Positions 1 through 64,000 of a stretch of 64,000 bases of DNA are shown in pieces. The translations under genes were made by a program, and so were the position numbers. Source of the DNA: Thainema sp. GTDB taxonomy: Bacteria; Cyanobacteriota; Cyanobacteriia; Phormidesmidales; Phormidesmidaceae. The stretch lies in NCBI GenBank assembly GCA_052168235.1, contig JBQLZK010000018.1, positions 1 through 64,000 of the forward strand, in the 5' to 3' direction. The notes under the pieces were generated by a model. The model ran no database searches. It was not told where the DNA came from and worked only from the letters and a program-made list of their open reading frames with translations. The first letter of the stretch is position 1. Each line of letters begins with the position of its first letter.

Positions 1-14
1 TCCAGCGCTTTATC

Positions 15-44
15 AATATAACGACCCGGAAACAGATTTGTCAA
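15..44 (-). promoter_or_regulatory. Sigma70-type promoter firing leftward out of the window
   Basis: On the minus strand, TTGACA (44..39), an 18-bp spacer and TATATT (20..15), with an A-rich tract upstream of the -35. Confidence 0.55.
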
Positions 45-139
45 CATCTTTCTTTTTGGAAATCTCGAAAAGACTGGAAAAGCTTTGCAGCAAGAGGTTT
101 GGTTAGGGACGAGAAACGGAAGGAAGTGTTCGCAAAATT

Positions 140-1525
140 CTAGAGAATCGCTTGGAAAGGATTGCCTTGATGCAACTCTGAGTCTCCAATGCTTGGATCA
201 ACGGCCATTTCAATCAGCTCGTCTACACCATCTACGGAATAAATAGGTACTCCTAGCTTAGCTGCTACATCTTCTAAACGCATGTCGTCTAGAAAAACGG
301 CTTCGCCATGCTTGAGCATCAGTTTGGGTAGCAAAATTCCATCGCCTAAATCTCGCCCAGTCAAATGGTGTAACAGATCTTGTCCGGTGAGCAATCCCGT
401 TACGGTGATGTCCTGTCCCCAATAATTGCTGCTAAATGCTGCCATCTGAACAGTCAAACCCTTGACTTGATTTAAACGGGCAACTACAGGCTGAAACGCC
501 TGTTCTACTGCATTACCGATGACCCAAGTTAAGGTGTGAGATCGCATAATCCTATCTGGCAATAAATCATCAGCAGCTTGTTTAAACTCCTGTAAGAATT
601 GACGAATCGATCCAACACCGTTCCCAATTTGGGGATAGTCTTCGTAATGAGACGTTGGTGGTAATTCCTGTCCTGCAATCAAGAACCATTCATCGGCTAG
701 CCAAACACAGGTTGAGCCAAGCTCGTGTCGGCAGGTAGCCTGGATAGCCTGTACCTGTTCAATAACTTCGGCCGCTTTGTCAGGTGTGACAGGAACCAAC
801 TCATCCTGAGCAGGACGAAATCGCGTGAGCCCAACGGGTACAACTGCAATTGACGCAACTGTTGGGAGTTTTACTGCATGGAATTTAGTCAAATCCTGTA
901 GCGTTCGCTCTAAATGAATTCCGTCGTTGATGCCGGGGCATACAACAACCTGAGCGTGAATTTGGAGCCGATGTTTTTGAAACCAGCGCAGCTGATCAAG
1001 GATTTTTCCCGCACGTTCGTTCTTAAGCAACTGCTGGCGAATATCTGGTTCCGTCGCATGCACTGAAACATAGAGCGGCGACAAACGCATATCCGCAATC
1101 CGATCCCATTCCCGCTCGGTCAAATTAGTCAGGGTCAAATAGCTGCCGTAGAGAAAGCTCAGCCGATAGTCATCGTCTTTAAAATAGAGGGTTTCCCGTT
1201 TGCCAGGGGGCTGCTGATCAATAAAGCAAAAGGGACAGCGATTATTGCATTGAATTAAATCATCGAAGAGGGCGGTTTCAAACTCTAAGCCTAAATCGTC
1301 ATCGTAATCTTTCTCAATTTCAACCTGGTGCGTTTTGCCCTTTGCGTCCAAAACCTCCAACATGAGCAACTCGTCGGCACACAGAAACCGATAATCAATC
1401 AAATCCCGTGGCTTCTGCTGATTAATCGACACCAGCCGATCACCCGGTTCAAAGCCGATTTCTTCGGCAATAGAACCAGGTAATAAATTAGTGATCAAAG
1501 CAGGACGGATGGAGAGTTTGCTCAT
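140..1525 (-). CDS. TIGR03279-family putative radical SAM Fe-S protein (PDZ-like N-terminus, DUF512)
   Basis: CNNRCPFC (CxxxCxxC) motif, KDDDYRLSFLYGSYLTLTN signature, N-terminal PDZ-like GSIAEEIGFEPGDRLVSIN. Confidence 0.9.
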   Translation of the reverse strand: MSKLSIRPALITNLLPGSIAEEIGFEPGDRLVSINQQKPRDLIDYRFLCADELLMLEVLDAKGKTHQVEIEKDYDDDLGLEFETALFDDLIQCNNRCPFCFIDQQPPGKRETLYFKDDDYRLSFLYGSYLTLTNLTEREWDRIADMRLSPLYVSVHATEPDIRQQLLKNERAGKILDQLRWFQKHRLQIHAQVVVCPGINDGIHLERTLQDLTKFHAVKLPTVASIAVVPVGLTRFRPAQDELVPVTPDKAAEVIEQVQAIQATCRHELGSTCVWLADEWFLIAGQELPPTSHYEDYPQIGNGVGSIRQFLQEFKQAADDLLPDRIMRSHTLTWVIGNAVEQAFQPVVARLNQVKGLTVQMAAFSSNYWGQDITVTGLLTGQDLLHHLTGRDLGDGILLPKLMLKHGEAVFLDDMRLEDVAAKLGVPIYSVDGVDELIEMAVDPSIGDSELHQGNPFQAIL

Positions 1526-1812
1526 GAATATTTCTAGACAGCAACCATTTAGCGCAGTTTACAGTTTACTTAGACCTGTTCGTACCAAAGGTTCTATTTT
1601 AGAATCTAAAGCATTTTCTAGCTTCGGCTGAACCCCTTGAGCCAATCCAACCAAAACCCTCTTGGGCGTTGAAAGAACGTTAGTTTTAACATCTAACCGC
1701 TGGTCAACTTGAATATTAACCGTCCCAACAATACCTGAAAAGGGTTTGAAAAGTCGGTCTATACTTTGTTACTAGATTTTAGCGTTCCAAGAATTTGGGG
1801 GAGTGGAGGTTA

Positions 1813-3777
1813 ATGCGGCGTTCTGGAAGATCACGGCGATGGCAACGACAGCGACGAGTCAAACGAGAGCGAACGCTCCTTAAGGGGGTTCTGTTTGGCC
1901 TGGTCATTGTCTTATCCGGCTACAAGCTTTCGTCGCTGCCGGTTGTTTCACTCAATGCGCTGTGGATGCCCGCTGATGCGTTTCTTGCCTCGACTCCAAT
2001 TGAGCTGCCCCCTCCCTCTATTTTCAATGGCAGACCCCAGCTTTCCCCTTTACCAACACCGGAGGAAGTTTGGGAGTGTGAGGTCGTAGTCGTCGGCGGA
2101 TCTCTCGGGGGAGTCGCGGCTGCCAGTCATGCCATGCAGTCGGGGGCAACCACCTGCCTGATTGAGCTAACGCCTTGGCTAGGCGGACAAGTTAGCTCCC
2201 AAGGGGTATCGGCTCTGGATGAGTCAGGCGCTATGCGACAGCAGTTGAATTACTCAGAAAGCTGGCGCTTATTTCGGGAGCGTATTAAGCAGCAGTTTGC
2301 AGACTTGCCCGATTGGAGTCCTATTTCATCACCGCAACCCGTAGCCAATATCAACAGCTGCTGGGTTGGCACCCTCTGTTTTCCGCCTGAAGCGGGCGCG
2401 GTGGCCTCACGAGAACTATTAGAAGATGCCTCGCAGCAGGCACCAGAGAGCCGCTGGGCGGTCGAAACTGCGTTTAAGGGAGCTGAATTTGATCCTGCCG
2501 GACGCCAAATTACTGCGATCTATGCGGTGCGGCGCACACCCACCGATCCAGACTATGTTCCTAGTGGTCGGTTCTCAAAAGATTTATCGGACTGGTATAG
2601 CTGGTCGCCCACGGAAAAATATGACAAAACGCCCATGCGTCTCCAGCCCCCAGAAGGCAAGCGCATGATTGTCATTGATGCCACTGATACGGGCGAGCTA
2701 ATTGGCTGGGCCAATGTTCCCCATCGGCTGGGATCAGAGTCCCATTTCACAACTGGAGAAATCAATGCCGCTAATCGCGATAATCCTGAATGCACCCAGG
2801 CGTTTACCTATCCATTTGCGATCGCAATTCACGATGATGGCGGCAAGAGTTTAGAAAAACTGTCTCAGGTTGAACCAATCTATGCCCTGCATGAACATGA
2901 AGGACTCTTTGATATGGAAGGGTTTAGCATGTTTGCCGGACGCAGTTTCTTCCACTATCGCCGCATCGTCAGCACAACCAAAAACGATCCCAATAATGGT
3001 TCCCCGGCTCGTGGCGACATCGCGATGATCAACTGGAATCGAGGCAATGACTGGATTTGGATGGAACCATCGTTGATCCTCACTCAGGAGCAAATCCGTG
3101 AGTCTGGCCAGTCGCAAAACTGGATGGGTGGGATGTCAACCAATGCCCTTAACAAAGCCGAAGTACACGCTCTGTTGTTTGCTCGTTGGTTGCTCAAGGG
3201 TAAAGCGACACCAGAGTACCCGCTATCGTTTTTAGATGGAGCCAATGCACCAATGGGCACGGCCTCTGGTTTGAGCATGTACCCCTACATTCGCGAAGGT
3301 CGCCGCATCTTGGGACGTACCGCCTATGGTGAGATCGAATTTATGATGAGGGAACAGGATTTACGAACCGACATGTCAGGAGGCCGCAGTTTTCATCCCA
3401 CAGCCGTTGGCTTTGCTCATTACGATATTGATATCCACGGCTGTCGCTATCGCAACTGGGAATCATCAGGCGAGGCCACCAGCGCAGGCACGGGTTCTGG
3501 CTTGGTGCGTCCAGCCAAGGTACCCCTCGAAGCGCTGCTGCCCCAAGGCATTGATAACCTGCTGATCGGTGGCAAAAGTATGGCTGTCACCCATATTGCG
3601 AATGCCATGACTCGAATTCACTACAATGAATGGCAAGTCGGTGGAGCCGCAGGTGCGATCGCAGGTTGGCTGATTGCCCATCCCGATGTTCAACAACCTG
3701 CCGACATCATCCCCCAGGGCGAAATGCCCACCGTGCAAAATCATCTAATTCAGCAGGGACTAAGGCTTGACTGGTAA
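1813..3777 (+). CDS. FAD-dependent oxidoreductase with N-terminal membrane anchor
   Basis: VVVVGGSLGGVAAA Rossmann motif, IDATDTGEL and YIREGRRI motifs. ATG at 1813 follows GGAGGT; the ORF track starts at 1795. Confidence 0.8.
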   Translation: MRRSGRSRRWQRQRRVKRERTLLKGVLFGLVIVLSGYKLSSLPVVSLNALWMPADAFLASTPIELPPPSIFNGRPQLSPLPTPEEVWECEVVVVGGSLGGVAAASHAMQSGATTCLIELTPWLGGQVSSQGVSALDESGAMRQQLNYSESWRLFRERIKQQFADLPDWSPISSPQPVANINSCWVGTLCFPPEAGAVASRELLEDASQQAPESRWAVETAFKGAEFDPAGRQITAIYAVRRTPTDPDYVPSGRFSKDLSDWYSWSPTEKYDKTPMRLQPPEGKRMIVIDATDTGELIGWANVPHRLGSESHFTTGEINAANRDNPECTQAFTYPFAIAIHDDGGKSLEKLSQVEPIYALHEHEGLFDMEGFSMFAGRSFFHYRRIVSTTKNDPNNGSPARGDIAMINWNRGNDWIWMEPSLILTQEQIRESGQSQNWMGGMSTNALNKAEVHALLFARWLLKGKATPEYPLSFLDGANAPMGTASGLSMYPYIREGRRILGRTAYGEIEFMMREQDLRTDMSGGRSFHPTAVGFAHYDIDIHGCRYRNWESSGEATSAGTGSGLVRPAKVPLEALLPQGIDNLLIGGKSMAVTHIANAMTRIHYNEWQVGGAAGAIAGWLIAHPDVQQPADIIPQGEMPTVQNHLIQQGLRLDW

Positions 3778-3857
3778 TTTAGGTGCAAGGACTGAGTGCT
3801 AAGTGAGATTGAATTTACGCCTCACTCCTCACTCTGCACTCTTCACGCCTTTCTCAC

Positions 3858-4652
3858 TTACCGCAATGCTGCCTTCAACTCAGCACACAGTGACTGCACA
3901 GCGGCTAAACCCTCTTCTGGATTCTGACCTGCGAGGCGCTTGACAAAGGCGCTGCCGACGATAACGGCATCGGCACCCCAGCTGCGTAGCTGGGTGGCTT
4001 GTTCGGCTTGGGAGACACCAAAACCGACGCCGATACACTTATCGGATGCCTGGTGTAAATCTTGCAGCAAGCTCTGGACACGATCGTTGACCTGGGTTCG
4101 CATTCCGGTCACGCCTGTGACGCTGACCAGATAAACAAATCCCTGTGATCGCGCAGTAATGGCCTTAATCCGCTCAATCGGGCTGGTGGGAGCGACGAGT
4201 AACGTTAATTCAATTCCGGCTGCGATCGCAGGTTCCATCAGCGTATCGACTTCTTCCAGTGGCAGGTCAGGCACGACGAGTCCTTTTACTCCCGCAGCGG
4301 CAATATTGTCTAGAAAGGTTTTGATTCCCCGATTGAGAATGGGATTGTAGTAAGTGAATAAAACGATGGGTGCCTGGATTGTCGGTGATACCTGCTGTAC
4401 TAGCTTTAGCACGTCATCCAGCTTGACGCCTCGGCTCAGGGCACGCGTCGCTGCGGCCTGAATTACAGGGCCATCAGCTAGTGGATCGGAGTAAGGTACT
4501 CCTAGCTCAATGACATCTGCCCCGTTTTGGTCGAGGATTTGCAGGGCTTTGGCGGTTGTGTCCAAATCGGGATCGCCTGCGGTGATGAAAGGGACTAATG
4601 CACATTCACCGCGATCGCGCAGGGACTGCATACGCTCAGAAACAGATGTCAT
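3858..4652 (-). CDS. trpA: Tryptophan synthase alpha subunit
   Basis: [36 protein letters not shown] and GFGVS motifs. Confidence 0.97.
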
Positions 4653-4798
4653 GGGAATACCGAATAGGCTAGCAAGTTACACATTCTACGGTGCTTTGGG
4701 GCCAAATCCCAAACCAAATTGCAAAGAAAATGCTGGAACAGCTTAGCTGTTCCAGCATTTTCTTAACGGCTTTCATGAGAATTCTGAGATGGGGTAAA

Positions 4799-5152
4799 TC
4801 AAATACCGCTATCTGTTTTTTGTTTTTGCTCTTTTTTCTGCTCGTCTTCTTGTTGCCGTTCCTGTTCAATTTCGGCCTGAAGCTTGGCTAGCTCTGCGGG
4901 CGACATGGCATCCAGCCGCTTTTGCAGAACAGCGTCTTCATAGTCTTTCATCTGCTGGTTGTAGGTCATATTGCGCGTTAGCACCCGTAGCAAATACGTC
5001 AGGAGCCAAACAACGATACCAACAACGAGTCCTGCTTCTGCCCAAATGCCAGCGGTCGTATTGTCCAAACCGATAGCACGCAGCAACACATAGAGCAGCC
5101 CACCCGCACCAAATACAGCTAGGCCAACACCAATTACGTCAATTCGCCGCAT
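4799..5152 (-). CDS. DUF3007-family membrane protein
   Basis: MRRIDVI start, two TM segments, MTYNQQMKDYEDAVLQKRL; usual ndhL-DUF3007-trpA order. Confidence 0.85.
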   Translation of the reverse strand: MRRIDVIGVGLAVFGAGGLLYVLLRAIGLDNTTAGIWAEAGLVVGIVVWLLTYLLRVLTRNMTYNQQMKDYEDAVLQKRLDAMSPAELAKLQAEIEQERQQEDEQKKEQKQKTDSGI

Positions 5153-5155
5153 GAC

Positions 5156-5392
5156 TTATCCTTCAATAGGACGCCGTTTGGGGCGGAAGTTGAGAAACGG
5201 GCTCAGCAACAGCAAACCGGGGAACAGAAGAAATAGTAAACCGTACATCAGCAGGCGCTCAACTGAACTAGCGACATACCAGCGCTCTTTGAGATAGATA
5301 TAGAGCAGTCCAGGCAATACCAACAGGTAAGCTCCGCCTAGCGCTAAGTACAGCCCAGCAGCCAAAATTGGGGTCGTCAACAATTCTTCCAT
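5156..5392 (-). CDS. ndhL: NAD(P)H-quinone oxidoreductase subunit L
   Basis: YLLVLP...[42 protein letters not shown]; likely ATG at 5392. Confidence 0.93.
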
Positions 5393-5600
5393 AGGTTTCA
5401 GCGATACCTTCTCAATCATTTGCGATCGCGCTTCGTTTATCTTAATACACAACTTAAATCCTGACGGATCAACCTGGCGCGGAGTCGGGATCAAGTTGAG
5501 TTAGGTTACATCCTGTCAAATAAAGTTGCCAAAACTTACGTCCTAATGGTGGAATAAACAAGCGGAATACAGGTTATACTGTTTTTCCGATATTACTTTT

Positions 5601-5982
5601 GGGGATGTGGCGGAATTGGTAGACGCTGCGGACTTAAGTAATTGAGCCTTTAGGGAGAAATTCTTAAAGTGACCGCTCTCAAATTCAGGGAAACCTAAGT
5701 CTAGTTTTGAAAACTGCCTTTGCAGGCTTCATCACAGAGACGGCAATCCTGAGCCAAGCCCATATTTATGAGTCAGACCAAGTTCAGACTGCGTACTTTG
5801 GGAAGGTGCAGAGACTCGACGGGAGCTACCCTAACGTCAAGCCGAGGGTAAAGAGAGAGTCCAATTCTCAAAGCCAATTTAAACCAACTTGACGGTTCAA
5901 ATTGGCAGGAGCGAAAGCTGCAGGAGAATGAAAATCCGTTGACCCTTATAAGGTCGTGAGGGTTCAAGTCCCTCCATCCCCA
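5601..5982 (+). tRNA. trnL: tRNA-Leu(UAA) split by a group I intron (exon 1 5601-5635, exon 2 5931-5982)
   Basis: GGGGATG/CATCCCC acceptor stem, D-arm GGCGGAATTGGTAGACGC, anticodon split as CTT|AAAA, long variable arm, GGTTCAAGTCC T-loop. TATACT -10 at 5575-5580. Confidence 0.96.
5636..5930 (+). ncRNA. Group I self-splicing intron in tRNA-Leu(UAA), 295 nt
   Basis: Conserved core blocks AAATTCAGGGAAACCTAA (5681), AATCCTGAGCCAA (5745), GTGCAGAGACTCGACGGG (5806) and AAGAGAGAGTCCAA (5851); terminal G at 5930. Confidence 0.95.
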
Positions 5983-5998
5983 TTAATTGTTTAAAGAG

Positions 5999-6047
5999 AT
6001 TTAAGAGGACGTTTTCATTGCTAGACAATGAAAACGTCCTCTTAAAT
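5999..6047. terminator. 22-bp perfect inverted repeat downstream of tRNA-Leu (probable terminator)
   Basis: ATTTAAGAGGACGTTTTCATTG-ctaga-CAATGAAAACGTCCTCTTAAAT. Confidence 0.6.
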
Positions 6048-6275
6048 TTAGGGCGCAATCGTTAAGCAGACTGATCTGATTTCAGGCAATCCGGTTAGAA
6101 TCGTCTCTAACAATTTACGATTGTTGGTTTGTGGTGTGAGATATACAACTTAGGCATTCTGATTTGCGATTAGATATGCGATTACGATCGCGCGTGACTC
6201 AAGCCCAAAGTTGATGAGGGCTGTCTTAGGCATTTATACTCGATCCTTGTGTGTGGCAAGAGGGAGTGAGCAACT

Positions 6276-8183
6276 ATGTGTGGAATCGTCGGTTATATCG
6301 GCACCCAGTCCGCGACGCCAATCTTGATGGAGGGACTGCGACAGCTCGAATATCGTGGTTACGATTCCGCCGGGATCGCCACCATTTGGGAAGATAAGCT
6401 GCACTGCGTTCGCGCCAAAGGTAAGCTCTACAACCTGCGAGCCAAGCTAGAAGGTCAAGAAACTCCGGCCCAAATTGGCATTGGTCATACTCGCTGGGCC
6501 ACCCACGGGAAGCCAGAAGAGCACAATGCCCATCCCCACCGCGATATGTCGCGCCGAGTAGCGGTGGTGCAAAACGGAATTGTTGAGAACTATCGGGAAC
6601 TGCGGCAGCACTTGCAGCAGAAGGGCTACGAGTTTACGACTGAGACCGATACCGAAGTGATCCCAAACTTGATTGCGGATCATCTCAACCAGATGCGCGA
6701 TCGCAATGAGCTATCTCAACACCTATCACCGCTGACTGAAGCTGTACGCCGGACAGTGAATGAGCTAGACGGTGGTTTCGCAATCGTCGTGCTCTGTACG
6801 GATTATCCCGACGAACTGGTGATGGCCCGACAGCAGGCTCCGCTAGTAATTGGCTTTGGTCAAGGCGAGTTTTTCTGCGCCTCAGATGTACCTGCGATCG
6901 CACCGTATACTCGCGCGGTCGTGACGCTAGATAACCAGGAAATGGCGACGCTGACCCCGCTTGGGGTAACGATGCAGACGTTTGCTGGACAACGGGTTTC
7001 CAAATATCCCCGTCTACTCAGTGGTGCAACTCTCTCCGCTGAGAAGCAGGGCTTCCGCCACTACATGCTGAAGGAAATTCACGAACAGCCAGGAGTGGTT
7101 CGCACCTGTTTAGAGAACTATTTGACGGCTGATTGGCAAGATAGTGGTGCGGCGGGATCGCCCGTCAATTTGGGGTTATCAGAGGATTTATATACCGATG
7201 TTCAGCAGGTTCAAATTTTGGCCTGTGGCACCAGTTGGCACGCCAGCTTGGTCGGTAAGTACCTGATTGAGCAGCTGGCGGCCATTCCGACGATGGTGCA
7301 GTATGCCTCTGAGTTCCGCTATTCCCCTGCGCCGCTGACGCCGAACACGATTACGATTGGCGTCACCCAGTCCGGCGAAACGGCTGACACCATAGCGGCA
7401 CTGGAAATGGAAAAAGAGCGCCGCACCCGTCATGCTGGAGCCGGATTTGAGCCGCGTCTGATCGGCATTACCAATCGTCCGGAAAGCACAATTGCTCATT
7501 TGGTGCCGAATTTGATCGTTACGCCAGCGGGGATCGAGGTGGGCGTAGCCGCAACCAAAACTTTCTTGGCGCAGGTGATGGCTTTTTACTTCGTGGCGCT
7601 GGAACTAGCTCACCGTCGTCAGACCCTTTCCTCACAGCGGCTGAATGAAATCATTGCCGGACTGCGACAGTTGCCAAATCAGATTGAGCAGATCTTGCAG
7701 GATCAAGATCAAGCCATTGAAGAAATTGCTCATCAGTTCGTCGAAACCCAAGACTTTATCTTCATTGGTCGCGGCGTCAACTTCCCGATTGCCCTGGAAG
7801 GAGCACTCAAGCTGAAGGAAATCAGCTATATCCACGCCGAGGGCTACCCAGCAGGCGAGATGAAGCACGGCCCGATTGCGCTGCTGGATTCCAAAGTCCC
7901 TGTGGTTGCGATCGCAATGCCGGGGTTTGTCTACGAGAAAGTGATCTCAAACGCCCAAGAAGCGAAAGCGCGGGATGCTCAAATCATTGGCGTAGCTCCC
8001 ATTGGCGATGAGGCCGCTGCAGAGGTATTTGACGTACTGCTGCCTGTACCTCATGTTGAAGAGATTTTATCGCCAGTTTTAGCCACAATCCCGCTCCAGC
8101 TTTTGGCTTATCACATCGCTGCCATTCGAGGTCTAGATGTCGATCAGCCCCGCAACCTTGCTAAAAGCGTCACGGTTGAATAA
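6276..8183 (+). CDS. glmS: Glutamine--fructose-6-phosphate aminotransferase
   Basis: MCGIVG, EYRGYDSAG, GHTRWATHG and C-terminal DQPRNLAKSVTVE. Confidence 0.98.
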   Translation: MCGIVGYIGTQSATPILMEGLRQLEYRGYDSAGIATIWEDKLHCVRAKGKLYNLRAKLEGQETPAQIGIGHTRWATHGKPEEHNAHPHRDMSRRVAVVQNGIVENYRELRQHLQQKGYEFTTETDTEVIPNLIADHLNQMRDRNELSQHLSPLTEAVRRTVNELDGGFAIVVLCTDYPDELVMARQQAPLVIGFGQGEFFCASDVPAIAPYTRAVVTLDNQEMATLTPLGVTMQTFAGQRVSKYPRLLSGATLSAEKQGFRHYMLKEIHEQPGVVRTCLENYLTADWQDSGAAGSPVNLGLSEDLYTDVQQVQILACGTSWHASLVGKYLIEQLAAIPTMVQYASEFRYSPAPLTPNTITIGVTQSGETADTIAALEMEKERRTRHAGAGFEPRLIGITNRPESTIAHLVPNLIVTPAGIEVGVAATKTFLAQVMAFYFVALELAHRRQTLSSQRLNEIIAGLRQLPNQIEQILQDQDQAIEEIAHQFVETQDFIFIGRGVNFPIALEGALKLKEISYIHAEGYPAGEMKHGPIALLDSKVPVVAIAMPGFVYEKVISNAQEAKARDAQIIGVAPIGDEAAAEVFDVLLPVPHVEEILSPVLATIPLQLLAYHIAAIRGLDVDQPRNLAKSVTVE

Positions 8184-8976
8184 TTACAGCAGTCTTGGCC
8201 AATTAACTTCTGCCAATTGACTTCTAAGTTTCTCATCTAAATTTACAAAGAAAGCCATAGCTGCAAAGCTGGCTGTATGACTCTCTTTAGATGGATGTAG
8301 AAGTCACTATTTAACGGTGGTTGTCACCATCAACTGTCCGATCGGCGCTGAATGAACTCATAAAAGTTACATAGATTAACGCGATCGCATAAAAAACTCA
8401 GCAAAGTCGTATCAAAATAGCTGAAGCAAATTCCAGCCAATAATCAGCCAGCCTAAACTATTTTGAACAGGTTTAATCAGCATCTATCCCTTGTCCAAAA
8501 AGGCAATCGGCATTTTCTTAAATCCGAAATCTAAACGTGTGCTGTGAAGCGGCAAAAACCATTCAGCGAATGTGTAAAGGAACTGTCACTGATGATACCC
8601 CCAATATCATTAGTCATTGGTTAGGCTGATGATAGATTGATTTACCTAAATTCATTCTGCCAATGCAGTTATGCATCAGCAGAATGCTCAATTCAGCATC
8701 TATCGTTGTAGGAAATCTAAAGCTGATTAACTCAACTTGGCTGCGGCCACAATCCCCATCAGCTCTCACATACCGCTTGAAAACCTACAGTCGGCATATT
8801 ATGACCAACCATGAAGCAGCATGTACTAACTTACTAATTCATCAACTTCCGTCAATTTAGCTTTTATAGCTTTGGCTTATATATACCTTTTAGGAAAGCT
8901 ATCATATAATCCACCTAGGGAATTATTAAAAAAAAGTAAAAAGTTTTACAATTGTGTGGTTACAGGAGGAACAAGC

Positions 8977-9321
8977 GTGTTTATTAGATTGGCAGAACAG
9001 CACAGGCAGTTTGTACAAGATCTAGTGATGAACTTGCAGGCACTTGCACTAGTGCTAGAAAACAAAGGATATCTAGCCTCGTGCTATACCTGCGGTGGGC
9101 AGATGAACAGCGCATCGTTTATGGTTAGTCTTGGCGATGATCACCTGATTCGCTTCTTGGTCTCTGACTATGGCATCACCTGGACAGAGATGCGGGACGA
9201 TCGCGAACTGATGAAGCTGGAAGGAGCTGAAGCGATTAGCCAACTACAAGAACTTGCCAATCTGGTGAAATATCAGGTTAAGCCGTCTGATTATTCCAGT
9301 GTTGTTTTGCAGAAAGCATAA
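8977..9321 (+). CDS. DUF1815-family protein
   Basis: FIRLAEQHRQFVQDLVMNLQALA...ASCYTC...HLIRFLVSDYGITWTE; GTG at 8977 after AGGAGG. Confidence 0.85.
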   Translation: MFIRLAEQHRQFVQDLVMNLQALALVLENKGYLASCYTCGGQMNSASFMVSLGDDHLIRFLVSDYGITWTEMRDDRELMKLEGAEAISQLQELANLVKYQVKPSDYSSVVLQKA

Positions 9322-9479
9322 GGGTACAGGAGTATAACGGATGTGCAGTATTACTGTTAACCATTCAGAGCAGTAGTCCAAATATTAGTTAACAGTTCGA
9401 CTCAACATAGGGACACTCGCCATATTCTCAGCCATTATGGAAGGCAGATTGTCATGGTTCTATCTGTTCTTTCGCTGCG

Positions 9480-11669
9480 GTGATTTCCATGTTGTTCTGG
9501 TTTGAGCTTTTGCAGTCCCTGCCTCAGCTATCAGATGTTGCTCCCAAGTTCGATTCGGTGGTCGCTTCTATCCCGAATGAATCGTCTGAGCTATCTGAAA
9601 GTCTTGATTTAGCTGAGCCAGAAGTTAGTCTTCTCGTTGCCGAAGCACCAACGCAGCCTACTCCTTATTTGGCCCAAACTTCTGGTATTTTCAGTGATTT
9701 CGCAACACTAGTTGGAATAAGTGTTGTTGTCTTCCTGCTGTTTGGACTTGCACTTCTCTGGGCTTACACTCGCGTCTATACAATCACTCCAACAAACGCT
9801 GCCTTTGTCAAAACAGGTGGTGTTTTCAAAAAGCAAAAGAAAGTCATTCTCAACGGTGGCTGTGTTGTCTTGCCGGGATTTCATGAGCTAACCCGCGTAC
9901 CGCTGCGAGAACTATCCATTGATGTAGAGCGCACGGGCAAACTAGCAGTACGGACGCAAGATTATCTGCGGGCTGATATGCGGGTTACATTCTATGTATG
10001 TGTGAGTCCTTCACAAGAAGATGTGCTGACGGCGGCAGCTCGGCTTTCCAACGAAGGGCAAATTACACCGACCGATATTAAAAATGCGCTGGAAAAGCGG
10101 GCAGATGACGCCATTCGGGCAGCGGCGAAGACGAAAAAGCTGGCTGAAATCGATTCCGATAAATTAGGGTTTGCGCAAGAAGTCCTGAACCTGATCGAGC
10201 CAGATCTAAAGAAAGTAGGTCTAACGCTCAATAACATCGCCATTTCAGAAGTTGAAGAAAGCGATACCTACGACACCAATAATTTCTTTGATGCGCAAGG
10301 GGTACGGTTACGAACGGAAACAATTCAGCGATCAATTCAGCAAAAGCGGGAAGTAGAACTAGTTACTCAGGTCACGATTGAGCAAAAAGAGCTGGATGCT
10401 GAAAAGCGATCGCTAACCATTGCGCAGGAAAAGGAAGGGGCTAAACTTGCCCAACAGCTTGAAGTTGAAGCTCTTAAAGCACAGCGAGAGCGGGAAATCC
10501 AAGAAGCGAAAGACCGAGAGGCCGCGACGGCTCAGCGAACCAAGATTCTGCAAGAGAAATCAGTCGAAGAAGAAGAGATCGCTCGTAAGCTCAGTTTGCA
10601 GCAAAGCCAAATTGACGCTGATATTGCACTGGAGGAGCGGCAAAAGCAGCTTAAAGTGGCGCAAGCGCTGCAAAAGCAAGAGGCAGAAGTGGCTGAAATC
10701 ACCCGTCAGAAAGCAGTTGAAGCGTCCCGATTAACATCTCAAATTGAAGTTGCTCAGGCTGAACAGGAAGCTCGTACTGCTCAGGAAGCGGCTGCGATCG
10801 CAATTGCCAATAAGCGTCGTGAGAGTCTACTGGCCGAAGCCGAACGGGCGCAGGCGGAAGAGGCGGTTCAAACCGCATCTGATGTAGAAATCGCCGAGCG
10901 GCAAAAACGGTTGTCGATGATTGCGGCAGAACGGGAAGCGGAAGAACGGCGAATTTCAGAGCAAAACGTGGTCGAAATTGACGTGTTCCGCCGCCGCCGT
11001 CAAGCTGAAATTGCTCGTCAAGCTGCTGATCTAGAAGCCGCATCGATTCGCACGCTAGCCCAGGCGGAACGAGATAAAGCGCTAGCTGAAGCTGAGGGTA
11101 TTGAAGCTCAGGTTGCAGCTCGCAACGTCATCAGCAACGCCAACCTCACGGCAGATGTAATTCGCGAACTATGGCCTGAACTGGTTGTCAAGCTGCCCGA
11201 AATCATGCAGGCGCTAGCTCCCCAACCCGGTGTACTAGGTGATGCCCGGATTTATGCCTTTCCGGGTGGGATCAGTAACGGAACCAATGGCAACAGCACT
11301 AATGGCAACGGCAGTAGTAATGGGATCTCTGATATCAGTAAGCTGATGATGTCAACCAGTGGTCTGACTCTGATTAATACATTGCTGGACGAAGGCAAAT
11401 TGGGATCCCTGATCAATCAGGTTCGACAAATGGCGATGCAAGATTCTGATGGCAAGCCCAAGCCAAACATAGAAGAAAAGGTGAAGGAGGGTGAGCGAGA
11501 TCGCACCTTAAACATCAATCAATCCCCAACCAACCAACCTTCCTTTGTTCAAACGCCATCAGCAGTGAACACCAGCAACTTACCCACATCTTCATCTCCA
11601 GCAATACCGCCAATACAACCCTTAATCACTCCACCATCACCGGATGGATCTTCTGAACCAGCCAAATGA
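9480..11669 (+). CDS. Flotillin/SPFH (band 7) family membrane protein
   Basis: TM helix, SPFH domain, long Ala/Glu-rich coiled coil (AEAE repeats), Pro/Ser-rich tail. Start uncertain (ATG 9489 possible). Confidence 0.88.
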   Translation: MISMLFWFELLQSLPQLSDVAPKFDSVVASIPNESSELSESLDLAEPEVSLLVAEAPTQPTPYLAQTSGIFSDFATLVGISVVVFLLFGLALLWAYTRVYTITPTNAAFVKTGGVFKKQKKVILNGGCVVLPGFHELTRVPLRELSIDVERTGKLAVRTQDYLRADMRVTFYVCVSPSQEDVLTAAARLSNEGQITPTDIKNALEKRADDAIRAAAKTKKLAEIDSDKLGFAQEVLNLIEPDLKKVGLTLNNIAISEVEESDTYDTNNFFDAQGVRLRTETIQRSIQQKREVELVTQVTIEQKELDAEKRSLTIAQEKEGAKLAQQLEVEALKAQREREIQEAKDREAATAQRTKILQEKSVEEEEIARKLSLQQSQIDADIALEERQKQLKVAQALQKQEAEVAEITRQKAVEASRLTSQIEVAQAEQEARTAQEAAAIAIANKRRESLLAEAERAQAEEAVQTASDVEIAERQKRLSMIAAEREAEERRISEQNVVEIDVFRRRRQAEIARQAADLEAASIRTLAQAERDKALAEAEGIEAQVAARNVISNANLTADVIRELWPELVVKLPEIMQALAPQPGVLGDARIYAFPGGISNGTNGNSTNGNGSSNGISDISKLMMSTSGLTLINTLLDEGKLGSLINQVRQMAMQDSDGKPKPNIEEKVKEGERDRTLNINQSPTNQPSFVQTPSAVNTSNLPTSSSPAIPPIQPLITPPSPDGSSEPAK

Positions 11670-11838
11670 GTTTATCTGGAGCTAAATTGCTACCTTAAAG
11701 CTCGTAAACGTGGCCTCATCGTTCGTGTTATGACATTAAGAACCCAAAGCATTTTTTCCTGTCACTGTTAAATTACATTAATCAAATTTATTCCTGAGGT
11801 GATAGCCTAGATAAATGCTTCATGGGGACGTTGATAAC

Positions 11839-13002
11839 GTGGATATTCAACTTGGTAGAGGAAAAACGGCTCGTCGAGCCTACGGAATTGATGAAATTGC
11901 TCTCGTTCCAGGACAACGCACACTCGATCCGGAACTTGCAGATACTCGTTGGACCATTGGCGGTATTGAGCGCGAAATTCCGATCATTGCCAGCGCAATG
12001 GATGGAGTAGTTGACGTCCGTATGGCGATCGAACTTACAAAACTTGGTGCGTTAGGAGTCTTGAATCTGGAAGGTATTCAAACTCGCTATGCTGATCCCA
12101 ATCCAGTTCTGGATAAGATTGCATCTGTGGGGCCAACTGAGTTCGTGACGCTGATGCAAGAACTCTATGCTGAACCCGTTAAGCCAGAGCTGATTAAGCA
12201 GCGTATTCAAGAAATTAAAGCAGGTGGTGGTATCGCTGCTGTGAGTGCTACTCCAGTAGGTGCGGCCAAATTTGGGCAAGCCGTTGCTGAAGCTGGAGCT
12301 GATCTATTCTTCATCCAAGCAACAGTCGTCTCGACGGCACACTTATCGCCAGAATCAGTTACACCGCTTGATTTGGCGGCATTCTGTCAGGAAATGCCGA
12401 TGCCAGTGATTTTAGGTAACTGTGTAACCTACGAAGTTGCTCTCAATTTGATGAAAGCAGGTGCAGCGGCTGTTCTAGTCGGCATTGGCCCCGGTGCTGC
12501 TTGCACATCTAGGGGAGTACTCGGAGTTGGTGTTCCTCAAGCCACTGCGGTATCAGATTGTGCTGCTGCACGCGATGATTATATGCAGGAAACGGGTAAC
12601 TATGTTCCCGTAATTGCTGATGGTGGCCTGGTAACAGGTGGTGATATCTGTAAATGTATTGCCTCCGGAGCCGATGGCGTCATGATCGGTTCTCCCTTCG
12701 CACGGGCAGCTGAAGCTCCTGGCCGAGGTTTCCACTGGGGTATGGCAACACCTAGCCCAGTCTTACCAAGAGGAACCCGAATTCGAGTCGGTACCACCGG
12801 CACGATTGAACAAATTTTGCGAGGACCAGCTCAGCTTGATGATGGAACCCACAATTTCTTAGGAGCGCTCAAAACAAGTATGGGAACTCTTGGAGCCAAA
12901 GATATTAAGGAAATGCAGCAGGTCGAAGTGGTTATCGCACCATCTTTGCTAACTGAGGGCAAGGTCTATCAAAAGGCACAGCAGTTAGGCATGGGTAAGT
13001 AA
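11839..13002 (+). CDS. guaB: IMP dehydrogenase (cyanobacterial GuaB3 type)
   Basis: IPIIASAMDGVV, VGIGPGAACTSR (catalytic Cys), VIADGG; GTG at 11839. Confidence 0.93.
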   Translation: MDIQLGRGKTARRAYGIDEIALVPGQRTLDPELADTRWTIGGIEREIPIIASAMDGVVDVRMAIELTKLGALGVLNLEGIQTRYADPNPVLDKIASVGPTEFVTLMQELYAEPVKPELIKQRIQEIKAGGGIAAVSATPVGAAKFGQAVAEAGADLFFIQATVVSTAHLSPESVTPLDLAAFCQEMPMPVILGNCVTYEVALNLMKAGAAAVLVGIGPGAACTSRGVLGVGVPQATAVSDCAAARDDYMQETGNYVPVIADGGLVTGGDICKCIASGADGVMIGSPFARAAEAPGRGFHWGMATPSPVLPRGTRIRVGTTGTIEQILRGPAQLDDGTHNFLGALKTSMGTLGAKDIKEMQQVEVVIAPSLLTEGKVYQKAQQLGMGK

Positions 13003-13050
13003 CTGACTAGCGATATCAACTCTTTGTCACTGAGGCACATCTGATCAATC

Positions 13051-13092
13051 AGCAAAGGCGGCGCTCGCCATCCAGCGCCGCCTTTGCTTTTG
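13051..13092 (+). terminator. Rho-independent terminator of guaB
   Basis: AGCAAAGGCGGCGCT...AGCGCCGCCTTTGC followed by TTTTT. Confidence 0.8.
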
Positions 13093-13201
13093 GCATAAGC
13101 CTTTTGGCATTTGTCTCTCTCATGTAAAGCAATATTTAAGACTTACATCTCTAACGACTGAAATTTCACATATTACTAGAACTGTCCCCTACAATAGAAA
13201 T

Positions 13202-13272
13202 AGCGGAGACGCAAGTTTCCGTTCACTCCTCACACCACACTCCGCCCAATTCGCTTTTGAATTGGGCGGTTC
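13202..13272 (+). ncRNA. yfr1: Yfr1 small RNA
   Basis: 5' hairpin GCGGAGAC-GCAA-GTTTCCGT, unpaired ACTCCTCACAC motif (13225-13235), 3' hairpin CCGCCCAATTC...GAATTGGGCGG. TACAAT -10 at 13190-13195; located downstream of guaB as is typical. Confidence 0.92.
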
Positions 13273-14138
13273 CTCATAATGCCAACTTTTGCCAACCTGG
13301 TATAGCTATAGCCGTAAGCTTGGTCACTATAGCGGCTGGATCACGGCTAGGTCACTCATAGAATCAGCAGTTCAACAAAACCCAGTATTTTCAGCAATTT
13401 AACCAGCGCAATTTTTTTCAAGGTCAAGTATTGTCACTTAATCTTGAGGTATTTTGAAGCCGCAAATTAGTAGTTCACCCGCACTACAAATGCGTGAACA
13501 TTAGTTTGACTGGAGGAATGAAGCTGTACAGCAAAGAGCTGCTGGAGCAGATAAGTGGCATCAGTTTGTGTGCATTTGCTCACTTCTATCTGAAAAGATC
13601 AAAAATCAGCATATTTTTCTCTAAACAAAATATACGAGTTTTCGTCAGTAGGTCAGCGAAAACCTCATTCAGTGTTTTTACGCATTCTTCTGAATTAGTA
13701 GAAAACGACCATGAAAAATACTGAAATATATCCGTAATTACTAGCAAGATTTTGATCCTGTTTTCTTCTTCTAGATAATTCAACTTAAACGTAGATTATT
13801 CACAAGTTAGTGAATCTACTGAGAGCAGTTCTAGCCTTTCACAATTTATAAATTTTTCAGCAAAAAAATATGGGTCTCACCCCTTTTACAGGTTTATCGT
13901 AGTTCACGTAGCTTAATAAGTACAGGCAGATTACTGAGTGCGTGGACGTTAATTCGTAACAATTCACAACTCAGTATGGCGCTTATTTTTTGCATCGGAA
14001 CAGCCAATTCAATCTTGATTCAATTGATCTTGATGTTTGTCAAATGGCTTCAATTACGCCCTGTTTCTAACTGCTTGTATTTCATATTTGCTTTCAATGC
14101 TTTAGTCGATTGGAACCGTTGTTATCTAAGTGCTGAAA

Positions 14139-17100
14139 ATGTCACGAGACGCTGTTGTTGTTGGAATTAACGGATATCAATATCTGCCGAGCTTGACTGC
14201 ACCTGCACAAGATGCAGAAGCGATCGCAACTCAACTTCAGCAGTACGGTGAGTTTCGAGTACACCGTCTGCCAGAGGTAATCCAAGACGGAAAACCGATC
14301 ATCGGAACTCGTACAGCCATCACTGTACAAGACTTAGAATCAGCTTTGGTTCAGCTCTTTAAACCCAAAGGACGCAATATTCCCGAAACAGCTTTGTTCT
14401 ATTTTTCGGGACATGGCATTCAAAAAGATGCTGGCATTCAAGAAGGGTTTTTAGCCACCAGTGATGTCAATCCACAGGTTGGATTTTATGGGCTTTCTCT
14501 CTTCTGGTTACGACGTTTGCTTCAGGAAAGTCCAGTGCGCCAGCGAGTTGTAATCCTAGACTGCTGTCACAGCGGCGAACTCCTAAATTTGCTAGAAGCA
14601 GATCCAGGGGCACGGGCTGGCACTGATCGATTATTTATGGCCGCATCGCGAGAATATGAGTCCGCTTTTGAGTCTTTAAATAGCCCCTATAGCGTATTTA
14701 CTCAAGCCTTAGTCTCTGGTCTTGATCCCACGCAATCGACGACTGGCATTATCACCAACCACGCCTTGATCAGTTCGGTCAACGATCAGCTTAAAGGCGA
14801 ACTACAACAACCTTTATTTGAAAGTTCGGGAAGCGAAATTGTTTTAACTCGTACCCATCAGGTCGCTCAGCGGGTCTGCGCCGTTCAAGACAGTGAGGAG
14901 CAATGTCCATATCCTGGTGCTGAACCGTTTCAAACTCATCAAGCCGACCTCTTTTGGGGACGTAAAACGCTGACTCAGCAACTGGTGACAGCCGTACGCC
15001 AGAACAACTGCTGCATTTTGACTGGGGCTTCTGCTAGTGGTAAAACCTCTGTTGTGCAAGCTGGGCTCATTCCGGCTTTGCAGCACGAGCAAACGACAGA
15101 AGGTTGCGATCGCTGGCAAATCAAAACCGTCAATTTATCTGGGCATCCAGTCAAAAATTTGGCCCATGCGTTTCTGGATTCAACCCAAACTGAATTAGAA
15201 CGAGCAGAACAACTACGTCGGGTTGAAACCTTTTTAGAAGATGGTGGACGTGGCCTGAATCAACTGATTCAAGCAAGCTTGCTGTCTCCATTCTCAACAT
15301 TCACTCTACCTGTTCAGGCGCAGCAGGCTGAAAACCGTTCTAATCAGCGTTTTTTGCTGGTCATCGATCACATTGAACAGCTTTTCACACACAGTCGAGG
15401 CGCAAAAGCTGAACAAGAACGCCAGCGCTTCTTCGACTGCTTGCAGGAAGCCATTGCATACAATCAACAACTCCATGTTCTGCTCGTCGTACGTACCGAT
15501 ATTTTGGAGCGTTTGGCTGACTACGGCGATTTGATGCAAGCTGTGGGTCAAAATTTGCTGCGCGTGCAGCCAATGACCTATGAGGATCTGAAGGCTACAG
15601 TTGTCAAACCAGCTGAAAAAATTGGTTTGCATTGTGAACCCAATCTCATCTACACACTGTTGTTGGATGTTGTTGGAACATCGGCAGATTTAGCACTATT
15701 GCAGCAGGTGCTGGTTGAACTCTGGCAGCATCGTCAGACTAATCCTGATACCCAGCAAAGTAGTCTAACTTTGGATGCCTACACTGAAATTGGCGGCATT
15801 CGCACGATTATTCAGCGTCAAGCATCTAAAGTTTATGCTCAGCTATCGCCGAAAGAGCAAACTGCAGTTCGTCGCATCTTTTTAGCTTTAACTCAACTGG
15901 GTGAGGGTACAGAAGATTCTCGCCGCCGCATTCTCAAATCAGAATTGGTTAGTACTGGTTTTTCGAATGACCTGATTGAACATGTGCTTGAAAAGCTCGT
16001 TGCGGCACGGGTTGTCGTGGTTGACAAGATTATGACGGGTGATGCAGCTTATGTTGATCCGCAGATGCGAGCCAGTAATATGTCAACGGCTTTACGATTA
16101 GCACAGCGTAGTCAAGGCAAATTCACAGCACTGAATGCTACGTTGAAATTGCCCAATACGCGCCCATCTGGTTTTTGGTCTTGTCGATCGCGATGGGCCT
16201 CTAACGAAGATGGATCAAGTCAAGATCTGTTGCCGTTAGCAGAAGCAAAATTTTCTGCTGTGTCCCCAACAGCTTCACCCCGATTCAGCCAAGCGGGAAG
16301 TTCTGATTCAACTCAACTGCTCAATCTCAAATCCGCTTCTTGTCCAACATCAACCAAAGATAAAAATTGGATCCAAAAACCATCGGAGTCACTGGTGACG
16401 TTGCTGTCAGGTCACAGTCCCGATGCTTGGAGTACAACAGTTGATGCAGTTCATGAGGCGCTGATTCGACACTGGCCAGTTCTGCGTCAGTGGTTGGAAG
16501 AAGAACGAGAGAACTTGCGCTGTCAGCGACGAATTGAGCGGGCTGCACGGGAGTGGGAGCGCCTGGGTTGTCCAGAAGAAGCCACCTATTTGTTGCATGG
16601 ACACCGGCTGCGAGAGGCTGAGGAATACTTGAAGCAACGAGCTGAGGAATTGTCTACAGCTGCTCATACGTTGATTGAGCGGAGTCAGCAAGAGATTCGT
16701 AAAGTTCGCAAGGAAAACTGGCTGATGCAGCTATCAATTCCCTGCACCTTATTGCTGGCGTTAGGTCTATCATTCAGCCAGTATCGGTTAAATTTGTCAG
16801 CACAGGCTGAGCAAGAACATCAGCGGCAAATTGCGGCTTCGCGGCAGTGGGCTGCGATCGCACAAACTGTACTAGAAGATCCCCAAAGTGATCCCAATGC
16901 AGCCTTGCTCATTAGTCGTTTAGCGGCTGAACAAGGTGCTCACACCTACGAAGCACAGGCTAGCCTGCGGGCCGCACTGCAGGAAATGCGGTTACGGGCT
17001 CAGTTGAATGATCATGATGCGGCTGTCCATCAACTGGTTTTTAGTCCAGATCAGCAGCATTTTGCTAGCACCAGCGTTGATGGCAGTGTGCGACTATGGG

Positions 17101-19946
17101 GAGCGCTAAATCCAACAGTACCGGATGGCCGCATATCCTCAATTGAAGTATTGCCACCTCGATCAGAAGAAAGCGCTGATTCCAGTGAGTCAATGGCAAC
17201 GCAACTAGCGTTTAGTCCCAATGGTGAGTGGCTTGCGATCGCACATCATGACTCCACAGATATTCAGATTTGGTCTATAAAAAACCGCAAAATCTTCCAT
17301 CGTCTATCCAACCCGTCCTCAGATCTCCAGCAGCTTGCTTTCAGTGCTGATGGGCAATGGCTCCTGGGGCAGAGCAACTCTGAGGTCAAGCTTTGGCACG
17401 TGGAAAATCCAACTTCAATTCGGATCTCCAGCGATATTCCATTGCAAAGCGTTGAACTGAGCTCTAGCGGTAACAAACTACTGCTGGCGACGCAAAACGG
17501 GCAACTTACGCTTTGGAAGTTTGTAGAAGGCATCCAACTGATTGAACAGCAGCAGGATCAGCAGGATCAGAGTGATGCAGAACAAAATACCACTGAGCCC
17601 GATGAAGATGAAGCAACTGAAGATAAAGCAACGTTGAATCAGCCGCCAAATATATCGTTAACCCTGCAAACATTACGCGATCCCGATCATCCGCTAGCTG
17701 CGTCTGTGCAGCAGCTAGTCCAGACTGCACCAATCAATAACGCGACGCTGAGCCCAGATGCTCAATGGGTAGCAACCAGCGGTACGGATGGCAACGTCCG
17801 CCTGTGGCAGCTAGAAACTGGTCAAATTCAACATACGATGCCACAGATTGATCACTATGCAGCTTCAGATTATGCGGCTTCAGATGAGGATGCTTCTGCC
17901 ACCAATACCAGTGAATCAACAGTCAACCAGCTATTGCCGGTTCAGCAAGTCATCTTTAGTCCCAATAGCCAATTCTTGGCTAGTATTGGCCCCGATCAGC
18001 AGATCTGGATTTGGCAGCCAGAGTTGGGATTGCTGCACACGCAATTACCAACCGATCCCTCAACTCCTCTGACATCAAATAATCAGCGTTCTACAGCGAC
18101 GCAAGAACAGTTTCTACAATTCAGCCCAGATGGTCAACGGTTAGCGACGCTACATGCAGCATCTACAGAGCAGTCAGACCAGCCATTTATTCAACTGTGG
18201 CATATCGAAACAGGCGAAAAGGAGCGTTCCATTCAGCCACGTCAGGATGTAATCAGCAGTTTTCAATTCACACCTGATGGTTCCCATCTAGCAACAACAG
18301 CAACAGATGGTCAAATTCAGCTGTGGGATTTGACTGTGGGAGGAGAGTTGCCAACAGTTCAGTTATCTGAAGATGCAGAGCAATGGTTTAGTTTTGCGAG
18401 TTCCGGCCAACTTTCCGGTTTTCCAGAGTTTGACAGGGGGCAGTCTTTGGCGATGGCCTCACCACAAATACTCCAGATTGAAATTGTCAGTCTAAAAGGC
18501 CACCAACTTTTACAGCGCTGGAACGTGCCGATTTGGCTAGCCGATCGTGAGACGCCTTATGTAACCACAATGGCTCAGCTGCATCAGGAAAAGATTCAAG
18601 CATCCACTGTATCCGTTTCACCCTGGTACACCAAGTGGCAGTTTATGATCACGAATGTCTTCAACCAGGCAGCGAAACGAATCCCGATCGCAGTTTTGCC
18701 AGCGTCATCTTCTGCGGGACAAGAAGCGATATCTGGCCCGGTGTCACTGGGCTTAACAGTACAAACAAAAGGGACAGATGACGTGAATTGGCAGCAGATA
18801 GCCTCACTGACCGAACAGCACACGTTATCTACTGACTTATCCTCTGCTGATTTATCTCCCGATGACGCAGCGGAGCCTGCGGCCAGGAATTTGGCCTCAG
18901 ATCAGCTGACCTCAGATAATGCAGCCTTAGACGATTCAGCACCACCCACTCCAGCTCACGATGCAACAGCAACTGAGGTAACAGCAACCGCGCTGCATCC
19001 AGCCGGTACGCAATTTGCGATCGCAGATCAGAATGGCATCATTACAATCTACAGCGGGCTCGACAATTTGCGGGTATACGATGAGTCCCAGGCTAAAGAG
19101 CCGGAGAATTCCGACCAAGGCAACTCGGCAAAACAGCCATTTGCTTTGCCAAAACTGGAATCGCAGATGGTGCAAATTGAAAACGTGCGTCGTCATGCGG
19201 AAAACAATCGTCAGCCCAGCCTGGTGTCGAGTTTGGTCTATAGCCCTGACGGGAAAACTCTGGCGAGCATTAATGACGATTTAACTGTGCGGCTGTGGGA
19301 TGCCCAATCTGGAGAACTACGCCAGGAATTTGTAGGTCACAATGCAACCATTCTCAGCGCATCGTTCAGTACAGACGGCAAGCATCTAGTCACGTCCGGT
19401 TGGGATAAGACGGTTCGCATCTGGAACATTGATTCTGGTCGATTACTGCGATCGCTATCTCTCGCGGATGTGGTTAGTCGGGCCGTGTTTAGTCCAGATG
19501 GTCAATCCGTTGTTGCAACTGGCTGGGATGGCCTGATTACCCTCTTTCAGGCCGAGACGGGACACGAGAAAATGTCCATTATTGGTCATCGTGGCGCGAT
19601 TGTAGATGCCGCTTATAGCCCAGATGGTAGCCAATTTGCCACAGCGGATGAAGACGGTCTGATTAAACTGTGGGAATCGGCTAGTGGCGTTGAACAAGCG
19701 ACACTTTCGATTAAGGATTCCGATCAACCGATTGAACGGGTGTCATTTAGTCCAGATGGCCAATTCGTAGCAGCTCTGACTGGAGATGGGCAGATTTATT
19801 TTTGGGCGGCCACCTGGGATAGCTTGTTAGCACTCGCTCGCGATCGCAGTTTACATCCCCTTTCAGCCCAAGACTGTTATCGCTATCTGAGATTGCCAGA
19901 TAATGAATGCCCTACGTTCGAACTCAATCCCTTGGCCCAGCAATAG
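14139..19946 (+). CDS. Caspase-family (C14) protease + STAND NTPase (nSTAND1-like) + TM helix + WD40 repeats
   Basis: YFSGHG and ILDCCHSG catalytic dyad, CPYPG motif, Walker A GASASGKTS, HEALIRHW, hydrophobic segment, many FSPDG/WD repeats. Confidence 0.9.
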   Translation: MSRDAVVVGINGYQYLPSLTAPAQDAEAIATQLQQYGEFRVHRLPEVIQDGKPIIGTRTAITVQDLESALVQLFKPKGRNIPETALFYFSGHGIQKDAGIQEGFLATSDVNPQVGFYGLSLFWLRRLLQESPVRQRVVILDCCHSGELLNLLEADPGARAGTDRLFMAASREYESAFESLNSPYSVFTQALVSGLDPTQSTTGIITNHALISSVNDQLKGELQQPLFESSGSEIVLTRTHQVAQRVCAVQDSEEQCPYPGAEPFQTHQADLFWGRKTLTQQLVTAVRQNNCCILTGASASGKTSVVQAGLIPALQHEQTTEGCDRWQIKTVNLSGHPVKNLAHAFLDSTQTELERAEQLRRVETFLEDGGRGLNQLIQASLLSPFSTFTLPVQAQQAENRSNQRFLLVIDHIEQLFTHSRGAKAEQERQRFFDCLQEAIAYNQQLHVLLVVRTDILERLADYGDLMQAVGQNLLRVQPMTYEDLKATVVKPAEKIGLHCEPNLIYTLLLDVVGTSADLALLQQVLVELWQHRQTNPDTQQSSLTLDAYTEIGGIRTIIQRQASKVYAQLSPKEQTAVRRIFLALTQLGEGTEDSRRRILKSELVSTGFSNDLIEHVLEKLVAARVVVVDKIMTGDAAYVDPQMRASNMSTALRLAQRSQGKFTALNATLKLPNTRPSGFWSCRSRWASNEDGSSQDLLPLAEAKFSAVSPTASPRFSQAGSSDSTQLLNLKSASCPTSTKDKNWIQKPSESLVTLLSGHSPDAWSTTVDAVHEALIRHWPVLRQWLEEERENLRCQRRIERAAREWERLGCPEEATYLLHGHRLREAEEYLKQRAEELSTAAHTLIERSQQEIRKVRKENWLMQLSIPCTLLLALGLSFSQYRLNLSAQAEQEHQRQIAASRQWAAIAQTVLEDPQSDPNAALLISRLAAEQGAHTYEAQASLRAALQEMRLRAQLNDHDAAVHQLVFSPDQQHFASTSVDGSVRLWGALNPTVPDGRISSIEVLPPRSEESADSSESMATQLAFSPNGEWLAIAHHDSTDIQIWSIKNRKIFHRLSNPSSDLQQLAFSADGQWLLGQSNSEVKLWHVENPTSIRISSDIPLQSVELSSSGNKLLLATQNGQLTLWKFVEGIQLIEQQQDQQDQSDAEQNTTEPDEDEATEDKATLNQPPNISLTLQTLRDPDHPLAASVQQLVQTAPINNATLSPDAQWVATSGTDGNVRLWQLETGQIQHTMPQIDHYAASDYAASDEDASATNTSESTVNQLLPVQQVIFSPNSQFLASIGPDQQIWIWQPELGLLHTQLPTDPSTPLTSNNQRSTATQEQFLQFSPDGQRLATLHAASTEQSDQPFIQLWHIETGEKERSIQPRQDVISSFQFTPDGSHLATTATDGQIQLWDLTVGGELPTVQLSEDAEQWFSFASSGQLSGFPEFDRGQSLAMASPQILQIEIVSLKGHQLLQRWNVPIWLADRETPYVTTMAQLHQEKIQASTVSVSPWYTKWQFMITNVFNQAAKRIPIAVLPASSSAGQEAISGPVSLGLTVQTKGTDDVNWQQIASLTEQHTLSTDLSSADLSPDDAAEPAARNLASDQLTSDNAALDDSAPPTPAHDATATEVTATALHPAGTQFAIADQNGIITIYSGLDNLRVYDESQAKEPENSDQGNSAKQPFALPKLESQMVQIENVRRHAENNRQPSLVSSLVYSPDGKTLASINDDLTVRLWDAQSGELRQEFVGHNATILSASFSTDGKHLVTSGWDKTVRIWNIDSGRLLRSLSLADVVSRAVFSPDGQSVVATGWDGLITLFQAETGHEKMSIIGHRGAIVDAAYSPDGSQFATADEDGLIKLWESASGVEQATLSIKDSDQPIERVSFSPDGQFVAALTGDGQIYFWAATWDSLLALARDRSLHPLSAQDCYRYLRLPDNECPTFELNPLAQQ

Positions 19947-19951
19947 AAAGA

Positions 19952-20000
19952 AGCAAAAAGCAGGAGAGGTCAGCTTAGCTGACCTCTCCTGCTTTTTGCT
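19952..20000. terminator. Bidirectional terminator-like perfect inverted repeat
   Basis: AGCAAAAAGCAGGAGAGGTCAGC-tta-GCTGACCTCTCCTGCTTTTTGCT between convergent genes. Confidence 0.7.
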
Positions 20001-20083
20001 CCTACTGTTTTGATTTCAGGATGCTGTGCGTCGCCATAGATGATGGCCAATGGCGACTGGTGGAGTTAAATGATGCCAACTAT

Positions 20084-20326
20084 CTAGTAAAAGTCCGGAC
20101 GTGGCTCAGGCATTTCGAAGTTGGATGGATCGTACAAATAGCGAATAACTTCTTCTTCGAGCCGATGAATTAAGTAGACTTCGAGAACGCCAGAATGACG
20201 CAGCGCTGCCAGATAGCCATCGATATATAAGCGCAAATCATCCGTGCGATATCCTCGATTCCATTGCTCAACCAGGGAATCCGTGAGCTTCTGATAGTGG
20301 CGAACAGTTTGAGTATCTTGAAGCAT
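20084..20326 (-). CDS. Conserved small cyanobacterial protein (DUF6761-like)
   Basis: MLQDTQTVRHYQKLTD...RLYIDGYLAALR...HRLEEEVIRYLYDPSNF. Confidence 0.8.
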   Translation of the reverse strand: MLQDTQTVRHYQKLTDSLVEQWNRGYRTDDLRLYIDGYLAALRHSGVLEVYLIHRLEEEVIRYLYDPSNFEMPEPRPDFY

Positions 20327-20611
20327 TTGGCGACCTATGGGCTAGCAGATGATATGGAGATGCGATCGCGAAACGATTCGTTTCTTCATGTCCAATATTA
20401 AAACTTATGATACCTTCATCTCTCCGTATGTGCGGAACAACACGGTTGATGTCTTTCTATTGATAGAGTGACCAAAATACAAACCAAACTAACGATTCGT
20501 CCGACAAACTTTATATTTTTGACAGATTCAGTGGATGAGATCACAGCCGAACCCGATGGGATACAGTAACGAGTCATAATCAAGCCGTACCCGAGTCATA
20601 CACGTGGGTAG

Positions 20612-21067
20612 CTATTCGCTAGCGGCATCGCGGTCGATGATTAAGGTCACGGGGCCATCATTTGCGATCGCAACCTGCATCATGGCACCAAATCTGCCCG
20701 TTTCGACCTTCAGTCCACTCTGCTTTAGTTTGCTGACGAACTGCTCATAGAGGGCTTCCGCTTGTTCCGGTGGCGCAGCTTGGTCGAAGGATGGGCGACG
20801 ACCTTTGCGACAGTCACCGTAGAGAGTGAACTGACTGATGACCAGTAATTCTCCCTCAATGTCCTGGACGGATTGACTAAAGCGCTGGGTTTCTGGATCG
20901 GGAAAAATCCGTAGACCCAGGCACTTTTGCACCATCCAATCCAGTTCAGCCTCTGTATCGGTAGCGGCAATGCCAACCAGCAGATTGAGGCCACGACCAA
21001 TTTTGCCAACCAGCTTGCCATTTACCTCAACTGATGATGATTGGACACGCTGTACCACGACTCGCAT
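20612..21067 (-). CDS. dtd: D-aminoacyl-tRNA deacylase
   Basis: [20 protein letters not shown] and NDGPVT motifs. Confidence 0.96.
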
Positions 21068-21325
21068 GTGTTCCTCTACTCCTACTGTATCGCCATAGAC
21101 ACTTGATTCAGATTAGCTTGGGACGGTAATTCTATCGGCCTTAACGGTTGGAGTCGCGTCAGTTTTTTACCCTAGTGCTTTGGAGTAGTGCTTTGGATCC
21201 AATATCTGATTAGCGACTCTGCTACTTGCGATCGCACGGCGGCGAGTCAACGCTATGCAACGCCATATAGGTAAAGCTATACAATGGCTTTGACGAGTTA
21301 CTGTGACCATCTCAACCATTCCCCC

Positions 21326-22465
21326 ATGCAAAACGGCAGATACGATTGCATTATTGTGGGCGCAGGCCCAGCCGGCAGCAGCGCCGCCTACCATCTAGCT
21401 AAGCGAGGACATTCCGTGCTGCTCCTAGAGCGAGAGACGCTGCCGCGCTACAAGCCCTGTGGGGGAGGCGTCTCGCCGGAAATTGCTCAGTGGTTTGACT
21501 TTGACTTTACACCAGCGATTTCGCTTAAGGTGCAGCGGCTGCGACTGACGTGGAATATGGCCGATCCCGTTGAGGCCGACTTGGACACGATTGAGCCAAT
21601 CTGGATGGTGCGGCGGGAAGTATTTGACCATTTTTTGGTGCAGCAGGCGCAAAAGCAGGGAGCGGTTCTCAAAGAGCAAACCGTCGCGAAGGGAATTCGG
21701 TTTGAGTGCGATCGCTGGATTGTTCACACGATGCAGGGCGATTTTGAGGGAACGTACTTAATCGCGGCGGATGGGGCAAGAGGTTTGACGGCTAAGTGGC
21801 TGGGTTTTCAGCAGCGCCAGGTTCAGATGGCGGGGGCACTGGAGATTGAGTATCCGGCTCCGGCGGATCATGACCCGCTGACGATGCATTTGGAGTTGGG
21901 CATGGTGAAGAACGGCTACGCCTGGAATTTCCCTAAGGCGGATGGCTATTCCATTGGTGCGGGCGCATTTCGCAGCAAGAGCAAGGGACAAGACTATCGG
22001 CCAATTCTAGAGCAGTACGCCGCCAGTTTTAATATCGATCCAGAAGCGGCGCGGCGCTGTGGTCATCCGATCTGCGTTTGGAATGGCGACCAGGTGCTTC
22101 ACACGCAGCAGGCGCTCTTGGTGGGCGAGGCGGCCTGTGTGGTCGATCCGTTTACGGCTGAGGGAATTCGACCGTCCATGTATAGCGGCGTGAAAGCTGC
22201 CGAGGCAATTGATGGTGTGATGACGGGACGAGTTGAATCTCTAGCAACCTATAGCCAGGTGATGCAGCGAACTTGGGGAACGGAAATGCGCTGGGCACAG
22301 CGGCTAGCAGGGGCATTTTATCGGCTGCCAGCAGTGAGCTATCGCGTTGGAGTAAAGCGGCCTTCGGCACCGCATACGATGGGCAGAATTTTCTGCGGAA
22401 CGCTGCACTATAGTGATGCGGTTGACCGAGCATTGAAGCGGTTAAGCGGTGGTTTGATTCGATAG
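21326..22465 (+). CDS. Geranylgeranyl reductase-family flavoprotein
   Basis: IIVGAGPAGS, PRYKPCGGG, IAADGA, GYAWNFPK and DPFTAEGIRP motifs. Confidence 0.88.
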   Translation: MQNGRYDCIIVGAGPAGSSAAYHLAKRGHSVLLLERETLPRYKPCGGGVSPEIAQWFDFDFTPAISLKVQRLRLTWNMADPVEADLDTIEPIWMVRREVFDHFLVQQAQKQGAVLKEQTVAKGIRFECDRWIVHTMQGDFEGTYLIAADGARGLTAKWLGFQQRQVQMAGALEIEYPAPADHDPLTMHLELGMVKNGYAWNFPKADGYSIGAGAFRSKSKGQDYRPILEQYAASFNIDPEAARRCGHPICVWNGDQVLHTQQALLVGEAACVVDPFTAEGIRPSMYSGVKAAEAIDGVMTGRVESLATYSQVMQRTWGTEMRWAQRLAGAFYRLPAVSYRVGVKRPSAPHTMGRIFCGTLHYSDAVDRALKRLSGGLIR

Positions 22466-22517
22466 GTTTGGTACAAGTGCGAAGTAAAACTGCGATCGCA
22501 CCTCTCTTTCAAATCAT

Positions 22518-22584
22518 AAACCCCAAATTATTGGTTGCAAAAGTCAGGCCAAGCCTAGCTTTCACAACCAATAATTTGGGGTTT
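22518..22584. terminator. Long inverted repeat between convergent genes
   Basis: AAACCCCAAATTATTGGTTG ... CAACCAATAATTTGGGGTTT with an inner AGGC-caa-GCCT hairpin. Confidence 0.55.
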
Positions 22585-22601
22585 TCTAGTCAGATTCGGT
22601 A

Positions 22602-22928
22602 TTACATATACATCAGGACTTTAATTTTAGTCAATTTGTCGCTGGTTAATCCTTCCAAATCATTGAGCTGTATCCAGCCTTCTTTTGTAAGTCGGGATAA
22701 CGTAAAAAGTAAGGCGGATTCTTGATCATCGTATTTGCCATCTATGTCATGACGCCTCGCATTCAAGAAGTCATTCAACTGCCATAAATGCTCAATTTGC
22801 GCGACTTGGCTAACCTTATCTTTGACTGTTTCAATTAGAACGGCAATTTCGCGTTCGTGGGCTTTGTTGAAGGCTGCCTTAGCAATTTCTTGCTCTTGTG
22901 GTGACCATGTAGCTGTACTCTTTGACAT
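22602..22928 (-). CDS. frp: Fluorescence recovery protein
   Basis: WSPQEQEIA, LWQLNDFLNARRHDIDGKYD, EGWI..LEGL; downstream of ocp. Confidence 0.92.
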   Translation of the reverse strand: MSKSTATWSPQEQEIAKAAFNKAHEREIAVLIETVKDKVSQVAQIEHLWQLNDFLNARRHDIDGKYDDQESALLFTLSRLTKEGWIQLNDLEGLTSDKLTKIKVLMYM

Positions 22929-22968
22929 GAAATAAATTTGATATATGAGAATTATTTACATTTCTTTA

Positions 22969-23766
22969 TTATAGTCTAAGATGCCCAAGATGTTGAGGGG
23001 AATGGCTCTGGCGGTGGACAGCAGGTAGTCGATACCACGGCACATCAGGGTAGGTATGATGCTCCCAGTGGTAGCCAAAATGATAGCAAGCTAAAAATGA
23101 CCACAGCGGTGAATAGGAAACGCTATGGATATAAATCTCGGAATTTGGAGCTGAGCCATGTTGATTTGGGGCTTTGTGAGGGAGGTAAGTGCCAAAGAAA
23201 AATAGCTGAATAGAGCTGAGAATCAGTGGCAGCAACCAGAACAGCAAAATGTTGATCCAAGTAATCTGAAACAGGCTGCTGAGAACTACGAAGAAAAGAC
23301 TGCCGCTAGCTATAAACCCTATAATTTGTCGAATCGGAAAATAGGCTCGCATAAAGTTTAGATACCAGCAGAAAGGATGTGAATCGCTGCCCTGGAAATC
23401 GGGATCATTGGGTGTGGCGGTTTGGTTATGATGCTGCCAATGATTTTTATGGCAGTCACTATAACTGAGAAAGGCATAGAGCCATAGTGCAATCTGCCCT
23501 ATCCAACGATTCATCAACTTGCTCTGCGGCAGTAAGTTGCAGTGAATTGCATCATGAGCAATCACAAACAGCCCCGTATGAAGAAATGTCCGCCCCAAAA
23601 CAGCGCCAATTATCAACCATATTGGTTCAGTATTTAGCGATGTAGTCAGTAGCTGGATTAGGCTGCCTATCCACAAGCTAATCAGGATTCCGGCGAACAA
23701 AGCCCCGATCCAAGTTGTGCGAATGGTGTGTTGGCTTGGCAGGTTTGATAATTTTTTGGTTTGCAT
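22969..23766 (-). CDS. crtW: Beta-carotene ketolase (CrtW, fatty-acid-desaturase fold)
   Basis: His boxes HTGLFVIAHDAIH, HKNHWQHH and CYHFGYHWEHH; QLFFFGTYLPH; lies between ocp and frp. Confidence 0.85.
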   Translation of the reverse strand: MQTKKLSNLPSQHTIRTTWIGALFAGILISLWIGSLIQLLTTSLNTEPIWLIIGAVLGRTFLHTGLFVIAHDAIHCNLLPQSKLMNRWIGQIALWLYAFLSYSDCHKNHWQHHNQTATPNDPDFQGSDSHPFCWYLNFMRAYFPIRQIIGFIASGSLFFVVLSSLFQITWINILLFWLLPLILSSIQLFFFGTYLPHKAPNQHGSAPNSEIYIHSVSYSPLWSFLACYHFGYHWEHHTYPDVPWYRLPAVHRQSHSPQHLGHLRL

Positions 23767-23895
23767 ATTTATTGTTCAGAACCGAGGTTGTGCAGGTTCC
23801 TCAACCACACCTTAAATAAGAAAGCACCCAAATACAGGGTGCTTTCTCACGCTTGCTCTACGTAATCCCTAATAATTCAAACCAGTGATCAGGAA

Positions 23896-24855
23896 TTAAC
23901 GTGTTAGATTGAGCAGTTCTTTGGGTGAAGCTAACAAGTCAATTGCAACGAAAAAGATCTTGTTCTCTGGTGTCAGCAAAAATCGCCATGCGATGTTCAT
24001 GCCGACATTAGCGCCAAACCAAGGGGTTTGTACTTTGCCCGTTACTTTGACTTGAGTGAATCCTTCTTCCGCAGGTTCAGCTACGCCGCGCTCTGGTATC
24101 AACTTTAAGTTTTGGCATTCCTGTCTAAAGAATTGGAAGATCGCATCTTTGCCAACGATGGGGCGGCGGAAAGGTGGTTGTAGTGCTCCATCGGGGGTGA
24201 ATAACTCAATTAAGGCATTGAAGTCATTGGCATTGAGGTTGTTCATGTAGTCTATGACCGTCTGATTGGTCAGACCCTCAATGCTAACCTTTTCGCGTTT
24301 AGACGCTTCCGTTGGTGCAACTGCGGGTTCTAGCACAACTTTGTAGTCTTTGATCTGGGCTGGATCAAAGCCAAAGTCAACGACAGCATTGCGTAGTACT
24401 GTAATTTGCTGACCCGGTTCTAGGCCGCGCATCGTTTCTAAAACGGCAGAAGCATTGGCGGATAGCTGATATCCGGGGGGAATGGGAGCGACTAGCCCTT
24501 GATCCATCCACTCGGCTAGCTTATACCAGAAGCCAAGTTTCAGATTTTGAGACCATGTTGCATAAGTGCGGCAGATGGGGGTGTCAGCATGATTGGCTAA
24601 GTCATACATGACCTGTGTTTGCTCAGTAAAGGACATGTCCTTGATTTGATTGAGCGTGTTTTCTGCAAACTGCATCGGAGCAGCGCCCAAGGCAGCAGGA
24701 GTCACCGACTTGCCCATTTCCAGATAAGCAAACCAGATCAACGCTAACTGATCTTCTGTGTTGAGCTGACCAAATCTAGCAATTGTTGCGGGGACAACAT
24801 CTGCTGTCAGAGTCTCAGGAAAGATGTTACGTGCTGAATCAACTGTATATGTCAT
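23896..24855 (-). CDS. ocp: Orange carotenoid protein (full length, NTD+CTD)
   Basis: EDQLALIWFAY, KLGFWY, QQITVLRN, VTGKVQTPWFG and FVAIDLLASPKELLNL motifs; 319 aa. Confidence 0.97.
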   Translation of the reverse strand: MTYTVDSARNIFPETLTADVVPATIARFGQLNTEDQLALIWFAYLEMGKSVTPAALGAAPMQFAENTLNQIKDMSFTEQTQVMYDLANHADTPICRTYATWSQNLKLGFWYKLAEWMDQGLVAPIPPGYQLSANASAVLETMRGLEPGQQITVLRNAVVDFGFDPAQIKDYKVVLEPAVAPTEASKREKVSIEGLTNQTVIDYMNNLNANDFNALIELFTPDGALQPPFRRPIVGKDAIFQFFRQECQNLKLIPERGVAEPAEEGFTQVKVTGKVQTPWFGANVGMNIAWRFLLTPENKIFFVAIDLLASPKELLNLTR

Positions 24856-25041
24856 GAGTTACTCGATGAATAATCGTCTGGTGAACGTCAGTTATGAGTT
24901 AAAGATCAACCCAGCCAGGCGTGAGAGTCTAAATCAGGATTGGGCTAGTGAGCAAAGATTAGACTTCTCATGCGGCCAAACTATAGTGAGATTGTCTAAG
25001 AAGAATTTGCCAGCGCACGTTTTGGTGCTCTGCAAATTTGC

Positions 25042-25079
25042 GTAACATATATCTACATTACGTTACATAACGTAACATA
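25042..25079. promoter_or_regulatory. Tandem HLR1-like (RpaB-type) direct repeats upstream of ocp
   Basis: GTAACATA, TCTACATT, GTTACATA and GTAACATA at 25042, 25052, 25062 and 25072 (10-bp period). Confidence 0.55.
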
Positions 25080-25159
25080 CAAAGGTATTTGTGTCTAATG
25101 AACTAAATTTCTGGAGCGGGTGTGCATCTCGTAAATAGCCCACAAACCCTAAGAGAGGC

Positions 25160-25461
25160 GAGATCGCACTTCTCTATCTCCAACCTCTGAACCTGCGATC
25201 TCACTTTTTCCTCTACTCCCACAGATCAATCCTGCGATCGCACTTCTCTATCCTCAACTTCCAATACTGCGATCGCATTTTTCCGGCAATCCCACAGATC
25301 AATCCTGCGATCGCACTTCTCTATCTCCAACCTCTGAACCTGCGATCGCACTTTCCTCTGCAATCCCACAGATCAAAACTGCGATCGCACTTCTCTATCT
25401 CCAACATCTGAACCTGCGATCGCACTTCTTCTGCAATCTCACAGATCAATACTGCGATCGC
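25160..25461. repeat. HIP1-anchored heterodimeric tandem repeat (about 74 bp x4)
   Basis: HIP1 or 1-mismatch HIP1 at 25160, 25195, 25234, 25269, 25307, 25342, 25381, 25416 and 25454. Spacers alternate between two types (CTTCTCTATCTCCAACCTCTGAAC / ..GCAATCCCACAGATCAAT). Confidence 0.9.
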
Positions 25462-25550
25462 AGTATGGAAAGCTGTTTTGGCTTGGTTGAAATGCTGTGA
25501 ACTGCTCTTGAGTTAAGCTTTGCTGTGGCGGAATAAGGATTAGCGGCTCA

Positions 25551-25802
25551 GCAATGAGCAGTTGCTGGTTTTGCTTATCGGTTAAGGCCAAACCCATAAG
25601 CGTTAGTGGCTAAGCAATAAGCGTTTTGAGGTTTTGCTTATGCGTTAGCGCTAAATCTATAAGCAGTTGCTGCTGGGCAATAAGCAGTTGCTAATTTTGC
25701 TTATACGTTAGCGGCAAATCTATAAGCGTTAGCTGTTGTGCAATAAGCAGTTGCTGGTTTTGCTTATACATTAATGTCGAACCGATAAGCGTTAGCGGCA
25801 AG
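25551..25802. repeat. 63-bp (3x21) degenerate tandem repeat x4
   Basis: GCAATAAGCAGTTGCTGGTTTTGCTTAT-like units start at 25551, 25614, 25677 and 25740. Confidence 0.85.
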
Positions 25803-26020
25803 TGAGAAATGCATTCCTGCTGAGGAGTAAACGATTGCTGCTTGGCAATCAAGGTTAGGCTATTGTGCGATCGCACTTTTCACTGTCGAGTAGAGAAATA
25901 AAGCTGCTTTTTCAAAACTAAAGAGTTTATCAAGAGGCTTCATGAAATTTATGTTTGAGCCACAGCAGAGCTTTGATATGGCAGCATTAACTAAGTAGCG
26001 CTGAAGTCAAAACAAAACTT

Positions 26021-26635
26021 ATGACCCAGTCTGAAAAATCAACAGCTCGGTTTCGCTCAGCTACAGAATTTCCTCAGAGTGTGCAGGAGCTAGAACGTGC
26101 CGAAGCTGATGCGCTTTATGTAGAGATGCGAGACTGCTTGATTTTCACCAATCGCAGCCGATCTCAGCTTGTACGCCGGAACCAAGAACATAAGGAAAAA
26201 GCACTAGTTCTACAAGAAGATGTACAGCGACTCCAGGGAATGATTTCCCGACTCACATCTGAAAAGCAGCTCATTACCCAGGCAAACCAAGATATCATTC
26301 AGGCGTTAGAAGCAGAGATGGCAACGATGTCGTCTCATCTGAACGAACTGTCTGGTGCTTTTGATGATATTGCCGATATAGAAACGGCTGGACAGGCACA
26401 ATGGGGATTTATGGCTGCCCCGTCTCGTTTCTTCCGCTTTTTGAGAGCTGTTAAAGCAATTGTGCTGTGGTGGCGAGAAGATCAATCTGATGCTGATGGA
26501 AGTACAGCGTTTTCGGCCAAACCTGATGCTCCAGCACTTCCGGGTGAGGTTGTTGATGAAGATCAAGATCGGTTAGACCGTCCTCAGATGTATTCAGATC
26601 AGGCTTCTGTTAATCGGTCGCTATTGGATCGCTAA
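26021..26635 (+). CDS. Hypothetical coiled-coil protein
   Basis: 204-aa ORF with heptad-like central region; tightly linked to the next ORF (4-bp gap). Confidence 0.75.
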   Translation: MTQSEKSTARFRSATEFPQSVQELERAEADALYVEMRDCLIFTNRSRSQLVRRNQEHKEKALVLQEDVQRLQGMISRLTSEKQLITQANQDIIQALEAEMATMSSHLNELSGAFDDIADIETAGQAQWGFMAAPSRFFRFLRAVKAIVLWWREDQSDADGSTAFSAKPDAPALPGEVVDEDQDRLDRPQMYSDQASVNRSLLDR

Positions 26636-26639
26636 AACA

Positions 26640-27038
26640 ATGGGTAAACAACGAGTTCAACAGCTACTGGATCAGCTCAAGGAGAATCAGGCCAAAGACA
26701 TCGAAAACGCGGCTGCTATCTATACAGTTGCTCAAGTTGCCGTTAATGCTCTGAATGAGTCAACTAATGAGTCGTCTGCACCTCAGCTAAGTGCTTCTGC
26801 TTTACCTACTGTTGCATCGATAACGAAGGCTGATTTGCTAGAACGGTACGGTTCGTTTAATGACTGTCGTAAAGCAGCTAAGGCTTTAGGAATCAAGTTT
26901 AGCAAGACGCCATCCTGGGATAAGTTAGAGGCTGCTTTTAGCTATCGTGTAGCTTGTCATCAACTGGTTCAAAGTTATCTAGCGGCATATCCAAATGAGC
27001 ACCTAAATAATGTCTCTTTGGAAATTCCTTTGTATTAA
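26640..27038 (+). CDS. Hypothetical protein
   Basis: 132-aa ORF, ATG 4 bp after the previous stop; helical C-terminal domain LLERYGSFNDCRKAAKALGIKF. Confidence 0.75.
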   Translation: MGKQRVQQLLDQLKENQAKDIENAAAIYTVAQVAVNALNESTNESSAPQLSASALPTVASITKADLLERYGSFNDCRKAAKALGIKFSKTPSWDKLEAAFSYRVACHQLVQSYLAAYPNEHLNNVSLEIPLY

Positions 27039-27057
27039 ATACCCTTTGTAGTTCTTT

Positions 27058-27118
27058 TGTAGGTTGGGTTGAAGCATGAAACCCAACGAGCGTATGGTTC
27101 GCGTCAACTCAACCTACA
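27058..27118. repeat. GTAG-type REP doublet (REPIN-like)
   Basis: TGTAGGTTGGGTTGA...AACCCAAC followed by an inverted TCAACTCAACCTACA (14/15 match). Confidence 0.7.
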
Positions 27119-27226
27119 CAATTTGAGATCGCAACCTCTTCCATCGTGGAACTGCGATCTCACTACACGAGAGATATAAGTACTCTAATTAATAGACTTT
27201 ATTTGTTGCATGTAATTAAAGCTAAA

Positions 27227-28321
27227 ATGGCCAATCAGATAACTAAGAATCAACACTATATTCCCCGCTTTCTACTAAACAACTTTGGTTGGAGAGCAAA
27301 TAAAACAAATAGGATAAACATAATTGACATCAACCGTTTTACTGCGAGATATGATCAGTCGATAGCAAAAAACTTTTCTCAAAATTACTTTTACGATAGA
27401 GATAATTCTGTCGAAAATTGTTTGCAGAAGTACATTGAAGATCCTGCTTGCGGAAGTATCAGAAAAATTCTTGATGGAGAGACTTCAATATCTATTGAAG
27501 ATCGCCATGCCATTCTTATATTTGTCTCCGTACTTTACTTCCGTACTGTTGAAGCCACGGAGAAGGCTCTTTCCTTCATGGAATCATTTTATCAGTCAAT
27601 AGTTGAGCAAATAGTGGCTCTCAATGGCTTCAATCCAGATCACACTCCAAGGCTGAAAATCAATCTTCAAAATCCTAGTGATTTGACTTCCAGAATGGTT
27701 TTTCAAGGATTTATTGATGCAAAAATATTAATAGATCTGGATCTTCATATTATTAAAAATAATTCTGACCTAGGTTTTTGCATATCTGATCATCCAGTAT
27801 TTTTGTACAACTGGTTTTATAAAGACTTAAAGCACCCAGCTGTAACCAGTCTAACTGCAAAAGGCTTACAAATTTTCTTGCCAATATCACCTAACCTACT
27901 AATTCTTTTGTACGATTCAGACACCTATAAAGTTGGCAAAAAGAATTCAAGTATAACCGAGTCCGAAGATATTAATGATGTTGAAATCTTGAATTCGTTC
28001 CAGCTGTTGAACTCAAGATCTATAATAGGTTTTCGCAATCAAACGGATGAAATTAGCTTAATGAAGCTTCTCCGTAAAAACAAAATGAATAAAATATATG
28101 AGCACAAGAGTGCTACTTCTCGGGTAGAAGACGACTTAACGGGAGAAATTAAAACAAATCATCTTGTTTTCACAGATCAACTCAAAATAAAGAAAATGCC
28201 ATCATTTATAACAATAAGGAAAGACGCGAGGAAAGATTTATCTTCCTTTTATGAAAGAAATCCGGCTCTCTCTGCCATACATCAAAGTTATAGAAATAAG
28301 ATCTTACGAGCAGAAAACTGA
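27227..28321 (+). CDS. DUF4238-domain protein
   Basis: N-terminal NQHYIPRFLL, F.QNYFYD, FCISDHPV and IFLPISP motifs; visibly more AT-rich than its neighbours; ATG at 27227. Confidence 0.8.
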   Translation: MANQITKNQHYIPRFLLNNFGWRANKTNRINIIDINRFTARYDQSIAKNFSQNYFYDRDNSVENCLQKYIEDPACGSIRKILDGETSISIEDRHAILIFVSVLYFRTVEATEKALSFMESFYQSIVEQIVALNGFNPDHTPRLKINLQNPSDLTSRMVFQGFIDAKILIDLDLHIIKNNSDLGFCISDHPVFLYNWFYKDLKHPAVTSLTAKGLQIFLPISPNLLILLYDSDTYKVGKKNSSITESEDINDVEILNSFQLLNSRSIIGFRNQTDEISLMKLLRKNKMNKIYEHKSATSRVEDDLTGEIKTNHLVFTDQLKIKKMPSFITIRKDARKDLSSFYERNPALSAIHQSYRNKILRAEN

Positions 28322-28385
28322 ATTTAAGTTGCTTGTCAATATAATCCTAGAATCCTTTCTAATCGTCTCTGTCAATGAACCTGTA

Positions 28386-28414
28386 TTGACTCCAAAAGCC
28401 AAATCCCGTACTGT
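28386..28414 (+). promoter_or_regulatory. Sigma70-type promoter
   Basis: TTGACT (28386-28391), 17-bp spacer, TACTGT (28409-28414). Confidence 0.55.
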
Positions 28415-28420
28415 GAAACG

Positions 28421-28612
28421 TTAAGTTGCCTTGGCAACATCACCTGCAACGGCAACTGGATACCAAAAATCTAGTCAGCGCTACCCAGAGTTGCGGCAAC
28501 AACCCTGGATAGCTAACCCCCGGTTGGCGTAGGCAACGCGGAGGCTTGAGGGATCATAACCCAGAGCCACCCTGCATTGCACTTCAGGATTGCGGGGTGG
28601 CTAGGTTTTTGG
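28421..28612 (+). ncRNA. Putative structured leader RNA / attenuator
   Basis: Hairpins 28480-28513 and 28566-28601 (the latter followed closely by a T-run); alternative long-range pairing of 28463-28477 with 28598-28612; recurring GGCAAC motifs. Confidence 0.5.
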
Positions 28613-28648
28613 CTTTCCTCTCGAAAGTCAAAAACACAAGGAAACACA

Positions 28649-28933
28649 ATGACATACCTCTTCCTCGGTGCTGCCTCTGAAGCAGCACCACAACCCGCTG
28701 CGACCATTCCCAATCAACCAACTCGCGATGGTCGCCATCCCCTGCGGATTATCCTGCTCGGCACCCGTCCTGACATCATTGTCACCATCAAAAACCTGCA
28801 TCGGCGCGGCTTTGCCGAAGCCAACGAATGGAGCCAGCCCATCCCCTGCCCCAGTGCCGGAGACGTAGCGCGCATCCTGGCTCAGCGCCATCCCGACGAC
28901 CAAATCAGCATCCTCACCCGCCATCTCAGCTAA
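28649..28933 (+). CDS. Small hypothetical protein (94 aa), recurrent cyanobacterial family
   Basis: AAGGA RBS at 28638 and ATG at 28649. LRIILLG...TIKNLHRRGFAEANEWSQPIP...ISILTR resembles a multicopy cyanobacterial small-protein family (recognised from memory). Confidence 0.7.
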   Translation: MTYLFLGAASEAAPQPAATIPNQPTRDGRHPLRIILLGTRPDIIVTIKNLHRRGFAEANEWSQPIPCPSAGDVARILAQRHPDDQISILTRHLS

Positions 28934-28955
28934 TCGGTTGAAGTTGAGATATCCC

Positions 28956-29021
28956 AGAAACCGGGTTTCTTGTTTCGCGTATTTTGTATAACCAAATGCT
29001 TGCGACAGAAACTCGGTTTCT
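28956..29021. repeat. Palindromic REP-like doublet
   Basis: AGAAACCGGGTTTCT (28956-28970) and AGAAACTCGGTTTCT (29007-29021). Confidence 0.65.
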
Positions 29022-29134
29022 AGATCTAGATAGAGAAGCATTTCCACCACCTGATGGAGTGCGATCGCATCCTGAATTTTTTAGAGTTTAGGAATAGAAA
29101 CGTTGCCCCAATACAAGTTACAGATACAAAGTTA

Positions 29135-30106
29135 ATGTCCTATCGATTTAAAAAGCAGGAAGCCGTTCCAATTGGTATTAAACGCATCGCTGACGAACAG
29201 ATTGAGTCGTCCATTCATCAGCTCACGCGCAGTATCAAAGCCAATCGAGATGAAGCCATTCACAGCGCTCGCAAACACTTCAAAAAACTGCGAGCACTCG
29301 TTCGATTACTGCGGGATGATGTTGGCCACGATGCCTACAAGCAAGAAAACGTCTGCTTCCGCGATGCGGGTCGCGAACTGTCTGACGTGCGTGATGCCCA
29401 AGTGCGCGTCGAAACCCTCGACGACCTGCTCGATCACTATCAGGACACGATCAAACCTAAGCAGTTTGATCAGATTCGCCAAGTTCTCGTCGATGCCTAC
29501 GAGACGGCCCGCAAATCCGCAGCGCCCAATAAAAAAGAAATTGCCGACATCGTGTCCGATCTAGAAGCCGCCCAAGCCCGGATTCAAGCCTGGGGCATCA
29601 ACGACGAATGGGCCGCGCTTCAGGGCGGACTGCACCGAGTTTATAAGCGAGGCTATCAAGACTTCTTCCAGGCGTGCGAACAGCCCACTTCCGAGAATTT
29701 ACACGAATGGCGCAAGCGGGTGAAATATCTCTGGTACCACCTGCGAATTCTGTCCCCGATGTGGCCCAAGCCGCTGAAGGTACTGAAAAAGCAGACCAAG
29801 AAACTGGCTGACCTACTGGGCGATGATCACGACCTTGCCGTGCTGCGGACATTTATTAGCGATGACCCAGAAGCGTTTGCCGATGACGATCAGCTCGGCG
29901 TCCTGCTGGCCCTGATTCAGCGGCGACAGATTGAACTACAGACCAAGGCTCGGTTCTTGGGTCAGCGGATCTACGCAGAAAAGCCCAAAGCATTTGTTAA
30001 ACGGATGGGCAGTTACTGGCAGGCACGGCAAACCGAGATGGCGCAGCCGCCCGTACCGATGTCTAAATCATCCGGTCGCAGCACATTTGAATTCACCAAT
30101 GTTTAA
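29135..30106 (+). CDS. CHAD-domain protein (polyphosphate-binding)
   Basis: IHSARKHFKKLRALVRL, RDAQV, LHEWRKRVKYLWY and LGDDHDLAVL motifs; ATG at 29135. Confidence 0.9.
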   Translation: MSYRFKKQEAVPIGIKRIADEQIESSIHQLTRSIKANRDEAIHSARKHFKKLRALVRLLRDDVGHDAYKQENVCFRDAGRELSDVRDAQVRVETLDDLLDHYQDTIKPKQFDQIRQVLVDAYETARKSAAPNKKEIADIVSDLEAAQARIQAWGINDEWAALQGGLHRVYKRGYQDFFQACEQPTSENLHEWRKRVKYLWYHLRILSPMWPKPLKVLKKQTKKLADLLGDDHDLAVLRTFISDDPEAFADDDQLGVLLALIQRRQIELQTKARFLGQRIYAEKPKAFVKRMGSYWQARQTEMAQPPVPMSKSSGRSTFEFTNV

Positions 30107-30133
30107 CGACTCTGTCAGTGGATGATGCCTATC

Positions 30134-31249
30134 CTACTTTTTGAGGGTCGGCTTTGGAATCAGTTGGGCCACAAGATCGGCAAGCTGTTCGGCGCTGTCG
30201 TTAATCGCCAACCGAGCGGCTGCCGCTTTCATAGCCTCTAAGCGCTCAGGCGATTCCAGCAGGCTAATCACCTTTTCTTGCAGGATATCTGCTGTCAGTT
30301 CCGACTGACGACACACTTGGGCCGCTCCTGCCGCTGCAAAGATAGCCGCATTGTAGGCTTGATGATCTTCCGCTGCAAAGGGATAGGGAATCAGAATAGA
30401 CGGCGTGTGGCTGATTGCCAGTTCCGTCAGCGTCCCCGCTCCGGCGCGACTCACCGCTAAATCCGCACGGCTCAGCAGTTCAGCCATGTGGTCATAGAAC
30501 GGCAGGGCAATGTACTGCGGATGACTGAGACTGTCGGCCTCCGGATCATTACTGCCCGTGAGATGAACAATCCAGGCTCCGGCCTTAAACCAAGCGGGGG
30601 CACATTCGCGCACCAAGTGATTCACCGCGACTGCCCCCTGACTGCCACCAATAACGACAATTAGCGGCACATCGTCTGGGATTTCTAAACTGGGCGGTGC
30701 AGACTTAGACGCGACCAGCCGAAGAAACTGCGATCGCACGGGCGTACCGACACAAATTGATTTTGCTTTGGGTAAGTATTGAGCAGCGGCTTCAAAGCCC
30801 AGCGCCACGCTGCTGCACATGGGGCTGAGCCAGCGGGTTACTTTTCCCGGCAGCGCATTGGACTCATGCAGAATAGTCGGCAGTCCCTGCATTTTCGCGG
30901 CAATAATAGCGGGTGCCGCAATATATCCCCCGGTCGTAAATACACCGTCAAACTGCCCCTGGTGCAGAATGTGGCGCACCTGCTGAATAGAACGCAGGAA
31001 GCGCAGGAAGGAACGAGCGGTACGTAAACCCAACCGCCCCTGTAATCCCTCTACCGCAATCGTGTGCAGGGGATACTGGTCTGGAACCAAAACCGTTTCC
31101 AGGCGGTCTGGTACTCCCAACCACTCAATTGAATACTGGGGGAGCCGTTCAGCGGTTGCGATCGCAGGAAACAGATGTCCTCCGGTGCCGCTTGCGGCAA
31201 TTAACAAACGGGGGGCAGACGTGCTCAATACTCCAGGTTCTCCAAACAC
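30134..31249 (-). CDS. murG: Undecaprenyldiphospho-muramoylpentapeptide beta-N-acetylglucosaminyltransferase
   Basis: SGTGGHLFP, TGGYIA, HESNALPG, GGSQGA, SRAGAGT and DHQAYNA motifs. Confidence 0.96.
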   Translation of the reverse strand: MFGEPGVLSTSAPRLLIAASGTGGHLFPAIATAERLPQYSIEWLGVPDRLETVLVPDQYPLHTIAVEGLQGRLGLRTARSFLRFLRSIQQVRHILHQGQFDGVFTTGGYIAAPAIIAAKMQGLPTILHESNALPGKVTRWLSPMCSSVALGFEAAAQYLPKAKSICVGTPVRSQFLRLVASKSAPPSLEIPDDVPLIVVIGGSQGAVAVNHLVRECAPAWFKAGAWIVHLTGSNDPEADSLSHPQYIALPFYDHMAELLSRADLAVSRAGAGTLTELAISHTPSILIPYPFAAEDHQAYNAAIFAAAGAAQVCRQSELTADILQEKVISLLESPERLEAMKAAAARLAINDSAEQLADLVAQLIPKPTLKK

Positions 31250-31260
31250 AAATTCGCTAA

Positions 31261-31364
31261 TAAGTAGGTTGCCATAAATAAACCCATCTAAAAACCGGGG
31301 GAACGCTCCGGAGGGTCGCTCCTCCGGTTTTTAAGATATGCATTTATTTATGTGCAGCTACTTA
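31261..31364. mobile_element. MITE-like element with 22-bp imperfect TIRs and internal hairpin
   Basis: TAAGTAGGTTGCCATAAATAAA ... TTTATTTATGTGCAGCTACTTA (18/22 match); internal AAAAACCGG...CCGGTTTTT. Confidence 0.65.
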
Positions 31365-31480
31365 TTCACAGATTAACTTATGATCTACCTGAGGACGTAC
31401 CCTGGCGACAAACGCTAAAGTAGTGTCAAGATTTCCAACTGTCCAACCCAACTGTCCAACCTATACGTCTAGCAACCAAT

Positions 31481-32401
31481 ATGCCGACTTTTGAACATCG
31501 TCAAATTGCTCATCGTGCCGTCATGCTGGCTTCCTCTCTGCTGATGGGAACAACACTGTGGTTGGGCAGCAGTGAGCTATCCGCTCAAGCCGCACCGCCA
31601 GAATCTGCTCCCGCTGAGTTGACCAGCATCCTCAGTGGCATTGATGCCGCCGCCAGCGAGCGAGACGTACAGGCCATCCTGGAATTCTACAGTCCCACGA
31701 TTGTCCACTCGGATGGACTGACGCGAGACGATTTGGAGCGGGCCATTACCCAGTTTTGGTTTGAATATCCAGAAGTCAGCTATCAAACCGAGCTGCAGTC
31801 TTGGCAGCAAGAGGGCAATGCCATCGTCGCCGACACCCAAACCACCATTACTGGCACCCGCGATGTCAACGGGCGCGCCGTCACGATTGAATCCGTAATC
31901 GAATCGCAGCAGCGCTATGAAGATGGTCAAATCGTGCGGCAAACGATTCTGTCAGAAGACAGCCGTGTCAAAACGGGCGTAAATCCCCCAGAAATCGCCG
32001 TGAATCTGCCAGAACAGGTTGGTCTGGGCCAGGAATTCAACTTTGATGTGATTGTAGAGGAACCTCTGGGCGATCGCTTACTGCTGGGCAGCGCGATGGA
32101 AGAGCAAATTACGCCAGAAGGCTATTTCAATTCCACTCCGCTGGAACTAGAAGCCTTGACCTCAGGCGGCCTCTTCAAAATCGGGGAAGCTCCCGCCACC
32201 TCCGATAATCGCTGGATCTCCGCAGTTCTGATTCGTGAAGACGGCATTATCTCCGTCAGCAGACGGCTCCAGGTAGGCACCCCCAGCGTTAGCCAAACCA
32301 ACGATGACAGCAGCGTTGAGGCCGTGACCGTCGAGTCGGCTGAACCCGCTGAATCGGCTGAGACACCTTCAACCACTCGCTTTGAAGAAGTGATTCGCTA
32401 A
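31481..32401 (+). CDS. Secreted NTF2-like (SnoaL-fold) protein
   Basis: Signal peptide (AQA), IDAAASERDVQAILEFYSP..HSDGLT, FDVIVEEPLGD and GGLFKIG. Confidence 0.75.
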   Translation: MPTFEHRQIAHRAVMLASSLLMGTTLWLGSSELSAQAAPPESAPAELTSILSGIDAAASERDVQAILEFYSPTIVHSDGLTRDDLERAITQFWFEYPEVSYQTELQSWQQEGNAIVADTQTTITGTRDVNGRAVTIESVIESQQRYEDGQIVRQTILSEDSRVKTGVNPPEIAVNLPEQVGLGQEFNFDVIVEEPLGDRLLLGSAMEEQITPEGYFNSTPLELEALTSGGLFKIGEAPATSDNRWISAVLIREDGIISVSRRLQVGTPSVSQTNDDSSVEAVTVESAEPAESAETPSTTRFEEVIR

Positions 32402-32414
32402 TATCCGTTTAATT

Positions 32415-32451
32415 CAACGAAAGAGGCACGCTTCGCGTGCCTCTTTCGTTG
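32415..32451. terminator. Bidirectional terminator-like hairpin
   Basis: CAACGAAAGAGGCACGC-ttc-GCGTGCCTCTTTCGTTG between convergent genes. Confidence 0.7.
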
Positions 32452-32463
32452 CTTGGGTTCAAC

Positions 32464-33558
32464 CTACTGCGCTAGCGGCAGCGAAAACCGAAACGTGCTG
32501 CCCTGTCCCAGCCGACTTTCCACTTGAATCTGTCCACCCTGAAGTTCAACCAGGCGGCGGCAGATGGCAAGGCCAATTCCCGTACCGCCTGAGTTGCGAT
32601 CGCGGGATCGATCGGCGCGCCAGAATCGCTCAAAGACGTGGGGCAAGTCATCTTCGGCAATTCCCTGGCCCGTATCTTCCACCGCAATCCACAACAGCTG
32701 CTCTTGCGTATAGGCAGTAATGACAATTTGTCCTTCTGATGTGTAGCGGATAGCGTTACCGACTAAATTCACCAAAATCTGTTCAACCCGTTCCGGATCG
32801 GCCAGCACCAGCGGTAATTGATCGGGCGCATCCAATGCAAGTGAGAGCTGATCGGGATCAAGGACTTGGGTAGAAAATCGCTCGATCATCGCCGCTAGCA
32901 GCGATCGAATATCAAATTGCTTAGTATTGATCGGCAGATAGCCAGCCTCTAGCTTGGACAAATCTTGCAGATCGTTGACCAACCGCCGCAGTCGGCGCGT
33001 TTCCCGCGCCAGCCGCAGATAAATATCGGCATCCGTCTCAATGGTGCCGTCGGCCAATCCTTCCAGATAACCTTCCACAATGGTGAGCGGCGTCCGCAGT
33101 TCGTGGGTTAAGTCACTGACCAATTCGCGGCGGCGCTGCTCAACGCCCTCTAGCTCGGCAGCCATCCGATTGAAGCTGTTGGCTAAGCGATTTAGCTCGG
33201 GAATTTCACTACCCGGCACCCGCTCATGCAAATCACCCGCTGCCAGTTTCTGCGTGCTTTGCTCAATCTGCAAGAGCGGCGTAATAATGCGGCGTGACAG
33301 CAGGTAGCTCAATCCGCCCGCCGTCGCACCACCGACCAAAACCGATACCAACATGCCCTCTGTCCAGGCGCGATTGAACTCCTGCACCAGCCGGGTTTGA
33401 CTTTGCCGCACGGTGAAGGGGCCAATGATTTGCTTGACGTTCACAATAAACAGACGGGGCGCGTAAATGCGGCCAATGGTGGCCAGCGCGATCATGCCCA
33501 CAGCCATGACGACCAAGTGAGAAAGCAAAAAGCGCGATCGCAGATTGAGTTTGCTCAT
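32464..33558 (-). CDS. HAMP-domain sensor histidine kinase
   Basis: Two TM segments, HAMP domain, LTHELRTPL H-box, NLVGNAIRY, DTGQGI and GGTGIGLAI. Confidence 0.93.
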   Translation of the reverse strand: MSKLNLRSRFLLSHLVVMAVGMIALATIGRIYAPRLFIVNVKQIIGPFTVRQSQTRLVQEFNRAWTEGMLVSVLVGGATAGGLSYLLSRRIITPLLQIEQSTQKLAAGDLHERVPGSEIPELNRLANSFNRMAAELEGVEQRRRELVSDLTHELRTPLTIVEGYLEGLADGTIETDADIYLRLARETRRLRRLVNDLQDLSKLEAGYLPINTKQFDIRSLLAAMIERFSTQVLDPDQLSLALDAPDQLPLVLADPERVEQILVNLVGNAIRYTSEGQIVITAYTQEQLLWIAVEDTGQGIAEDDLPHVFERFWRADRSRDRNSGGTGIGLAICRRLVELQGGQIQVESRLGQGSTFRFSLPLAQ

Positions 33559-34280
33559 GCCGCCTCATCGGGTTCATCTTCAAACTTATAGCCGACACCA
33601 ATCACCGTTTTAATAAACATGGGATTGCTGGGATCAGGCTCAATTTTTTTACGCAGCCGCGCCACATGCGTATCCACCACCCGCTCATCGCCAAAGAAAT
33701 CGCCGCCCCACAGCTTATCGATCAGTTGCGATCGGTTCCAGACGCGGCTGGGATAGCTGAGAAAGGTTGCGAGTAGATTAAACTCTAGCGCCGTCAAATC
33801 CAGTTGCTCCGCCTTACCATCCATCTGCCGCTGAGCCACCCGCTGCTCCACATCGACGCTAAAGTGCGGTGTTTGGTAAGTAAACTGCTGCTCACCACCA
33901 CCGCCACCCTGACGCAGCGATCGCCGCAGGAGTGCCCGCACTCGCGCCACTAGCTCGCGAGGACTAAAGGGCTTGACGACATAATCATCTGCTCCGGTGG
34001 ACAGGCCAATAATTCGGTCAATTTCCTCTCCCTTAGCCGTCAGCATCATGATGTAGGGATCTTTGCTGCCGGGCTGCTGCCGAATCCGAGCGCAAACCTC
34101 AAGACCGTCGAGCGTCGGAATCATCAAGTCTAAGATGATTAGATCCGGTTGCCACTCTGTAAAAACACGAACCGCCTCTGCACCATCGCGACAGATCTGA
34201 CAGTTGAATCCTTCTTTTTCGAGATAAAGCTTGATCAACTGAGCGATTTCGGCTTCGTCTTCTACGATCAGGATGTTCAT
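33555..34280 (-). CDS. OmpR/PhoB-family response regulator
   Basis: ILIVEDE, DLIILDLMIP, GADDYVVKPF, VVDTHVARLRKK and TVIGVGYKF; overlaps the kinase start by 4 bp. Confidence 0.94.
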   Translation of the reverse strand: MNILIVEDEAEIAQLIKLYLEKEGFNCQICRDGAEAVRVFTEWQPDLIILDLMIPTLDGLEVCARIRQQPGSKDPYIMMLTAKGEEIDRIIGLSTGADDYVVKPFSPRELVARVRALLRRSLRQGGGGGEQQFTYQTPHFSVDVEQRVAQRQMDGKAEQLDLTALEFNLLATFLSYPSRVWNRSQLIDKLWGGDFFGDERVVDTHVARLRKKIEPDPSNPMFIKTVIGVGYKFEDEPDEAA

Positions 34281-34543
34281 AGGAGAGGGATGTAAAGGCG
34301 GTAAAGGGCTGTAGAAGGAGTTAGAGGCTATGAAGGGAGTTAAGGGAATGGGGGAGAAAGAGGGCAAGGGAGCTTTGTGGGGTGCTGGCTATATAACCCT
34401 ATGGCTACGCTAAAGCGAAGCGTAGCGCACTATTTAGGGTCTTGTTTTTGGGGCAAAATCAGGTGTGAACATCCAGAAAATTCAACTGCGATACGTCCTA
34501 AGGTGACATCCGTTTCCAGTGTAGCGAGTTCTCATGGAACGGC

Positions 34544-35908
34544 TTATCTGGCAGAGGGTTGGGTGAACATGCGACCGGGGCTGAGGCGCTGATCGGGGTC
34601 GAACTGGTGGCTGATGCCCTGCATAAGCGAGAGAGCATTGCCAGTGTAGCCCCAGATGTCGATGGCAGACTTGATACTGGGTGGAGCTTCCAAAATCGTG
34701 AGATAGCCGCTGGCCGATTCGCAGTGCGATCGCACATTCTTCAGCAGTTCAATCATGGACTTTTCAGTATCGGCAGACATCGCAAACCGTAGCGTGCCGA
34801 TGCCGCTGCTGGCGTGGATGCGGCCCCAGTAGGGTTGCTCAGTCCAGGTGTCTAGCTGCTGGAGGAGCGACATGATGGCGGATGGCAGTAGGCCAATTTT
34901 GCATGTGCAGTGATCGGTCAGATCAGGATCTGTGGGCCATATCTGAGCTTGAATACCGTCCCACAAATCCGTTTCGGCCTCATCAGTAATCAAATGAGTC
35001 TTGATGCTCATTTCGCTGCTCAGCTTCAAAATGCGATCGCACTGTTCAGTAATACTTTCGGGAATGCTCTGGAAGCGAATTGCCAGTCCTGGATTGTCAT
35101 CTAAATCCAACGATTGCATAAACTGCGTTGACAACCAGTCGAACATCGTAGGAGTCAGTACCGAAGCTCGAATTTCGGATGCAGCTTGGGCGAGCGCATC
35201 TAGTTTCCCCGCCAGCACCACCGTCGCTGAATCGTCTAGCCAGGGATAGGTGCGAAACGTCAACTCGCTCAGGATGCCCAACGTACCGTAGGAACCCGTC
35301 ATCAGCTTCATCAGGTCGTAGCCAGCAACATTTTTGACAACCTTACCGCCAGCTTTGGCAGTCTGGCCGTCGTATCGCACCAGAGAAATCCCAATCAGCA
35401 GATCCCGCACGCCGCCGTAGCGCTGCCGCCAGGAGCCCGCATCGGCTGTAGCAACAATACCGCCGACGGTAGCCTGCTCTGGATAGGCTGGATCAAGGGG
35501 CAGAAACTGATTGGCCTGTCGCAATGTGTTCTGCAATGCTGCAAAGGGGACACCTGCCTGTACCGTAACGGTTAGATCACCCACAGCGTGCTGCACGATT
35601 TGATTCAGACGTTCGGTGCTGATCACTACATCAACTGCCCGAACTTGACCACCCCACGTGAGCTTACTGCCGTGTCCACAGGCCATCACTCGCCAGTTTT
35701 CGCTGTGAGCACAGCGCATCACTTCGACCAGGCTGTCAATATCGGCTGGAAAGACGAGACAAGAAGGTTGAGCAGATTCGGTGGAACGTCCGTTCGGCTT
35801 TGCCGTCTCGTAGAGAATCGCTGTTTGCCAGCGTGAAGTCTGCTGCTCGGCGGTTTGTACAGCTTCTGCACCAACGATAGATTCTAAAACTGAAGCGATA
35901 TCGCTCAT
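34544..35908 (-). CDS. glcE: FAD-binding oxidoreductase, glycolate oxidase GlcE-like
   Basis: DLTVTVQAG, ATVGGIVAT, GGKVVKNVAGYDLMKL..GSYGTLG and FDPDQRLSPGR. Confidence 0.82.
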   Translation of the reverse strand: MSDIASVLESIVGAEAVQTAEQQTSRWQTAILYETAKPNGRSTESAQPSCLVFPADIDSLVEVMRCAHSENWRVMACGHGSKLTWGGQVRAVDVVISTERLNQIVQHAVGDLTVTVQAGVPFAALQNTLRQANQFLPLDPAYPEQATVGGIVATADAGSWRQRYGGVRDLLIGISLVRYDGQTAKAGGKVVKNVAGYDLMKLMTGSYGTLGILSELTFRTYPWLDDSATVVLAGKLDALAQAASEIRASVLTPTMFDWLSTQFMQSLDLDDNPGLAIRFQSIPESITEQCDRILKLSSEMSIKTHLITDEAETDLWDGIQAQIWPTDPDLTDHCTCKIGLLPSAIMSLLQQLDTWTEQPYWGRIHASSGIGTLRFAMSADTEKSMIELLKNVRSHCESASGYLTILEAPPSIKSAIDIWGYTGNALSLMQGISHQFDPDQRLSPGRMFTQPSAR

Positions 35909-35941
35909 TATGACTGAAATACCATTACCCACGCATTTCAT

Positions 35942-36031
35942 TAGACTTTATCGGAAATTGTTTTGTAGCGCGGCTGAGCCGCGCTACAAAACAATTTCCA
36001 ACCCCAAAAACTTTATTTCCAATAAAGTCTA
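35942..36031. mobile_element. MITE-like element with 17-bp TIRs and central perfect hairpin
   Basis: TAGACTTTATCGGAAAT ... ATTTCCAATAAAGTCTA (16/17 match); 23-bp perfect inverted repeat at 35953-35999. Confidence 0.65.
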
Positions 36032-36151
36032 GTGTATAGCAGGAGCGAATGGGGGTGAAAGCCGTATCATATCCGCCGCTGGATACTATCAGTCTAGGTT
36101 GCCACAGTGATACTATCGCGGCATTTATTTGGGTAGAGAAAAGCTTTCACT

Positions 36152-36886
36152 ATGGCGCGATGGGTAACTGGAACAGCGATTCGGCACGTTTGGTATCAAT
36201 TTTGGCAGGATGCCCGCCAATTACCCTCATCAGCCTGGAGACGCTGGGGCAAGACGCTGGCGATCAGTCTCGGCATTTGCGCCATTTGGACATTTTGCGT
36301 CATGGCCTACGCTAAGTCCGTGCAGGATCAGTGGCTGCAAGCTTGGGATACCCAGATGCTGCCTGTCATCGTCGAGCAGCTACCGCTCAGTTTCGCGCAG
36401 GGCATTACCTGGGAATCCTTTGGCAATCTGATGGTGATGTTGCCGACGGTGACAGTATTTACTGTCATCATGGTGCTGCGATCGCAACCCATCCTAGCGG
36501 CCAGTATGGTGGCTGCCTACGGTCTGCAGTTTGCCCTCGTGTGGATTAGCTGGGGTCTGTGGAGCCGCGACCGTCCTGACCTGATTGCTGATGGCATCGC
36601 GGCACCGGGCTTACACGCATTTCCCTCCGGACACGCCACGGTGATCACCGTCGTTTATGGGCTGATGGTCTATCTCTGGCTGCGGGTCTCCCATAGCTGG
36701 GTAGAACGATGCGTAATTATTGCGATCGCAGTTTTATTCGTTGGTTTAGTCAGTGGGGCTCGCTTAGCGCTCGGTGCCCACTGGCCAAGCGATGTCCTGG
36801 CTGGCTGGCTGATTGGTATCCCCTGGCTTCTCGGCGTGATTGCGGCCACTGTACGTGCAGAATCTGCAATTAAAAAAACTTTTTGA
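36152..36886 (+). CDS. PAP2-family membrane phosphatase
   Basis: RDRP, FPSGHA and RLALGAHWPSDVLAG motifs; multiple TM segments. Confidence 0.9.
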   Translation: MARWVTGTAIRHVWYQFWQDARQLPSSAWRRWGKTLAISLGICAIWTFCVMAYAKSVQDQWLQAWDTQMLPVIVEQLPLSFAQGITWESFGNLMVMLPTVTVFTVIMVLRSQPILAASMVAAYGLQFALVWISWGLWSRDRPDLIADGIAAPGLHAFPSGHATVITVVYGLMVYLWLRVSHSWVERCVIIAIAVLFVGLVSGARLALGAHWPSDVLAGWLIGIPWLLGVIAATVRAESAIKKTF

Positions 36887-37030
36887 TTTCGGTGCCGAGA
36901 GAACCTAGGCGGCTCCGACTACTCCTGTTGCCTTCGTAGGAAAACTCAAATTTTCCAGTAGAATGCCATAACGACAATTCCCAGTTCGTTAACTGGTAGT
37001 TCACCGATCAAGCCCGCCTATAAGAATCCG

Positions 37031-37081
37031 ATTTATTTTGGGTGAAAGGCTGGCTAAGCCAGCCTTTCACCCAAAATAAAT
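37031..37081. repeat. 25-bp perfect inverted repeat
   Basis: ATTTATTTTGGGTGAAAGGCTGGCT-a-AGCCAGCCTTTCACCCAAAATAAAT. Confidence 0.8.
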
Positions 37082-37152
37082 CATGGGTTTTCAAGCAGAC
37101 TTTAATATCATTCACACCACCCAATCTAGTTGAGCGATAACGTGCAAACACT

Positions 37153-37752
37153 GTGATTTCTTTGACAGACCTAATTTGGGCGCTCGTGGGCCTCTTTCTC
37201 ACAATTGGCGGAACGCTGATTGAGGCATTCACGACCAGTGTGCCTTGGCAATGGGGAGAAACAGGCGTAGAGTTTCAATCCCTCGGCGTCAGCTTCCAGA
37301 TTGGAGCCGTCCTGTTAGTTGGCTGCCTGGGTGGCAAAAATGCTGCGGCTATGTCCCAAATTGCCTATCTGGCCCTTGGGATTGTTTGGTTTGACATCTT
37401 CCAATTTCAAATTTTTGATCAGGGCGGCGGCTTAAGCTATATTCAGCAGCCCACCTTTGGCTATTTACTCGGCTTCATTCCAGGCGCATGGATCTGTGGT
37501 TATTTTGCCTTTCAGGAGCGCCCCAAGCTGGAAATTCTAGGTTTCAGCTGCCTGATGGGACTACTCGCCATTCATGCTGTTGGGCTGGTGTATCTTAGTG
37601 CAGCCTACTTGATTGGCTGGGTTGATACATCCCTACTCTCCTATGGACAAGCAATTTGGGCCTATTCGATCTATCGCATACCTGGTCATTTAGTGATGGC
37701 CTGTATCATTACTGTCCTATCCTTTTCATTGCGCCGATTAATGTTTTATTGA
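37153..37752 (+). CDS. bioY: Biotin transporter BioY
   Basis: SFQIGAVLLVGCLGG and GGGLSY...PTFGYLLGF motifs; adjacent to lspA as is usual in cyanobacteria. Confidence 0.88.
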   Translation: MISLTDLIWALVGLFLTIGGTLIEAFTTSVPWQWGETGVEFQSLGVSFQIGAVLLVGCLGGKNAAAMSQIAYLALGIVWFDIFQFQIFDQGGGLSYIQQPTFGYLLGFIPGAWICGYFAFQERPKLEILGFSCLMGLLAIHAVGLVYLSAAYLIGWVDTSLLSYGQAIWAYSIYRIPGHLVMACIITVLSFSLRRLMFY

Positions 37753-37808
37753 AGCCTGAAATTCAGGAATCCTGTCATAATCATTGGGGTGACGTACCAA
37801 AACGCTGT

Positions 37809-38303
37809 ATGACTATTCGCAACCGCCTATTTTGGCTCATTGCTTTTCTGGCCCTTATTATTGATCAGCTCACAAAATGGTGGGTTGTTAGTAACTTTAA
37901 TCTCACTACACCGCCTGAGAGTCTGCCGATCATTCCCGGTGTGTTTCACTTTACTTATGTCACCAATTCCGGCGCAGCGTTCAGCTTGTTCAGCGAAAAT
38001 GGTGCATGGTTGCGCTGGCTGTCACTTGCGGTCAGCTTCGGGTTGATGGCCTTAGCTTGGTTTGGGCCAGTGCAAAATAAGTGGGAGCAGTTCGGTTACG
38101 GCTGCATTTTGGGCGGTGCGCTAGGTAATGGTATTGATCGCTTTGCCGCCGGGGAAGTCGTTGATTTCTTGGATTTTCGGCTGATCCGCTTTCCGGTGTT
38201 TAATATGGCCGATGTCTTTATCAATATTGGGATTATTTGCTTACTGATTGCGGCATTTCGTCATCCTGATGGGAACCAGCCCAAAGAAAACTCCAACAGT
38301 TAG
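37809..38303 (+). CDS. lspA: Lipoprotein signal peptidase II
   Basis: DQLTK, NSGAAFS, GALGNGIDR, VVDF and FNMAD motifs. Confidence 0.96.
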   Translation: MTIRNRLFWLIAFLALIIDQLTKWWVVSNFNLTTPPESLPIIPGVFHFTYVTNSGAAFSLFSENGAWLRWLSLAVSFGLMALAWFGPVQNKWEQFGYGCILGGALGNGIDRFAAGEVVDFLDFRLIRFPVFNMADVFINIGIICLLIAAFRHPDGNQPKENSNS

Positions 38304-38405
38304 CGATCCTGGACTAGCTACACCGCTATATTTAGCGGTTTTTTAGATCTAAAACCGCTACTGCTTGTTAAAGTAGAGGCTTGACGGATTCCAGCAGGTA
38401 TTACT

Positions 38406-39086
38406 GTGACTGAGCAGCGCTCCCTCTTTTCTGTAGCGGAAGAACGCCAACTCTACAGCTATCGCTGTACGGACGTTCAAATCAGTCCCAAAATGCTGCA
38501 GGACTGGAAGCAGCGAGTCTATCGATTTCAGCAGAATGTGCTGGCTGAGCAGCAAGTTCCCTGCCAAGGCTCACTGTTTACTGCGGCTGAGGCGGCTGGG
38601 ACGTATGCAGTAGATGCAGTAGATGCGGTAGATGCGATCGCAACTCCCAATTCAACTTCTGATTCAAGTTCAGACTTAACTTCAGATCCAATTCCAAGTA
38701 CTGATCTAGATCAGATCGACCCGTTTACGCTCCGGCAGCAAAATACTGAGTTTTGGCGCTGGAAGTTTGACGATGTTGGTGTGGCCGCACTTTATTTTGT
38801 GATCGACTACGAAGTGCCAATTCTGCTGTATGTGGGCGAAACGGTTAAGTCGAATCAGCGCTGGAAAGGCGAACATGACTGCAAGCGCTACTTGGTCAAC
38901 TATCGTCAAACTCACTATCAGTTAGAAATTCCTACAGCGCTAAGTATCGGCTTCTGGCCCCATGCTCCGGCTGAGCGCAAACCGCGCCAGCAGCTCGAAT
39001 CGGCACTCATCAAAAAATGGCGCAGTCCATTCAATAAAGAAAACTGGACATTTTGGGGCACTCCCTTTGTCGGCGGCAAAGCGTGA
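38406..39086 (+). CDS. GIY-YIG nuclease family protein
   Basis: ALYFVID..ILLYVGET..SNQRWKGEHDCKRY and E..LI.KWRSPFNKE. Confidence 0.8.
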   Translation: MTEQRSLFSVAEERQLYSYRCTDVQISPKMLQDWKQRVYRFQQNVLAEQQVPCQGSLFTAAEAAGTYAVDAVDAVDAIATPNSTSDSSSDLTSDPIPSTDLDQIDPFTLRQQNTEFWRWKFDDVGVAALYFVIDYEVPILLYVGETVKSNQRWKGEHDCKRYLVNYRQTHYQLEIPTALSIGFWPHAPAERKPRQQLESALIKKWRSPFNKENWTFWGTPFVGGKA

Positions 39087-39174
39087 ATGTCTGCAATCAC
39101 CACACAATTAATCACATCGTCGCTCACTAAATTAGTGAAGTCCAGTTAAAACCCGATGATTTATAGTGATTCCA

Positions 39175-39687
39175 CTAATTTGTCACGATTACAGGTGTAC
39201 CGACTGAAGCCCAGTTGAACAGCCATTCCGCATGGTCAACGGCGACATTAGTGCAGCCGTGGCTGATGGGTGTACCAAAGCGGTGATGCCAGTATGCGCC
39301 GTGAATCCCATAGTTGCCGGAATAGTACATCGTAAATGGCACGTCGGGAATATCATAATCGGCACCCTGCATCCGCGCGGTGCGATGCTTCGACTGAATT
39401 GCAAATACGCCAGTTGGTGTCGGGGTGGATGGCTTACCCGTTGAAACAATAACGGCATAGATGGGTGTGTTGCCTTCCCAAGCAATTAGGCGTTGGCGGG
39501 TTGTGTCAATTTGAATCCAGCGCTGCTGACTTTGCTGGAGTTCATTCATCCGAGTTGCGATCGCAGTTGTCTGAGCCGCAGCAGGTAATGTCACTGGCGG
39601 TAGCGACACCAGATTGACTGCTCCCGCCATTAGCAAAGCACTGCCGATCTGCACTATTCGATGTAGAGATCGATATCGATAAAGCAT
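39175..39687 (-). CDS. L,D-transpeptidase (YkuD family)
   Basis: VSTGKPSTPTPTG, IHGAYW, SHGCTN and GTPVIV motifs; signal peptide. Confidence 0.92.
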   Translation of the reverse strand: MLYRYRSLHRIVQIGSALLMAGAVNLVSLPPVTLPAAAQTTAIATRMNELQQSQQRWIQIDTTRQRLIAWEGNTPIYAVIVSTGKPSTPTPTGVFAIQSKHRTARMQGADYDIPDVPFTMYYSGNYGIHGAYWHHRFGTPISHGCTNVAVDHAEWLFNWASVGTPVIVTN

Positions 39688-39870
39688 AGTGAACCTCCTA
39701 AAACCTGAGGCGTCCTGAAAGCGTCTCTATACTTCAATCTACAAATGCAACCTAACAAAAACCGCAGAGTTTCCTCAAAAATCTACATTCTGATAGAAAA
39801 TCAGGCGTTTCTCGACATGATTTACCACTGGTTATGACGGGCTGGTTGTAACGGAAATGTATATTGTTCT

Positions 39871-41601
39871 CTAAATTTTGCATATCACAACGCGATCGCG
39901 CCCCTCTTGCTTCGCTTGATAAAGACCTTTATCAGCATAGGAAATCAACGACTCAATCGAACATTGATGTAGGTTAGAAGCACTCACGACTCCACAACTC
40001 AAACTAACATAAGGACTGATCTTTGAGGCTTTATGGGGAATACAAAGCGATTTGACCTGGTGACACATTCGCTCAGCAACCTGAAGTGCAACATCAGGTT
40101 GGATATCTGTTAGGACAACAACAAACTCTTCTCCACCATAGCGGGCCACAAAATCACCTCGACGAATCGCTTGACGCAAGGCCTGAGCCACTTTGGTCAA
40201 ACAAGCATCTCCTGCCTGATGCCCATAGGTATCGTTATAAAGCTTAAAATAATCTACATCACACAAGATCAGCGACAGATATCGGCTCGCTGCTAATTTG
40301 TCAGCCAAATATTGATCAAAGCAGCGACGGTTGGCAATTTGCGTCAAGGCATCAACATAGGCCAGTTGGTATAGCAAATGGTTATGATACACGACACTAA
40401 TCGTGGCAGAACCAAACATTGAAAGCAACGGCGTAATGCTCGAAAACCACCAGCCGAGTTGAAAGAGCAAAAAGTTAATCCCAAATAAACCAAAACTGCC
40501 AAATCCTAAAAGAAGAGGAATGCGCTTCAGAATCAAAGAACTACTCGATTGTTCTGGTTTGAGATTAAATGCAACAATTGCAGTCCCTATATTTGCGGCT
40601 ATTAGAATGAGGAACCACTCCAACCATTCAGGACAGCCAGTTATCCAACTTTGATCGTTTAGGGCAATATCTAATAGCTGCCGAGCCGCATGAGCATGGA
40701 TAAAAACGCCTGGACTTTGCTGTGCCTGATGATAAGACGGGGCACTGTAAGGGGTTGTAAACAAATCATTGAGACTGGGGGCGGTCACGCCAATGAGAAC
40801 AATGCGATCGCGAATTTGTTCAGGCGAGACTCGATCCTGCATCACATCTAAAATAGATACCGTTTCAAATACCTGATTCGTAGCACGGTAGCCCAGGAGA
40901 ATTTGGTATCCCCGAGCATCAATGTTGGTATAGCCGCCGTCGTAAGACTTCAGAGGTTTAAGAACCGTATTTCCCAGCCGTACATGGTACGGTTCATCAA
41001 TTGAAACCTCTTCAGGTTTAATTCCCTGTTGCTCAAGGTAAATGAGCGCTAAAGCCGCACCAAAACTATATTGGGTCTGCGCCTGTTCATCCATTTGCAC
41101 GCTTACTAAGCTGCGCCGCACCACGTTATCTACGTCTCTAGGTAAATCTGCGATCGCAACTTGATTCTTCTGCGCCAACGTCGGCGGTGGCGCAACGGCT
41201 ATGCCCTCACCGACGGTCTCAACCCCAATCAAATTTGGAGTTGTCTGAAAAACTGTCTCTATTTGCTCTGTTCCAGGAGGAACTGGCAAATCGCGATAGA
41301 TATCCAAACCAATCGCACTCGGTGCATATGTTGAAATATTTTGAATTGTCTGAGCCAAATCTTCATCCGTTAAAGGCCAGCGCCCCAACTGGGATAGATC
41401 CGTCTCACTGATAGTTATAACTAAAAAGCGATGATCAGTCGTATGCTGAAATTGGCTTCTTAAGAAGCGATCGTAAAGCGATAGTTCTAGAGATTGAAAA
41501 ACACCCAAATGGCCTAAGCCGCCAATTAATGCTGTAGATGTCGCAGTAATCAGTAACAGCGATCGATACTGAAATAAAAATTGGCGGAGCTTAATCCACA
41601 T
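39871..41601 (-). CDS. CHASE2-domain diguanylate cyclase
   Basis: CHASE2 motifs (RWPLTD, IGLDIYRDLP, D.DNVVRR, IVLIG..APSLND.F.TP, PGVFIHA), three TM helices, GGEEF active site with RxxD I-site. Confidence 0.92.
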   Translation of the reverse strand: MWIKLRQFLFQYRSLLLITATSTALIGGLGHLGVFQSLELSLYDRFLRSQFQHTTDHRFLVITISETDLSQLGRWPLTDEDLAQTIQNISTYAPSAIGLDIYRDLPVPPGTEQIETVFQTTPNLIGVETVGEGIAVAPPPTLAQKNQVAIADLPRDVDNVVRRSLVSVQMDEQAQTQYSFGAALALIYLEQQGIKPEEVSIDEPYHVRLGNTVLKPLKSYDGGYTNIDARGYQILLGYRATNQVFETVSILDVMQDRVSPEQIRDRIVLIGVTAPSLNDLFTTPYSAPSYHQAQQSPGVFIHAHAARQLLDIALNDQSWITGCPEWLEWFLILIAANIGTAIVAFNLKPEQSSSSLILKRIPLLLGFGSFGLFGINFLLFQLGWWFSSITPLLSMFGSATISVVYHNHLLYQLAYVDALTQIANRRCFDQYLADKLAASRYLSLILCDVDYFKLYNDTYGHQAGDACLTKVAQALRQAIRRGDFVARYGGEEFVVVLTDIQPDVALQVAERMCHQVKSLCIPHKASKISPYVSLSCGVVSASNLHQCSIESLISYADKGLYQAKQEGRDRVVICKI

Positions 41602-41793
41602 TCTCGGTAAGACACATCAATTAGCACAGCACAAATGGTTTCTTAAAGCATTGTCATCAACCTGCTAAACTAAGAGTTCCCAATCTGGAGTTGAATGCAC
41701 GGCATTCAAATAAGTCTTTACAGAATGCTGCAAACCCAACAGTCCGAAAAGACTGTCTCTGAATAACTTCTAGACAAGAATAAGAAAATTAGA

Positions 41794-42540
41794 TTAACGT
41801 ACTCCAGAAGTATCTGATGCTAGCACCGCAGCTACATCACCTAAACCGACCGAATTCAACAGTGCTTTCACGAGAACAGTTTGCTGAGAATCCATAGACG
41901 CCTTCAGTGCATCAAACCAAATACCATGTTTGATGTACCAAGCAGCCTGTTCTACAGCAGACATCTGCTCAAGTTGTGTTAAGGTTGCTGCATCAATCGC
42001 TACCCGGCGAACTTGTCCCGTGATCACCGGATCATCTGGACGTAAGGATGTTCCACAAATCAGTGCAATTGACCAGTTATAGGATGTTCCAATCTCTAGC
42101 GCTGGGGCATCACCTGGCATCTGAATCATGATCAGGTCAGAGCCCGGAGTGATTGGAATAATAGTTTGATAATGACTTTCACCACTTTCCTTCTGGAGGC
42201 TCAAAAACAGCTGTGTCGCCGAGTTGCCTGAAATATGGGCAAAGTAAGTGGGATGCGCACGAGTTGTTAAATTTTGAGCAGACGAAGCAATAAGTAATTT
42301 CACGCTAGTCCCCTCAGCGACTGAACCAGAAGCGCAGACACCATCTCCACGGGATGCGCCACCGCTGGTTCCTCCCGGTGCTCCGGTTTGAGGCGGGGTA
42401 AAGCTATTGGCCTGGATAGCCTGAAAAACAGAGTCAGACTGGGCACGAACTGGCAGTGCTACTATGCTACCGAGCAAACCGAGCGATATACAAAATAAGG
42501 GAACCCGCTGGCATGACTTAAACAAGAGTGTTTTAGACAT
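41794..42540 (-). CDS. DUF928-domain secreted protein
   Basis: Signal peptide, FTPPQTGAPGGTSGGASRG..C, T..AHPT, LEIG..Y.W..ALIC, GIWFDAL and LLNSVGL. Confidence 0.88.
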   Translation of the reverse strand: MSKTLLFKSCQRVPLFCISLGLLGSIVALPVRAQSDSVFQAIQANSFTPPQTGAPGGTSGGASRGDGVCASGSVAEGTSVKLLIASSAQNLTTRAHPTYFAHISGNSATQLFLSLQKESGESHYQTIIPITPGSDLIMIQMPGDAPALEIGTSYNWSIALICGTSLRPDDPVITGQVRRVAIDAATLTQLEQMSAVEQAAWYIKHGIWFDALKASMDSQQTVLVKALLNSVGLGDVAAVLASDTSGVR

Positions 42541-42872
42541 AACGATAAAAGCTTATTCAAAGACTAATAACCCAACATATGCAGTCACACCCTATCTTCA
42601 AAGACTACTGACTCTTGGCGGATTCGGCAGTTTTATTTTTTCAAGGATATAAATAGTATACACGGATCCAGAATTAAGAAGCAATTGATACATAAATGTC
42701 AAGCAAAGAATTAATATTACCTATTCTTTTTGCGCCATATTTATGAATGCTTTACCCAACATTGACAGGTACTTTATGTAATTTGGGGACAACTCGATTT
42801 AGATAAGCATAAAGAATATATTGGTAAAAAATGAAACCTCTTTTGTCAGATCTTGCACTTAAACATTCCTTT

Positions 42873-42969
42873 TAGAGGTTTGTCAACGTTGTTTTGATGC
42901 GTTTTGAGGGTTGATACGCTGTGCTTTGCGCGGCATACCAACCCTCAAAGATTATTTGACGCAGCACTA
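42873..42969. mobile_element. Degenerate MITE-like element with internal hairpin
   Basis: TAGAGGTTTGTCAA ... TTGACGCAGCACTA (10/14 match); internal TTTGAGGGTTG...CAACCCTCAAA. Confidence 0.45.
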
Positions 42970-43025
42970 GATGTTTGCTTGGCAAGGTTCAGGATCTGAA
43001 ACTAAAGGATGAGATGATCAGTTGA

Positions 43026-45704
43026 TTAAGTCCAGCTGCCGACTAAAACGAAGGGTGCCCAATAGTAAGGGTGCTGATACTGTGGATCATTCAGGAGCCG
43101 AAGCTGGGCCTGTCTAAGCACTTCGCCCCGAGCTTGAGAGTCATCTTGGAGAATCTTGTAAAAATCTGCCATAAACTGGGCTGTGGATTGGTCATTAACC
43201 GACCATAACGTCGCGAGCGTGCTGCGGGCTCCAGACCGAATCGCTAACCCTGCTAAACCCAAAGCTGCCCGCCGATCGCCTGCTGCTGTTTCGCAGGCAC
43301 TGAGAACCAGCAGTTCAATCGGTTTAGCGCGTGGAATCTGGCGTGCCCCTAATAACTGGTCAAATTCTTGTACGCTAATAGGCTCTTCCCAACTCAAAAG
43401 AAACGTTTCGCGCGGATTTGAGCTAAAACGCCCATGCGTTGCAAAATGCACAATGGGATAATCATTGGCATTCAGTTGCTCAGTAATAGTAGGTCGGGTA
43501 AATTGCTCATTCAGCACCACTCTAGACGGTAGAGTTGTTGAAATTTGCTCAACTTCTTGGACGACACCGGGTAATGCTGCAAACCCTTGCCGAGCTTCAG
43601 TGATACCTCCAACTAATACTTGTAAATTAGTCTCTGCCAAGGATTGCGATCGCAACAACTGCAAACCGGGTGTAAATGCAATGCGATACTTCTCAACCAA
43701 ATAGTGTTCTCCGTCATACAGGGCAGCCATTGGCGCATTACGCAAAGTGCCGTCTAACACAAAAACTAGTGTGAGAACCTGATGTTCTGCAAGCTGAGGT
43801 TCAAATGGGCGAATCAACCAGTCGTAAATTTGGGCAGAAATATTCAGTCGCTGCTCATTGGAGAAAACGGGATTGAGCGATTGGAGATATTGATCCAATT
43901 GAGTTTCCACCTCGGCTGCCGTCAAAGCGACAGTATGATGCTGTAGCGGCTGGTTCGGTACAGATAAGACAACTTCGACCCGATCGGGCAGCACAATAGG
44001 ATAAAAAATGGCGGCTTGCGAGTCGATTTGGTCGATCCGCTGTGCGGCTGTATCGAGGCAGGCCGATCGAAAAAAGTTTTCCAATTCAGCGACTTGTAGT
44101 TCTTCAAATGTATCCTGAGCTTGGCGCAAATCGGCTTCGGAAGCGCCAAGTTGAATGAGTAAGTCAACTAAATCACGGTAAACGGGTTCTACGGTATCCC
44201 GAAAAGAAAACTGAAACTCGGCATTGGTCGCAACTAGATCTTGACGAACCTCTCTAAGTGTTTTGACCGCAGCACTATAAGATGCGATCGCATCTGCCCT
44301 GCGACCAGACTGAGCTCTAAAGATACGGCCCTGTTGCCATTGCCAACGGTAGGCAATCTCTGGCGAATTATTGAGTTCAGCCAGCATTAGTGCCTGAGCC
44401 GTCAAGCGTTCCGCAAATTCCCACTGTTCAGTCAGCTCATAAACCTGGCCTAGTTGCCCCAGAGCTAGCGATTGCGCACGCTCATCCTGCAATTGCCGAG
44501 CCAATTGAACTGCAGCTTCTAGATTCTGGGCAATGGCTTCAGGTGTGGTTAAAACGATTGGCGTTGCAAAATTTTCAGCATCGGCTTCAAGCGTGGCTGA
44601 ACTGGGTTCAGGGTCAGTTTGCAGGGTTTGGAGCAGCATAGCAGCAGCGTTGACCCGAAGATAAACGGTTTGACGACTAGCTGGTAAAGCGCCTAGATCT
44701 GCCAGTAAGTTGGGGATAAGCGGTTGTACCAACTCCCACTGCTGGGTTTCGATTAACAGTTTGATAAAAGCAACGCGTGCCTCCATTTGGGCCAAGGCAG
44801 TCGGTGCATACTGTGCTGACTGTTGGTAAAAATCCAATGCTGCGGCCCAATCACCAGCAATTTGGCTGGCCTGCCCCAAGTCATAAAAAACACTGCTGGT
44901 CAGGAGCGGATCGCCAAACTGTTGACTCAACGCTAAACTTTGCAGCAAAATCTCGTTTGCTTGCTCGATATTACCAGTCAAATACAACGCCGACCCCAGT
45001 TGCCGCAATCCGGTTGCTTTGACCAAGGATGCTGGGCTGTCCTGAAGTTCATTCCCCAGTCGTCGCAGCAATGCGCGAGCCTGACGATAGAGACCCAAGG
45101 TTTGCAGTGCTTGGGCTTGATTGAGCTTACTCCCTAAAACCCCAGCCTGATCGTCAGTCGCTCGATACGCGTCTGCTGCTACCTGCCATGTTTCATAGGC
45201 CGATTCTGCATTGCTCTGCGCCAGGTAAAGACTCGCCTGAGTATTGAGGGCATGCGCTAAGATCTGCTGGCTAGCTTGATCGAGTGATCCCTGGTTGAGG
45301 TGCTCTAAACTAGTTGCGATCGCACGTTCTGCAGCCTCAAAATCCCCCAGTTGCTGCTGAACAAGAGACAAATAGCTCAACGCTAAAGCAGTATTGAGGC
45401 GATCACCCCGCTGCTGAAATCCAGCACGAGCCGCTTGCCAGTAATTCAAAGCCTCAGCATATTGGCCTGCCTGATAAAACATTAACCCCTGATCCAACGC
45501 TTCTACTGGATCACTGGCTAGTTGGGCTATATTAGCCATTTCAGAGAAGGCAAACTCAGATAGCGCTGGGCGTACAATAGCCTGTGATGCAACCTCCGTT
45601 GAGATTGCAGGTAGGACTAGCGCAACCGTCAAGCTCATGAGCGCCAAGAGCAGACTGGAGCACCATCGAGGAAACCGGAGCAAACGCCAATACCAACGCA
45701 CCAT
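43026..45704 (-). CDS. TPR + CHAT-domain (caspase/separase-like) protease
   Basis: N-terminal hydrophobic segment, TPR repeats, VHFATHG and LVLSACETA catalytic His/Cys, LWSVND, HPYYWAPFVLVG. Start uncertain (45704-45743). Confidence 0.92.
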   Translation of the reverse strand: MVRWYWRLLRFPRWCSSLLLALMSLTVALVLPAISTEVASQAIVRPALSEFAFSEMANIAQLASDPVEALDQGLMFYQAGQYAEALNYWQAARAGFQQRGDRLNTALALSYLSLVQQQLGDFEAAERAIATSLEHLNQGSLDQASQQILAHALNTQASLYLAQSNAESAYETWQVAADAYRATDDQAGVLGSKLNQAQALQTLGLYRQARALLRRLGNELQDSPASLVKATGLRQLGSALYLTGNIEQANEILLQSLALSQQFGDPLLTSSVFYDLGQASQIAGDWAAALDFYQQSAQYAPTALAQMEARVAFIKLLIETQQWELVQPLIPNLLADLGALPASRQTVYLRVNAAAMLLQTLQTDPEPSSATLEADAENFATPIVLTTPEAIAQNLEAAVQLARQLQDERAQSLALGQLGQVYELTEQWEFAERLTAQALMLAELNNSPEIAYRWQWQQGRIFRAQSGRRADAIASYSAAVKTLREVRQDLVATNAEFQFSFRDTVEPVYRDLVDLLIQLGASEADLRQAQDTFEELQVAELENFFRSACLDTAAQRIDQIDSQAAIFYPIVLPDRVEVVLSVPNQPLQHHTVALTAAEVETQLDQYLQSLNPVFSNEQRLNISAQIYDWLIRPFEPQLAEHQVLTLVFVLDGTLRNAPMAALYDGEHYLVEKYRIAFTPGLQLLRSQSLAETNLQVLVGGITEARQGFAALPGVVQEVEQISTTLPSRVVLNEQFTRPTITEQLNANDYPIVHFATHGRFSSNPRETFLLSWEEPISVQEFDQLLGARQIPRAKPIELLVLSACETAAGDRRAALGLAGLAIRSGARSTLATLWSVNDQSTAQFMADFYKILQDDSQARGEVLRQAQLRLLNDPQYQHPYYWAPFVLVGSWT

Positions 45705-45708
45705 TTCT

Positions 45709-48300
45709 CTATCCTTCATCACGACAGCTTCCGGCAGAGACAAGATGACTTGCAGGTGGAAACATTTGGTTAGTAGGCATCGTAGCCACCAGCATCAAGT
45801 TTCCATTGTGATCTACAATCCACCCCCGTGCTTCAACTGGGCTTGTCTCAGTCAAGTCTGCTAATTCACGATCGCGACTGTTGAGAACTGCAGCTGATAC
45901 AGCAATGGATTTTTTGGGTTCTTCTATGGATGTGTTGGATGCGATCGCAGTGAGCCGCAGATCTTGCCAAACAGATTGATTCAGAATTACCTGACTTGGA
46001 TCAGCCGGTAGTCCACCTCGGCCAGCGATCACAAATTCATTCCCCGACAGTTGTTCACAGGTTGCGACAATTTGCTCTAGATTTTCTACCCGTTGCTCAG
46101 GTTCAACCCCTTGGCTTGGATCCACATCTGGACTGTTAATTTCAACTACCCCGCTAAACTCAGCGCCTAAAGCCGAAGAGGCCGTGATATCGCTGTCAGG
46201 AGTTAACTCTGACCGAAACTCCGTCCCAACAATGGCATTGGCCGTAACATCTACACGCCCCCCAAAATTGGCCTGAGCATTGGCCGTGATATCGCTATTT
46301 CTGAAAGCAACCAGCGCTTCCGTATCTAGCACAATATTGCCACCCGTAGCGCTACCTGTTGCGTTTGTACTGATTCGACTTTGATTTTGCAACAACAGGA
46401 GATCCGACAGGATATAGATATTGGCCCGATTTCCCGACACTGTGTCGGCAGTAATCAAGCCGTTGTCTAAAAAAATCCTGGCTACATCCAGGTTGATATT
46501 TCCAGCCGCGCCGAAACCCGGTGGAACCCGAGAAGTACTACTGCTAGGGAAATTACTGACATTAATGGTGGCACCGTCCAACACAGATAATTCCTCTGCA
46601 GTGACCGTAATAGTGCCTCCTGCGCCCTCTCCAAACAGTGCGCTGGCAAACAATCCACTCCGACCCTCTGACGTTTGGCCGCTGAGTTCAATGGTGTTAG
46701 CGTTGACAAATAAGTCGCCAGCCGGAGCTGAAAAACTTGCCGTGCTGGTTGCAATTTGTCCACCATTGGCAACACGAAGGCGATCAGTATCGATCTGTAA
46801 CGTTCCTCCAGCACCAGCAGGCGGAATTTCTGCTGCTGTTGTTAGAAGGCTGGGTATCGTTTGATTGCCATTGAAGTCTGAGCCGTTTGAAAATCCTAGA
46901 ACATCAACAGTTTGGGCATTGATGATGAAATTTCCAGCATTGCCAGGGCCATAAGTACGCGTACCCGCCTGAGCCCCATTTAAGACGCGCAATTGATGGG
47001 TATGAAGGACAATATCACCGCCCTGCCCTGTAACCCCAAAACCAACATTCGTCAAAATAGCGCTAGGCCCGATGGGAAGATCGCCAATTAGCTCAATGGT
47101 TTCTGCATTGACAATGATGTCTGCGCCTTGACCTTGGCCAAATATATCGGCGGTAATTTGAGCGCCATCCTCCACACGAAGAATGCCGACCTGCAAATTG
47201 AGCTGACCGCCTCGCGCTGAGCTCGTGGCCTCGACATCAACATTAATCCCCGATTGAATCGCGGCAATCAGGGGAAACGCAGAAATTGGTGGTGGAACAA
47301 AACCCGCTAAAAAGAGAGAGTCCGCTGCGATCGCAACATGCCCTCCCACACCTGTGCCGGTCGTATTAGCCAGCAGGTTTGAACCATCTAAAATTTGAAT
47401 ATCCTGTCCACGCAGATGGATTTGGCCACCACGAGTTGGAGCGCTGGTATCAATGGAAGCGGCATTAACCAAGCGAATATCGGCCAACTCTGCCAGACCA
47501 GCATAATCAAAGCTGTAGCCCAGACGGTTTGCCACCATTTCAACAGTGCCGCCAGCTCCAGCTCCTACCACTACGCGCCCACCAGGAGCCGTTAGGTTGC
47601 CGCCATCAAACACAACATCACCACCAATCAACGCTAACGTTTGGCCAGAAACCAGTCCTTGCGATCGCAGTGTGCGTAAATCTCGATTAATTGAAAAATC
47701 CGGATTGGTAAACAGGTTGTGTCCACCACCACGCACCATAATCTGTCCTGGAGTGCGCCCCAGTTGCAGCCCAATCGGAGCCGTCACCGTCAGTAAAGTC
47801 TCCCTTGTGCCAAACACGCTCCCATCCGCAAACTCAATCGCCTGTGCTGTGCTGCCCACAAATGAACCGCCAACGCTCAGAGTGGCGTTCTCACCTACAA
47901 CTAGACCGTTCGGATTGAGCAGAAACAGATCAGCATTGTTTTCAACCTGCAACAAGCCATCAATCGAGGTAATTTCGCCCCCAACGACTCGTGCAAACAC
48001 CCTTTGGATGCTGCCAGGATTAATCAGGTCAGGATTATTGCCAATGCGAAAAACGGCTGATCCATTCGTTGGAATTGAAAAGCGATCAAAGCTATGAAAT
48101 AAATTACTCCCGACTTCTGCTCCGCCCGTAATCGAACAGTTAGTGCATCCTGGTGCAACAACCGTCCCTGTTGAACCCACTCCTGCACTCGGAGCAATTT
48201 GTCCAAATGCTGCAACAGGACAACATACAAAGCCAATCGTGAAGCCAAGTAGCTTAGGGATGAAGGTAGCACTTGCGGCAATAAACTTACGCTGAACCAT
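45709..48300 (-). CDS. Filamentous-haemagglutinin-like TpsA exoprotein
   Basis: NLFHSFDRFSI and LFLLNPNG TPS secretion motifs, Gly-rich beta-helix repeats, C-terminal NSDITANA and FVIAGRGGLP. Confidence 0.9.
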   Translation of the reverse strand: MVQRKFIAASATFIPKLLGFTIGFVCCPVAAFGQIAPSAGVGSTGTVVAPGCTNCSITGGAEVGSNLFHSFDRFSIPTNGSAVFRIGNNPDLINPGSIQRVFARVVGGEITSIDGLLQVENNADLFLLNPNGLVVGENATLSVGGSFVGSTAQAIEFADGSVFGTRETLLTVTAPIGLQLGRTPGQIMVRGGGHNLFTNPDFSINRDLRTLRSQGLVSGQTLALIGGDVVFDGGNLTAPGGRVVVGAGAGGTVEMVANRLGYSFDYAGLAELADIRLVNAASIDTSAPTRGGQIHLRGQDIQILDGSNLLANTTGTGVGGHVAIAADSLFLAGFVPPPISAFPLIAAIQSGINVDVEATSSARGGQLNLQVGILRVEDGAQITADIFGQGQGADIIVNAETIELIGDLPIGPSAILTNVGFGVTGQGGDIVLHTHQLRVLNGAQAGTRTYGPGNAGNFIINAQTVDVLGFSNGSDFNGNQTIPSLLTTAAEIPPAGAGGTLQIDTDRLRVANGGQIATSTASFSAPAGDLFVNANTIELSGQTSEGRSGLFASALFGEGAGGTITVTAEELSVLDGATINVSNFPSSSTSRVPPGFGAAGNINLDVARIFLDNGLITADTVSGNRANIYILSDLLLLQNQSRISTNATGSATGGNIVLDTEALVAFRNSDITANAQANFGGRVDVTANAIVGTEFRSELTPDSDITASSALGAEFSGVVEINSPDVDPSQGVEPEQRVENLEQIVATCEQLSGNEFVIAGRGGLPADPSQVILNQSVWQDLRLTAIASNTSIEEPKKSIAVSAAVLNSRDRELADLTETSPVEARGWIVDHNGNLMLVATMPTNQMFPPASHLVSAGSCRDEG

Positions 48301-48490
48301 TTTTCGCTACATCACATCCATATAGATTCATTTCATCGCTAATCGATAGCCAGTAATTTCCGCATTGATGCACCTTTAAGGGAGAAAAATCAAAATTGCC
48401 GTTAATAAGACTAGACTGACTGTTAAATATCCCAAACTATCTTAGTCTCTCTACATTTCCTTGAATTTGATTCAAGAATTAATACTTGTG

Positions 48491-50002
48491 CTAAAATCGC
48501 TTGTGCCGCAATCGCCAACTGGCCATAATCATACCGACGAAGCCAAGAACCGATATCGGCTCGGGCACTGCAGTTGACTTAGCCTGATGAGCAACTAGCT
48601 TAAAACCTTCAGCATCTGCACGATTAACAGCTGATTGATCTAACGTTTGCCAGCGCATGTATTGCAGGATGTCCGATTCTTGCCACCACCCGCTGGCAGT
48701 CCATTCATAAACACTATTAATTTTGCCGTTTTGCCACCACCCGCTGGCCGTCCATTCATAAACTTTACTGTCTTGAATCATCTTGCCGACATCGGCTAGC
48801 CGATTAGCAGTCAGATCCTCTTCACGCGCTATCAAGTCTGCGAGGGTTGGCAATTCGATGCCTAACACGTCGCCCAAATCCATTAGCGACTGGTCATACA
48901 GATCTGCCAAATCTAAAATCGGCGCATCATCAGCGATATCCCAACCAATCACGTTCAGGGCCATCAGATCACAGTCTTTGACAGAACGCCGCTGGCCCAA
49001 GTCCAGCATCGGATCCATGATGCCAATTACATCTCCATCGCGCTGTTCCCAATGACTACCTTGAAATGAGTCAACTGAAGTGCCAGCCGACATTTCACAA
49101 TTGCGAGTTGCCCCTCCGTCCACGGAAAAATAAGCATCCTCACTCCGAGACAAATCGATAAAGTTCTTGCCCGCTATTTGACTATTAGAGGTATAGCGAA
49201 ATGCATCTAGTAGATAGGCTTGGTACTGGCTGGAGTTATTGAAATAGTTATAGCTGTAGTTGTAGTTATAACCATAGAAGCTACCGTGGCCGTAGTAACC
49301 AGTCTCAAATAGCCAGCCTGAACTACGCCACGGATCATCTAGAACAGCGTCTTGAGTATCAACAATACTGACAAAGCCAAGGTTATGACCAATTTCATGC
49401 ATGATCACGCTGAGAAAATCAAGCTGATTTTCTCCAGGATTTTGGGTGACATCATAATTCCAACTAATACCAGACGCTGAGGTCAAATCATTCATCAGGA
49501 TGACGCCATCTAGCCTGCTGTCATCGTTTGTATCTCCTAAACCAAGAGCTTTGGCATTAGCGCTTGTCAGATTAACACTGTTGATTCCTCCTGTGAACGT
49601 ATTGTCAATAATGCCTCGCAACTGCCGATTGTATTTACCGTCAACTGCCATCGTATTCACAGCCTGCCAATCTGTGTCAGATGCGGCATCTGCTCTTAAT
49701 GCTTTATACACATCGCCAAATCTTTCTTTGGCCTGAACGCCCGGTAAAGCACCGCCAATGACGCGATCGGGTAGAGCATTCGTCATCTCAATGTAGAGAT
49801 TGATTTCTGTTTCATCTGTTAAATAGGACGACCACATACGCCCAGCCGTTTCAACTACCAGCATCTGCTCGGCTGTTGTGCCAGGTGCATAGCTGAAGTT
49901 GAAGGTTACGGCATGAGCTTTGGGTACAGTCCATACAGCTATTGGAATAGTAGTTGCGATCGCAGTCAGAGCGCGATGTTTCCAACTAAAGCGAGTAAGC
50001 AT
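48491..50002 (-). CDS. Secreted Zn metalloprotease (NF038122-like) with PEP-CTERM-type sorting tail
   Basis: Signal peptide AHA|VTFNFSY, LTSANAKALGL, HEIGHNLGF, SHW and MDP motifs, C-terminal VPEP + TM + basic tail; ATG at 50002. Confidence 0.85.
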   Translation of the reverse strand: MLTRFSWKHRALTAIATTIPIAVWTVPKAHAVTFNFSYAPGTTAEQMLVVETAGRMWSSYLTDETEINLYIEMTNALPDRVIGGALPGVQAKERFGDVYKALRADAASDTDWQAVNTMAVDGKYNRQLRGIIDNTFTGGINSVNLTSANAKALGLGDTNDDSRLDGVILMNDLTSASGISWNYDVTQNPGENQLDFLSVIMHEIGHNLGFVSIVDTQDAVLDDPWRSSGWLFETGYYGHGSFYGYNYNYSYNYFNNSSQYQAYLLDAFRYTSNSQIAGKNFIDLSRSEDAYFSVDGGATRNCEMSAGTSVDSFQGSHWEQRDGDVIGIMDPMLDLGQRRSVKDCDLMALNVIGWDIADDAPILDLADLYDQSLMDLGDVLGIELPTLADLIAREEDLTANRLADVGKMIQDSKVYEWTASGWWQNGKINSVYEWTASGWWQESDILQYMRWQTLDQSAVNRADAEGFKLVAHQAKSTAVPEPISVLGFVGMIMASWRLRHKRF

Positions 50003-50105
50003 GAGCGTGAACTCCGATTTGACGACGAATAGCCATAACCAAAACACTTGAAATACCTACAGCTATGGCAAGCCTGATTGCTGCTGGTAGTAGATGCAGT
50101 ACGCA

Positions 50106-50486
50106 TTAGCGAGTACCCCCGCCCTGCATACGTCCAGGGAACTGGCTGCCGGGATGTTCCTGATTGAACACTTGTATAGTGCTGACTACTGCGTCATCTG
50201 CGGTTACTACGCTGAGGTCACCAGGCTGACAATTACCAAAGCGATCGGTCATATCGCAGCTCCGATGTGCTTGAAATGTTGAAGCAAGGTCACCATTGGA
50301 TATATCCAATAAGCTGGCGCGCCTAACGATTACAACTGCTGAGCAAGTGTCAGCAGTTGCACCGGAAGTGGAGCTGTAGCTGGCTGTGAATGCTTGTGCC
50401 GCTGATGGCAGCAAAACCCCAGCAGCCGAACTTGCCAGCAGCGCCAGCGCATATTGTTTGTGTTTCTTGTGTCTCTGTCGCGCCAT
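50106..50486 (-). CDS. Small secreted protein ending in PGRMQGGGTR
   Basis: Basic N-terminus, hydrophobic stretch and AQA signal-peptidase site; three Cys; first gene of the co-oriented cluster. Confidence 0.65.
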   Translation of the reverse strand: MARQRHKKHKQYALALLASSAAGVLLPSAAQAFTASYSSTSGATADTCSAVVIVRRASLLDISNGDLASTFQAHRSCDMTDRFGNCQPGDLSVVTADDAVVSTIQVFNQEHPGSQFPGRMQGGGTR

Positions 50487-51192
50487 ATTGCAAAACCAAT
50501 TGAGTTGAACACTGGTTGCAACTGCCCTAAAACCTCCGCCAAGAGTGAATCTAATAGGGAATAGACTCGATTCCAGATTGGGTCAGAATGGAATCGACAG
50601 CACTGAACATAGCGCTAGAAACACGGACTTTTTTGCGTGTTTATCAATACAACACTTGCATTATTAAACAGTAGATAACTTCCCGCAATTTGACCTAGTA
50701 AAGCTCATAAAAGATTTACTGATTACGGTAAGAACATGAGGTCATGAAGCTCAATGTCCACTCCAGAACTGACGAAGCCTAGTGACTATGACTACAAACT
50801 GCTTGAATATTATGAAACAGCCATACAGCCTCCGTAATTTCACGGCCTATGCCTCAACTAACAAAGCCTTATTTTGTATCAAATCTTTAATCAGCCTTTA
50901 GTGTCCTTTTATTTTTCTCTTACTTATTCTTTTTTGCTCGGCACAGTTTTCTGGATCTACATAATTTCCACAAATTTCATATCGCTTTGTTTTGAGCTTG
51001 TTGATAGATTTAAGTAAAAATCCGTAGCCCAGTCCTGCCAGATCATTTAAGCCAGACTCTACATAACGTTTTGCGTCAAGGTATAAACGTTTTGGTGAAA
51101 TGCTCCGTCCTCCCCTAAAACGTCCTAACCTAGATAGCGATCGCACAATCGCACTATCGAACTATTTACCGCAACATACCAACTATCTAACT

Positions 51193-51924
51193 ATGGGATA
51201 CGGTTTATATCTTTACGGCATTTTCCCGGCTCCAGGGCCGCAAAATCTAGAGCTTGAAGGTTTGGATAAGCAGCCCGTCAAGTCTCACACGATTGATAAA
51301 TTCACTTTTTTGTACTCGGAAGCCCAACAAGAACGCTACTTGGCGAGTCGGCGCAACCTGCTGGGCCATGAGCGGGTACTGGAGCAATCCATGATGGCTG
51401 GCCATCGGACACTACTGCCGCTTCAATTTGGACTAATTATCTCGGAGTGGAATGATGTCATTAGCCAGCTGATTCAGCCTAAACAGGAAGCACTCCAGCA
51501 GTTGTTTGCCAAGCTAGATGGACATCGAGAGGTTGGCGTCAAGGTTTTTTGGGAAGAAGCAGCCGAACTCGAAATGCTCATGGCTGAAAATGAGAAGCTT
51601 CGCGCTGAGCGAGATCGCTTAGAGGGTAAGAATCTCAGTATGGATGAGGTGCTATATATCGGGCAGGCGATTGAACAGGCCGTTCGCGATCGCAAAGAGG
51701 CAATCGTGCAAGTGTTTCAAGATGCCCTGACAGTGTTGGCCGTTGAATCGGTAGAGAACGACCTGCTCACCAGTGCGATGATTTACAACGCAGCGTATCT
51801 GATTCCCTGGGATGCTGAATCCAAATTCAGCGCCAAAGTGGAAGCACTGGATGCCCAATTTCATGACCGACTACGAATTCGCTATAACAATTTCACGGCA
51901 CCGTTTAACTTTGCTCAACTCTAG
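51193..51924 (+). CDS. gvpF: GvpF/GvpL-family gas vesicle protein
   Basis: LYLYGI, RRNLLGHERVLE, LLPLQFG, REVGVKVFW, IYNAAYLI and APFNF; ATG at 51193. Confidence 0.85.
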   Translation: MGYGLYLYGIFPAPGPQNLELEGLDKQPVKSHTIDKFTFLYSEAQQERYLASRRNLLGHERVLEQSMMAGHRTLLPLQFGLIISEWNDVISQLIQPKQEALQQLFAKLDGHREVGVKVFWEEAAELEMLMAENEKLRAERDRLEGKNLSMDEVLYIGQAIEQAVRDRKEAIVQVFQDALTVLAVESVENDLLTSAMIYNAAYLIPWDAESKFSAKVEALDAQFHDRLRIRYNNFTAPFNFAQL

Positions 51925-52055
51925 CAGCCAACGGCGACCTGATTTCTGGCCGAATTGGGCGGTGATCACGATCAGGTAATAACCCGCTCATCCGAAGTTT
52001 TAGGGCAAGATGTAAGACGTGTAGATTTTTCTGTGGAGTACTCTAGCGGATTCGT

Positions 52056-54014
52056 ATGAGTATCTTAAGCCTGCGATCGGTTCAAAAAGACTTTGGCATC
52101 AAGGAGATTTTGCGCGAGGCCAACTTCAACCTGGAGGCCAACGATAAGGTGGGCCTGATTGGTACCAATGGCTCCGGTAAGTCCACGCTGCTGAAGATGA
52201 TGGCAGGCTTGGAGCCGATTGATGGTGGCGAGATTCAGGTCAATTCCAGTCTGCGCCTGGTCTATTTGCCCCAGGAGCCGCAGGTTGATCCGAATAATAC
52301 CGTTCTAGAGCAGGTGTTTGCCGCCGCTGGTGAGCGGATGGCCTTGGTGCGTCGCTATGAGGAACTGTCACACCAGATGGCCCATGCCCAGGGTGACAAA
52401 CTGGAGCAACTGATGAACCAGCTCACCCGCGTCAGCGAAGAGATGGAGGCCGCCAACGCTTGGGAACTGGAAACGAATGCCAAAATCATTCTCACCAAGC
52501 TGGGCATTGAGGATTTTGAGACCAAGGTGGGCGATTTGTCTGGGGGCTATCGGCGACGAATTGCCCTGGCGGCAGCACTAATGGCTGATCCGGACGTGCT
52601 GCTGATGGACGAGCCGACTAACCATCTCGACGCGGATTCGGTGGAGTGGCTGCAGGATTTTCTGCGCCAGTTTCGCGGGGCGCTGCTGCTGGTGACCCAC
52701 GATCGCTACTTCTTGGATCGGGTGACGAATCGGATTATCGAAATCGACCGGGGCGACTTCTACAGCTACGACGGCAACTATTCGTATTACTTGGAGAAAA
52801 AATCACTGGCTGAGGCCGCTGCCGCCAGCCGTCAGCAAAAGCATCAGGGTATACTCCGGCGCGAGTTAGAGTGGCTGAAGCGGGGGCCAAAGGCGCGGAG
52901 TACGAAGCAAAAAGCCCGTATCTACCGCATTCAAGATATGCAGGAGACGGAGTTCAAAGAAGCGCAGGGCAAAGTGGAGATGGATGCCCCGGCTCGCCGC
53001 ATTGGAAAGAAAGTGATTGAGCTGGAGCATATTTCCAAATCCTACGGCGATCGCAAGATTATCGACGACTTCACGTTTAAGTTTGGCCCCCGAGATCGCA
53101 TTGGCATCATCGGCGGCAACGGAGTCGGCAAGTCCACGCTGCTGGATATCGTCACCCAGCGCACGGAGCCGGATTCCGGTTCTCTAGACATTGGCTCGAC
53201 GATTCATATTGGCTACTTTGACCAGCATTCTGAGCAGATGGTGGCTGCGGCGAATCAGGAGCAGCGGGTGATTCAGTACATCAAGGATGTAGCCGAATTT
53301 GTCACGACTGCCGATGGTGGCCAAATTACCGCTTCGCAAATGCTGGAGCGCTTTCTGTTCTCTGGCAATCAGCAATATACGCCGCTGCATAAGCTATCGG
53401 GTGGTGAACGTCGCCGCCTATTTCTGCTGCGGGTGCTGATGGGTGCGCCCAACGTGCTCATTTTGGACGAGCCGACCAATGATCTAGACGTGCAAACGCT
53501 GTCGGTTCTGGAAGATTACTTGGAAGACTTCAACGGCTGCGTAATTACGGTATCCCACGACCGCTATTTTCTGGATCGCGTAGTGGAGCGGATTTTCGCC
53601 TTTGAGGGCGACGGCGAGATTTGCGAATATCCCGGCAACTATTCAATTTATTTAGAACGCAAGCAGGTCGAGGTGCAAGACGCAAAAGCTGAAGCTGCGA
53701 TCGCAACTCCAGCGTCCAAATCCAATGCTCAGTCAAACGGCTCGGCTCAAGTTGCGAGTGTGGAGCCGGATGCTAAACAGAACCAGAATCGCAAACGCAA
53801 GTTGTCCTACAACGAAAAGCGCGAACTGGCTCAGCTCGAAACGCAAATTCCAGAGTGGGAAGCCGAGAAAGAAACGATTGAAAAAACGCTCTACGGCAAT
53901 CCGCCCAGCGGCTACACCGAGGTTCAGCAGCTATCCGAGCGGCTGGCGGATCTCACGTCTACGATTGATCACGCGACGGAGCGCTGGCTAGAGCTGTCGG
54001 AGCTAGATGCGTAG
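52056..54014 (+). CDS. ABC-F family ATPase (Uup-like)
   Basis: Two ABC domains (GTNGSGKST and GGNGVGKST, LSGG, DEPTN), ARSTKQKAR linker, C-terminal coiled coil ending RWLEL. Confidence 0.93.
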   Translation: MSILSLRSVQKDFGIKEILREANFNLEANDKVGLIGTNGSGKSTLLKMMAGLEPIDGGEIQVNSSLRLVYLPQEPQVDPNNTVLEQVFAAAGERMALVRRYEELSHQMAHAQGDKLEQLMNQLTRVSEEMEAANAWELETNAKIILTKLGIEDFETKVGDLSGGYRRRIALAAALMADPDVLLMDEPTNHLDADSVEWLQDFLRQFRGALLLVTHDRYFLDRVTNRIIEIDRGDFYSYDGNYSYYLEKKSLAEAAAASRQQKHQGILRRELEWLKRGPKARSTKQKARIYRIQDMQETEFKEAQGKVEMDAPARRIGKKVIELEHISKSYGDRKIIDDFTFKFGPRDRIGIIGGNGVGKSTLLDIVTQRTEPDSGSLDIGSTIHIGYFDQHSEQMVAAANQEQRVIQYIKDVAEFVTTADGGQITASQMLERFLFSGNQQYTPLHKLSGGERRRLFLLRVLMGAPNVLILDEPTNDLDVQTLSVLEDYLEDFNGCVITVSHDRYFLDRVVERIFAFEGDGEICEYPGNYSIYLERKQVEVQDAKAEAAIATPASKSNAQSNGSAQVASVEPDAKQNQNRKRKLSYNEKRELAQLETQIPEWEAEKETIEKTLYGNPPSGYTEVQQLSERLADLTSTIDHATERWLELSELDA

Positions 54015-54021
54015 TTGGAAC

Positions 54022-54054
54022 TGATTGTGTCACCGCAGCACGGTGACACAATCA
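54022..54054. terminator. Bidirectional terminator-like hairpin
   Basis: TGATTGTGTCACCG-cagca-CGGTGACACAATCA between convergent genes. Confidence 0.65.
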
Positions 54055-54058
54055 CAGA

Positions 54059-55336
54059 TTAACCCTGCACTCGATAGCCGATGTCGCGGCGGTAGTAGGC
54101 TCCTTCAAAGCTGATTTTTTCAGCCGCTTGATAGGCCCGTGCGATCGCATCTTTGAACGTTTCGCCAGTTGCGGTTACGCCCAGGACTCGACCGCCATCG
54201 GTAATGATGACTTGTCCCTGCAAGCGCGTCCCGGCATGGAAGACGGTGACATTCTCTAGCTGATCGGCGGCTTCCAAATCGCTGATCGGCTTTTTCTTCT
54301 CGTAGGGGCCAGGGTAGCCACCCGCAGCCATCACCACGCAGGCGGAAGCAGCGGGTTTCCATTCAATCGGCGGCAGGCTTTCCAACCGCTGTTCCACACA
54401 GGCCATCATCAGGCTGTCCAAGGGCGTTTCCAGCAGCGGCAGCACCACCTGAGTTTCCGGATCGCCAAACCGACAGTTGAATTCAATTACCTTCGGGTCG
54501 CCCTCCGGCGTAATCATCAAGCCTGCGTACAGAATGCCGCGATAGTCAATGCCTTTATCCCGCAGCGCCGCGATCGCAGGTTCCAAGATCTCGGACTGCA
54601 CCCGCGCCATAATCGCATCGGTGACTACGGGAGTAGGCGCATAGGCACCCATGCCGCCTGTATTCGGCCCGGTGTCGCCTTCGCCAACCTGTTTGTGATC
54701 CTGAGCGGGCAGTAGGGGACGAATCGTCAGACCATCGGTAATTGCCAGCACCGAGGCTTCCTGCCCCACGAGGCACTCCTCAATCACAACGGTTTGTCCG
54801 GCATCACCGAACTTGCCCGCAAAGCTGTCCTGAATTGCTGCCTTGGCTTCGTCAAGCGTAGCCGCAACGGTAACGCCTTTGCCTGCCGCAAGACCGTCGG
54901 CTTTGATTACAATCGGCGCGCCTTCCTTCTCCACGTATGCGATCGCAGATGTCGCATCGGTAAAGGTGGCCGCCTTGGCCGTGGGAATATTGGCCTCCTG
55001 CATGAGCTGCTTAGCCCAGGCTTTGCTGGCTTCGATCTGTGCGCCTGCCTGAGTGGGGCCAAATACCCGGATTTCCTGATCGCGCAAATAGTCGGTCACG
55101 CCCAGTGCTAATGGCTGCTCAGGGCCAACCACCACTAAGCCGATATTATTGACCAGACAAAAGCGACTGATTCCCTCAAAATCATTCATGGATAGAGGTA
55201 AATTGCGGCAGTTTTCTAAGCGAGCCGTGCCGCCATTGCCTGGAACGCAGACCACCTCTCGCACCTGCGGTGATTGCAGCAGTTTCCATGTCAGAGCGTG
55301 TTCACGCCCACCATTGCCAATTACTAAAGCTTTCAC
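54059..55336 (-). CDS. purD: Phosphoribosylamine--glycine ligase
   Basis: GNGGREHAL, KADGLAAGKGV, GPNTGGMGAY, EFNCRFGDPE and GGRVL; GTG at 55336. Confidence 0.97.
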   Translation of the reverse strand: MKALVIGNGGREHALTWKLLQSPQVREVVCVPGNGGTARLENCRNLPLSMNDFEGISRFCLVNNIGLVVVGPEQPLALGVTDYLRDQEIRVFGPTQAGAQIEASKAWAKQLMQEANIPTAKAATFTDATSAIAYVEKEGAPIVIKADGLAAGKGVTVAATLDEAKAAIQDSFAGKFGDAGQTVVIEECLVGQEASVLAITDGLTIRPLLPAQDHKQVGEGDTGPNTGGMGAYAPTPVVTDAIMARVQSEILEPAIAALRDKGIDYRGILYAGLMITPEGDPKVIEFNCRFGDPETQVVLPLLETPLDSLMMACVEQRLESLPPIEWKPAASACVVMAAGGYPGPYEKKKPISDLEAADQLENVTVFHAGTRLQGQVIITDGGRVLGVTATGETFKDAIARAYQAAEKISFEGAYYRRDIGYRVQG

Positions 55337-55406
55337 CGACACTCCTCTCTCCACCTATGGAACTTGACAGCAAAACGACCCGTCAAATGATGTCTACTGA
55401 GATCTA

Positions 55407-55486
55407 GGCGTTGCTTAATCTGGGGCTAAGTTGTGATGTGGGGGCACTGCCCCCACATCACAACTCAATCCTTAAATCAGCAATCC
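55407..55486. mobile_element. Degenerate MITE-like element with central perfect hairpin
   Basis: GGCGTTGCTTAAT ... AAATCAGCAATCC imperfect TIRs; 18-bp perfect inverted repeat at 55429-55465. Confidence 0.5.
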
Positions 55487-55586
55487 CAAAATCTGCATTA
55501 ACGGCGTCCTTGCTGCAAAGATTCGACTTGTAATGTTCAATTTAAGCAACAATCATCTTATAACGATGCCGAGACCCTGACGTAAC

Positions 55587-57278
55587 TTGTCCGTCATGAT
55601 TTATCACAACCCCGAACCGAAGCCAGTGAATTTTAGGTTAACTCATCTCAACTATGCAGGACTCATTGCTGGATTAAGCCTGCTCATGAACGGTCAAACT
55701 GCGATCGCAAATCCGTCTCATCTCAATTCAGATTCAGCTCGTTTAATAATCGCCCAAGCCGATTCAACGGGTGATGCAAGTGATGATATCGTAGTACCCA
55801 CAGAAGTAGACGCTGAAACGGGTGATGCGAGTGATGATGTAGTACCCACAGAATCAGAATCAGACGCTGAGGCTGAATCAGAGTCCTACGAAATCTTTGA
55901 CGGTAGAGAGTTTAATTTTGAGCCTGCTTCTGAGCTAGACGAAGATGACGATGAGATTGATCCGGCTCTGGATGAGGACGCGGTTGAAGATGCAGAGTTC
56001 GGTAATGCAGACGAGGCGGATGAACTAGAAGCTTCAGGCGACGATGAATCCGACGATGAATCCGACGATGAATCTGACGGTGAAACCGAAGACGGGGAAG
56101 TAGAACCCAATCGGTTTGAGATTCGCGACGAGTTTTTCAGCAATCCACTACAGGATGAACCACTCGACCCACTCATCCCGTCAGCAGCGGTCAATCGCCC
56201 CCTCGACGAAGCGGAACAGGCTGAACTACGCGAAGATTTGAACCAGCTTCACGCCCAGGGTGTGGCTCAATATGAAGCAGGCGAATTAGAAGCGGCGCTG
56301 GCGATCTGGCGGCGAGAACTGCGGCTGTGGCGGTTGCTGCCGCCGATGGAAGAAGTGCAGGCATTGGATCGGGTGGGCCTAATCGTTTGGGATGAGAACC
56401 AAACCACTGATGTCAACATCATCACCGAACGGCTCCAGCAAATTCGCACCGCTGAACTCGACCCCGATGAAACCATTGACGCAACGATTCCGGTTGACTT
56501 TGAGCTGCTCCAGGCAGTCGGTGAAGCCTTTGCCACAGTGCGCTCCTACGACGATGCCGTCACGTCCTATGAGCAAATTGCGTTTGAGGCGCGACGACGC
56601 AATGAAGACGCCATTCAAGAATCAGCGCTGAATACCCTGGCTGATATCCACTTGGCCTGGTTCAAGTACCCCTCAGCCGCTTCGGTTTATCAAGAGCTAA
56701 TGGCGTTTGCCCAAAATCGCAATGATGCCGCCAGTGAACTGGATTATCTGGAACTCTTAGCCAAAACCTACGATCGCGGCGATATTTATCAGCAGGCCAT
56801 CGTCACTCAGGAGCAGTTGGCCGAAAACTTTCAAACCAAAAGCCCTGAAGATGTGCCGGCTCTAAAAATTGCGATCGCAGCCAATCACGAAGCGCTCGGT
56901 CAGTATGAACAAGCGGCCCGCGCCTATCAGGAAGCGTTTACGGTTGCTCAAGCTCAGCAGCAGTATGGCCTGGCCAGCGATGCGCTGAATGCTCTGGCTG
57001 AAATGTATCTCTCGTTAGAACGCCCGGATGATGCCCTGTACGTTTATCAGCTTCTAGTAGACGTAGATAGCCAGTCCTACAACCGCTACGGCCAAATGGA
57101 GACCTATGACAATATTGGCCTCATTCACCTGCGTCAAGGCAATCCAACTCAAGCCTTAAGTGCGTTTCGACTAGGACTTGCGATCGCAGAACAAATCAGC
57201 TACCGCGAGGATTACTTTAACCGTCGCATTCAAAGCATTACTGATACACCCAAACCTGGTAAGCTTCCAGCGCTATAA
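55587..57278 (+). CDS. Secreted TPR protein with Asp/Glu-rich low-complexity N-terminus
   Basis: Signal-like segment, acidic region with internal duplications, C-terminal TPR helices. Start uncertain. Confidence 0.8.
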   Translation: MSVMIYHNPEPKPVNFRLTHLNYAGLIAGLSLLMNGQTAIANPSHLNSDSARLIIAQADSTGDASDDIVVPTEVDAETGDASDDVVPTESESDAEAESESYEIFDGREFNFEPASELDEDDDEIDPALDEDAVEDAEFGNADEADELEASGDDESDDESDDESDGETEDGEVEPNRFEIRDEFFSNPLQDEPLDPLIPSAAVNRPLDEAEQAELREDLNQLHAQGVAQYEAGELEAALAIWRRELRLWRLLPPMEEVQALDRVGLIVWDENQTTDVNIITERLQQIRTAELDPDETIDATIPVDFELLQAVGEAFATVRSYDDAVTSYEQIAFEARRRNEDAIQESALNTLADIHLAWFKYPSAASVYQELMAFAQNRNDAASELDYLELLAKTYDRGDIYQQAIVTQEQLAENFQTKSPEDVPALKIAIAANHEALGQYEQAARAYQEAFTVAQAQQQYGLASDALNALAEMYLSLERPDDALYVYQLLVDVDSQSYNRYGQMETYDNIGLIHLRQGNPTQALSAFRLGLAIAEQISYREDYFNRRIQSITDTPKPGKLPAL

Positions 57279-57619
57279 GTGACGAGTTTCGATTACCGAA
57301 TCAAGATAATTCACCGATTGATATTGATCGATTTGGCCCACCAACTCTAATGATCGAAATTGGTAGCAGTTCCTTCAAAGATGACTTGGGAGCCAAGCGG
57401 TTGCTCTATGAGCGTTTAAGCGTGGCGGAATACTGGGTCGTGAATGTCACAGAGAAACAGGTCATCGCCTTTAATATCGCCAACAGCCGCAGCGGCGAGG
57501 TTCGAACGTCCGAGGTGCTGTCCGGTTTAGAGATCGCCTTGGTGGAGGAAGCGCTACAGCGTTCTCAGACTGAAGATGATAGCGCTCTGATGCGCTGGCT
57601 GATGGATAAATTGCGGTAA
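57275..57619 (+). pseudogene. 5'-truncated Uma2-family (PD-(D/E)XK) endonuclease remnant
   Basis: Reads ISDEFRLPNQDNSPIDIDRFGPPTLMIEIGSSSFKDDLGAKRLLYERLSVAEYWVVNV; the N-terminal half including the PD motif is missing and there is an in-frame stop at 57260. Confidence 0.75.
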
Positions 57620-57814
57620 AGGATGTATGGAAGTAGAAGTGCGATCGCACAACTCATTATGGACAGCAAGTTTCTATTAATAATTCCAGCGAATATTGGG
57701 TACCCATTACTGCTCCTGTTGATGGCTATGTATTTTTTAGCTTTTTGGAAAATTGTTCCTAGCAGTGTGAGTTCGTCATCTTCTATTGGAGCAGATTACT
57801 AAATAATTTGCACC

Positions 57815-57856
57815 TAAAACGGAACCCCAAAAGCATTGCTTTGGGGTTCCGTTTTA
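57815..57856. terminator. Terminator-like inverted repeat
   Basis: TAAAACGGAACCCCAAAAGCA-t-TGCTTTGGGGTTCCGTTTTA (one bulge), downstream of the beta-barrel gene. Confidence 0.55.
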
Positions 57857-57926
57857 AGCTATAGAGTTAAGCGGACGAACAGAAAGGTACTGGACTGGAC
57901 TCCTAAGCAGCAGTTAGCTGTTAGAA

Positions 57927-58415
57927 CTAGAAGGTGTAACCCAAGCCAACGATACCGTTCACGTTCGTATCATCGTAAAAGTTGACATTAACTGTGCCGT
58001 TAACCGTAACTCGCCGACTAACGCGATAGTCAATTCCCGCAGTTGCCATTGGCGCAACATCTTCGCTACCCGTTGCATAGGTTACGCCTGCACCAATAAA
58101 CGGTAGCAAACGGCCATTCTCTGACAGAGAGTTGAAGTCATAGGTGATTGGCAACGATAACTGAGTATTGCTGTCGTCTTCATCGAAGTTGAGGTCGCTA
58201 ATGACGCTGGGGCGAAGCGAAACTTGATTAGCAACCCGCAGTTTGCTGTTGATCGCCAAGCCAACATCGCTGTCAGGACCGAGGTCGCCGACCCCAACGC
58301 CAACACCAAGATAGCTATAGTCTGTGGGAGCTTCTTGTGCGCTGGCCATTGGTGCGATCGCAACCGTTGCAGACGTTAGACTAGCAGCAATTAGCGCAAA
58401 TAATTTGATGTTCAT
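57927..58415 (-). CDS. Small outer-membrane beta-barrel protein
   Basis: Signal peptide (ASA), YSYLGVG, SLRPSV, LPITYDF, PFIGAGV and C-terminal GLGYTF. Confidence 0.82.
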   Translation of the reverse strand: MNIKLFALIAASLTSATVAIAPMASAQEAPTDYSYLGVGVGVGDLGPDSDVGLAINSKLRVANQVSLRPSVISDLNFDEDDSNTQLSLPITYDFNSLSENGRLLPFIGAGVTYATGSEDVAPMATAGIDYRVSRRVTVNGTVNVNFYDDTNVNGIVGLGYTF

Positions 58416-58909
58416 CGTGTTCTCCAAGTATTGACAACGAATTTCAGTGAGTAAAGCCTCGATCTATTCCTATTGATTGATGGTTTTTAGTAAACTCTGT
58501 ACGTTATTGAAACACGCTACAGAAACCGATCTGTTTTGATTGATCAACGCAGTATATTCAGCGTTACGTCAAGGAATAGCCGATGTTAGTAACATCAAAA
58601 ATCAGCAATCAAATACTTCGCTCTGTAAACTATTGCTGATAATAGATGACGAGATTGAGAAGGCTTTTTTTTCAGGCTATGAATGTAACTTCCGCTCTCA
58701 TGTTTTAGTTATAGCGATTTAATTTCTGTCTGTTTCTGTTGTGTATGACACTTTGTTTAGATGCCTAAACCTTAACATTTAGCCGGAAAACCCTACTTTT
58801 TCCAGGGAACTTTTTTGGGAACAATGTCGTCTTCGTTTGCGTAGTAGCTTACAAAAGCGCATATTGATTGTGACTAATTACAATATCACTTAGATATGAA
58901 AGTCTGATG

Positions 58910-58961
58910 AAAATAAGAAGCGGCCAAAAGTGCGATCGCACTTTTGGCCGCTTCTTATTTT
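58910..58961. repeat. 52-bp perfect palindrome centred on HIP1
   Basis: AAAATAAGAAGCGGCCAAAAGT-GCGATCGC-ACTTTTGGCCGCTTCTTATTTT. Confidence 0.85.
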
Positions 58962-59505
58962 ATGACGGCTACTTGTATATAAAACTTTCTAACGAACCAA
59001 TTAAATGCATTTTTTACAGTTTCTTATATAAGAATATTTAAGAATTCCATCTGACTTGGATCTTAAGCTCCTGTATGGTGAAATTTTATTCTTTAAAACT
59101 AAATTACTAATGCAAAAAATCATTGACGATAGGGGATCGCTGTTTTTATAAAGGTAGTATGAGTTGGGATCTGTCGTGGCGTTTTGCAACCTAGCTTCTG
59201 TCCAATTCAAGTAAAGCCGATAGTGAATCACGTCAGTGCAATGAGGGAGTAGTTCAGTAGGCATTTCAGTAAAAATACGGTTTTTGCGTCACTAGCAAAT
59301 ACTATTTGCTAGTTTGGATGATCAAGCAGTTGTGGATATAACCGCGTCAGTAACTGCTGTTGAGCAATAACTTGCCCATTTTAGAAGAATGGAGCAAAAT
59401 ACAAAGAAATATTAAATCGTCCGTACTTTATCGGAGATTTTGTTCCACGAACCATGTAATTTAGAACGAAGCTTAATTTTCCTTCACGTTTCGGAGATTT
59501 TATGC

Positions 59506-60273
59506 ATGGTTGCTCCATTACCACCAGTCCGAACACAGCTCTCTTCCCAGTCACATGACTATCAGCAGTTTTCTGAGCAATATTCAAAATTGCAAATCGA
59601 GAACACCTACTTTTTAGCGTTTAGATCAGTGGCTGAGCTGCTCGGGCGTTATTTGGGTAATGACAGTAACAGCAAGCGAACGCTCGATTTTGGCTGTGGA
59701 ACAGGCCGATCAACTCGGTTTTTACATAGCCTTGGATTGGATACAGTTGGCGTCGATATTAATCCCTTTATGCTGAGTCGGGCCCGGCAGGCAATGGAGG
59801 GTGATTACTATCTACTGGATTCAGAGCAGTTGCCGTTTGCCGCAAAGCATTTTGACATCATATTTCAAAGCTTTGTGCTGCTTGAATACAGCTCTATTGC
59901 TCAGATGACTGACTCATTTGAGGAGTTTCACCGTGTATTAGCGGATGATGGCCTCATCACAGTCGTAACGGGTTCAGAAGACTACTATCGTCATGATTGG
60001 TTGTCGTTTGAAATGGGTGATACTCAAGAGCAAACGCTAGAGTCCGGCTGTCAAGTCCAGGTGTCGATCCGGGGCACAGATGTCGTTCTGTTTGACTACT
60101 ACTGGACAGATAGTGATTATCGGCATGTCTTTCAACAAACTGGCTTGGAAGTTGTTGATGTTGTGCAACCCCTAGCTCAAGGCGATGAACCGTTCAACTG
60201 GGTCAATGAATGTGAGTTTCCCTGTTGGTCAATTTACGTGTTGAAAAAGCAAAGAACAGCCCCATTTAGTTAA
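59506..60273 (+). CDS. Class I SAM-dependent methyltransferase
   Basis: TLDFGCGTGRS, VGVDI, LPF...FDII and RVL..DG motifs; ATG at 59506 after GGAG. Confidence 0.9.
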   Translation: MVAPLPPVRTQLSSQSHDYQQFSEQYSKLQIENTYFLAFRSVAELLGRYLGNDSNSKRTLDFGCGTGRSTRFLHSLGLDTVGVDINPFMLSRARQAMEGDYYLLDSEQLPFAAKHFDIIFQSFVLLEYSSIAQMTDSFEEFHRVLADDGLITVVTGSEDYYRHDWLSFEMGDTQEQTLESGCQVQVSIRGTDVVLFDYYWTDSDYRHVFQQTGLEVVDVVQPLAQGDEPFNWVNECEFPCWSIYVLKKQRTAPFS

Positions 60274-60332
60274 GTTGACGATTTTGAATTGCCCCAAAGA
60301 ATGGCATAGGAAATTTTAGAGGATTTAAATTC

Positions 60333-61811
60333 ATGGTTGCTGAGTTGCGAAAGTCAGCCTCAATGCACATGCATGAGGACAATAATGTCGTTCAAATTTT
60401 GCTTGAAGATGTTGCACAAACATTTGGCACAGCAGGTGGAACAGTTTACCTAAGCGGAATTGATGCTCAAACATTTTTATCTGCTAATCCAGAACAGGTC
60501 TTGGCACAATTACAACGACTCACTCATCAAGGAGTTGAGCTACAAATTTTGACTCGTTCTCGAAATATGTCTCAACTCCAGTCGATTAAAGCAGTCTATC
60601 GCTGGATGCCTGAACACGCATTTAGTCCAACTCCTATTTTGATTTATGGCAACAAAGTCGCCACAATCATTTGGAATCAGCCACACCGTGCAGTAGTCAT
60701 CGAAGATTTTGCTGTTGCGGATACCTATCGTAAGCAGTTTCTTTGGATGTGGTCAGAGGCGGAGCTGCCGTCTGTTCACAGTAATTCTCTGGACGGTAAG
60801 ACCCGTTTAGCGGAAGGCATTATCAAGCGTTATGGTGGGCGAGTTTCTTACATTACGTCTAAGGATCGAACCCTATTTCGAACATTTCGAGAAACCGATC
60901 CGAATCCGGGCTATGGCAACAGCTTTTATTATCTGTGTCAGGCAGTTAATGGATTGGGACCAGATAAACTGGGCCTGAAATACTTTGATGGTCGCATGCT
61001 GGTGACGATTGGCATTGGCGATCGCTTTTCTCTGGGTGGAAGTTGGCACTACCATGTGACCAATCCGATGGGTGAGTTTGATGCAGAGAGTTTGATGACG
61101 CTATCTCAGCATTTGCTGGAGCTGAGTGGCGTTCCCGTATTTGTGAAAAAGCTGACTCTGGAAGAGCGTGACCAGCTACTTCAGAGCGGGTTTTCGCCTA
61201 TCGAAGATTATCCCTGGCATGCCCAAGCTATGGAAGAAGATGATACGTTCCCAGAGCAAATTGTGGACGTTGATGTGGTGCTGGGCAAATTGGAAGCTGC
61301 CGAATACAGTAGCCTAAAGCGTAACTATCATCAGTACTGTGCCAAGTTCGGCGAACAAACCACGTGGGAACTGTTAGGTAAAGATAACAGCGAAGATAAT
61401 TCAGCGGAAGCAGATGCGATCGTACAAGAATTCTTTGAATATCTTGATGTCAAGCAGCTGCACATTTCGCGTCCGAGCGACTACGACAATATCATCCACT
61501 ATCCGCCGATTGGGGCAAATGGCAAAGCTTACTTCTCTCGTTTGGTGCGGGTTGAAGGTGAAGCGGCAGGCTTCTTTGCGATGGAACCCGTCAGTCCAGA
61601 TATGGCTGGACTATATGCCAGTATCACACTGCATCGGAAGTTTCCTTATCTGTCAGAGTACTTAATTGTTGAGTGCTGCAAACTGCTGAAGCAAGCGGGT
61701 TATCGCTACTTGAATTTGGGCGGATCGGAAACCTCAGGTCTATTTGGCTTCAAGGAGAAGTTCTCTCCAGTCGAGTACAACAGAATGTACTGGGTTGTGT
61801 ACAAAATGTAA
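60333..61811 (+). CDS. Fusion protein: TrmB-C/PLD-like N-terminal domain + DUF2156/LPG-synthase-C-like GNAT domain
   Basis: IYGNKVATIIW...AVVIED..VADTYRKQFLWMW in the N-terminal part; YLSEYLI..C..L...GYRYLNLGGSETSGLFGFKEKFSP at the C-terminus. Confidence 0.6.
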   Translation: MVAELRKSASMHMHEDNNVVQILLEDVAQTFGTAGGTVYLSGIDAQTFLSANPEQVLAQLQRLTHQGVELQILTRSRNMSQLQSIKAVYRWMPEHAFSPTPILIYGNKVATIIWNQPHRAVVIEDFAVADTYRKQFLWMWSEAELPSVHSNSLDGKTRLAEGIIKRYGGRVSYITSKDRTLFRTFRETDPNPGYGNSFYYLCQAVNGLGPDKLGLKYFDGRMLVTIGIGDRFSLGGSWHYHVTNPMGEFDAESLMTLSQHLLELSGVPVFVKKLTLEERDQLLQSGFSPIEDYPWHAQAMEEDDTFPEQIVDVDVVLGKLEAAEYSSLKRNYHQYCAKFGEQTTWELLGKDNSEDNSAEADAIVQEFFEYLDVKQLHISRPSDYDNIIHYPPIGANGKAYFSRLVRVEGEAAGFFAMEPVSPDMAGLYASITLHRKFPYLSEYLIVECCKLLKQAGYRYLNLGGSETSGLFGFKEKFSPVEYNRMYWVVYKM

Positions 61812-61865
61812 GAGTTTTCTCCGACTGAGCTTGTGTAAATTGGGATGTAGGAGAAGTCCTACATT

Positions 61866-61966
61866 CTCACATCTTGCACCTTGTACTTTGAAAACCCGAA
61901 GAGGTTGTTTTGCCGCCGCGATGCGGCGGCAAAACAACCCTTCTGGGTTTTAGTGCAAGATGTGAG
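61866..61966. mobile_element. 101-bp MITE with 14-bp perfect TIRs
   Basis: CTCACATCTTGCAC ... GTGCAAGATGTGAG, flanked by ACATT / ACATC; internal hairpin GGTTGTTTTGCCGCCGC-gat-GCGGCGGCAAAACAACC. Confidence 0.8.
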
Positions 61967-62010
61967 ACATCCCAATTCGTAGTTATTAATCCTTCAAATC
62001 TGAAATATCC

Positions 62011-62787
62011 CTAAAACGGGTAGCTCATCACCACTACTCTGGTGCTGGACGGTAAGCTGCTAGAGCTGACCGTCAGCGTGTCGCTGCCAACCTGCCGAAC
62101 ATCTGCACCGCTCATGATGTCCAGAAATGGCTCGATGGGGTCGAGTGCGTAATCGCCTGCACAGTTATCTGCGGCGGCTTGCGTTCGGTAGTGAGTTGGG
62201 ACAACAATCTTCGGATTGAGCAGGTCAATTGCGGCCCTCGCTTCCTGGGCACTATACGCTTTAGCGCTGTTGCCTACAGGCACAAATAGAATATCTGGAC
62301 GACCCAGGAGTACCTGCTGCTCAAACTCTAGAGGAGCGGCTGCCCCGCCCAGATGTACTAAGTTCAGTCCGCCTTGATTCCACTTCCAGATCAAGTTTGT
62401 GCCAAATCGCCGCCCGCCTTCGCGATCGTGATCAACCGGAATGCCTTGAACAGCTAGGCCCCGAAATTCAAAAATGCCAGACTCGGCCAGTACACGCGGA
62501 TCACCGGGTAGGTTTTCCACTGCACCTTCATCCAGCAAGCGGCTGCTAATCATGACCAGATCAGCCGCTGCGTTAGGCGCACGGTAGCCCGCTGTGCAGC
62601 CAATTGGCTGAAACGGATTAACTAACGTCCGAATACCGCCACCTGTGACCAAAAAGCAGGTATGCCCTAGCCATTTCACTGTGACGCTCGTTTGGGCCTG
62701 AACCGCTTGCCAATTAGAAGCTAAGCCTGCGCCTAGCGTTGTCAGAAAGGCAGCGCCTGCGTAGCGAATAAGGTTTCTCCGTTTCAT
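62011..62787 (-). CDS. MBL-fold metallo-hydrolase-like protein with Tat signal
   Basis: MKRRNLI twin-arginine signal, WLGHTCFL, HDREGG, VHLG and VPTHY motifs. Confidence 0.85.
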   Translation of the reverse strand: MKRRNLIRYAGAAFLTTLGAGLASNWQAVQAQTSVTVKWLGHTCFLVTGGGIRTLVNPFQPIGCTAGYRAPNAAADLVMISSRLLDEGAVENLPGDPRVLAESGIFEFRGLAVQGIPVDHDREGGRRFGTNLIWKWNQGGLNLVHLGGAAAPLEFEQQVLLGRPDILFVPVGNSAKAYSAQEARAAIDLLNPKIVVPTHYRTQAAADNCAGDYALDPIEPFLDIMSGADVRQVGSDTLTVSSSSLPSSTRVVVMSYPF

Positions 62788-62942
62788 GTTGACTCTACCG
62801 TGTCTCCTAGCCACACCAAATGAGATACTCCTTAACATACTATGACAGTGCCAAGTTAGCTTTGGGAGATTCATCCCAGCAGAATTGATCTCCTAACGCA
62901 AACTTGGTGAATCATCAGTTAAGGTGACTGCCTGAATAGACG

Positions 62943-63572
62943 TTACGAAACCGAGGAAGTTGCCGAAACGGGCATAATCGGTTGAGAGAGTTGCGCCAAA
63001 AAATTGATCAAAAGCTGTTTGCCAGAGGTGGTCAAAATGCTTTCTGGGTGGAACTGCACCCCTTCGATATGAGGATAGGTGCGATGACGAACCCCCATGA
63101 TCGTGCCGTCTTCGACCCAGGCAGTAATTTCTAACTCAGCCGGACAGGTATCTCGCTCAATCACCAGGCTGTGATAGCGGGTGGCAATGAACGGATTATC
63201 GAGACCTGCGAAAACGCCTGTGTTGGTGTGATGCACCATTGAGGTTTTGCCGTGCATCAGCTCCGGAGCAGAGGTAACGGTACCACCAAAGACTTGACCG
63301 ATGCTTTGATGGCCCAGACAGACGCCCAGAATAGGAAACTCTGGCCCTAGTTCACGAATCAAGTCCAGCGAGACTCCTGCATCTTCGGGGCGACCTGGCC
63401 CCGGCGAAATTACAATGCCGTCTGGCTTGAGTGCCCGAATTTGATCCAGCGTAATCTGATCGTTGCGATAGACCTGAATATCAGCGGCTACTGGCAAGTT
63501 AGCTCCCAGTTCGCCTAGATATTGCACCAGGTTGTAGGTGAAGCTGTCGTAGTTATCAATGACAAGAATCAT
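62943..63572 (-). CDS. trpG: Anthranilate/aminodeoxychorismate synthase component II (glutamine amidotransferase)
   Basis: [30 protein letters not shown] and [11 protein letters not shown] at 63572. Confidence 0.93.
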
Positions 63573-64000
63573 AGGAGTGCTGCCGAATGTGCCCAATATC
63601 CTTGAACTAGGGTAACAAATGGCGGCAGCAAAAGGAGTAGTGCGATCGCAACTGCCACTAGCGCAAAAATCATAACCGCCGCTGCCGCACAATCTTTGGC
63701 AATCTTGGCCAGTTCGTGATAGGTCTGCTGCACCGTTAGATCGACGACTGACTCTAGAGCCGTATTCAGCAGCTCCATTGCCATCACAGCGCCGCAGGTG
63801 AGAACGATGACTGCAATTTCAACAGTTGAAAGATGTAAAGCAAATGAAGCTGCGATCGCAGCTCCACCAATCAGCACGTGAATTCGAAAATTTCGCTGAG
63901 AACGAAAAGCGTAGCGGATGCCGCCCCAAGCATATCGAAAGCTGATCCACAGGTTTGTCGCAACTCGCCATGACAGTTCACGATCGGTTGAGATTGGTTT
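63569..64000 (-). CDS. dgkA: Diacylglycerol/undecaprenol kinase family protein (5' end beyond the window)
   Basis: [35 protein letters not shown] and [12 protein letters not shown]. Confidence 0.9.

Follow-up and report, generated by a model that had tools for sequence, protein, structure and literature searches.

What is made from positions 28386 to 28933 of this cyanobacterial DNA, and how does the RNA transcribed there relate to the small protein that follows it? The original prediction, made from the window (the whole 64,000-nucleotide stretch analysed), was of an undescribed module composed of a promoter, a switchable structured leader and a small protein. The features described at the locus were confirmed to be real and non-random, and the module itself appears to be new: no description of it was found in the literature searched, as represented by titles and abstract openings, and a cmscan with Rfam 15 (E ≤ 10) of window positions 26000–31000 and of the Oculatella locus L012 (4600–5300) returned no relevant family, whether C4 antisense RNA, riboswitch, T-box, 6S, Y RNA or ribozyme. 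The Rfam matches obtained were short chance hits to miRNA, snoRNA, U6 and TYMV entries, far below gathering scores.

A dispersed unit of structured RNA and small protein

Judging from sequence comparison, the locus belongs to a multicopy unit of RNA and small protein that is found dispersed in Leptolyngbya-like cyanobacteria. The unit spans about 570 bp (28364–28933 in the window copy) and consists of a promoter, a structured RNA of about 190 nt, a Shine-Dalgarno (SD) sequence and a 94-aa open reading frame (ORF). The expectation of a multicopy cyanobacterial family was borne out: a profile search at E ≤ 1e-3 accepted 40 homologues out of 41 candidates, and relatives are encoded at 21 loci. 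Leader DNA was matched by blastn at 16 of the 21, while L009 begins within the ORF and L018–L021 gave no match. Seventeen copies could be assessed, namely that of the window, eight loci of one Thainema-like MAG, seven of Oculatella sp. LEGE 06141 and one of a Leptolyngbyaceae MAG, and the RNA lies 5′ of the ORF in every one of them. A covariance model likewise recovered the full-length RNA in 17 of the 23 sources searched, each time immediately upstream of the ORF, and yielded no orphan or extra copy of the RNA in the 258,766 bases searched.

Between seven and more than nine diverged copies of the unit are found per genome. Homology among paralogues is limited to the region from about −250/−296 through about +262/+286 relative to the ATG, and the gene neighbours are different at every copy. 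On the left, the unit is bounded by a semi-conserved block directly 5′ of the −35 hexamer (28364–28385), paralogue homology beginning approximately 250–296 nt before the ATG; on the right it ends with the stop codon of the ORF. In the window copy, GTCAAT (28371–76) at the left edge forms an inverted repeat of ATTGAC (28385–90), a feature not kept in Oculatella.

The RNA appears linked to amplification, being absent upstream of all five distant homologues examined with the covariance model. These include the single-copy homologues L018–L021, which share synteny with genes for an amidase and a GST, and a plasmid homologue of Anabaena cylindrica, one of three distant homologues found by tblastn against plasmids, whose upstream region is unrelated and not unusually structured. 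Folding of upstream regions of distant homologues gave z-scores of −1.28 and −1.93, again not unusual. The leader DNA itself had no match among plasmids, and among phages nothing was found but a 30-nt chance match in a Yersinia phage. No tRNA or tmRNA was detected in the whole window by ARAGORN.

Promoter and fold of the RNA

All features described in this section lie on the plus strand. The promoter occupies positions 28386–28414, with a −35 hexamer TTGACT (28386–91), a 17-nt spacer and a −10 hexamer TACTGT (28409–14). To call it canonical, as had been done, was too generous, since the −35 matches the consensus at five of six positions while the −10 agrees with TATAAT at only three, and a consensus promoter scan of the window did not list the site. 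Both hexamers are nevertheless conserved in position: TTGACT is found in 15 of the 16 copies that reach that far (TTGACG in L004), and the −10 reads TACTGT, TACCGT or TATTGT at the same place in 17 of 17. Transcription would then start at about 28420.

The minimum free energy (MFE) of 28415–28660 was −92.2 kcal/mol (z = −5.34), and none of 200 shuffled sequences was equally stable. The original prediction had staked itself on conserved, covarying structure upstream of the homologues, and such structure is present in the 17 aligned copies. The consensus fold contains 53 pairs, 10 of which show compensatory change. When a fixed structure of 49 pairs was imposed, 96.9% of 830 cells were paired, as compared to 29–51% with the partner slid; two-sided changes occurred at nine pairs, a number matched by one of 500 shuffles, and the covariation score was matched by none of the 500.

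The 5′ hairpin H1 (28420–28461; arms 28420–30 and 28451–61) comprises 10 pairs, which are 94.7% paired with two compensatory changes (AU/GC and CG/UA), and carries an apex (28431–50) that varies between copies in both sequence and length (2–27 nt). It is followed by the A-tract CCAAAAAUCU (28463–28472), the 5′ arm of a long-range helix H2, which pairs with AGGUUUUUGG at 28603–28612. All 10 pairs of H2 are formed in 100% of cells, with no compensatory changes, the only changes being one-sided (G–U/A–U). Hairpin H3 was found with exactly the coordinates predicted (28480–28513) and has 10 pairs (95.8% paired, three compensatory) and a paralogue-specific apical loop, CGGCAA (28494–28499). H4 (28517–28544) has eight pairs (95.6% paired, two compensatory), an invariant GUUG/CAAC top and a second paralogue-specific loop, GCGUAGG (28527–28533). 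This top corresponds to a mini-hairpin that had been placed at 28527–28539; the hairpin exists, but its apex, GTTG-GCGTAGG-CAAC, lies at 28523–37. A small hairpin, H4b (28550–28562), has a stem that reads GGG/CCC in the window copy and is tentative, the alignment containing indels there, and a loop in which A-U-n-n-U-A (28553–58) is invariant. Finally, the GC-rich, terminator-like hairpin H5 (28565–28602) has 11 pairs (97.9% paired, two compensatory), 12-nt arms that are 92% complementary, and a conserved 16-nt loop AUUGCACUUCAGGAUU.

In the consensus fold, H2 closes a multi-way junction of H3, H4 and H4b, and H5 stacks directly on H2. Many unpaired positions of the junctions and of the H4b and H5 loops are invariant, whereas the peripheral loops vary.

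The terminator-like hairpin and its pairing hub

The prediction of a GC-rich hairpin with a nearby T-run proved accurate: H5 is followed, starting 3 nt past the stem, by a U-run at 28606–28610, and the consensus scan listed this candidate terminator. The U-run and the downstream GGCUUUCC are nearly invariant across copies. A terminated RNA of about 190 nt, with its 3′ end as presumed here, would fit this anatomy.

It had further been proposed that CCAAAAATCTAGTCA (28463–77) can pair with TGGCTAGGTTTTTGG (28598–612) and thereby disrupt the base of the terminator. The two segments are indeed 87% complementary, but they do not behave as a classical antiterminator, because the 3′ arm of the pairing consists of the U-run downstream of the stem and the consensus fold stacks the closing helix, with 100% of cells paired, on an intact H5. 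Pairing of the A-tract with the U-tract can compete for the bottom 5 bp of H5 only, and the sole competitor of H5 is AGUCA (28473–77), which contends with AGCCA (28565–69) for UGGCU (28598–602) in the 3′ arm. Neither the consensus fold nor a search for inverted repeats revealed a mutually exclusive antiterminator or a conserved upstream complement to the 5′ arm of H5, which leaves regulated attenuation hypothetical.

The 3′ arm of H2, which contains the U-run, forms together with CUUUCCU a near-invariant hub that extends through 28619 and has three alternative partners, namely the A-tract, positions 28623–35 and the SD/AUG region. Pairing with the second of these gives an alternative hairpin, H6 (28605–28635, plus strand; GUUUUUGGCUUUC with GAAAGUCAAAAAC), of 13 pairs, 87.7% paired and with no compensatory change. 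H6 excludes H2 and is possible in read-through transcripts only. The MFE fold of the window copy includes it, and it is the MFE structure of this segment in nine of nine Thainema-like copies, while a short version (GGCUU/AAGCC) is present in six of the seven Oculatella copies, L010 being the exception. H2 and H6 are so conserved that pairing is not distinguishable from sequence constraint.

The SD sequence AAGGA (28638–28642, plus strand) lies 6 nt 5′ of the ATG, and a purine-rich GGA/GGAG is found at that distance in all 17 copies. In folds in which the U-run was made unavailable, the SD was paired in six of nine Thainema-like copies and the AUG region in seven of seven Oculatella copies, where pairing of AGCCA with UGGCU at the AUG replaces the anti-SD pairing. 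The anti-SD pairing is weak, at −2.6 to −4.9 kcal/mol.

Relative constraint on RNA and protein

The RNA and the ORF were found to evolve at markedly different rates. Among the Oculatella paralogues, pS was 0.157 and pN 0.025, compared to 0.010 for the leader outside the loops; among the Thainema-like paralogues the corresponding values were 0.49, 0.10 and 0.158 (leader), and between genera they were 0.745 (saturated), 0.388 and 0.229. Moreover, blastn recovered the leader at about 75% identity where it did not recover the ORF. Relative to synonymous sites, the RNA scaffold evolves about 15-fold more slowly, so that no part of the unit is more constrained than the RNA; by these rates, purifying selection acts on it much more strongly than on the protein. 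Within a genome the scaffolds show concerted evolution, while the loops retain their sequences between genera and change orientation.

A rival reading is a ligand- or protein-binding leader, riboswitch-like or autoregulatory. The junction closed by H2 would then form a pocket, and binding would stabilise H2, lock the U-run/CUUUCCU hub and shift read-through RNA from the H6 state, in which the SD is open, to an SD-occluded one. The many invariant unpaired positions in the junction and in the H4b and H5 loops, the three alternative partners of the hub, the pairing of the SD or AUG region when the U-run is unavailable and the strict tie of the RNA to one gene family all agree with this. However, the energies of the occluded state are small, its pairing differs by genus, H2 and H6 are without covariation, and an aptamer that has its own terminator as an arm would, as far as is known, be atypical. 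Merely peripheral loops should furthermore drift neutrally, which is at odds with the specific sequences kept across genera, and since the Oculatella proteins are nearly identical despite their differing loops, the protein cannot be the reader of the loops. We consider a leader of this type unlikely.

The small protein

The ORF (28649–28933, plus strand) was correctly described as GC-rich and 94 aa in length; its G+C content is 60%, compared to 48.7% for the window. Its substitution pattern (pN/pS about 0.16–0.2 among paralogues) marks it as protein-coding and under purifying selection. A second coding frame running through the leader from a TTG at 28577 was considered and discarded, as indels among copies leave it unconserved. 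The N-terminal 28 or so residues are variable and modelled with low confidence, and are followed by the conserved core PLRIILLG..DII.TIKNLHRRGFAEANEWS...ISILTR.L. The net charge of the protein, counted from its sequence, is about +2.

The wider family comprises 343 representatives at 50% identity (E ≤ 1e-3), of which 22 remain at E ≤ 1e-10. Its consensus is REPxRxLLIGS..V..TI..LH.RGFAE...WS...P.P..GEVMSILTR, to which the window ORF matches over the core, and W61 is invariant in 141 sequences. Hits with a source name are all labelled hypothetical protein, the exceptions being one JGI entry, 'uncharacterized protein YcaQ' (P0231), and a metaclust tag that conveys no information. No Pfam, NCBIfam or PADLOC match was obtained with the protein or with 26 diverse relatives, a profile search of the PDB gave no match, and the ESM Atlas returned only unnamed cyanobacterial clusters. 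An AlphaFold2 model reached a pLDDT of 76.6 (57.9 in an earlier model built from 24 sequences), with block means of 94–98 for residues 31–60. Foldseek searches of the PDB with the better model gave a best E of 0.27, and weak likenesses to MinE, ACT, E2 DNA-binding and KH domains were set aside.

Apical loops and GTTG/CAAC palindromes

The hexamer GGCAAC occurs at all the positions reported for it (28433, 28451, 28495 and 28532, with GTTGCC at 28425), and four of the 22 occurrences in the window thus fall within 100 nt at the leader. As a repeat it is not conserved: the fourfold occurrence is specific to the window copy, and other copies share only GCAAC, located in the 3′ arms of H1 and H4. 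Most of the occurrences belong instead to three GUUG...CAAC hairpin tops, and three of the seven GTTG-N6-7-CAAC palindromes of the window lie at 28425–28537 (mean for the shuffled whole window, 2.27).

The apical loops of H3 and H4 are specific to each paralogue but drawn from a small set of sequences common to several genera. Members of the set occur in both orientations, with three exact reverse-complement pairs compared to about 0.1 expected, and loop sequences have been exchanged between the H3 and H4 positions. In the sister copies L013 and L016, one loop is the exact reverse complement of the other's. L002 and L008 also carry loops complementary to each other. Among the seven-nt H3 loops, U occupies position 2 in 10 of 11 and a purine position 6 in 11 of 11, a pattern that is symmetric under reverse complementation and hence accounted for by the orientation flips. 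A T-box-like or anticodon-mimicking function of the loops was rejected, given this symmetry and the failure of the H4 loops to fit the UGGN acceptor-binding motif.

Stem-flanked loops that appear as exact reverse complements between related copies resemble, as far as excerpts of the source describe them, the minute hairpin-loop inversions of chloroplast non-coding DNA (Kelchner & Wendel 1996, via PMC12371153). Unlike those, the present inversions affect a functional, strongly constrained bacterial RNA gene, and the flipped loops are conserved across genera.

The palindromes could in principle act as DNA, serving as protein-binding or recombination sites with an invertible variable spacer in a mobile or recombining cassette. 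Three of them within 115 bp, spacers that occur in both orientations and are swapped between the H3 and H4 positions, and a dispersed, many-copied unit with sharp ends would fit such a cassette. The helices, however, tolerate G–U, a mismatch in DNA (one H3 pair is CG in seven copies and UG in six), and the long-range helix, terminator and overall fold point to RNA. Nor is a recombinase consistently nearby, since a scan of the neighbours of 20 loci gave an integrase at L011 only, and inspection of the alignments by eye showed no terminal repeats or target duplications at the unit ends. This reading is, in our estimate, extremely unlikely. The outer boxes of integron attC sites are defined as RYYYAAC ... 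GTTRRRY; the arms found here read GTTG[loop]CAAC, with GTT 5′, and an attC or other tyrosine-recombinase core site was rejected on this basis and for the scarcity of integrase genes.

The invariant H4b loop raises another possibility. On the minus strand it reads TAnnAT (TATGAT here), like a −10 box, and a minus-strand promoter within the leader (−10-like box 28558 to 28553) might drive a counter-transcript back through H4 and H3. This RNA would kiss the nascent leader via the two apical loops and alter termination or translation, following the logic of pT181/pIP501 attenuation and the loops of ColE1 RNA I, while loops that differ would stop cross-talk of co-resident copies. The TAnnAT box is present in all 17 copies (as TATGAT, TATAAT, TACAAT, TAAGAT or TAAAAT), only its two middle positions vary, and in Oculatella it is directly preceded by TGG, which can be read as an extended −10 (TGn). 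Loops that diverge on an otherwise identical scaffold are in line with such control, loop flips would be neutral for a sense/antisense pair, and H3 is symmetric to the degree that the reverse strand also matches the covariance model in all 17 copies (E 1e-5 to 7e-2). Antisense-RNA transcription attenuation is also established for the plasmids pT181, pIP501 and pAMbeta1, as excerpts of one publication report (PMC2879508).

Against this stands the lack of a −35 hexamer at a fixed distance from the box, the spacer to any candidate varying by 5–7 nt. The A-tract gives a U-run on the minus strand, but at about 9 nt past the H3′ stem this does not make a canonical antisense terminator. No preemptor-type pairing was detected as an alternative to the terminator's 5′ arm, and AUnnUA may be just a conserved RNA loop. 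A pure sense/antisense model also leaves unexplained why exact loops survive between genera at saturated pS. Antisense control of the leader, one of the options originally raised, may be regarded as possible, and in the specific form outlined here as fairly unlikely.

A more far-reaching interpretation, which we consider distinctly unlikely, is that the H3 and H4 loops, and perhaps the H1 apex, constitute an orientation-independent address code, in which each paralogous RNA carries two 'words' and the RNAs, with a small protein dedicated to them, form a combinatorial system of addressing or assembly. Since a word and its reverse complement are both present, paralogous RNAs may recognise partners by loop–loop pairing; such partners might be other paralogues, antisense transcripts of their own or one or the other strand of a double-stranded target. 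Complementary loop pairs were not enriched within a genome (2 of 213 within, 6 of 348 between genomes), pairing of the loops with their own ORF or own 5-kb flanks was no greater than with those of other copies, and within single copies no complementarity between the H3 and H4 loops was seen by eye. We know of no described bacterial counterpart of such a system.

A proposed terminator-gated unit with two outputs

The reading we favour, and to which we give an even chance of being correct, is that of a unit gated by its terminator and with two products, an sRNA and, via read-through, a protein. Most transcripts would stop at the U-run (28606–28610) and yield a stable sRNA, its 3′ U-tail tucked into H2. 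The U-run and the ATG (28649) are separated by 38 nt, which is too little space for a separate ORF promoter, and read-through by a minority of transcripts would be the only route by which the ORF is transcribed. The terminator would thereby keep the RNA in large excess over the protein. Once read-through has occurred, the hub (28602–28619) could pair with the A-tract (H2), with the SD/AUG region or with 28623–35, in which case (H6) the SD stays free; these alternatives may represent a second, translational level of control. As the A-tract meets the terminator base only in the folded junction, molecules that bind H3 or H4 could tune termination, and the two apical loops would be identity elements particular to each paralogue. 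Joint action of the protein and the RNA is a guess drawn only from their strict co-occurrence. The terminator-gated model leaves the conservation of loops across genera and their orientation flips unexplained.

A more specific version of an RNA–protein partnership would resemble type III toxin–antitoxin systems, with an abundant terminated RNA that neutralises or otherwise partners the small protein, the terminator setting their ratio. In ToxIN, CptIN and TenpIN, the order is promoter, RNA, terminator and protein gene, with the RNA presumably in excess. The same order is seen here, the RNA and ORF occur together in 17 of 17 assessable copies, and defence-like or mobile genes (TIR, NACHT, CHAT, ThsA Macro, integrase, HNH) lie beside about half of the copies, with DUF4238 in the window. 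Filamentous cyanobacteria are, however, rich in NACHT, TIR and WD40 genes, which makes this neighbourhood weak evidence. The RNA furthermore lacks the tandem repeats of those systems (Tandem Repeats Finder, 28300–29100, score ≥ 30, 0 rows), PADLOC, Pfam and NCBIfam gave no match of the protein to a known type III endoribonuclease family (ToxN, AbiEii, CptN, TenpN), and the 343-member wider family is mostly without the RNA, as are the five distant homologues examined. We judge such a pair to be very unlikely.

Relation to known systems

With terminator-containing 5′ leaders and 5′-UTR-derived sRNAs, the terminator-gated unit shares a promoter, a long structured leader and a terminator-like hairpin with U-run before the SD and ORF, with no second promoter; as for 5′-UTR-derived sRNAs, termination of the leader would yield a stable sRNA. 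What sets the unit apart is that no antiterminator competing for the 5′ arm of its terminator was found, that its terminator becomes one arm of a closed multi-way junction through pairing of the U-run with an A-tract 130 nt upstream, and that it exists in numerous diverged copies per genome with an RNA more conserved than the protein.

ColE1 RNA I and RNA II interact by kissing loops. Like this pair and the leaders of pT181, pIP501 and pAMbeta1, the present RNA has two stem-loops whose loops differ among similar replicons or copies, a terminator before the regulated gene and a −10-like box on the opposite strand. In contrast to those replicons, it is chromosomal and dispersed, with no replication gene, its antisense promoter and terminator are putative, and no preemptor pairing was found. 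The analogy originally drawn to the phage P1 C4 and P4 CI immunity RNAs could not be upheld beyond the general idea of a small structured RNA controlling downstream expression, as there was no such Rfam match (E ≤ 10), no phage match and no phage genes around the locus. Repeats of the seqA/seqB type are probably also absent from the target.

The unit would add to the structured RNAs outside Rfam a class of about 190 nt with five to six helices and a long-range closing helix, one that is more constrained than the protein it precedes and that genomes carry in many diverged copies. It may thus provide a natural system in which to study how a junction-embedded terminator sets the ratio of sRNA to mRNA, how co-resident paralogous RNAs retain distinct identities, and what role a widespread uncharacterised small-protein family plays in filamentous cyanobacteria. 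Oculatella sp. LEGE 06141, if a culture is available, would allow direct tests; its record bears an isolate-type strain designation.

Copies of the unit

The unit in the window (28364-28933) comprises a promoter, a structured RNA of about 190 nt, a Shine-Dalgarno (SD) sequence and a small ORF. Forty of 41 candidate proteins were relatives at E <= 1e-3, nine different clusters among them being labelled Thainema sp. MAG and two Oculatella sp. LEGE 06141. When one genome was scanned for each species, 21 loci emerged. Contigs of one MAG (CBKWJC01...) contain nine, Oculatella sp. LEGE 06141 contains seven, a Leptolyngbyaceae MAG has one, and the remaining four belong to marine cyanobacterial MAGs. 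The 348 nt 5' of the window ORF had a match in 16 of these 21 loci (74-91% identity), the others being L009, which begins within the ORF, and the four marine loci. In pairwise comparisons, homology between copies started approximately 250-296 nt 5' of the ATG and ended around the stop codon, the flanks being unrelated. Gene neighbours differed at each copy; about half were defence-like or mobile (TIR, NACHT, CHAT, ThsA Macro, integrase and HNH, with DUF4238 in the window), and the remainder had ordinary metabolic functions. In 258,766 bases, a covariance model based on the 17 RNAs recovered exactly those 17 full-length copies, each directly 5' of the ORF, and the same search yielded no orphan RNA copy. 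The RNA had no Rfam match, and no description of this module appeared in literature listings and the opening lines of abstracts. We conclude with high confidence that the unit is multicopy, and that its structured RNA is real, undescribed, and physically and evolutionarily coupled to the small protein gene.

Some Oculatella copies (L012/L013/L015 and L014/L016) had longer flanks in common, at approximately -554 to +372/+421 relative to the ATG and at -805 to +302, which points to segmental duplication beyond the core unit. A HIP1-like GCGATCGC/CGATCG also lies just 5' of the unit in Oculatella.

RNA fold

The original prediction of a switchable leader drew on elements that could all be located by sequence reading and inverted-repeat listing. 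They are a hairpin at 28480-28513; a small hairpin with GTTG-GCGTAGG-CAAC at its apex (28523-37); a GC-rich hairpin (28565-28602), 3 nt beyond which stand five T (28606-10); the long-range complementarity between CCAAAAATCTAGTCA (28463-77) and TGGCTAGGTTTTTGG (28598-612); and four occurrences of GGCAAC (28433, 28451, 28495, 28532) with GTTGCC at 28425. The ORF has 94 codons (28649-28933) and a G+C content of 60%, versus 48.7% for the window. The promoter does carry TTGACT (28386-91) and TACTGT (28409-14) separated by 17 nt, but is less canonical than claimed and was not listed by a consensus scan. An inverted repeat with an operator-like look, GTCAAT-N8-ATTGAC (28371-28390), overlaps the -35 box; L001 retains it, the other Thainema-like copies have it in degenerate form, and Oculatella lacks it. 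The promoter spacer AAAGCCAAA (28395-28403) perfectly complements TTTGGCTTT (28608-28616) at the U-run (inverted repeat I7), which is probably irrelevant to the RNA, since the spacer precedes the inferred start site.

The segment 28415-28660 folded at -92.2 kcal/mol (z = -5.34), a stability that 0 of 200 shuffles attained. The RNAalifold consensus of the 17 sequences contained 53 pairs, and compensatory change was seen at 10. A fixed 49-pair structure had standard pairs in 96.9% of 830 cells, compared to 29-51% when the 3' partner was slid by 1-3 columns, and both-side changes occurred in nine of its pairs, a number reached by one of 500 shuffles. The covariation score was 0.191 versus 0.129 in shuffles (0/500), though these shuffles ignore kinship and seven of the 17 sequences are near-identical paralogues, so that the compensatory changes go back to few independent events, most of which separate the two genera or fall within the nine Thainema-like copies.

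The helices are H1 (28420-61, variable at its apex), H2 (28463-72 with 28603-12), H3 (28480-513), H4 (28517-44), a tentative small hairpin H4b (28550-62) and the terminator-like hairpin H5 (28565-602). H2 joins an A-tract to a U-tract, is paired in 100% of cells with one-sided changes only, and is stacked immediately on H5. The terminator-like hairpin is thus an arm of a junction that closes where its own U-run pairs with the A-tract 130 nt upstream. The long-range pairing, originally read as an antiterminator, does exist, but alongside the terminator stem, of which it could contest only the bottom 5 bp; as H2 closes the junction on an intact terminator stem, the antiterminator reading is not accepted.

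Read-through RNA and antisense control

In read-through RNA the U-run has an alternative partner at 28623-35 (H6), paired in 87.7% of cells with no compensatory changes. The invariant CUUUCCU beside the U-run has the SD/AUG region as a possible partner (I2); segment folds occluded this region in six of nine Thainema-like copies, by only -2.6 to -4.9 kcal/mol, and in Oculatella the occlusion is replaced by another pairing, over the AUG. A translational switch at this hub is a tentative lead from modelled folds, not a result.

The first rival is antisense control from a candidate minus-strand promoter in the H4b loop, whose invariant AUnnUA reads TAnnAT on the minus strand in 17/17 copies, as would be expected for a -10 box (preceded in Oculatella by TGG, read as TGn). 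However, the 17 copies lack a minus-strand -35 at a fixed distance, and no canonical minus-strand terminator was found, so that antisense control is not the best explanation. With moderate confidence, we regard the RNA as both a terminated sRNA and a gate for transcription of the ORF.

Selection and the loop vocabulary

Selection was assessed as proportions of differing sites. Among six near-identical Oculatella copies, pS was 0.157, pN 0.025, the leader outside loops 0.010 and the H3+H4 loops 0.548; the corresponding values were 0.49, 0.10, 0.158 and 0.536 among nine Thainema-like copies, and 0.745 (saturated), 0.388, 0.229 and 0.535 between genera. These proportions indicate purifying selection on the ORF, which is a real gene, and place the strongest constraint within the unit on the RNA scaffold. 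Divergence of the H3+H4 loops was far above that of synonymous sites. Oculatella leaders were identical by column save for the two loops, the SD-ATG spacer and very few other columns (two in junctions and one close to the H1 3' end). Scaffolds grouped by genome, with 1-3% divergence within Oculatella and 18-29% to the other genus, a sign that the scaffold has evolved in concert.

The 34 loops draw on a small vocabulary. With up to one mismatch, 11 same-sense and eight reverse-complement loop pairs were found (1.14 and 0.74 in shuffles), and reverse-only and complement-only controls gave 0. The 29 unique loops included three exact reverse-complement pairs, against expectations of 0.056 with within-loop shuffling and 0.10 when position-specific composition was kept (P <= 0.0002 for both). 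Examples of reverse-complement pairs are L013 with L016, sister copies with a common stem variant; L005 (Thainema-like) with L012 (Oculatella); and L004 with L011. One word occupies the H3 position in one copy and H4 in others, and L003 and L010, from different genera, have exactly the same H4 loop and nearly the same H3 loop. The small vocabulary, the reverse-complement excess and the words common to both genera argue that the loops are not drifting freely; by sequence comparison, specific words persist across genera and their orientation flips. Such flips resemble the minute hairpin-loop inversions of chloroplast DNA (PMC12371153). Complementary loop pairs were not enriched within genomes (2/213 within vs 6/348 between), and loop complementarity to the own ORF or flanks was not above background. 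Insensitivity to orientation would fit a sense/antisense pair, RNA-RNA loop-loop pairing or a double-stranded target, and any meaning given to this loop code is tentative.

Protein family

The ORF falls in a broad family, without a name, of small proteins from filamentous cyanobacteria (343 representatives at 50% identity, E <= 1e-3). Those hits with a name at source all read 'hypothetical protein', save for one JGI 'uncharacterized protein YcaQ' (P0231) and a non-informative metaclust tag. The protein had no significant structural or family match. AlphaFold2 (141 sequences; pLDDT 76.6, block means 94-98 for residues 31-60) predicted a strand-helix-(short helix)-strand fold after a low-confidence N-terminus. 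The domain can occur as a repeat, being present twice in tandem in some members by sequence, such as P0055 (163 aa), and matching six stretches of P0115 (896 aa).

The distant members examined (four marine loci and one Anabaena plasmid gene) were without the RNA, and their upstream regions were not unusually structured (z -1.28 and -1.93), which suggests that the RNA goes together with the gene's amplification to many copies. A joint role of protein and RNA is held with low confidence. The marine relatives (L018-L021) are single-copy and share a conserved location: a DUF3747-Amidase_3 gene, divergently transcribed, lies on one side and a glutathione S-transferase (GST) gene on the other, an arrangement that may be the ancestral, RNA-less state.

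Surrounding DNA and other repeats

Immediately 5' of the unit lies a DUF4238 gene (27146-28321, plus strand; E 9e-35), without a PADLOC match; its G+C of just 34%, versus 48.7% for the window, looks like that of recently acquired DNA. Between the ORF stop and a CHAD-domain gene (29054-30106), a long imperfect inverted repeat, GAAACCGGGTTTCT...AGAAACTCGGTTTCT (28952-29025), has no counterpart at the other loci; its mir-85 Rfam hit was rejected as chance. At approximately 25194-25395 the window holds three adjacent copies of a ~55-nt unit, spaced by ~73 nt, which also matches L001 (~2441-2495), L005 and L008 and is thus a short dispersed repeat of these genomes. A ~105-nt MITE-like repeat bounded by terminal inverted repeats GATTGCCCTCA...TGAGGGCAATC, absent from the window, occurs in either orientation; it directly follows the ORF stop in two copies and has further sites in the MAG (L003 5284-5390 and 7678-7783 (-), L006 5282-5385, L001 5402-5495 (-) and L007 7780-7872).

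Follow-up and report, generated by a model that had tools for sequence, protein, structure and literature searches.

Among the closest described systems are the PatX, PatS and HetN proteins of heterocyst-forming Cyanobacteria. PatX is described as a 56-aa protein with a signal sequence; after its export, the peptidase PatP processes it to the Arg-terminated C-terminal peptide HRGTGR (PMC12756182). The RG[ST]GR pentapeptide is described as C-terminal in PatS and PatX and as internal in the larger HetN (PMC7761841). The mini-proteins and DUF928 proteins compared here parallel this arrangement, with a terminal motif in the former and an internal motif in the latter. The motifs are different: RG[ST]GR in PatX, PatS and HetN, and GGGTR preceded by PGR(R)x in the mini-proteins. 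PatX acts on a cytoplasmic protein, HetR; CHASE2 and TPR-CHAT, with which the mini-proteins are likely to interact, are periplasmic.

Yeast alpha-factor and neuropeptide precursors are polyproteins with repeated units that are cut at basic residues. Among the DUF928 proteins, the C21 paralogue and P0010-P0013 resemble these precursors in having the motif in tandem, as 3-6 units of ~22 aa that each end GGASR-G. They differ in that the DUF928 setting is bacterial and periplasmic and the processing is putative. We know of no established ligand for CHASE2 sensors and no established role for DUF928. A literature search returned one paper that mentions DUF928 and nothing linking GGGTR to cyanobacterial peptides.

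The window is the whole stretch of 64,000 nucleotides that was analysed, positions 1 to 64,000 of contig JBQLZK010000018.1 of Thainema sp. (GCA_052168235.1). In the region 39871-50486, six ORFs are co-oriented on the minus strand (Table 1). Their coordinates are those of the initial annotation, and the gene identities proposed there are borne out by the ORF coordinates and domain matches. The TPS, CHAT, DUF928 and CHASE2 domains all lie in co-oriented genes, with E-values of 1.5e-37 to about 8e-60. The likely start of the metalloprotease is the ATG at 50002. The His/Cys dyad of TPR-CHAT, which had been annotated as intact, consists of H770 and C817, both invariant across 25 homologues. The closest relative of the cluster DUF928 protein is P0007 (72% identity). 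From 34.5 to 57.3 kb, the ORFs of 150 aa or longer include no TpsB (ShlB/POTRA_2) beside TpsA, and no match named HetR occurs among the flanking ORFs scanned in the same interval. Promoter and terminator matches between 49800 and 51200 are no more numerous than in shuffled sequences. An orthologous locus was not found at the DNA level in 20 relatives.

Table 1. Features of the six-gene region, with positions in the window, and the related small ORFs.
Feature	Position	Strand	Description
Small ORF P0001	50106-50486	-	126 aa and TAA stop; heads the cluster
P0001 codons 1-32, MARQRHKKHKQYALALLASSAAGVLLPSAAQA	50391-50486	-	Signal-peptide-like N-terminus, ends AQA
P0001 codons 116-126, FPGRMQGGGTR	50109-50141	-	DUF928-type N-terminal motif, stop next
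P0014, alternative short reading M79-R126	50109-50252	-	48 aa, without signal peptide; GGAG 8 nt before ATG
Metalloprotease	48491-50047	-	NF038122, 5.3e-63; PEP-CTERM-like tail (VPEP-hydrophobic-basic)
TpsA-like exoprotein	45709-48300	-	TPS secretion domain, 2.1e-47
TPR-CHAT	43026-45743	-	Caspase-like, predicted exported protease; TPR and CHAT, 6.6e-60
DUF928 protein	41794-42540	-	DUF928 match, 1.5e-37; signal peptide, motif-bearing flexible tether, beta-sandwich and helical bundle
CHASE2-GGDEF protein	39871-41601	-	Membrane diguanylate cyclase; CHASE2 and GGDEF domains; GGEEF present
Arg-ended small ORFs (n=14)			L053, L054, L078, L086, L104, L116, L126, L180, L181, L182, L184, L185, L190, L192

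The C-terminus of P0001 is ...QFPGRMQGGGTR. The TAA codon (50106-50108) follows directly after the motif Arg, in agreement with the annotated stop at GGGTR. In the window DUF928 protein, APGGTSGGASRG occupies residues 54-65. Within it, PGGTSGGASR (residues 55-64) lies at 42349-42378 on the minus strand, where it had been placed initially. P55 and R64 of this motif are two of only nine invariant columns in an alignment of 20 DUF928 proteins. The likeness between the P0001 end and the DUF928 motif, first described as a mirror, is real and family-wide, and it is stronger than originally stated. When compared with the same alignment, P0001 carries the pattern P-x(5)-[GS]-G-[GAS]-[ST]-R after its signal peptide. 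The nearest matches of its tail are the paralogous sequences FPGRRVGGGTRG and LPGRREGGGTRG, not the variant in the adjacent DUF928 gene.

The motif match between P0001 and DUF928 exceeds chance. The 7.5-Mb genome contains 39396 stop-to-stop ORFs that are 60 aa or longer; 22 of them have a GG..R ending, and P0001 alone ends in GGGTR. For the wider pattern P.{1,2}[RKQ].{1,4}GG[GAS][TS]R, there are 10 matches in ORFs that are 50 aa or longer: seven in four DUF928 proteins, one in P0001 and two elsewhere. A full-length DUF928 HMM matches P0001 over HMM positions 43-73 only (E 4.4e-3, small database). The DUF928 domain itself (PF06051, 184 positions) is not found in P0001, which has no Pfam family. 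The mini-proteins share with PF06051 proteins a module of signal peptide, linker and motif, and differ from them in lacking the entire domain (beta-sandwich and helical bundle). By fold, the DUF928 model is closest to the C-terminal domain of MtxA (4Z29; Foldseek E 1.3e-5), with TM-scores of 0.39 (query) and 0.50 (target) and 17% sequence identity. This likeness concerns only the DUF928 domain, which is absent from P0001.

Arg-terminated mini-proteins, which are described here for the first time, recur in Cyanobacteria. A search for secreted proteins ending in GG[GA][TS]R, as proposed in the initial annotation, identified a recurrent class: 14 further cyanobacterial small ORFs stop exactly after the Arg of ...RRxG[GA]GTR. 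Most of these have hydrophobic N-termini; L190 has no ATG and its start is uncertain. In a scan of 401 genomes, there are 14 matches to the motif and none to the reversed pattern. In a scan of 57 genomes, there are 10 matches and 4 for the reversed pattern. When short motif-bearing ORFs are collected without regard to their ending, four of five stop exactly at the Arg. A contig scan gave 59 loci, 53 of which are from other, mostly GC-rich organisms; the 43 of these that were inspected have a locus GC of 0.56-0.77 and short or Arg/Pro/Gly-rich frames, and are treated as chance.

Within the class, the tails are conserved and the linkers are variable. The full motif is [FYW]xPPxxGxPxRRxG[GA]GTR. 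The ending is kept across genera, as in L054 and L182, which are 49% identical and both stop at the Arg. Between L192 and L185 there are eight non-synonymous changes, all in residues 6-39, and none in the last 18 residues. The DUF928 HMM matches seven class ORFs and P0001 only over HMM positions 75 or lower, and no DUF928 domain remnant is found in any frame downstream of the seven class members tested. P0001 shares two features with the class, the stop directly after the Arg and the hydrophobic, signal-peptide-like N-terminus. Its motif (...HPGSQFPGRMQGGGTR) is divergent: PGR and GGGTR are present, RM takes the place of RR, and there is no [FY]xPP element. Its linker is 85 aa, compared to about 12-45 aa in other members. 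C-terminal RG[ST]GR, as defined in PMC7761841, is absent from P0001, which ends QGGGTR.

The expected linkage of these proteins to CHAT/CHASE2 loci is seen in part. Including P0001, 3 of 15 members adjoin CHAT or two-partner-secretion genes; for the rest, no such gene lies within the flanks examined. By a rough estimate, about 5% would adjoin such genes by chance. L180 is flanked by genes for a trypsin-like peptidase and a TPR-CHAT protein, and L181 precedes a TpsB gene by 245 nt. Two of the 15, L116 and L126, adjoin phage terminases. In a search bearing on the phage nature of L116 and L104, the only portal gene located lies on a different contig, in a single genome. FecR, which adjoins L053, was considered as a module partner and rejected; the three FecR genes of the genome lie away from the contigs or positions of its DUF928 loci.

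The recurrence suggests a family of Arg-ended signal peptides or mimics. Our tentative interpretation, drawn from sequence and held at somewhat less than even confidence, is that P0001 is an exported pre-peptide of an undescribed mini-protein class. It would consist of the DUF928 N-terminal module alone, ending at the motif Arg, and would act in CHAT/DUF928/CHASE2 signalling. The points counted for this interpretation are the shared motif of P0001 and the DUF928 paralogues, the unstructured setting of this motif in DUF928, the tandem units, the exact-Arg class with its conserved tails and no DUF928 remnants, the controls, the rare signal peptide, the position of P0001 as first gene of the cluster, the neighbours of L180 and L181, and the PatX precedent. 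Counted against it are the orphan body of P0001, the 48-aa piece as its only recorded form, its non-coding-like codon score, the 6:3 variants, the divergent motif, the linkage of 3 in 15 and the existence of other short forms.

Alternatively, the motif may be a docking or sorting tag that stays uncut. Its partner in the periplasm would be the TPR array, CHASE2, or a factor for export or tethering, and the mini-proteins may be competitive blockers or small cargoes that carry the same tag. In the DUF928 model, residues 51-68, which include the motif, have pLDDT <50 and no secondary structure, and a flexible tether of this kind is consistent with a tag. The motif also appears directly after the signal peptide both in DUF928 and in an unrelated, conserved ~75-aa family (...GVPGRRVGGGTRWTAP...) found in housekeeping neighbourhoods. 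In addition, TPR domains bind C-terminal peptides. The partner binding is purely putative, however, and a functional Arg C-terminus is the simpler account because exact-Arg stops are repeated and the tandem units end R-G. We consider a docking tag distinctly unlikely. The natural C-terminus at the motif Arg, as in the pre-peptide interpretation, fits this Arg as a processing point of DUF928.

No homologue of P0001 is found among 1.84 billion representative proteins or among 5.8 billion clusters, and it has no Pfam or NCBIfam families (Pfam at E<=0.01 and E<=1). The 150 genomes of the same family give three matches (E 1e-3 to 9e-3), two of them with internal stops, and these were judged to be noise. 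The search for look-alikes in the protein atlas gave a top score of 0.77 and no lead. A tblastn match of the P0001 tail at 37286-37333 (HPGSQLTGRLQSGS*R, E 3.2) is antisense within the BioY gene and was rejected as chance. No relatives sharing its ending were found, P0001 being an orphan in all collections searched. This orphan status is compatible with a relic: P0001 would be the 5' part (signal peptide, linker and motif) of a lost DUF928 gene, now in decay, left by the rearrangement that brought in the metalloprotease, open by chance and functionless. P0001 residues 89-126 are weakly similar to the N-termini of C46 (E 0.29) and the window DUF928 protein (E 62), and truncated DUF928 genes exist. 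These short forms end elsewhere, at 2 aa (L035), 14 aa (L179) and 25 aa (L134) past the Arg; L035 and L134 are the truncated genes in question.

The codon score of P0001 also favours a relic. The whole ORF scores -0.07, lower than the first percentile for real coding windows (-0.004) and inside the spread of shadow ORFs (median -0.13). The strain variants comprise six non-synonymous and three synonymous changes, at a density approximately five times that of the metalloprotease (8/374 nt vs 4/956 nt in run X4). The eight metalloprotease variants are six synonymous changes, one I406V and one stop-to-Trp.

Other evidence argues against a relic. Reading through the P0001 stop gives no DUF928-like continuation, and there is no domain remnant downstream in any frame. 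The DNA of P0001 has no similarity to the DUF928 paralogues and is not repeated elsewhere in the genome. The frame is open and free of indels in four metagenomic runs, and the signal peptide is intact by the heuristic used. The nine variants all fall within codons 35-86; codons 87-126, which are covered by one strain, carry none. This pattern is the same as that of the class, in which the tail is kept and the linker varies. The exact-Arg stop in 14 other ORFs, some of them kept across genera or species, is also difficult to reconcile with a chance remnant. We regard a relic as rather unlikely, and an exported pre-peptide remains our preferred reading.

The start of P0001 bears on a further alternative. 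The N-terminus is a predicted Sec-type signal peptide that follows an unverified start codon. Read from this start, P0001 has 126 aa and passes a crude signal-peptide heuristic; 21 of 2840 shadow ORFs (0.7%) also pass. Its likeness to PatX-type proteins in small size and export signal is tentative. No GGAG is found ahead of M1, and one precedes M79. The real gene may be the 48-aa cytoplasmic peptide M79-R126, or the region may serve the metalloprotease operon as a leader or an upstream ORF, with the signal-peptide-like part untranslated. The 48-aa form is the only piece of P0001 recorded in protein collections, and its codon score is better (+0.13 vs -0.20 for codons 1-78). A homologue search with P0014 returned only the self-match. 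Against the short form are the rarity of such an N-terminus among shadow ORFs and the hydrophobic N-termini of most other class members, and a cytoplasmic peptide would be unable to meet periplasmic partners. We regard the short form as very unlikely.

By analogy with PatX and PatS as compared to HetN, P0001 is best read as a candidate pre-"cut" peptide that would serve the CHAT/DUF928/CHASE2 module as a ligand or as a mimic. We infer its export, cleavage, receptor and output as follows. A mini-protein would have three parts: a signal peptide, a linker under no constraint, and the linear motif ([FY]xPPxxG)xPxRRxG[GA]G[TS]R, ending at the Arg. In full-length DUF928, the motif is carried on a flexible tether before the folded domain, sometimes in tandem. 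The DUF928 motif may be cut after the Arg by an exported protease directed at Arg, which would be TPR-CHAT or a trypsin-like enzyme encoded nearby. The cut would release an Arg-terminated peptide, which the module may recognise via CHASE2 or the TPR array, and c-di-GMP output would be set accordingly. The mini-proteins would provide the same Arg-terminated end without a cut and may act as ligand, competitor or decoy. A complex prediction of TPR-CHAT (residues 60-905) with mature P0001 (residues 33-126) has a score of 0.00, which speaks neither for nor against an interaction.

The exact-Arg stops in natural genes provide a concrete, synthesisable candidate peptide and a definite candidate cleavage site. 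In a broader scheme, which we consider unlikely, exported Arg-terminated peptides (...PGRRxGGGTR-COOH) would be the input of CHASE2 and TPR-CHAT. The DUF928 proteins would be tethered or tandem precursors to be cut, the mini-genes would encode ready ligands or antagonists, and L116 and L126 would be viral mimics that disrupt the signalling. The pre-peptide reading, if correct, would add a second cyanobacterial peptide-signalling system to PatS/PatX, and one that extends to non-heterocystous lineages and perhaps to phages.

The small ORF (126 aa) ends in ...HPGSQFPGRMQGGGTR, followed directly by TAA. The initial annotation had read it as halting exactly at the arginine of GGGTR and mirroring an internal DUF928 motif, and this reading holds and extends across the family. 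At the level of sequence, the paralogue N-termini identify its tail as the DUF928 family motif itself. The window's genome contains eight DUF928 paralogues, with N-termini such as LPGRREGGGTRG (contig C1), FPGRRVGGGTRG (C46), LPGRRASGGTRG (C12) and GPIRTAGGGTRS (C91), and the paralogue on C21 carries five APxQAxGGASR units in tandem. When 20 DUF928 proteins are aligned, only nine columns are invariant, and the motif proline and arginine account for two of them. Of the genome's 39396 ORFs with 60 aa or more, one ends in GGGTR, and the wider motif occurs ten times (seven in DUF928 proteins, one in the small ORF and two elsewhere). A chance origin of the tail is excluded: either it descends from the DUF928 N-terminal module or it has been selected to match that module.

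Six ORFs, all on the minus strand, occupy positions 39871–50486 of the window, which agrees with the earlier description of six co-oriented genes and an intact CHAT His/Cys pair. The flanking genes are unrelated to the cluster: a YkuD gene and then lspA, BioY and PAP2 downstream, and GvpL/F and an ABC-F gene upstream. From 34.5 to 57.3 kb, no TpsB is found among ORFs of 150 aa or longer. The intergenic stretch between CHAT and DUF928 resembles a short dispersed repeat or MITE. It has at least 11 further genomic copies with 78–84% identity (on C40, C16, C7, C14, C79, C30, C4, C106, C35, C1 and other contigs), there are inverted matches to part of it as well, and a genome of the same genus has weaker copies.

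Features of the window (first eight rows) and of loci (L) from other genomes or metagenomes
Feature	Position	Strand	Description
Small ORF	50106–50486	-	126 aa; no Pfam or NCBIfam match
Metalloprotease		-	NF038122 family; PEP-CTERM-like tail
TpsA-like protein		-	TPS domain
TPR-CHAT protein		-	H770 and C817 invariant across 25 homologues
DUF928 protein		-	APGGTSGGASRG at residues 54–65
CHASE2-GGDEF cyclase		-	GGEEF present
CHAT–DUF928 intergenic stretch	42872–42971		~100 nt, repeated
Metalloprotease stop, run X2	48492		TAG to TGG; single contig, depth 5.3
L057	1504–1980	-	TPR-repeat frame, 159 aa between stops, ending ...EGRPGRRAGGGTR-stop; identical to L119; adjoins TniQ gene
L116	2390–2530	+	Mini-ORF; adjoins Terminase_6C and Sf6-type small subunit genes
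L126	2001–2039	-	Mini-ORF; adjoins gene for TerL ATPase
L035	168–335	+	Short motif-bearing ORF ending ...GGGSRCI-stop (2 aa after Arg); 1.2 kb upstream of a giant NF038122-domain protein
L134	833–1096	+	DUF928 cut 25 aa past motif
L179	1839–2111	+	Lipobox-like protein ending 14 aa past motif

Small ORFs with hydrophobic N-termini and a stop codon directly after the motif arginine (exact-Arg) form a class that is real and apparently undescribed. In 401 Cyanobacteriia genomes, the back-translated pattern PGRxxGG[GA][TS]R followed by TRR gives 14 matches, compared with none for the reversed pattern. Five of these have genuine stop codons: the window, L053, L054, the tail of a TPR protein (L057) and a chance-like 20-aa frame (L063). 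The L057 ending may be chance or a motif grafted onto a TPR protein. The remaining nine matches are TGG, not stops, and define a conserved secreted family of ~75 aa with the motif directly after the signal peptide (MRQLTIGFSLL...REGVPGRRVGGGTRWTAPRLKP...LSALAFASRT.LP.SLKLKAIYG). This family is found in nine genomes (L055, L056, L058–L062, L065 and L066), usually with a PLD/HHH gene on one side and a pyridine-nucleotide-disulphide oxidoreductase gene on the other; it lacks the DUF928 domain and has no Pfam or NCBIfam match.

A second scan (PGRRxGGGTR followed by TAA or TGA, one genome per species) yields 59 loci, of which five are labelled cyanobacterial and one is from a low-GC MAG (L104). All six but the TPR tail are small ORFs with a hydrophobic N-terminus; the others among the loci listed are GC-rich and chance-like. 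A metagenome scan adds L126. A protein search with L054 that took no account of how an ORF ends recovers five short motif-bearing ORFs from 26 genomes. Four of them (L054, L180, L181 and L182) stop exactly at the arginine and the fifth, L179, continues past it. In 57 genomes of one family, a relaxed pattern matches ten times versus four for its reverse, with eight credible mini-ORFs, three of them from one genome. In the genome G550, three separate contigs each carry a different exact-Arg mini-ORF (L184, L190 and L192), and the class can therefore be multi-copy within a genome. The search for secreted proteins ending in GG[GA][TS]R, suggested initially, thus recovers a recurrent class of 15 distinct exact-Arg small ORFs, the window included, although the start of L190, which has no ATG, is uncertain. 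Their common tail is [FYW]xPPxxGxPxRRxG[GA]GTR.

The exact-Arg mini-ORFs are not fresh DUF928 pseudogenes. The full-length DUF928 HMM matches seven of them and the small ORF solely at N-terminal positions (≤75), with E-values of 2e-7 (L054), 2e-5 (L126), 5e-4 (L053), 6e-4 (L086) and 4e-3 (window). No DUF928 domain remnant is present in any frame at the HMM-tested loci. A reading of the 35 strict-motif sites from 171 genomes in the order shows none with a stop within ten codons after the motif. Truncated DUF928 forms that end elsewhere than at the arginine do exist (L035 and L134). L054 and L182, from different genera, are 49% identical over 62 aa. L192 and L185, from two species of one genus, differ by six synonymous and eight non-synonymous changes; all eight of the latter fall in residues 6–39 and none in the last 18 residues.

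The strain variants of the small ORF show the same combination of free linker and fixed tail. In near-identical strains from four metagenomic runs, its frame is open and free of indels, with nine distinct variants (six non-synonymous, three synonymous), all within codons 35–86. The last 40 codons have no variants in the sole run that covers them. The N-terminus also passes a crude signal-peptide test, which 21 of 2840 shadow ORFs pass. The open frame, the invariant end and the signal-peptide test count in favour of a gene. The main rival explanation is that the small ORF is a functionless remnant of the 5' end of a DUF928 gene. The codon score, missing homologues, GGAG placement and variant pattern count against a gene. 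The score is -0.07, compared with -0.004 for the 1st percentile of real coding windows and a median of -0.13 for shadow ORFs; codons 1–78 score -0.20 and codons 79–126 score +0.13. GGAG lies upstream of M79 and not of M1. The body has no homologue in 150 same-family genomes or in a 5.8-billion cluster index, and its sole match among 1.84 billion representative proteins is a 48-aa piece of itself (M79–R126). In run X4, the small ORF has eight variants in 374 nt versus four in 956 nt of the metalloprotease. The eight metalloprotease variants comprise six synonymous changes, I406V and a stop-to-Trp change; the last would extend the protein past its PEP-CTERM tail. That the small ORF is a divergent member of the exact-Arg class is plausible but unproven.

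Within flanks of 1.5–2.5 kb at most loci (for L180 and L182 they reach ~6.5 kb), linkage to the TpsA/TPR-CHAT/DUF928/CHASE2 module is partial, with module neighbours at 3 of the 15 class members. These are the window, where the small ORF heads the cluster, L180, which lies between a trypsin-like peptidase gene and a TPR-CHAT gene, and L181, which precedes a co-oriented TpsB gene by 245 nt. Of the other members, L116 and L126 adjoin phage terminase genes, L104 adjoins genes for DUF932 and DUF4326, and the rest have unrelated neighbourhoods. L116, L126 and L104 may represent a host motif carried by phages or mobile elements.

The nearest described system is PatX/PatS/HetN. PMC12756182 describes PatX as an exported protein of 56 aa, which PatP cleaves to yield the C-terminal peptide HRGTGR, and PMC7761841 describes a pentapeptide common to the three proteins, found at the end of PatS and PatX and inside HetN. 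The small ORF is not a PatX because it ends in GGGTR rather than RG[ST]GR, and, lacking the domain, it does not belong to the DUF928 family. Literature searches found one paper mentioning DUF928 and none on GGGTR peptides in cyanobacteria.

The DUF928 model places the motif (residues 51–68) in a stretch with pLDDT <50 and no secondary structure, ahead of a beta-sandwich and a helical bundle whose best fold match is MtxA (4Z29). An invariant arginine on a flexible tether, tandem units each ending in R-G and independent genes stopping at the arginine are consistent with a short linear motif in which the arginine ends up as a free C-terminus. These three features favour, in outline, the initial interpretation that DUF928 is cut after the arginine and the peptide sensed by the module, which is partly supported. 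CHAT belongs to clan CD, which includes Arg-specific members, and trypsin-like peptidase genes occur as neighbours; either could be the protease, with CHASE2 or the TPR array as candidate receptors. Endoproteolysis of DUF928 after the arginine would release a peptide that the module recognises; the mini-proteins would supply a ligand or competitor in finished form.
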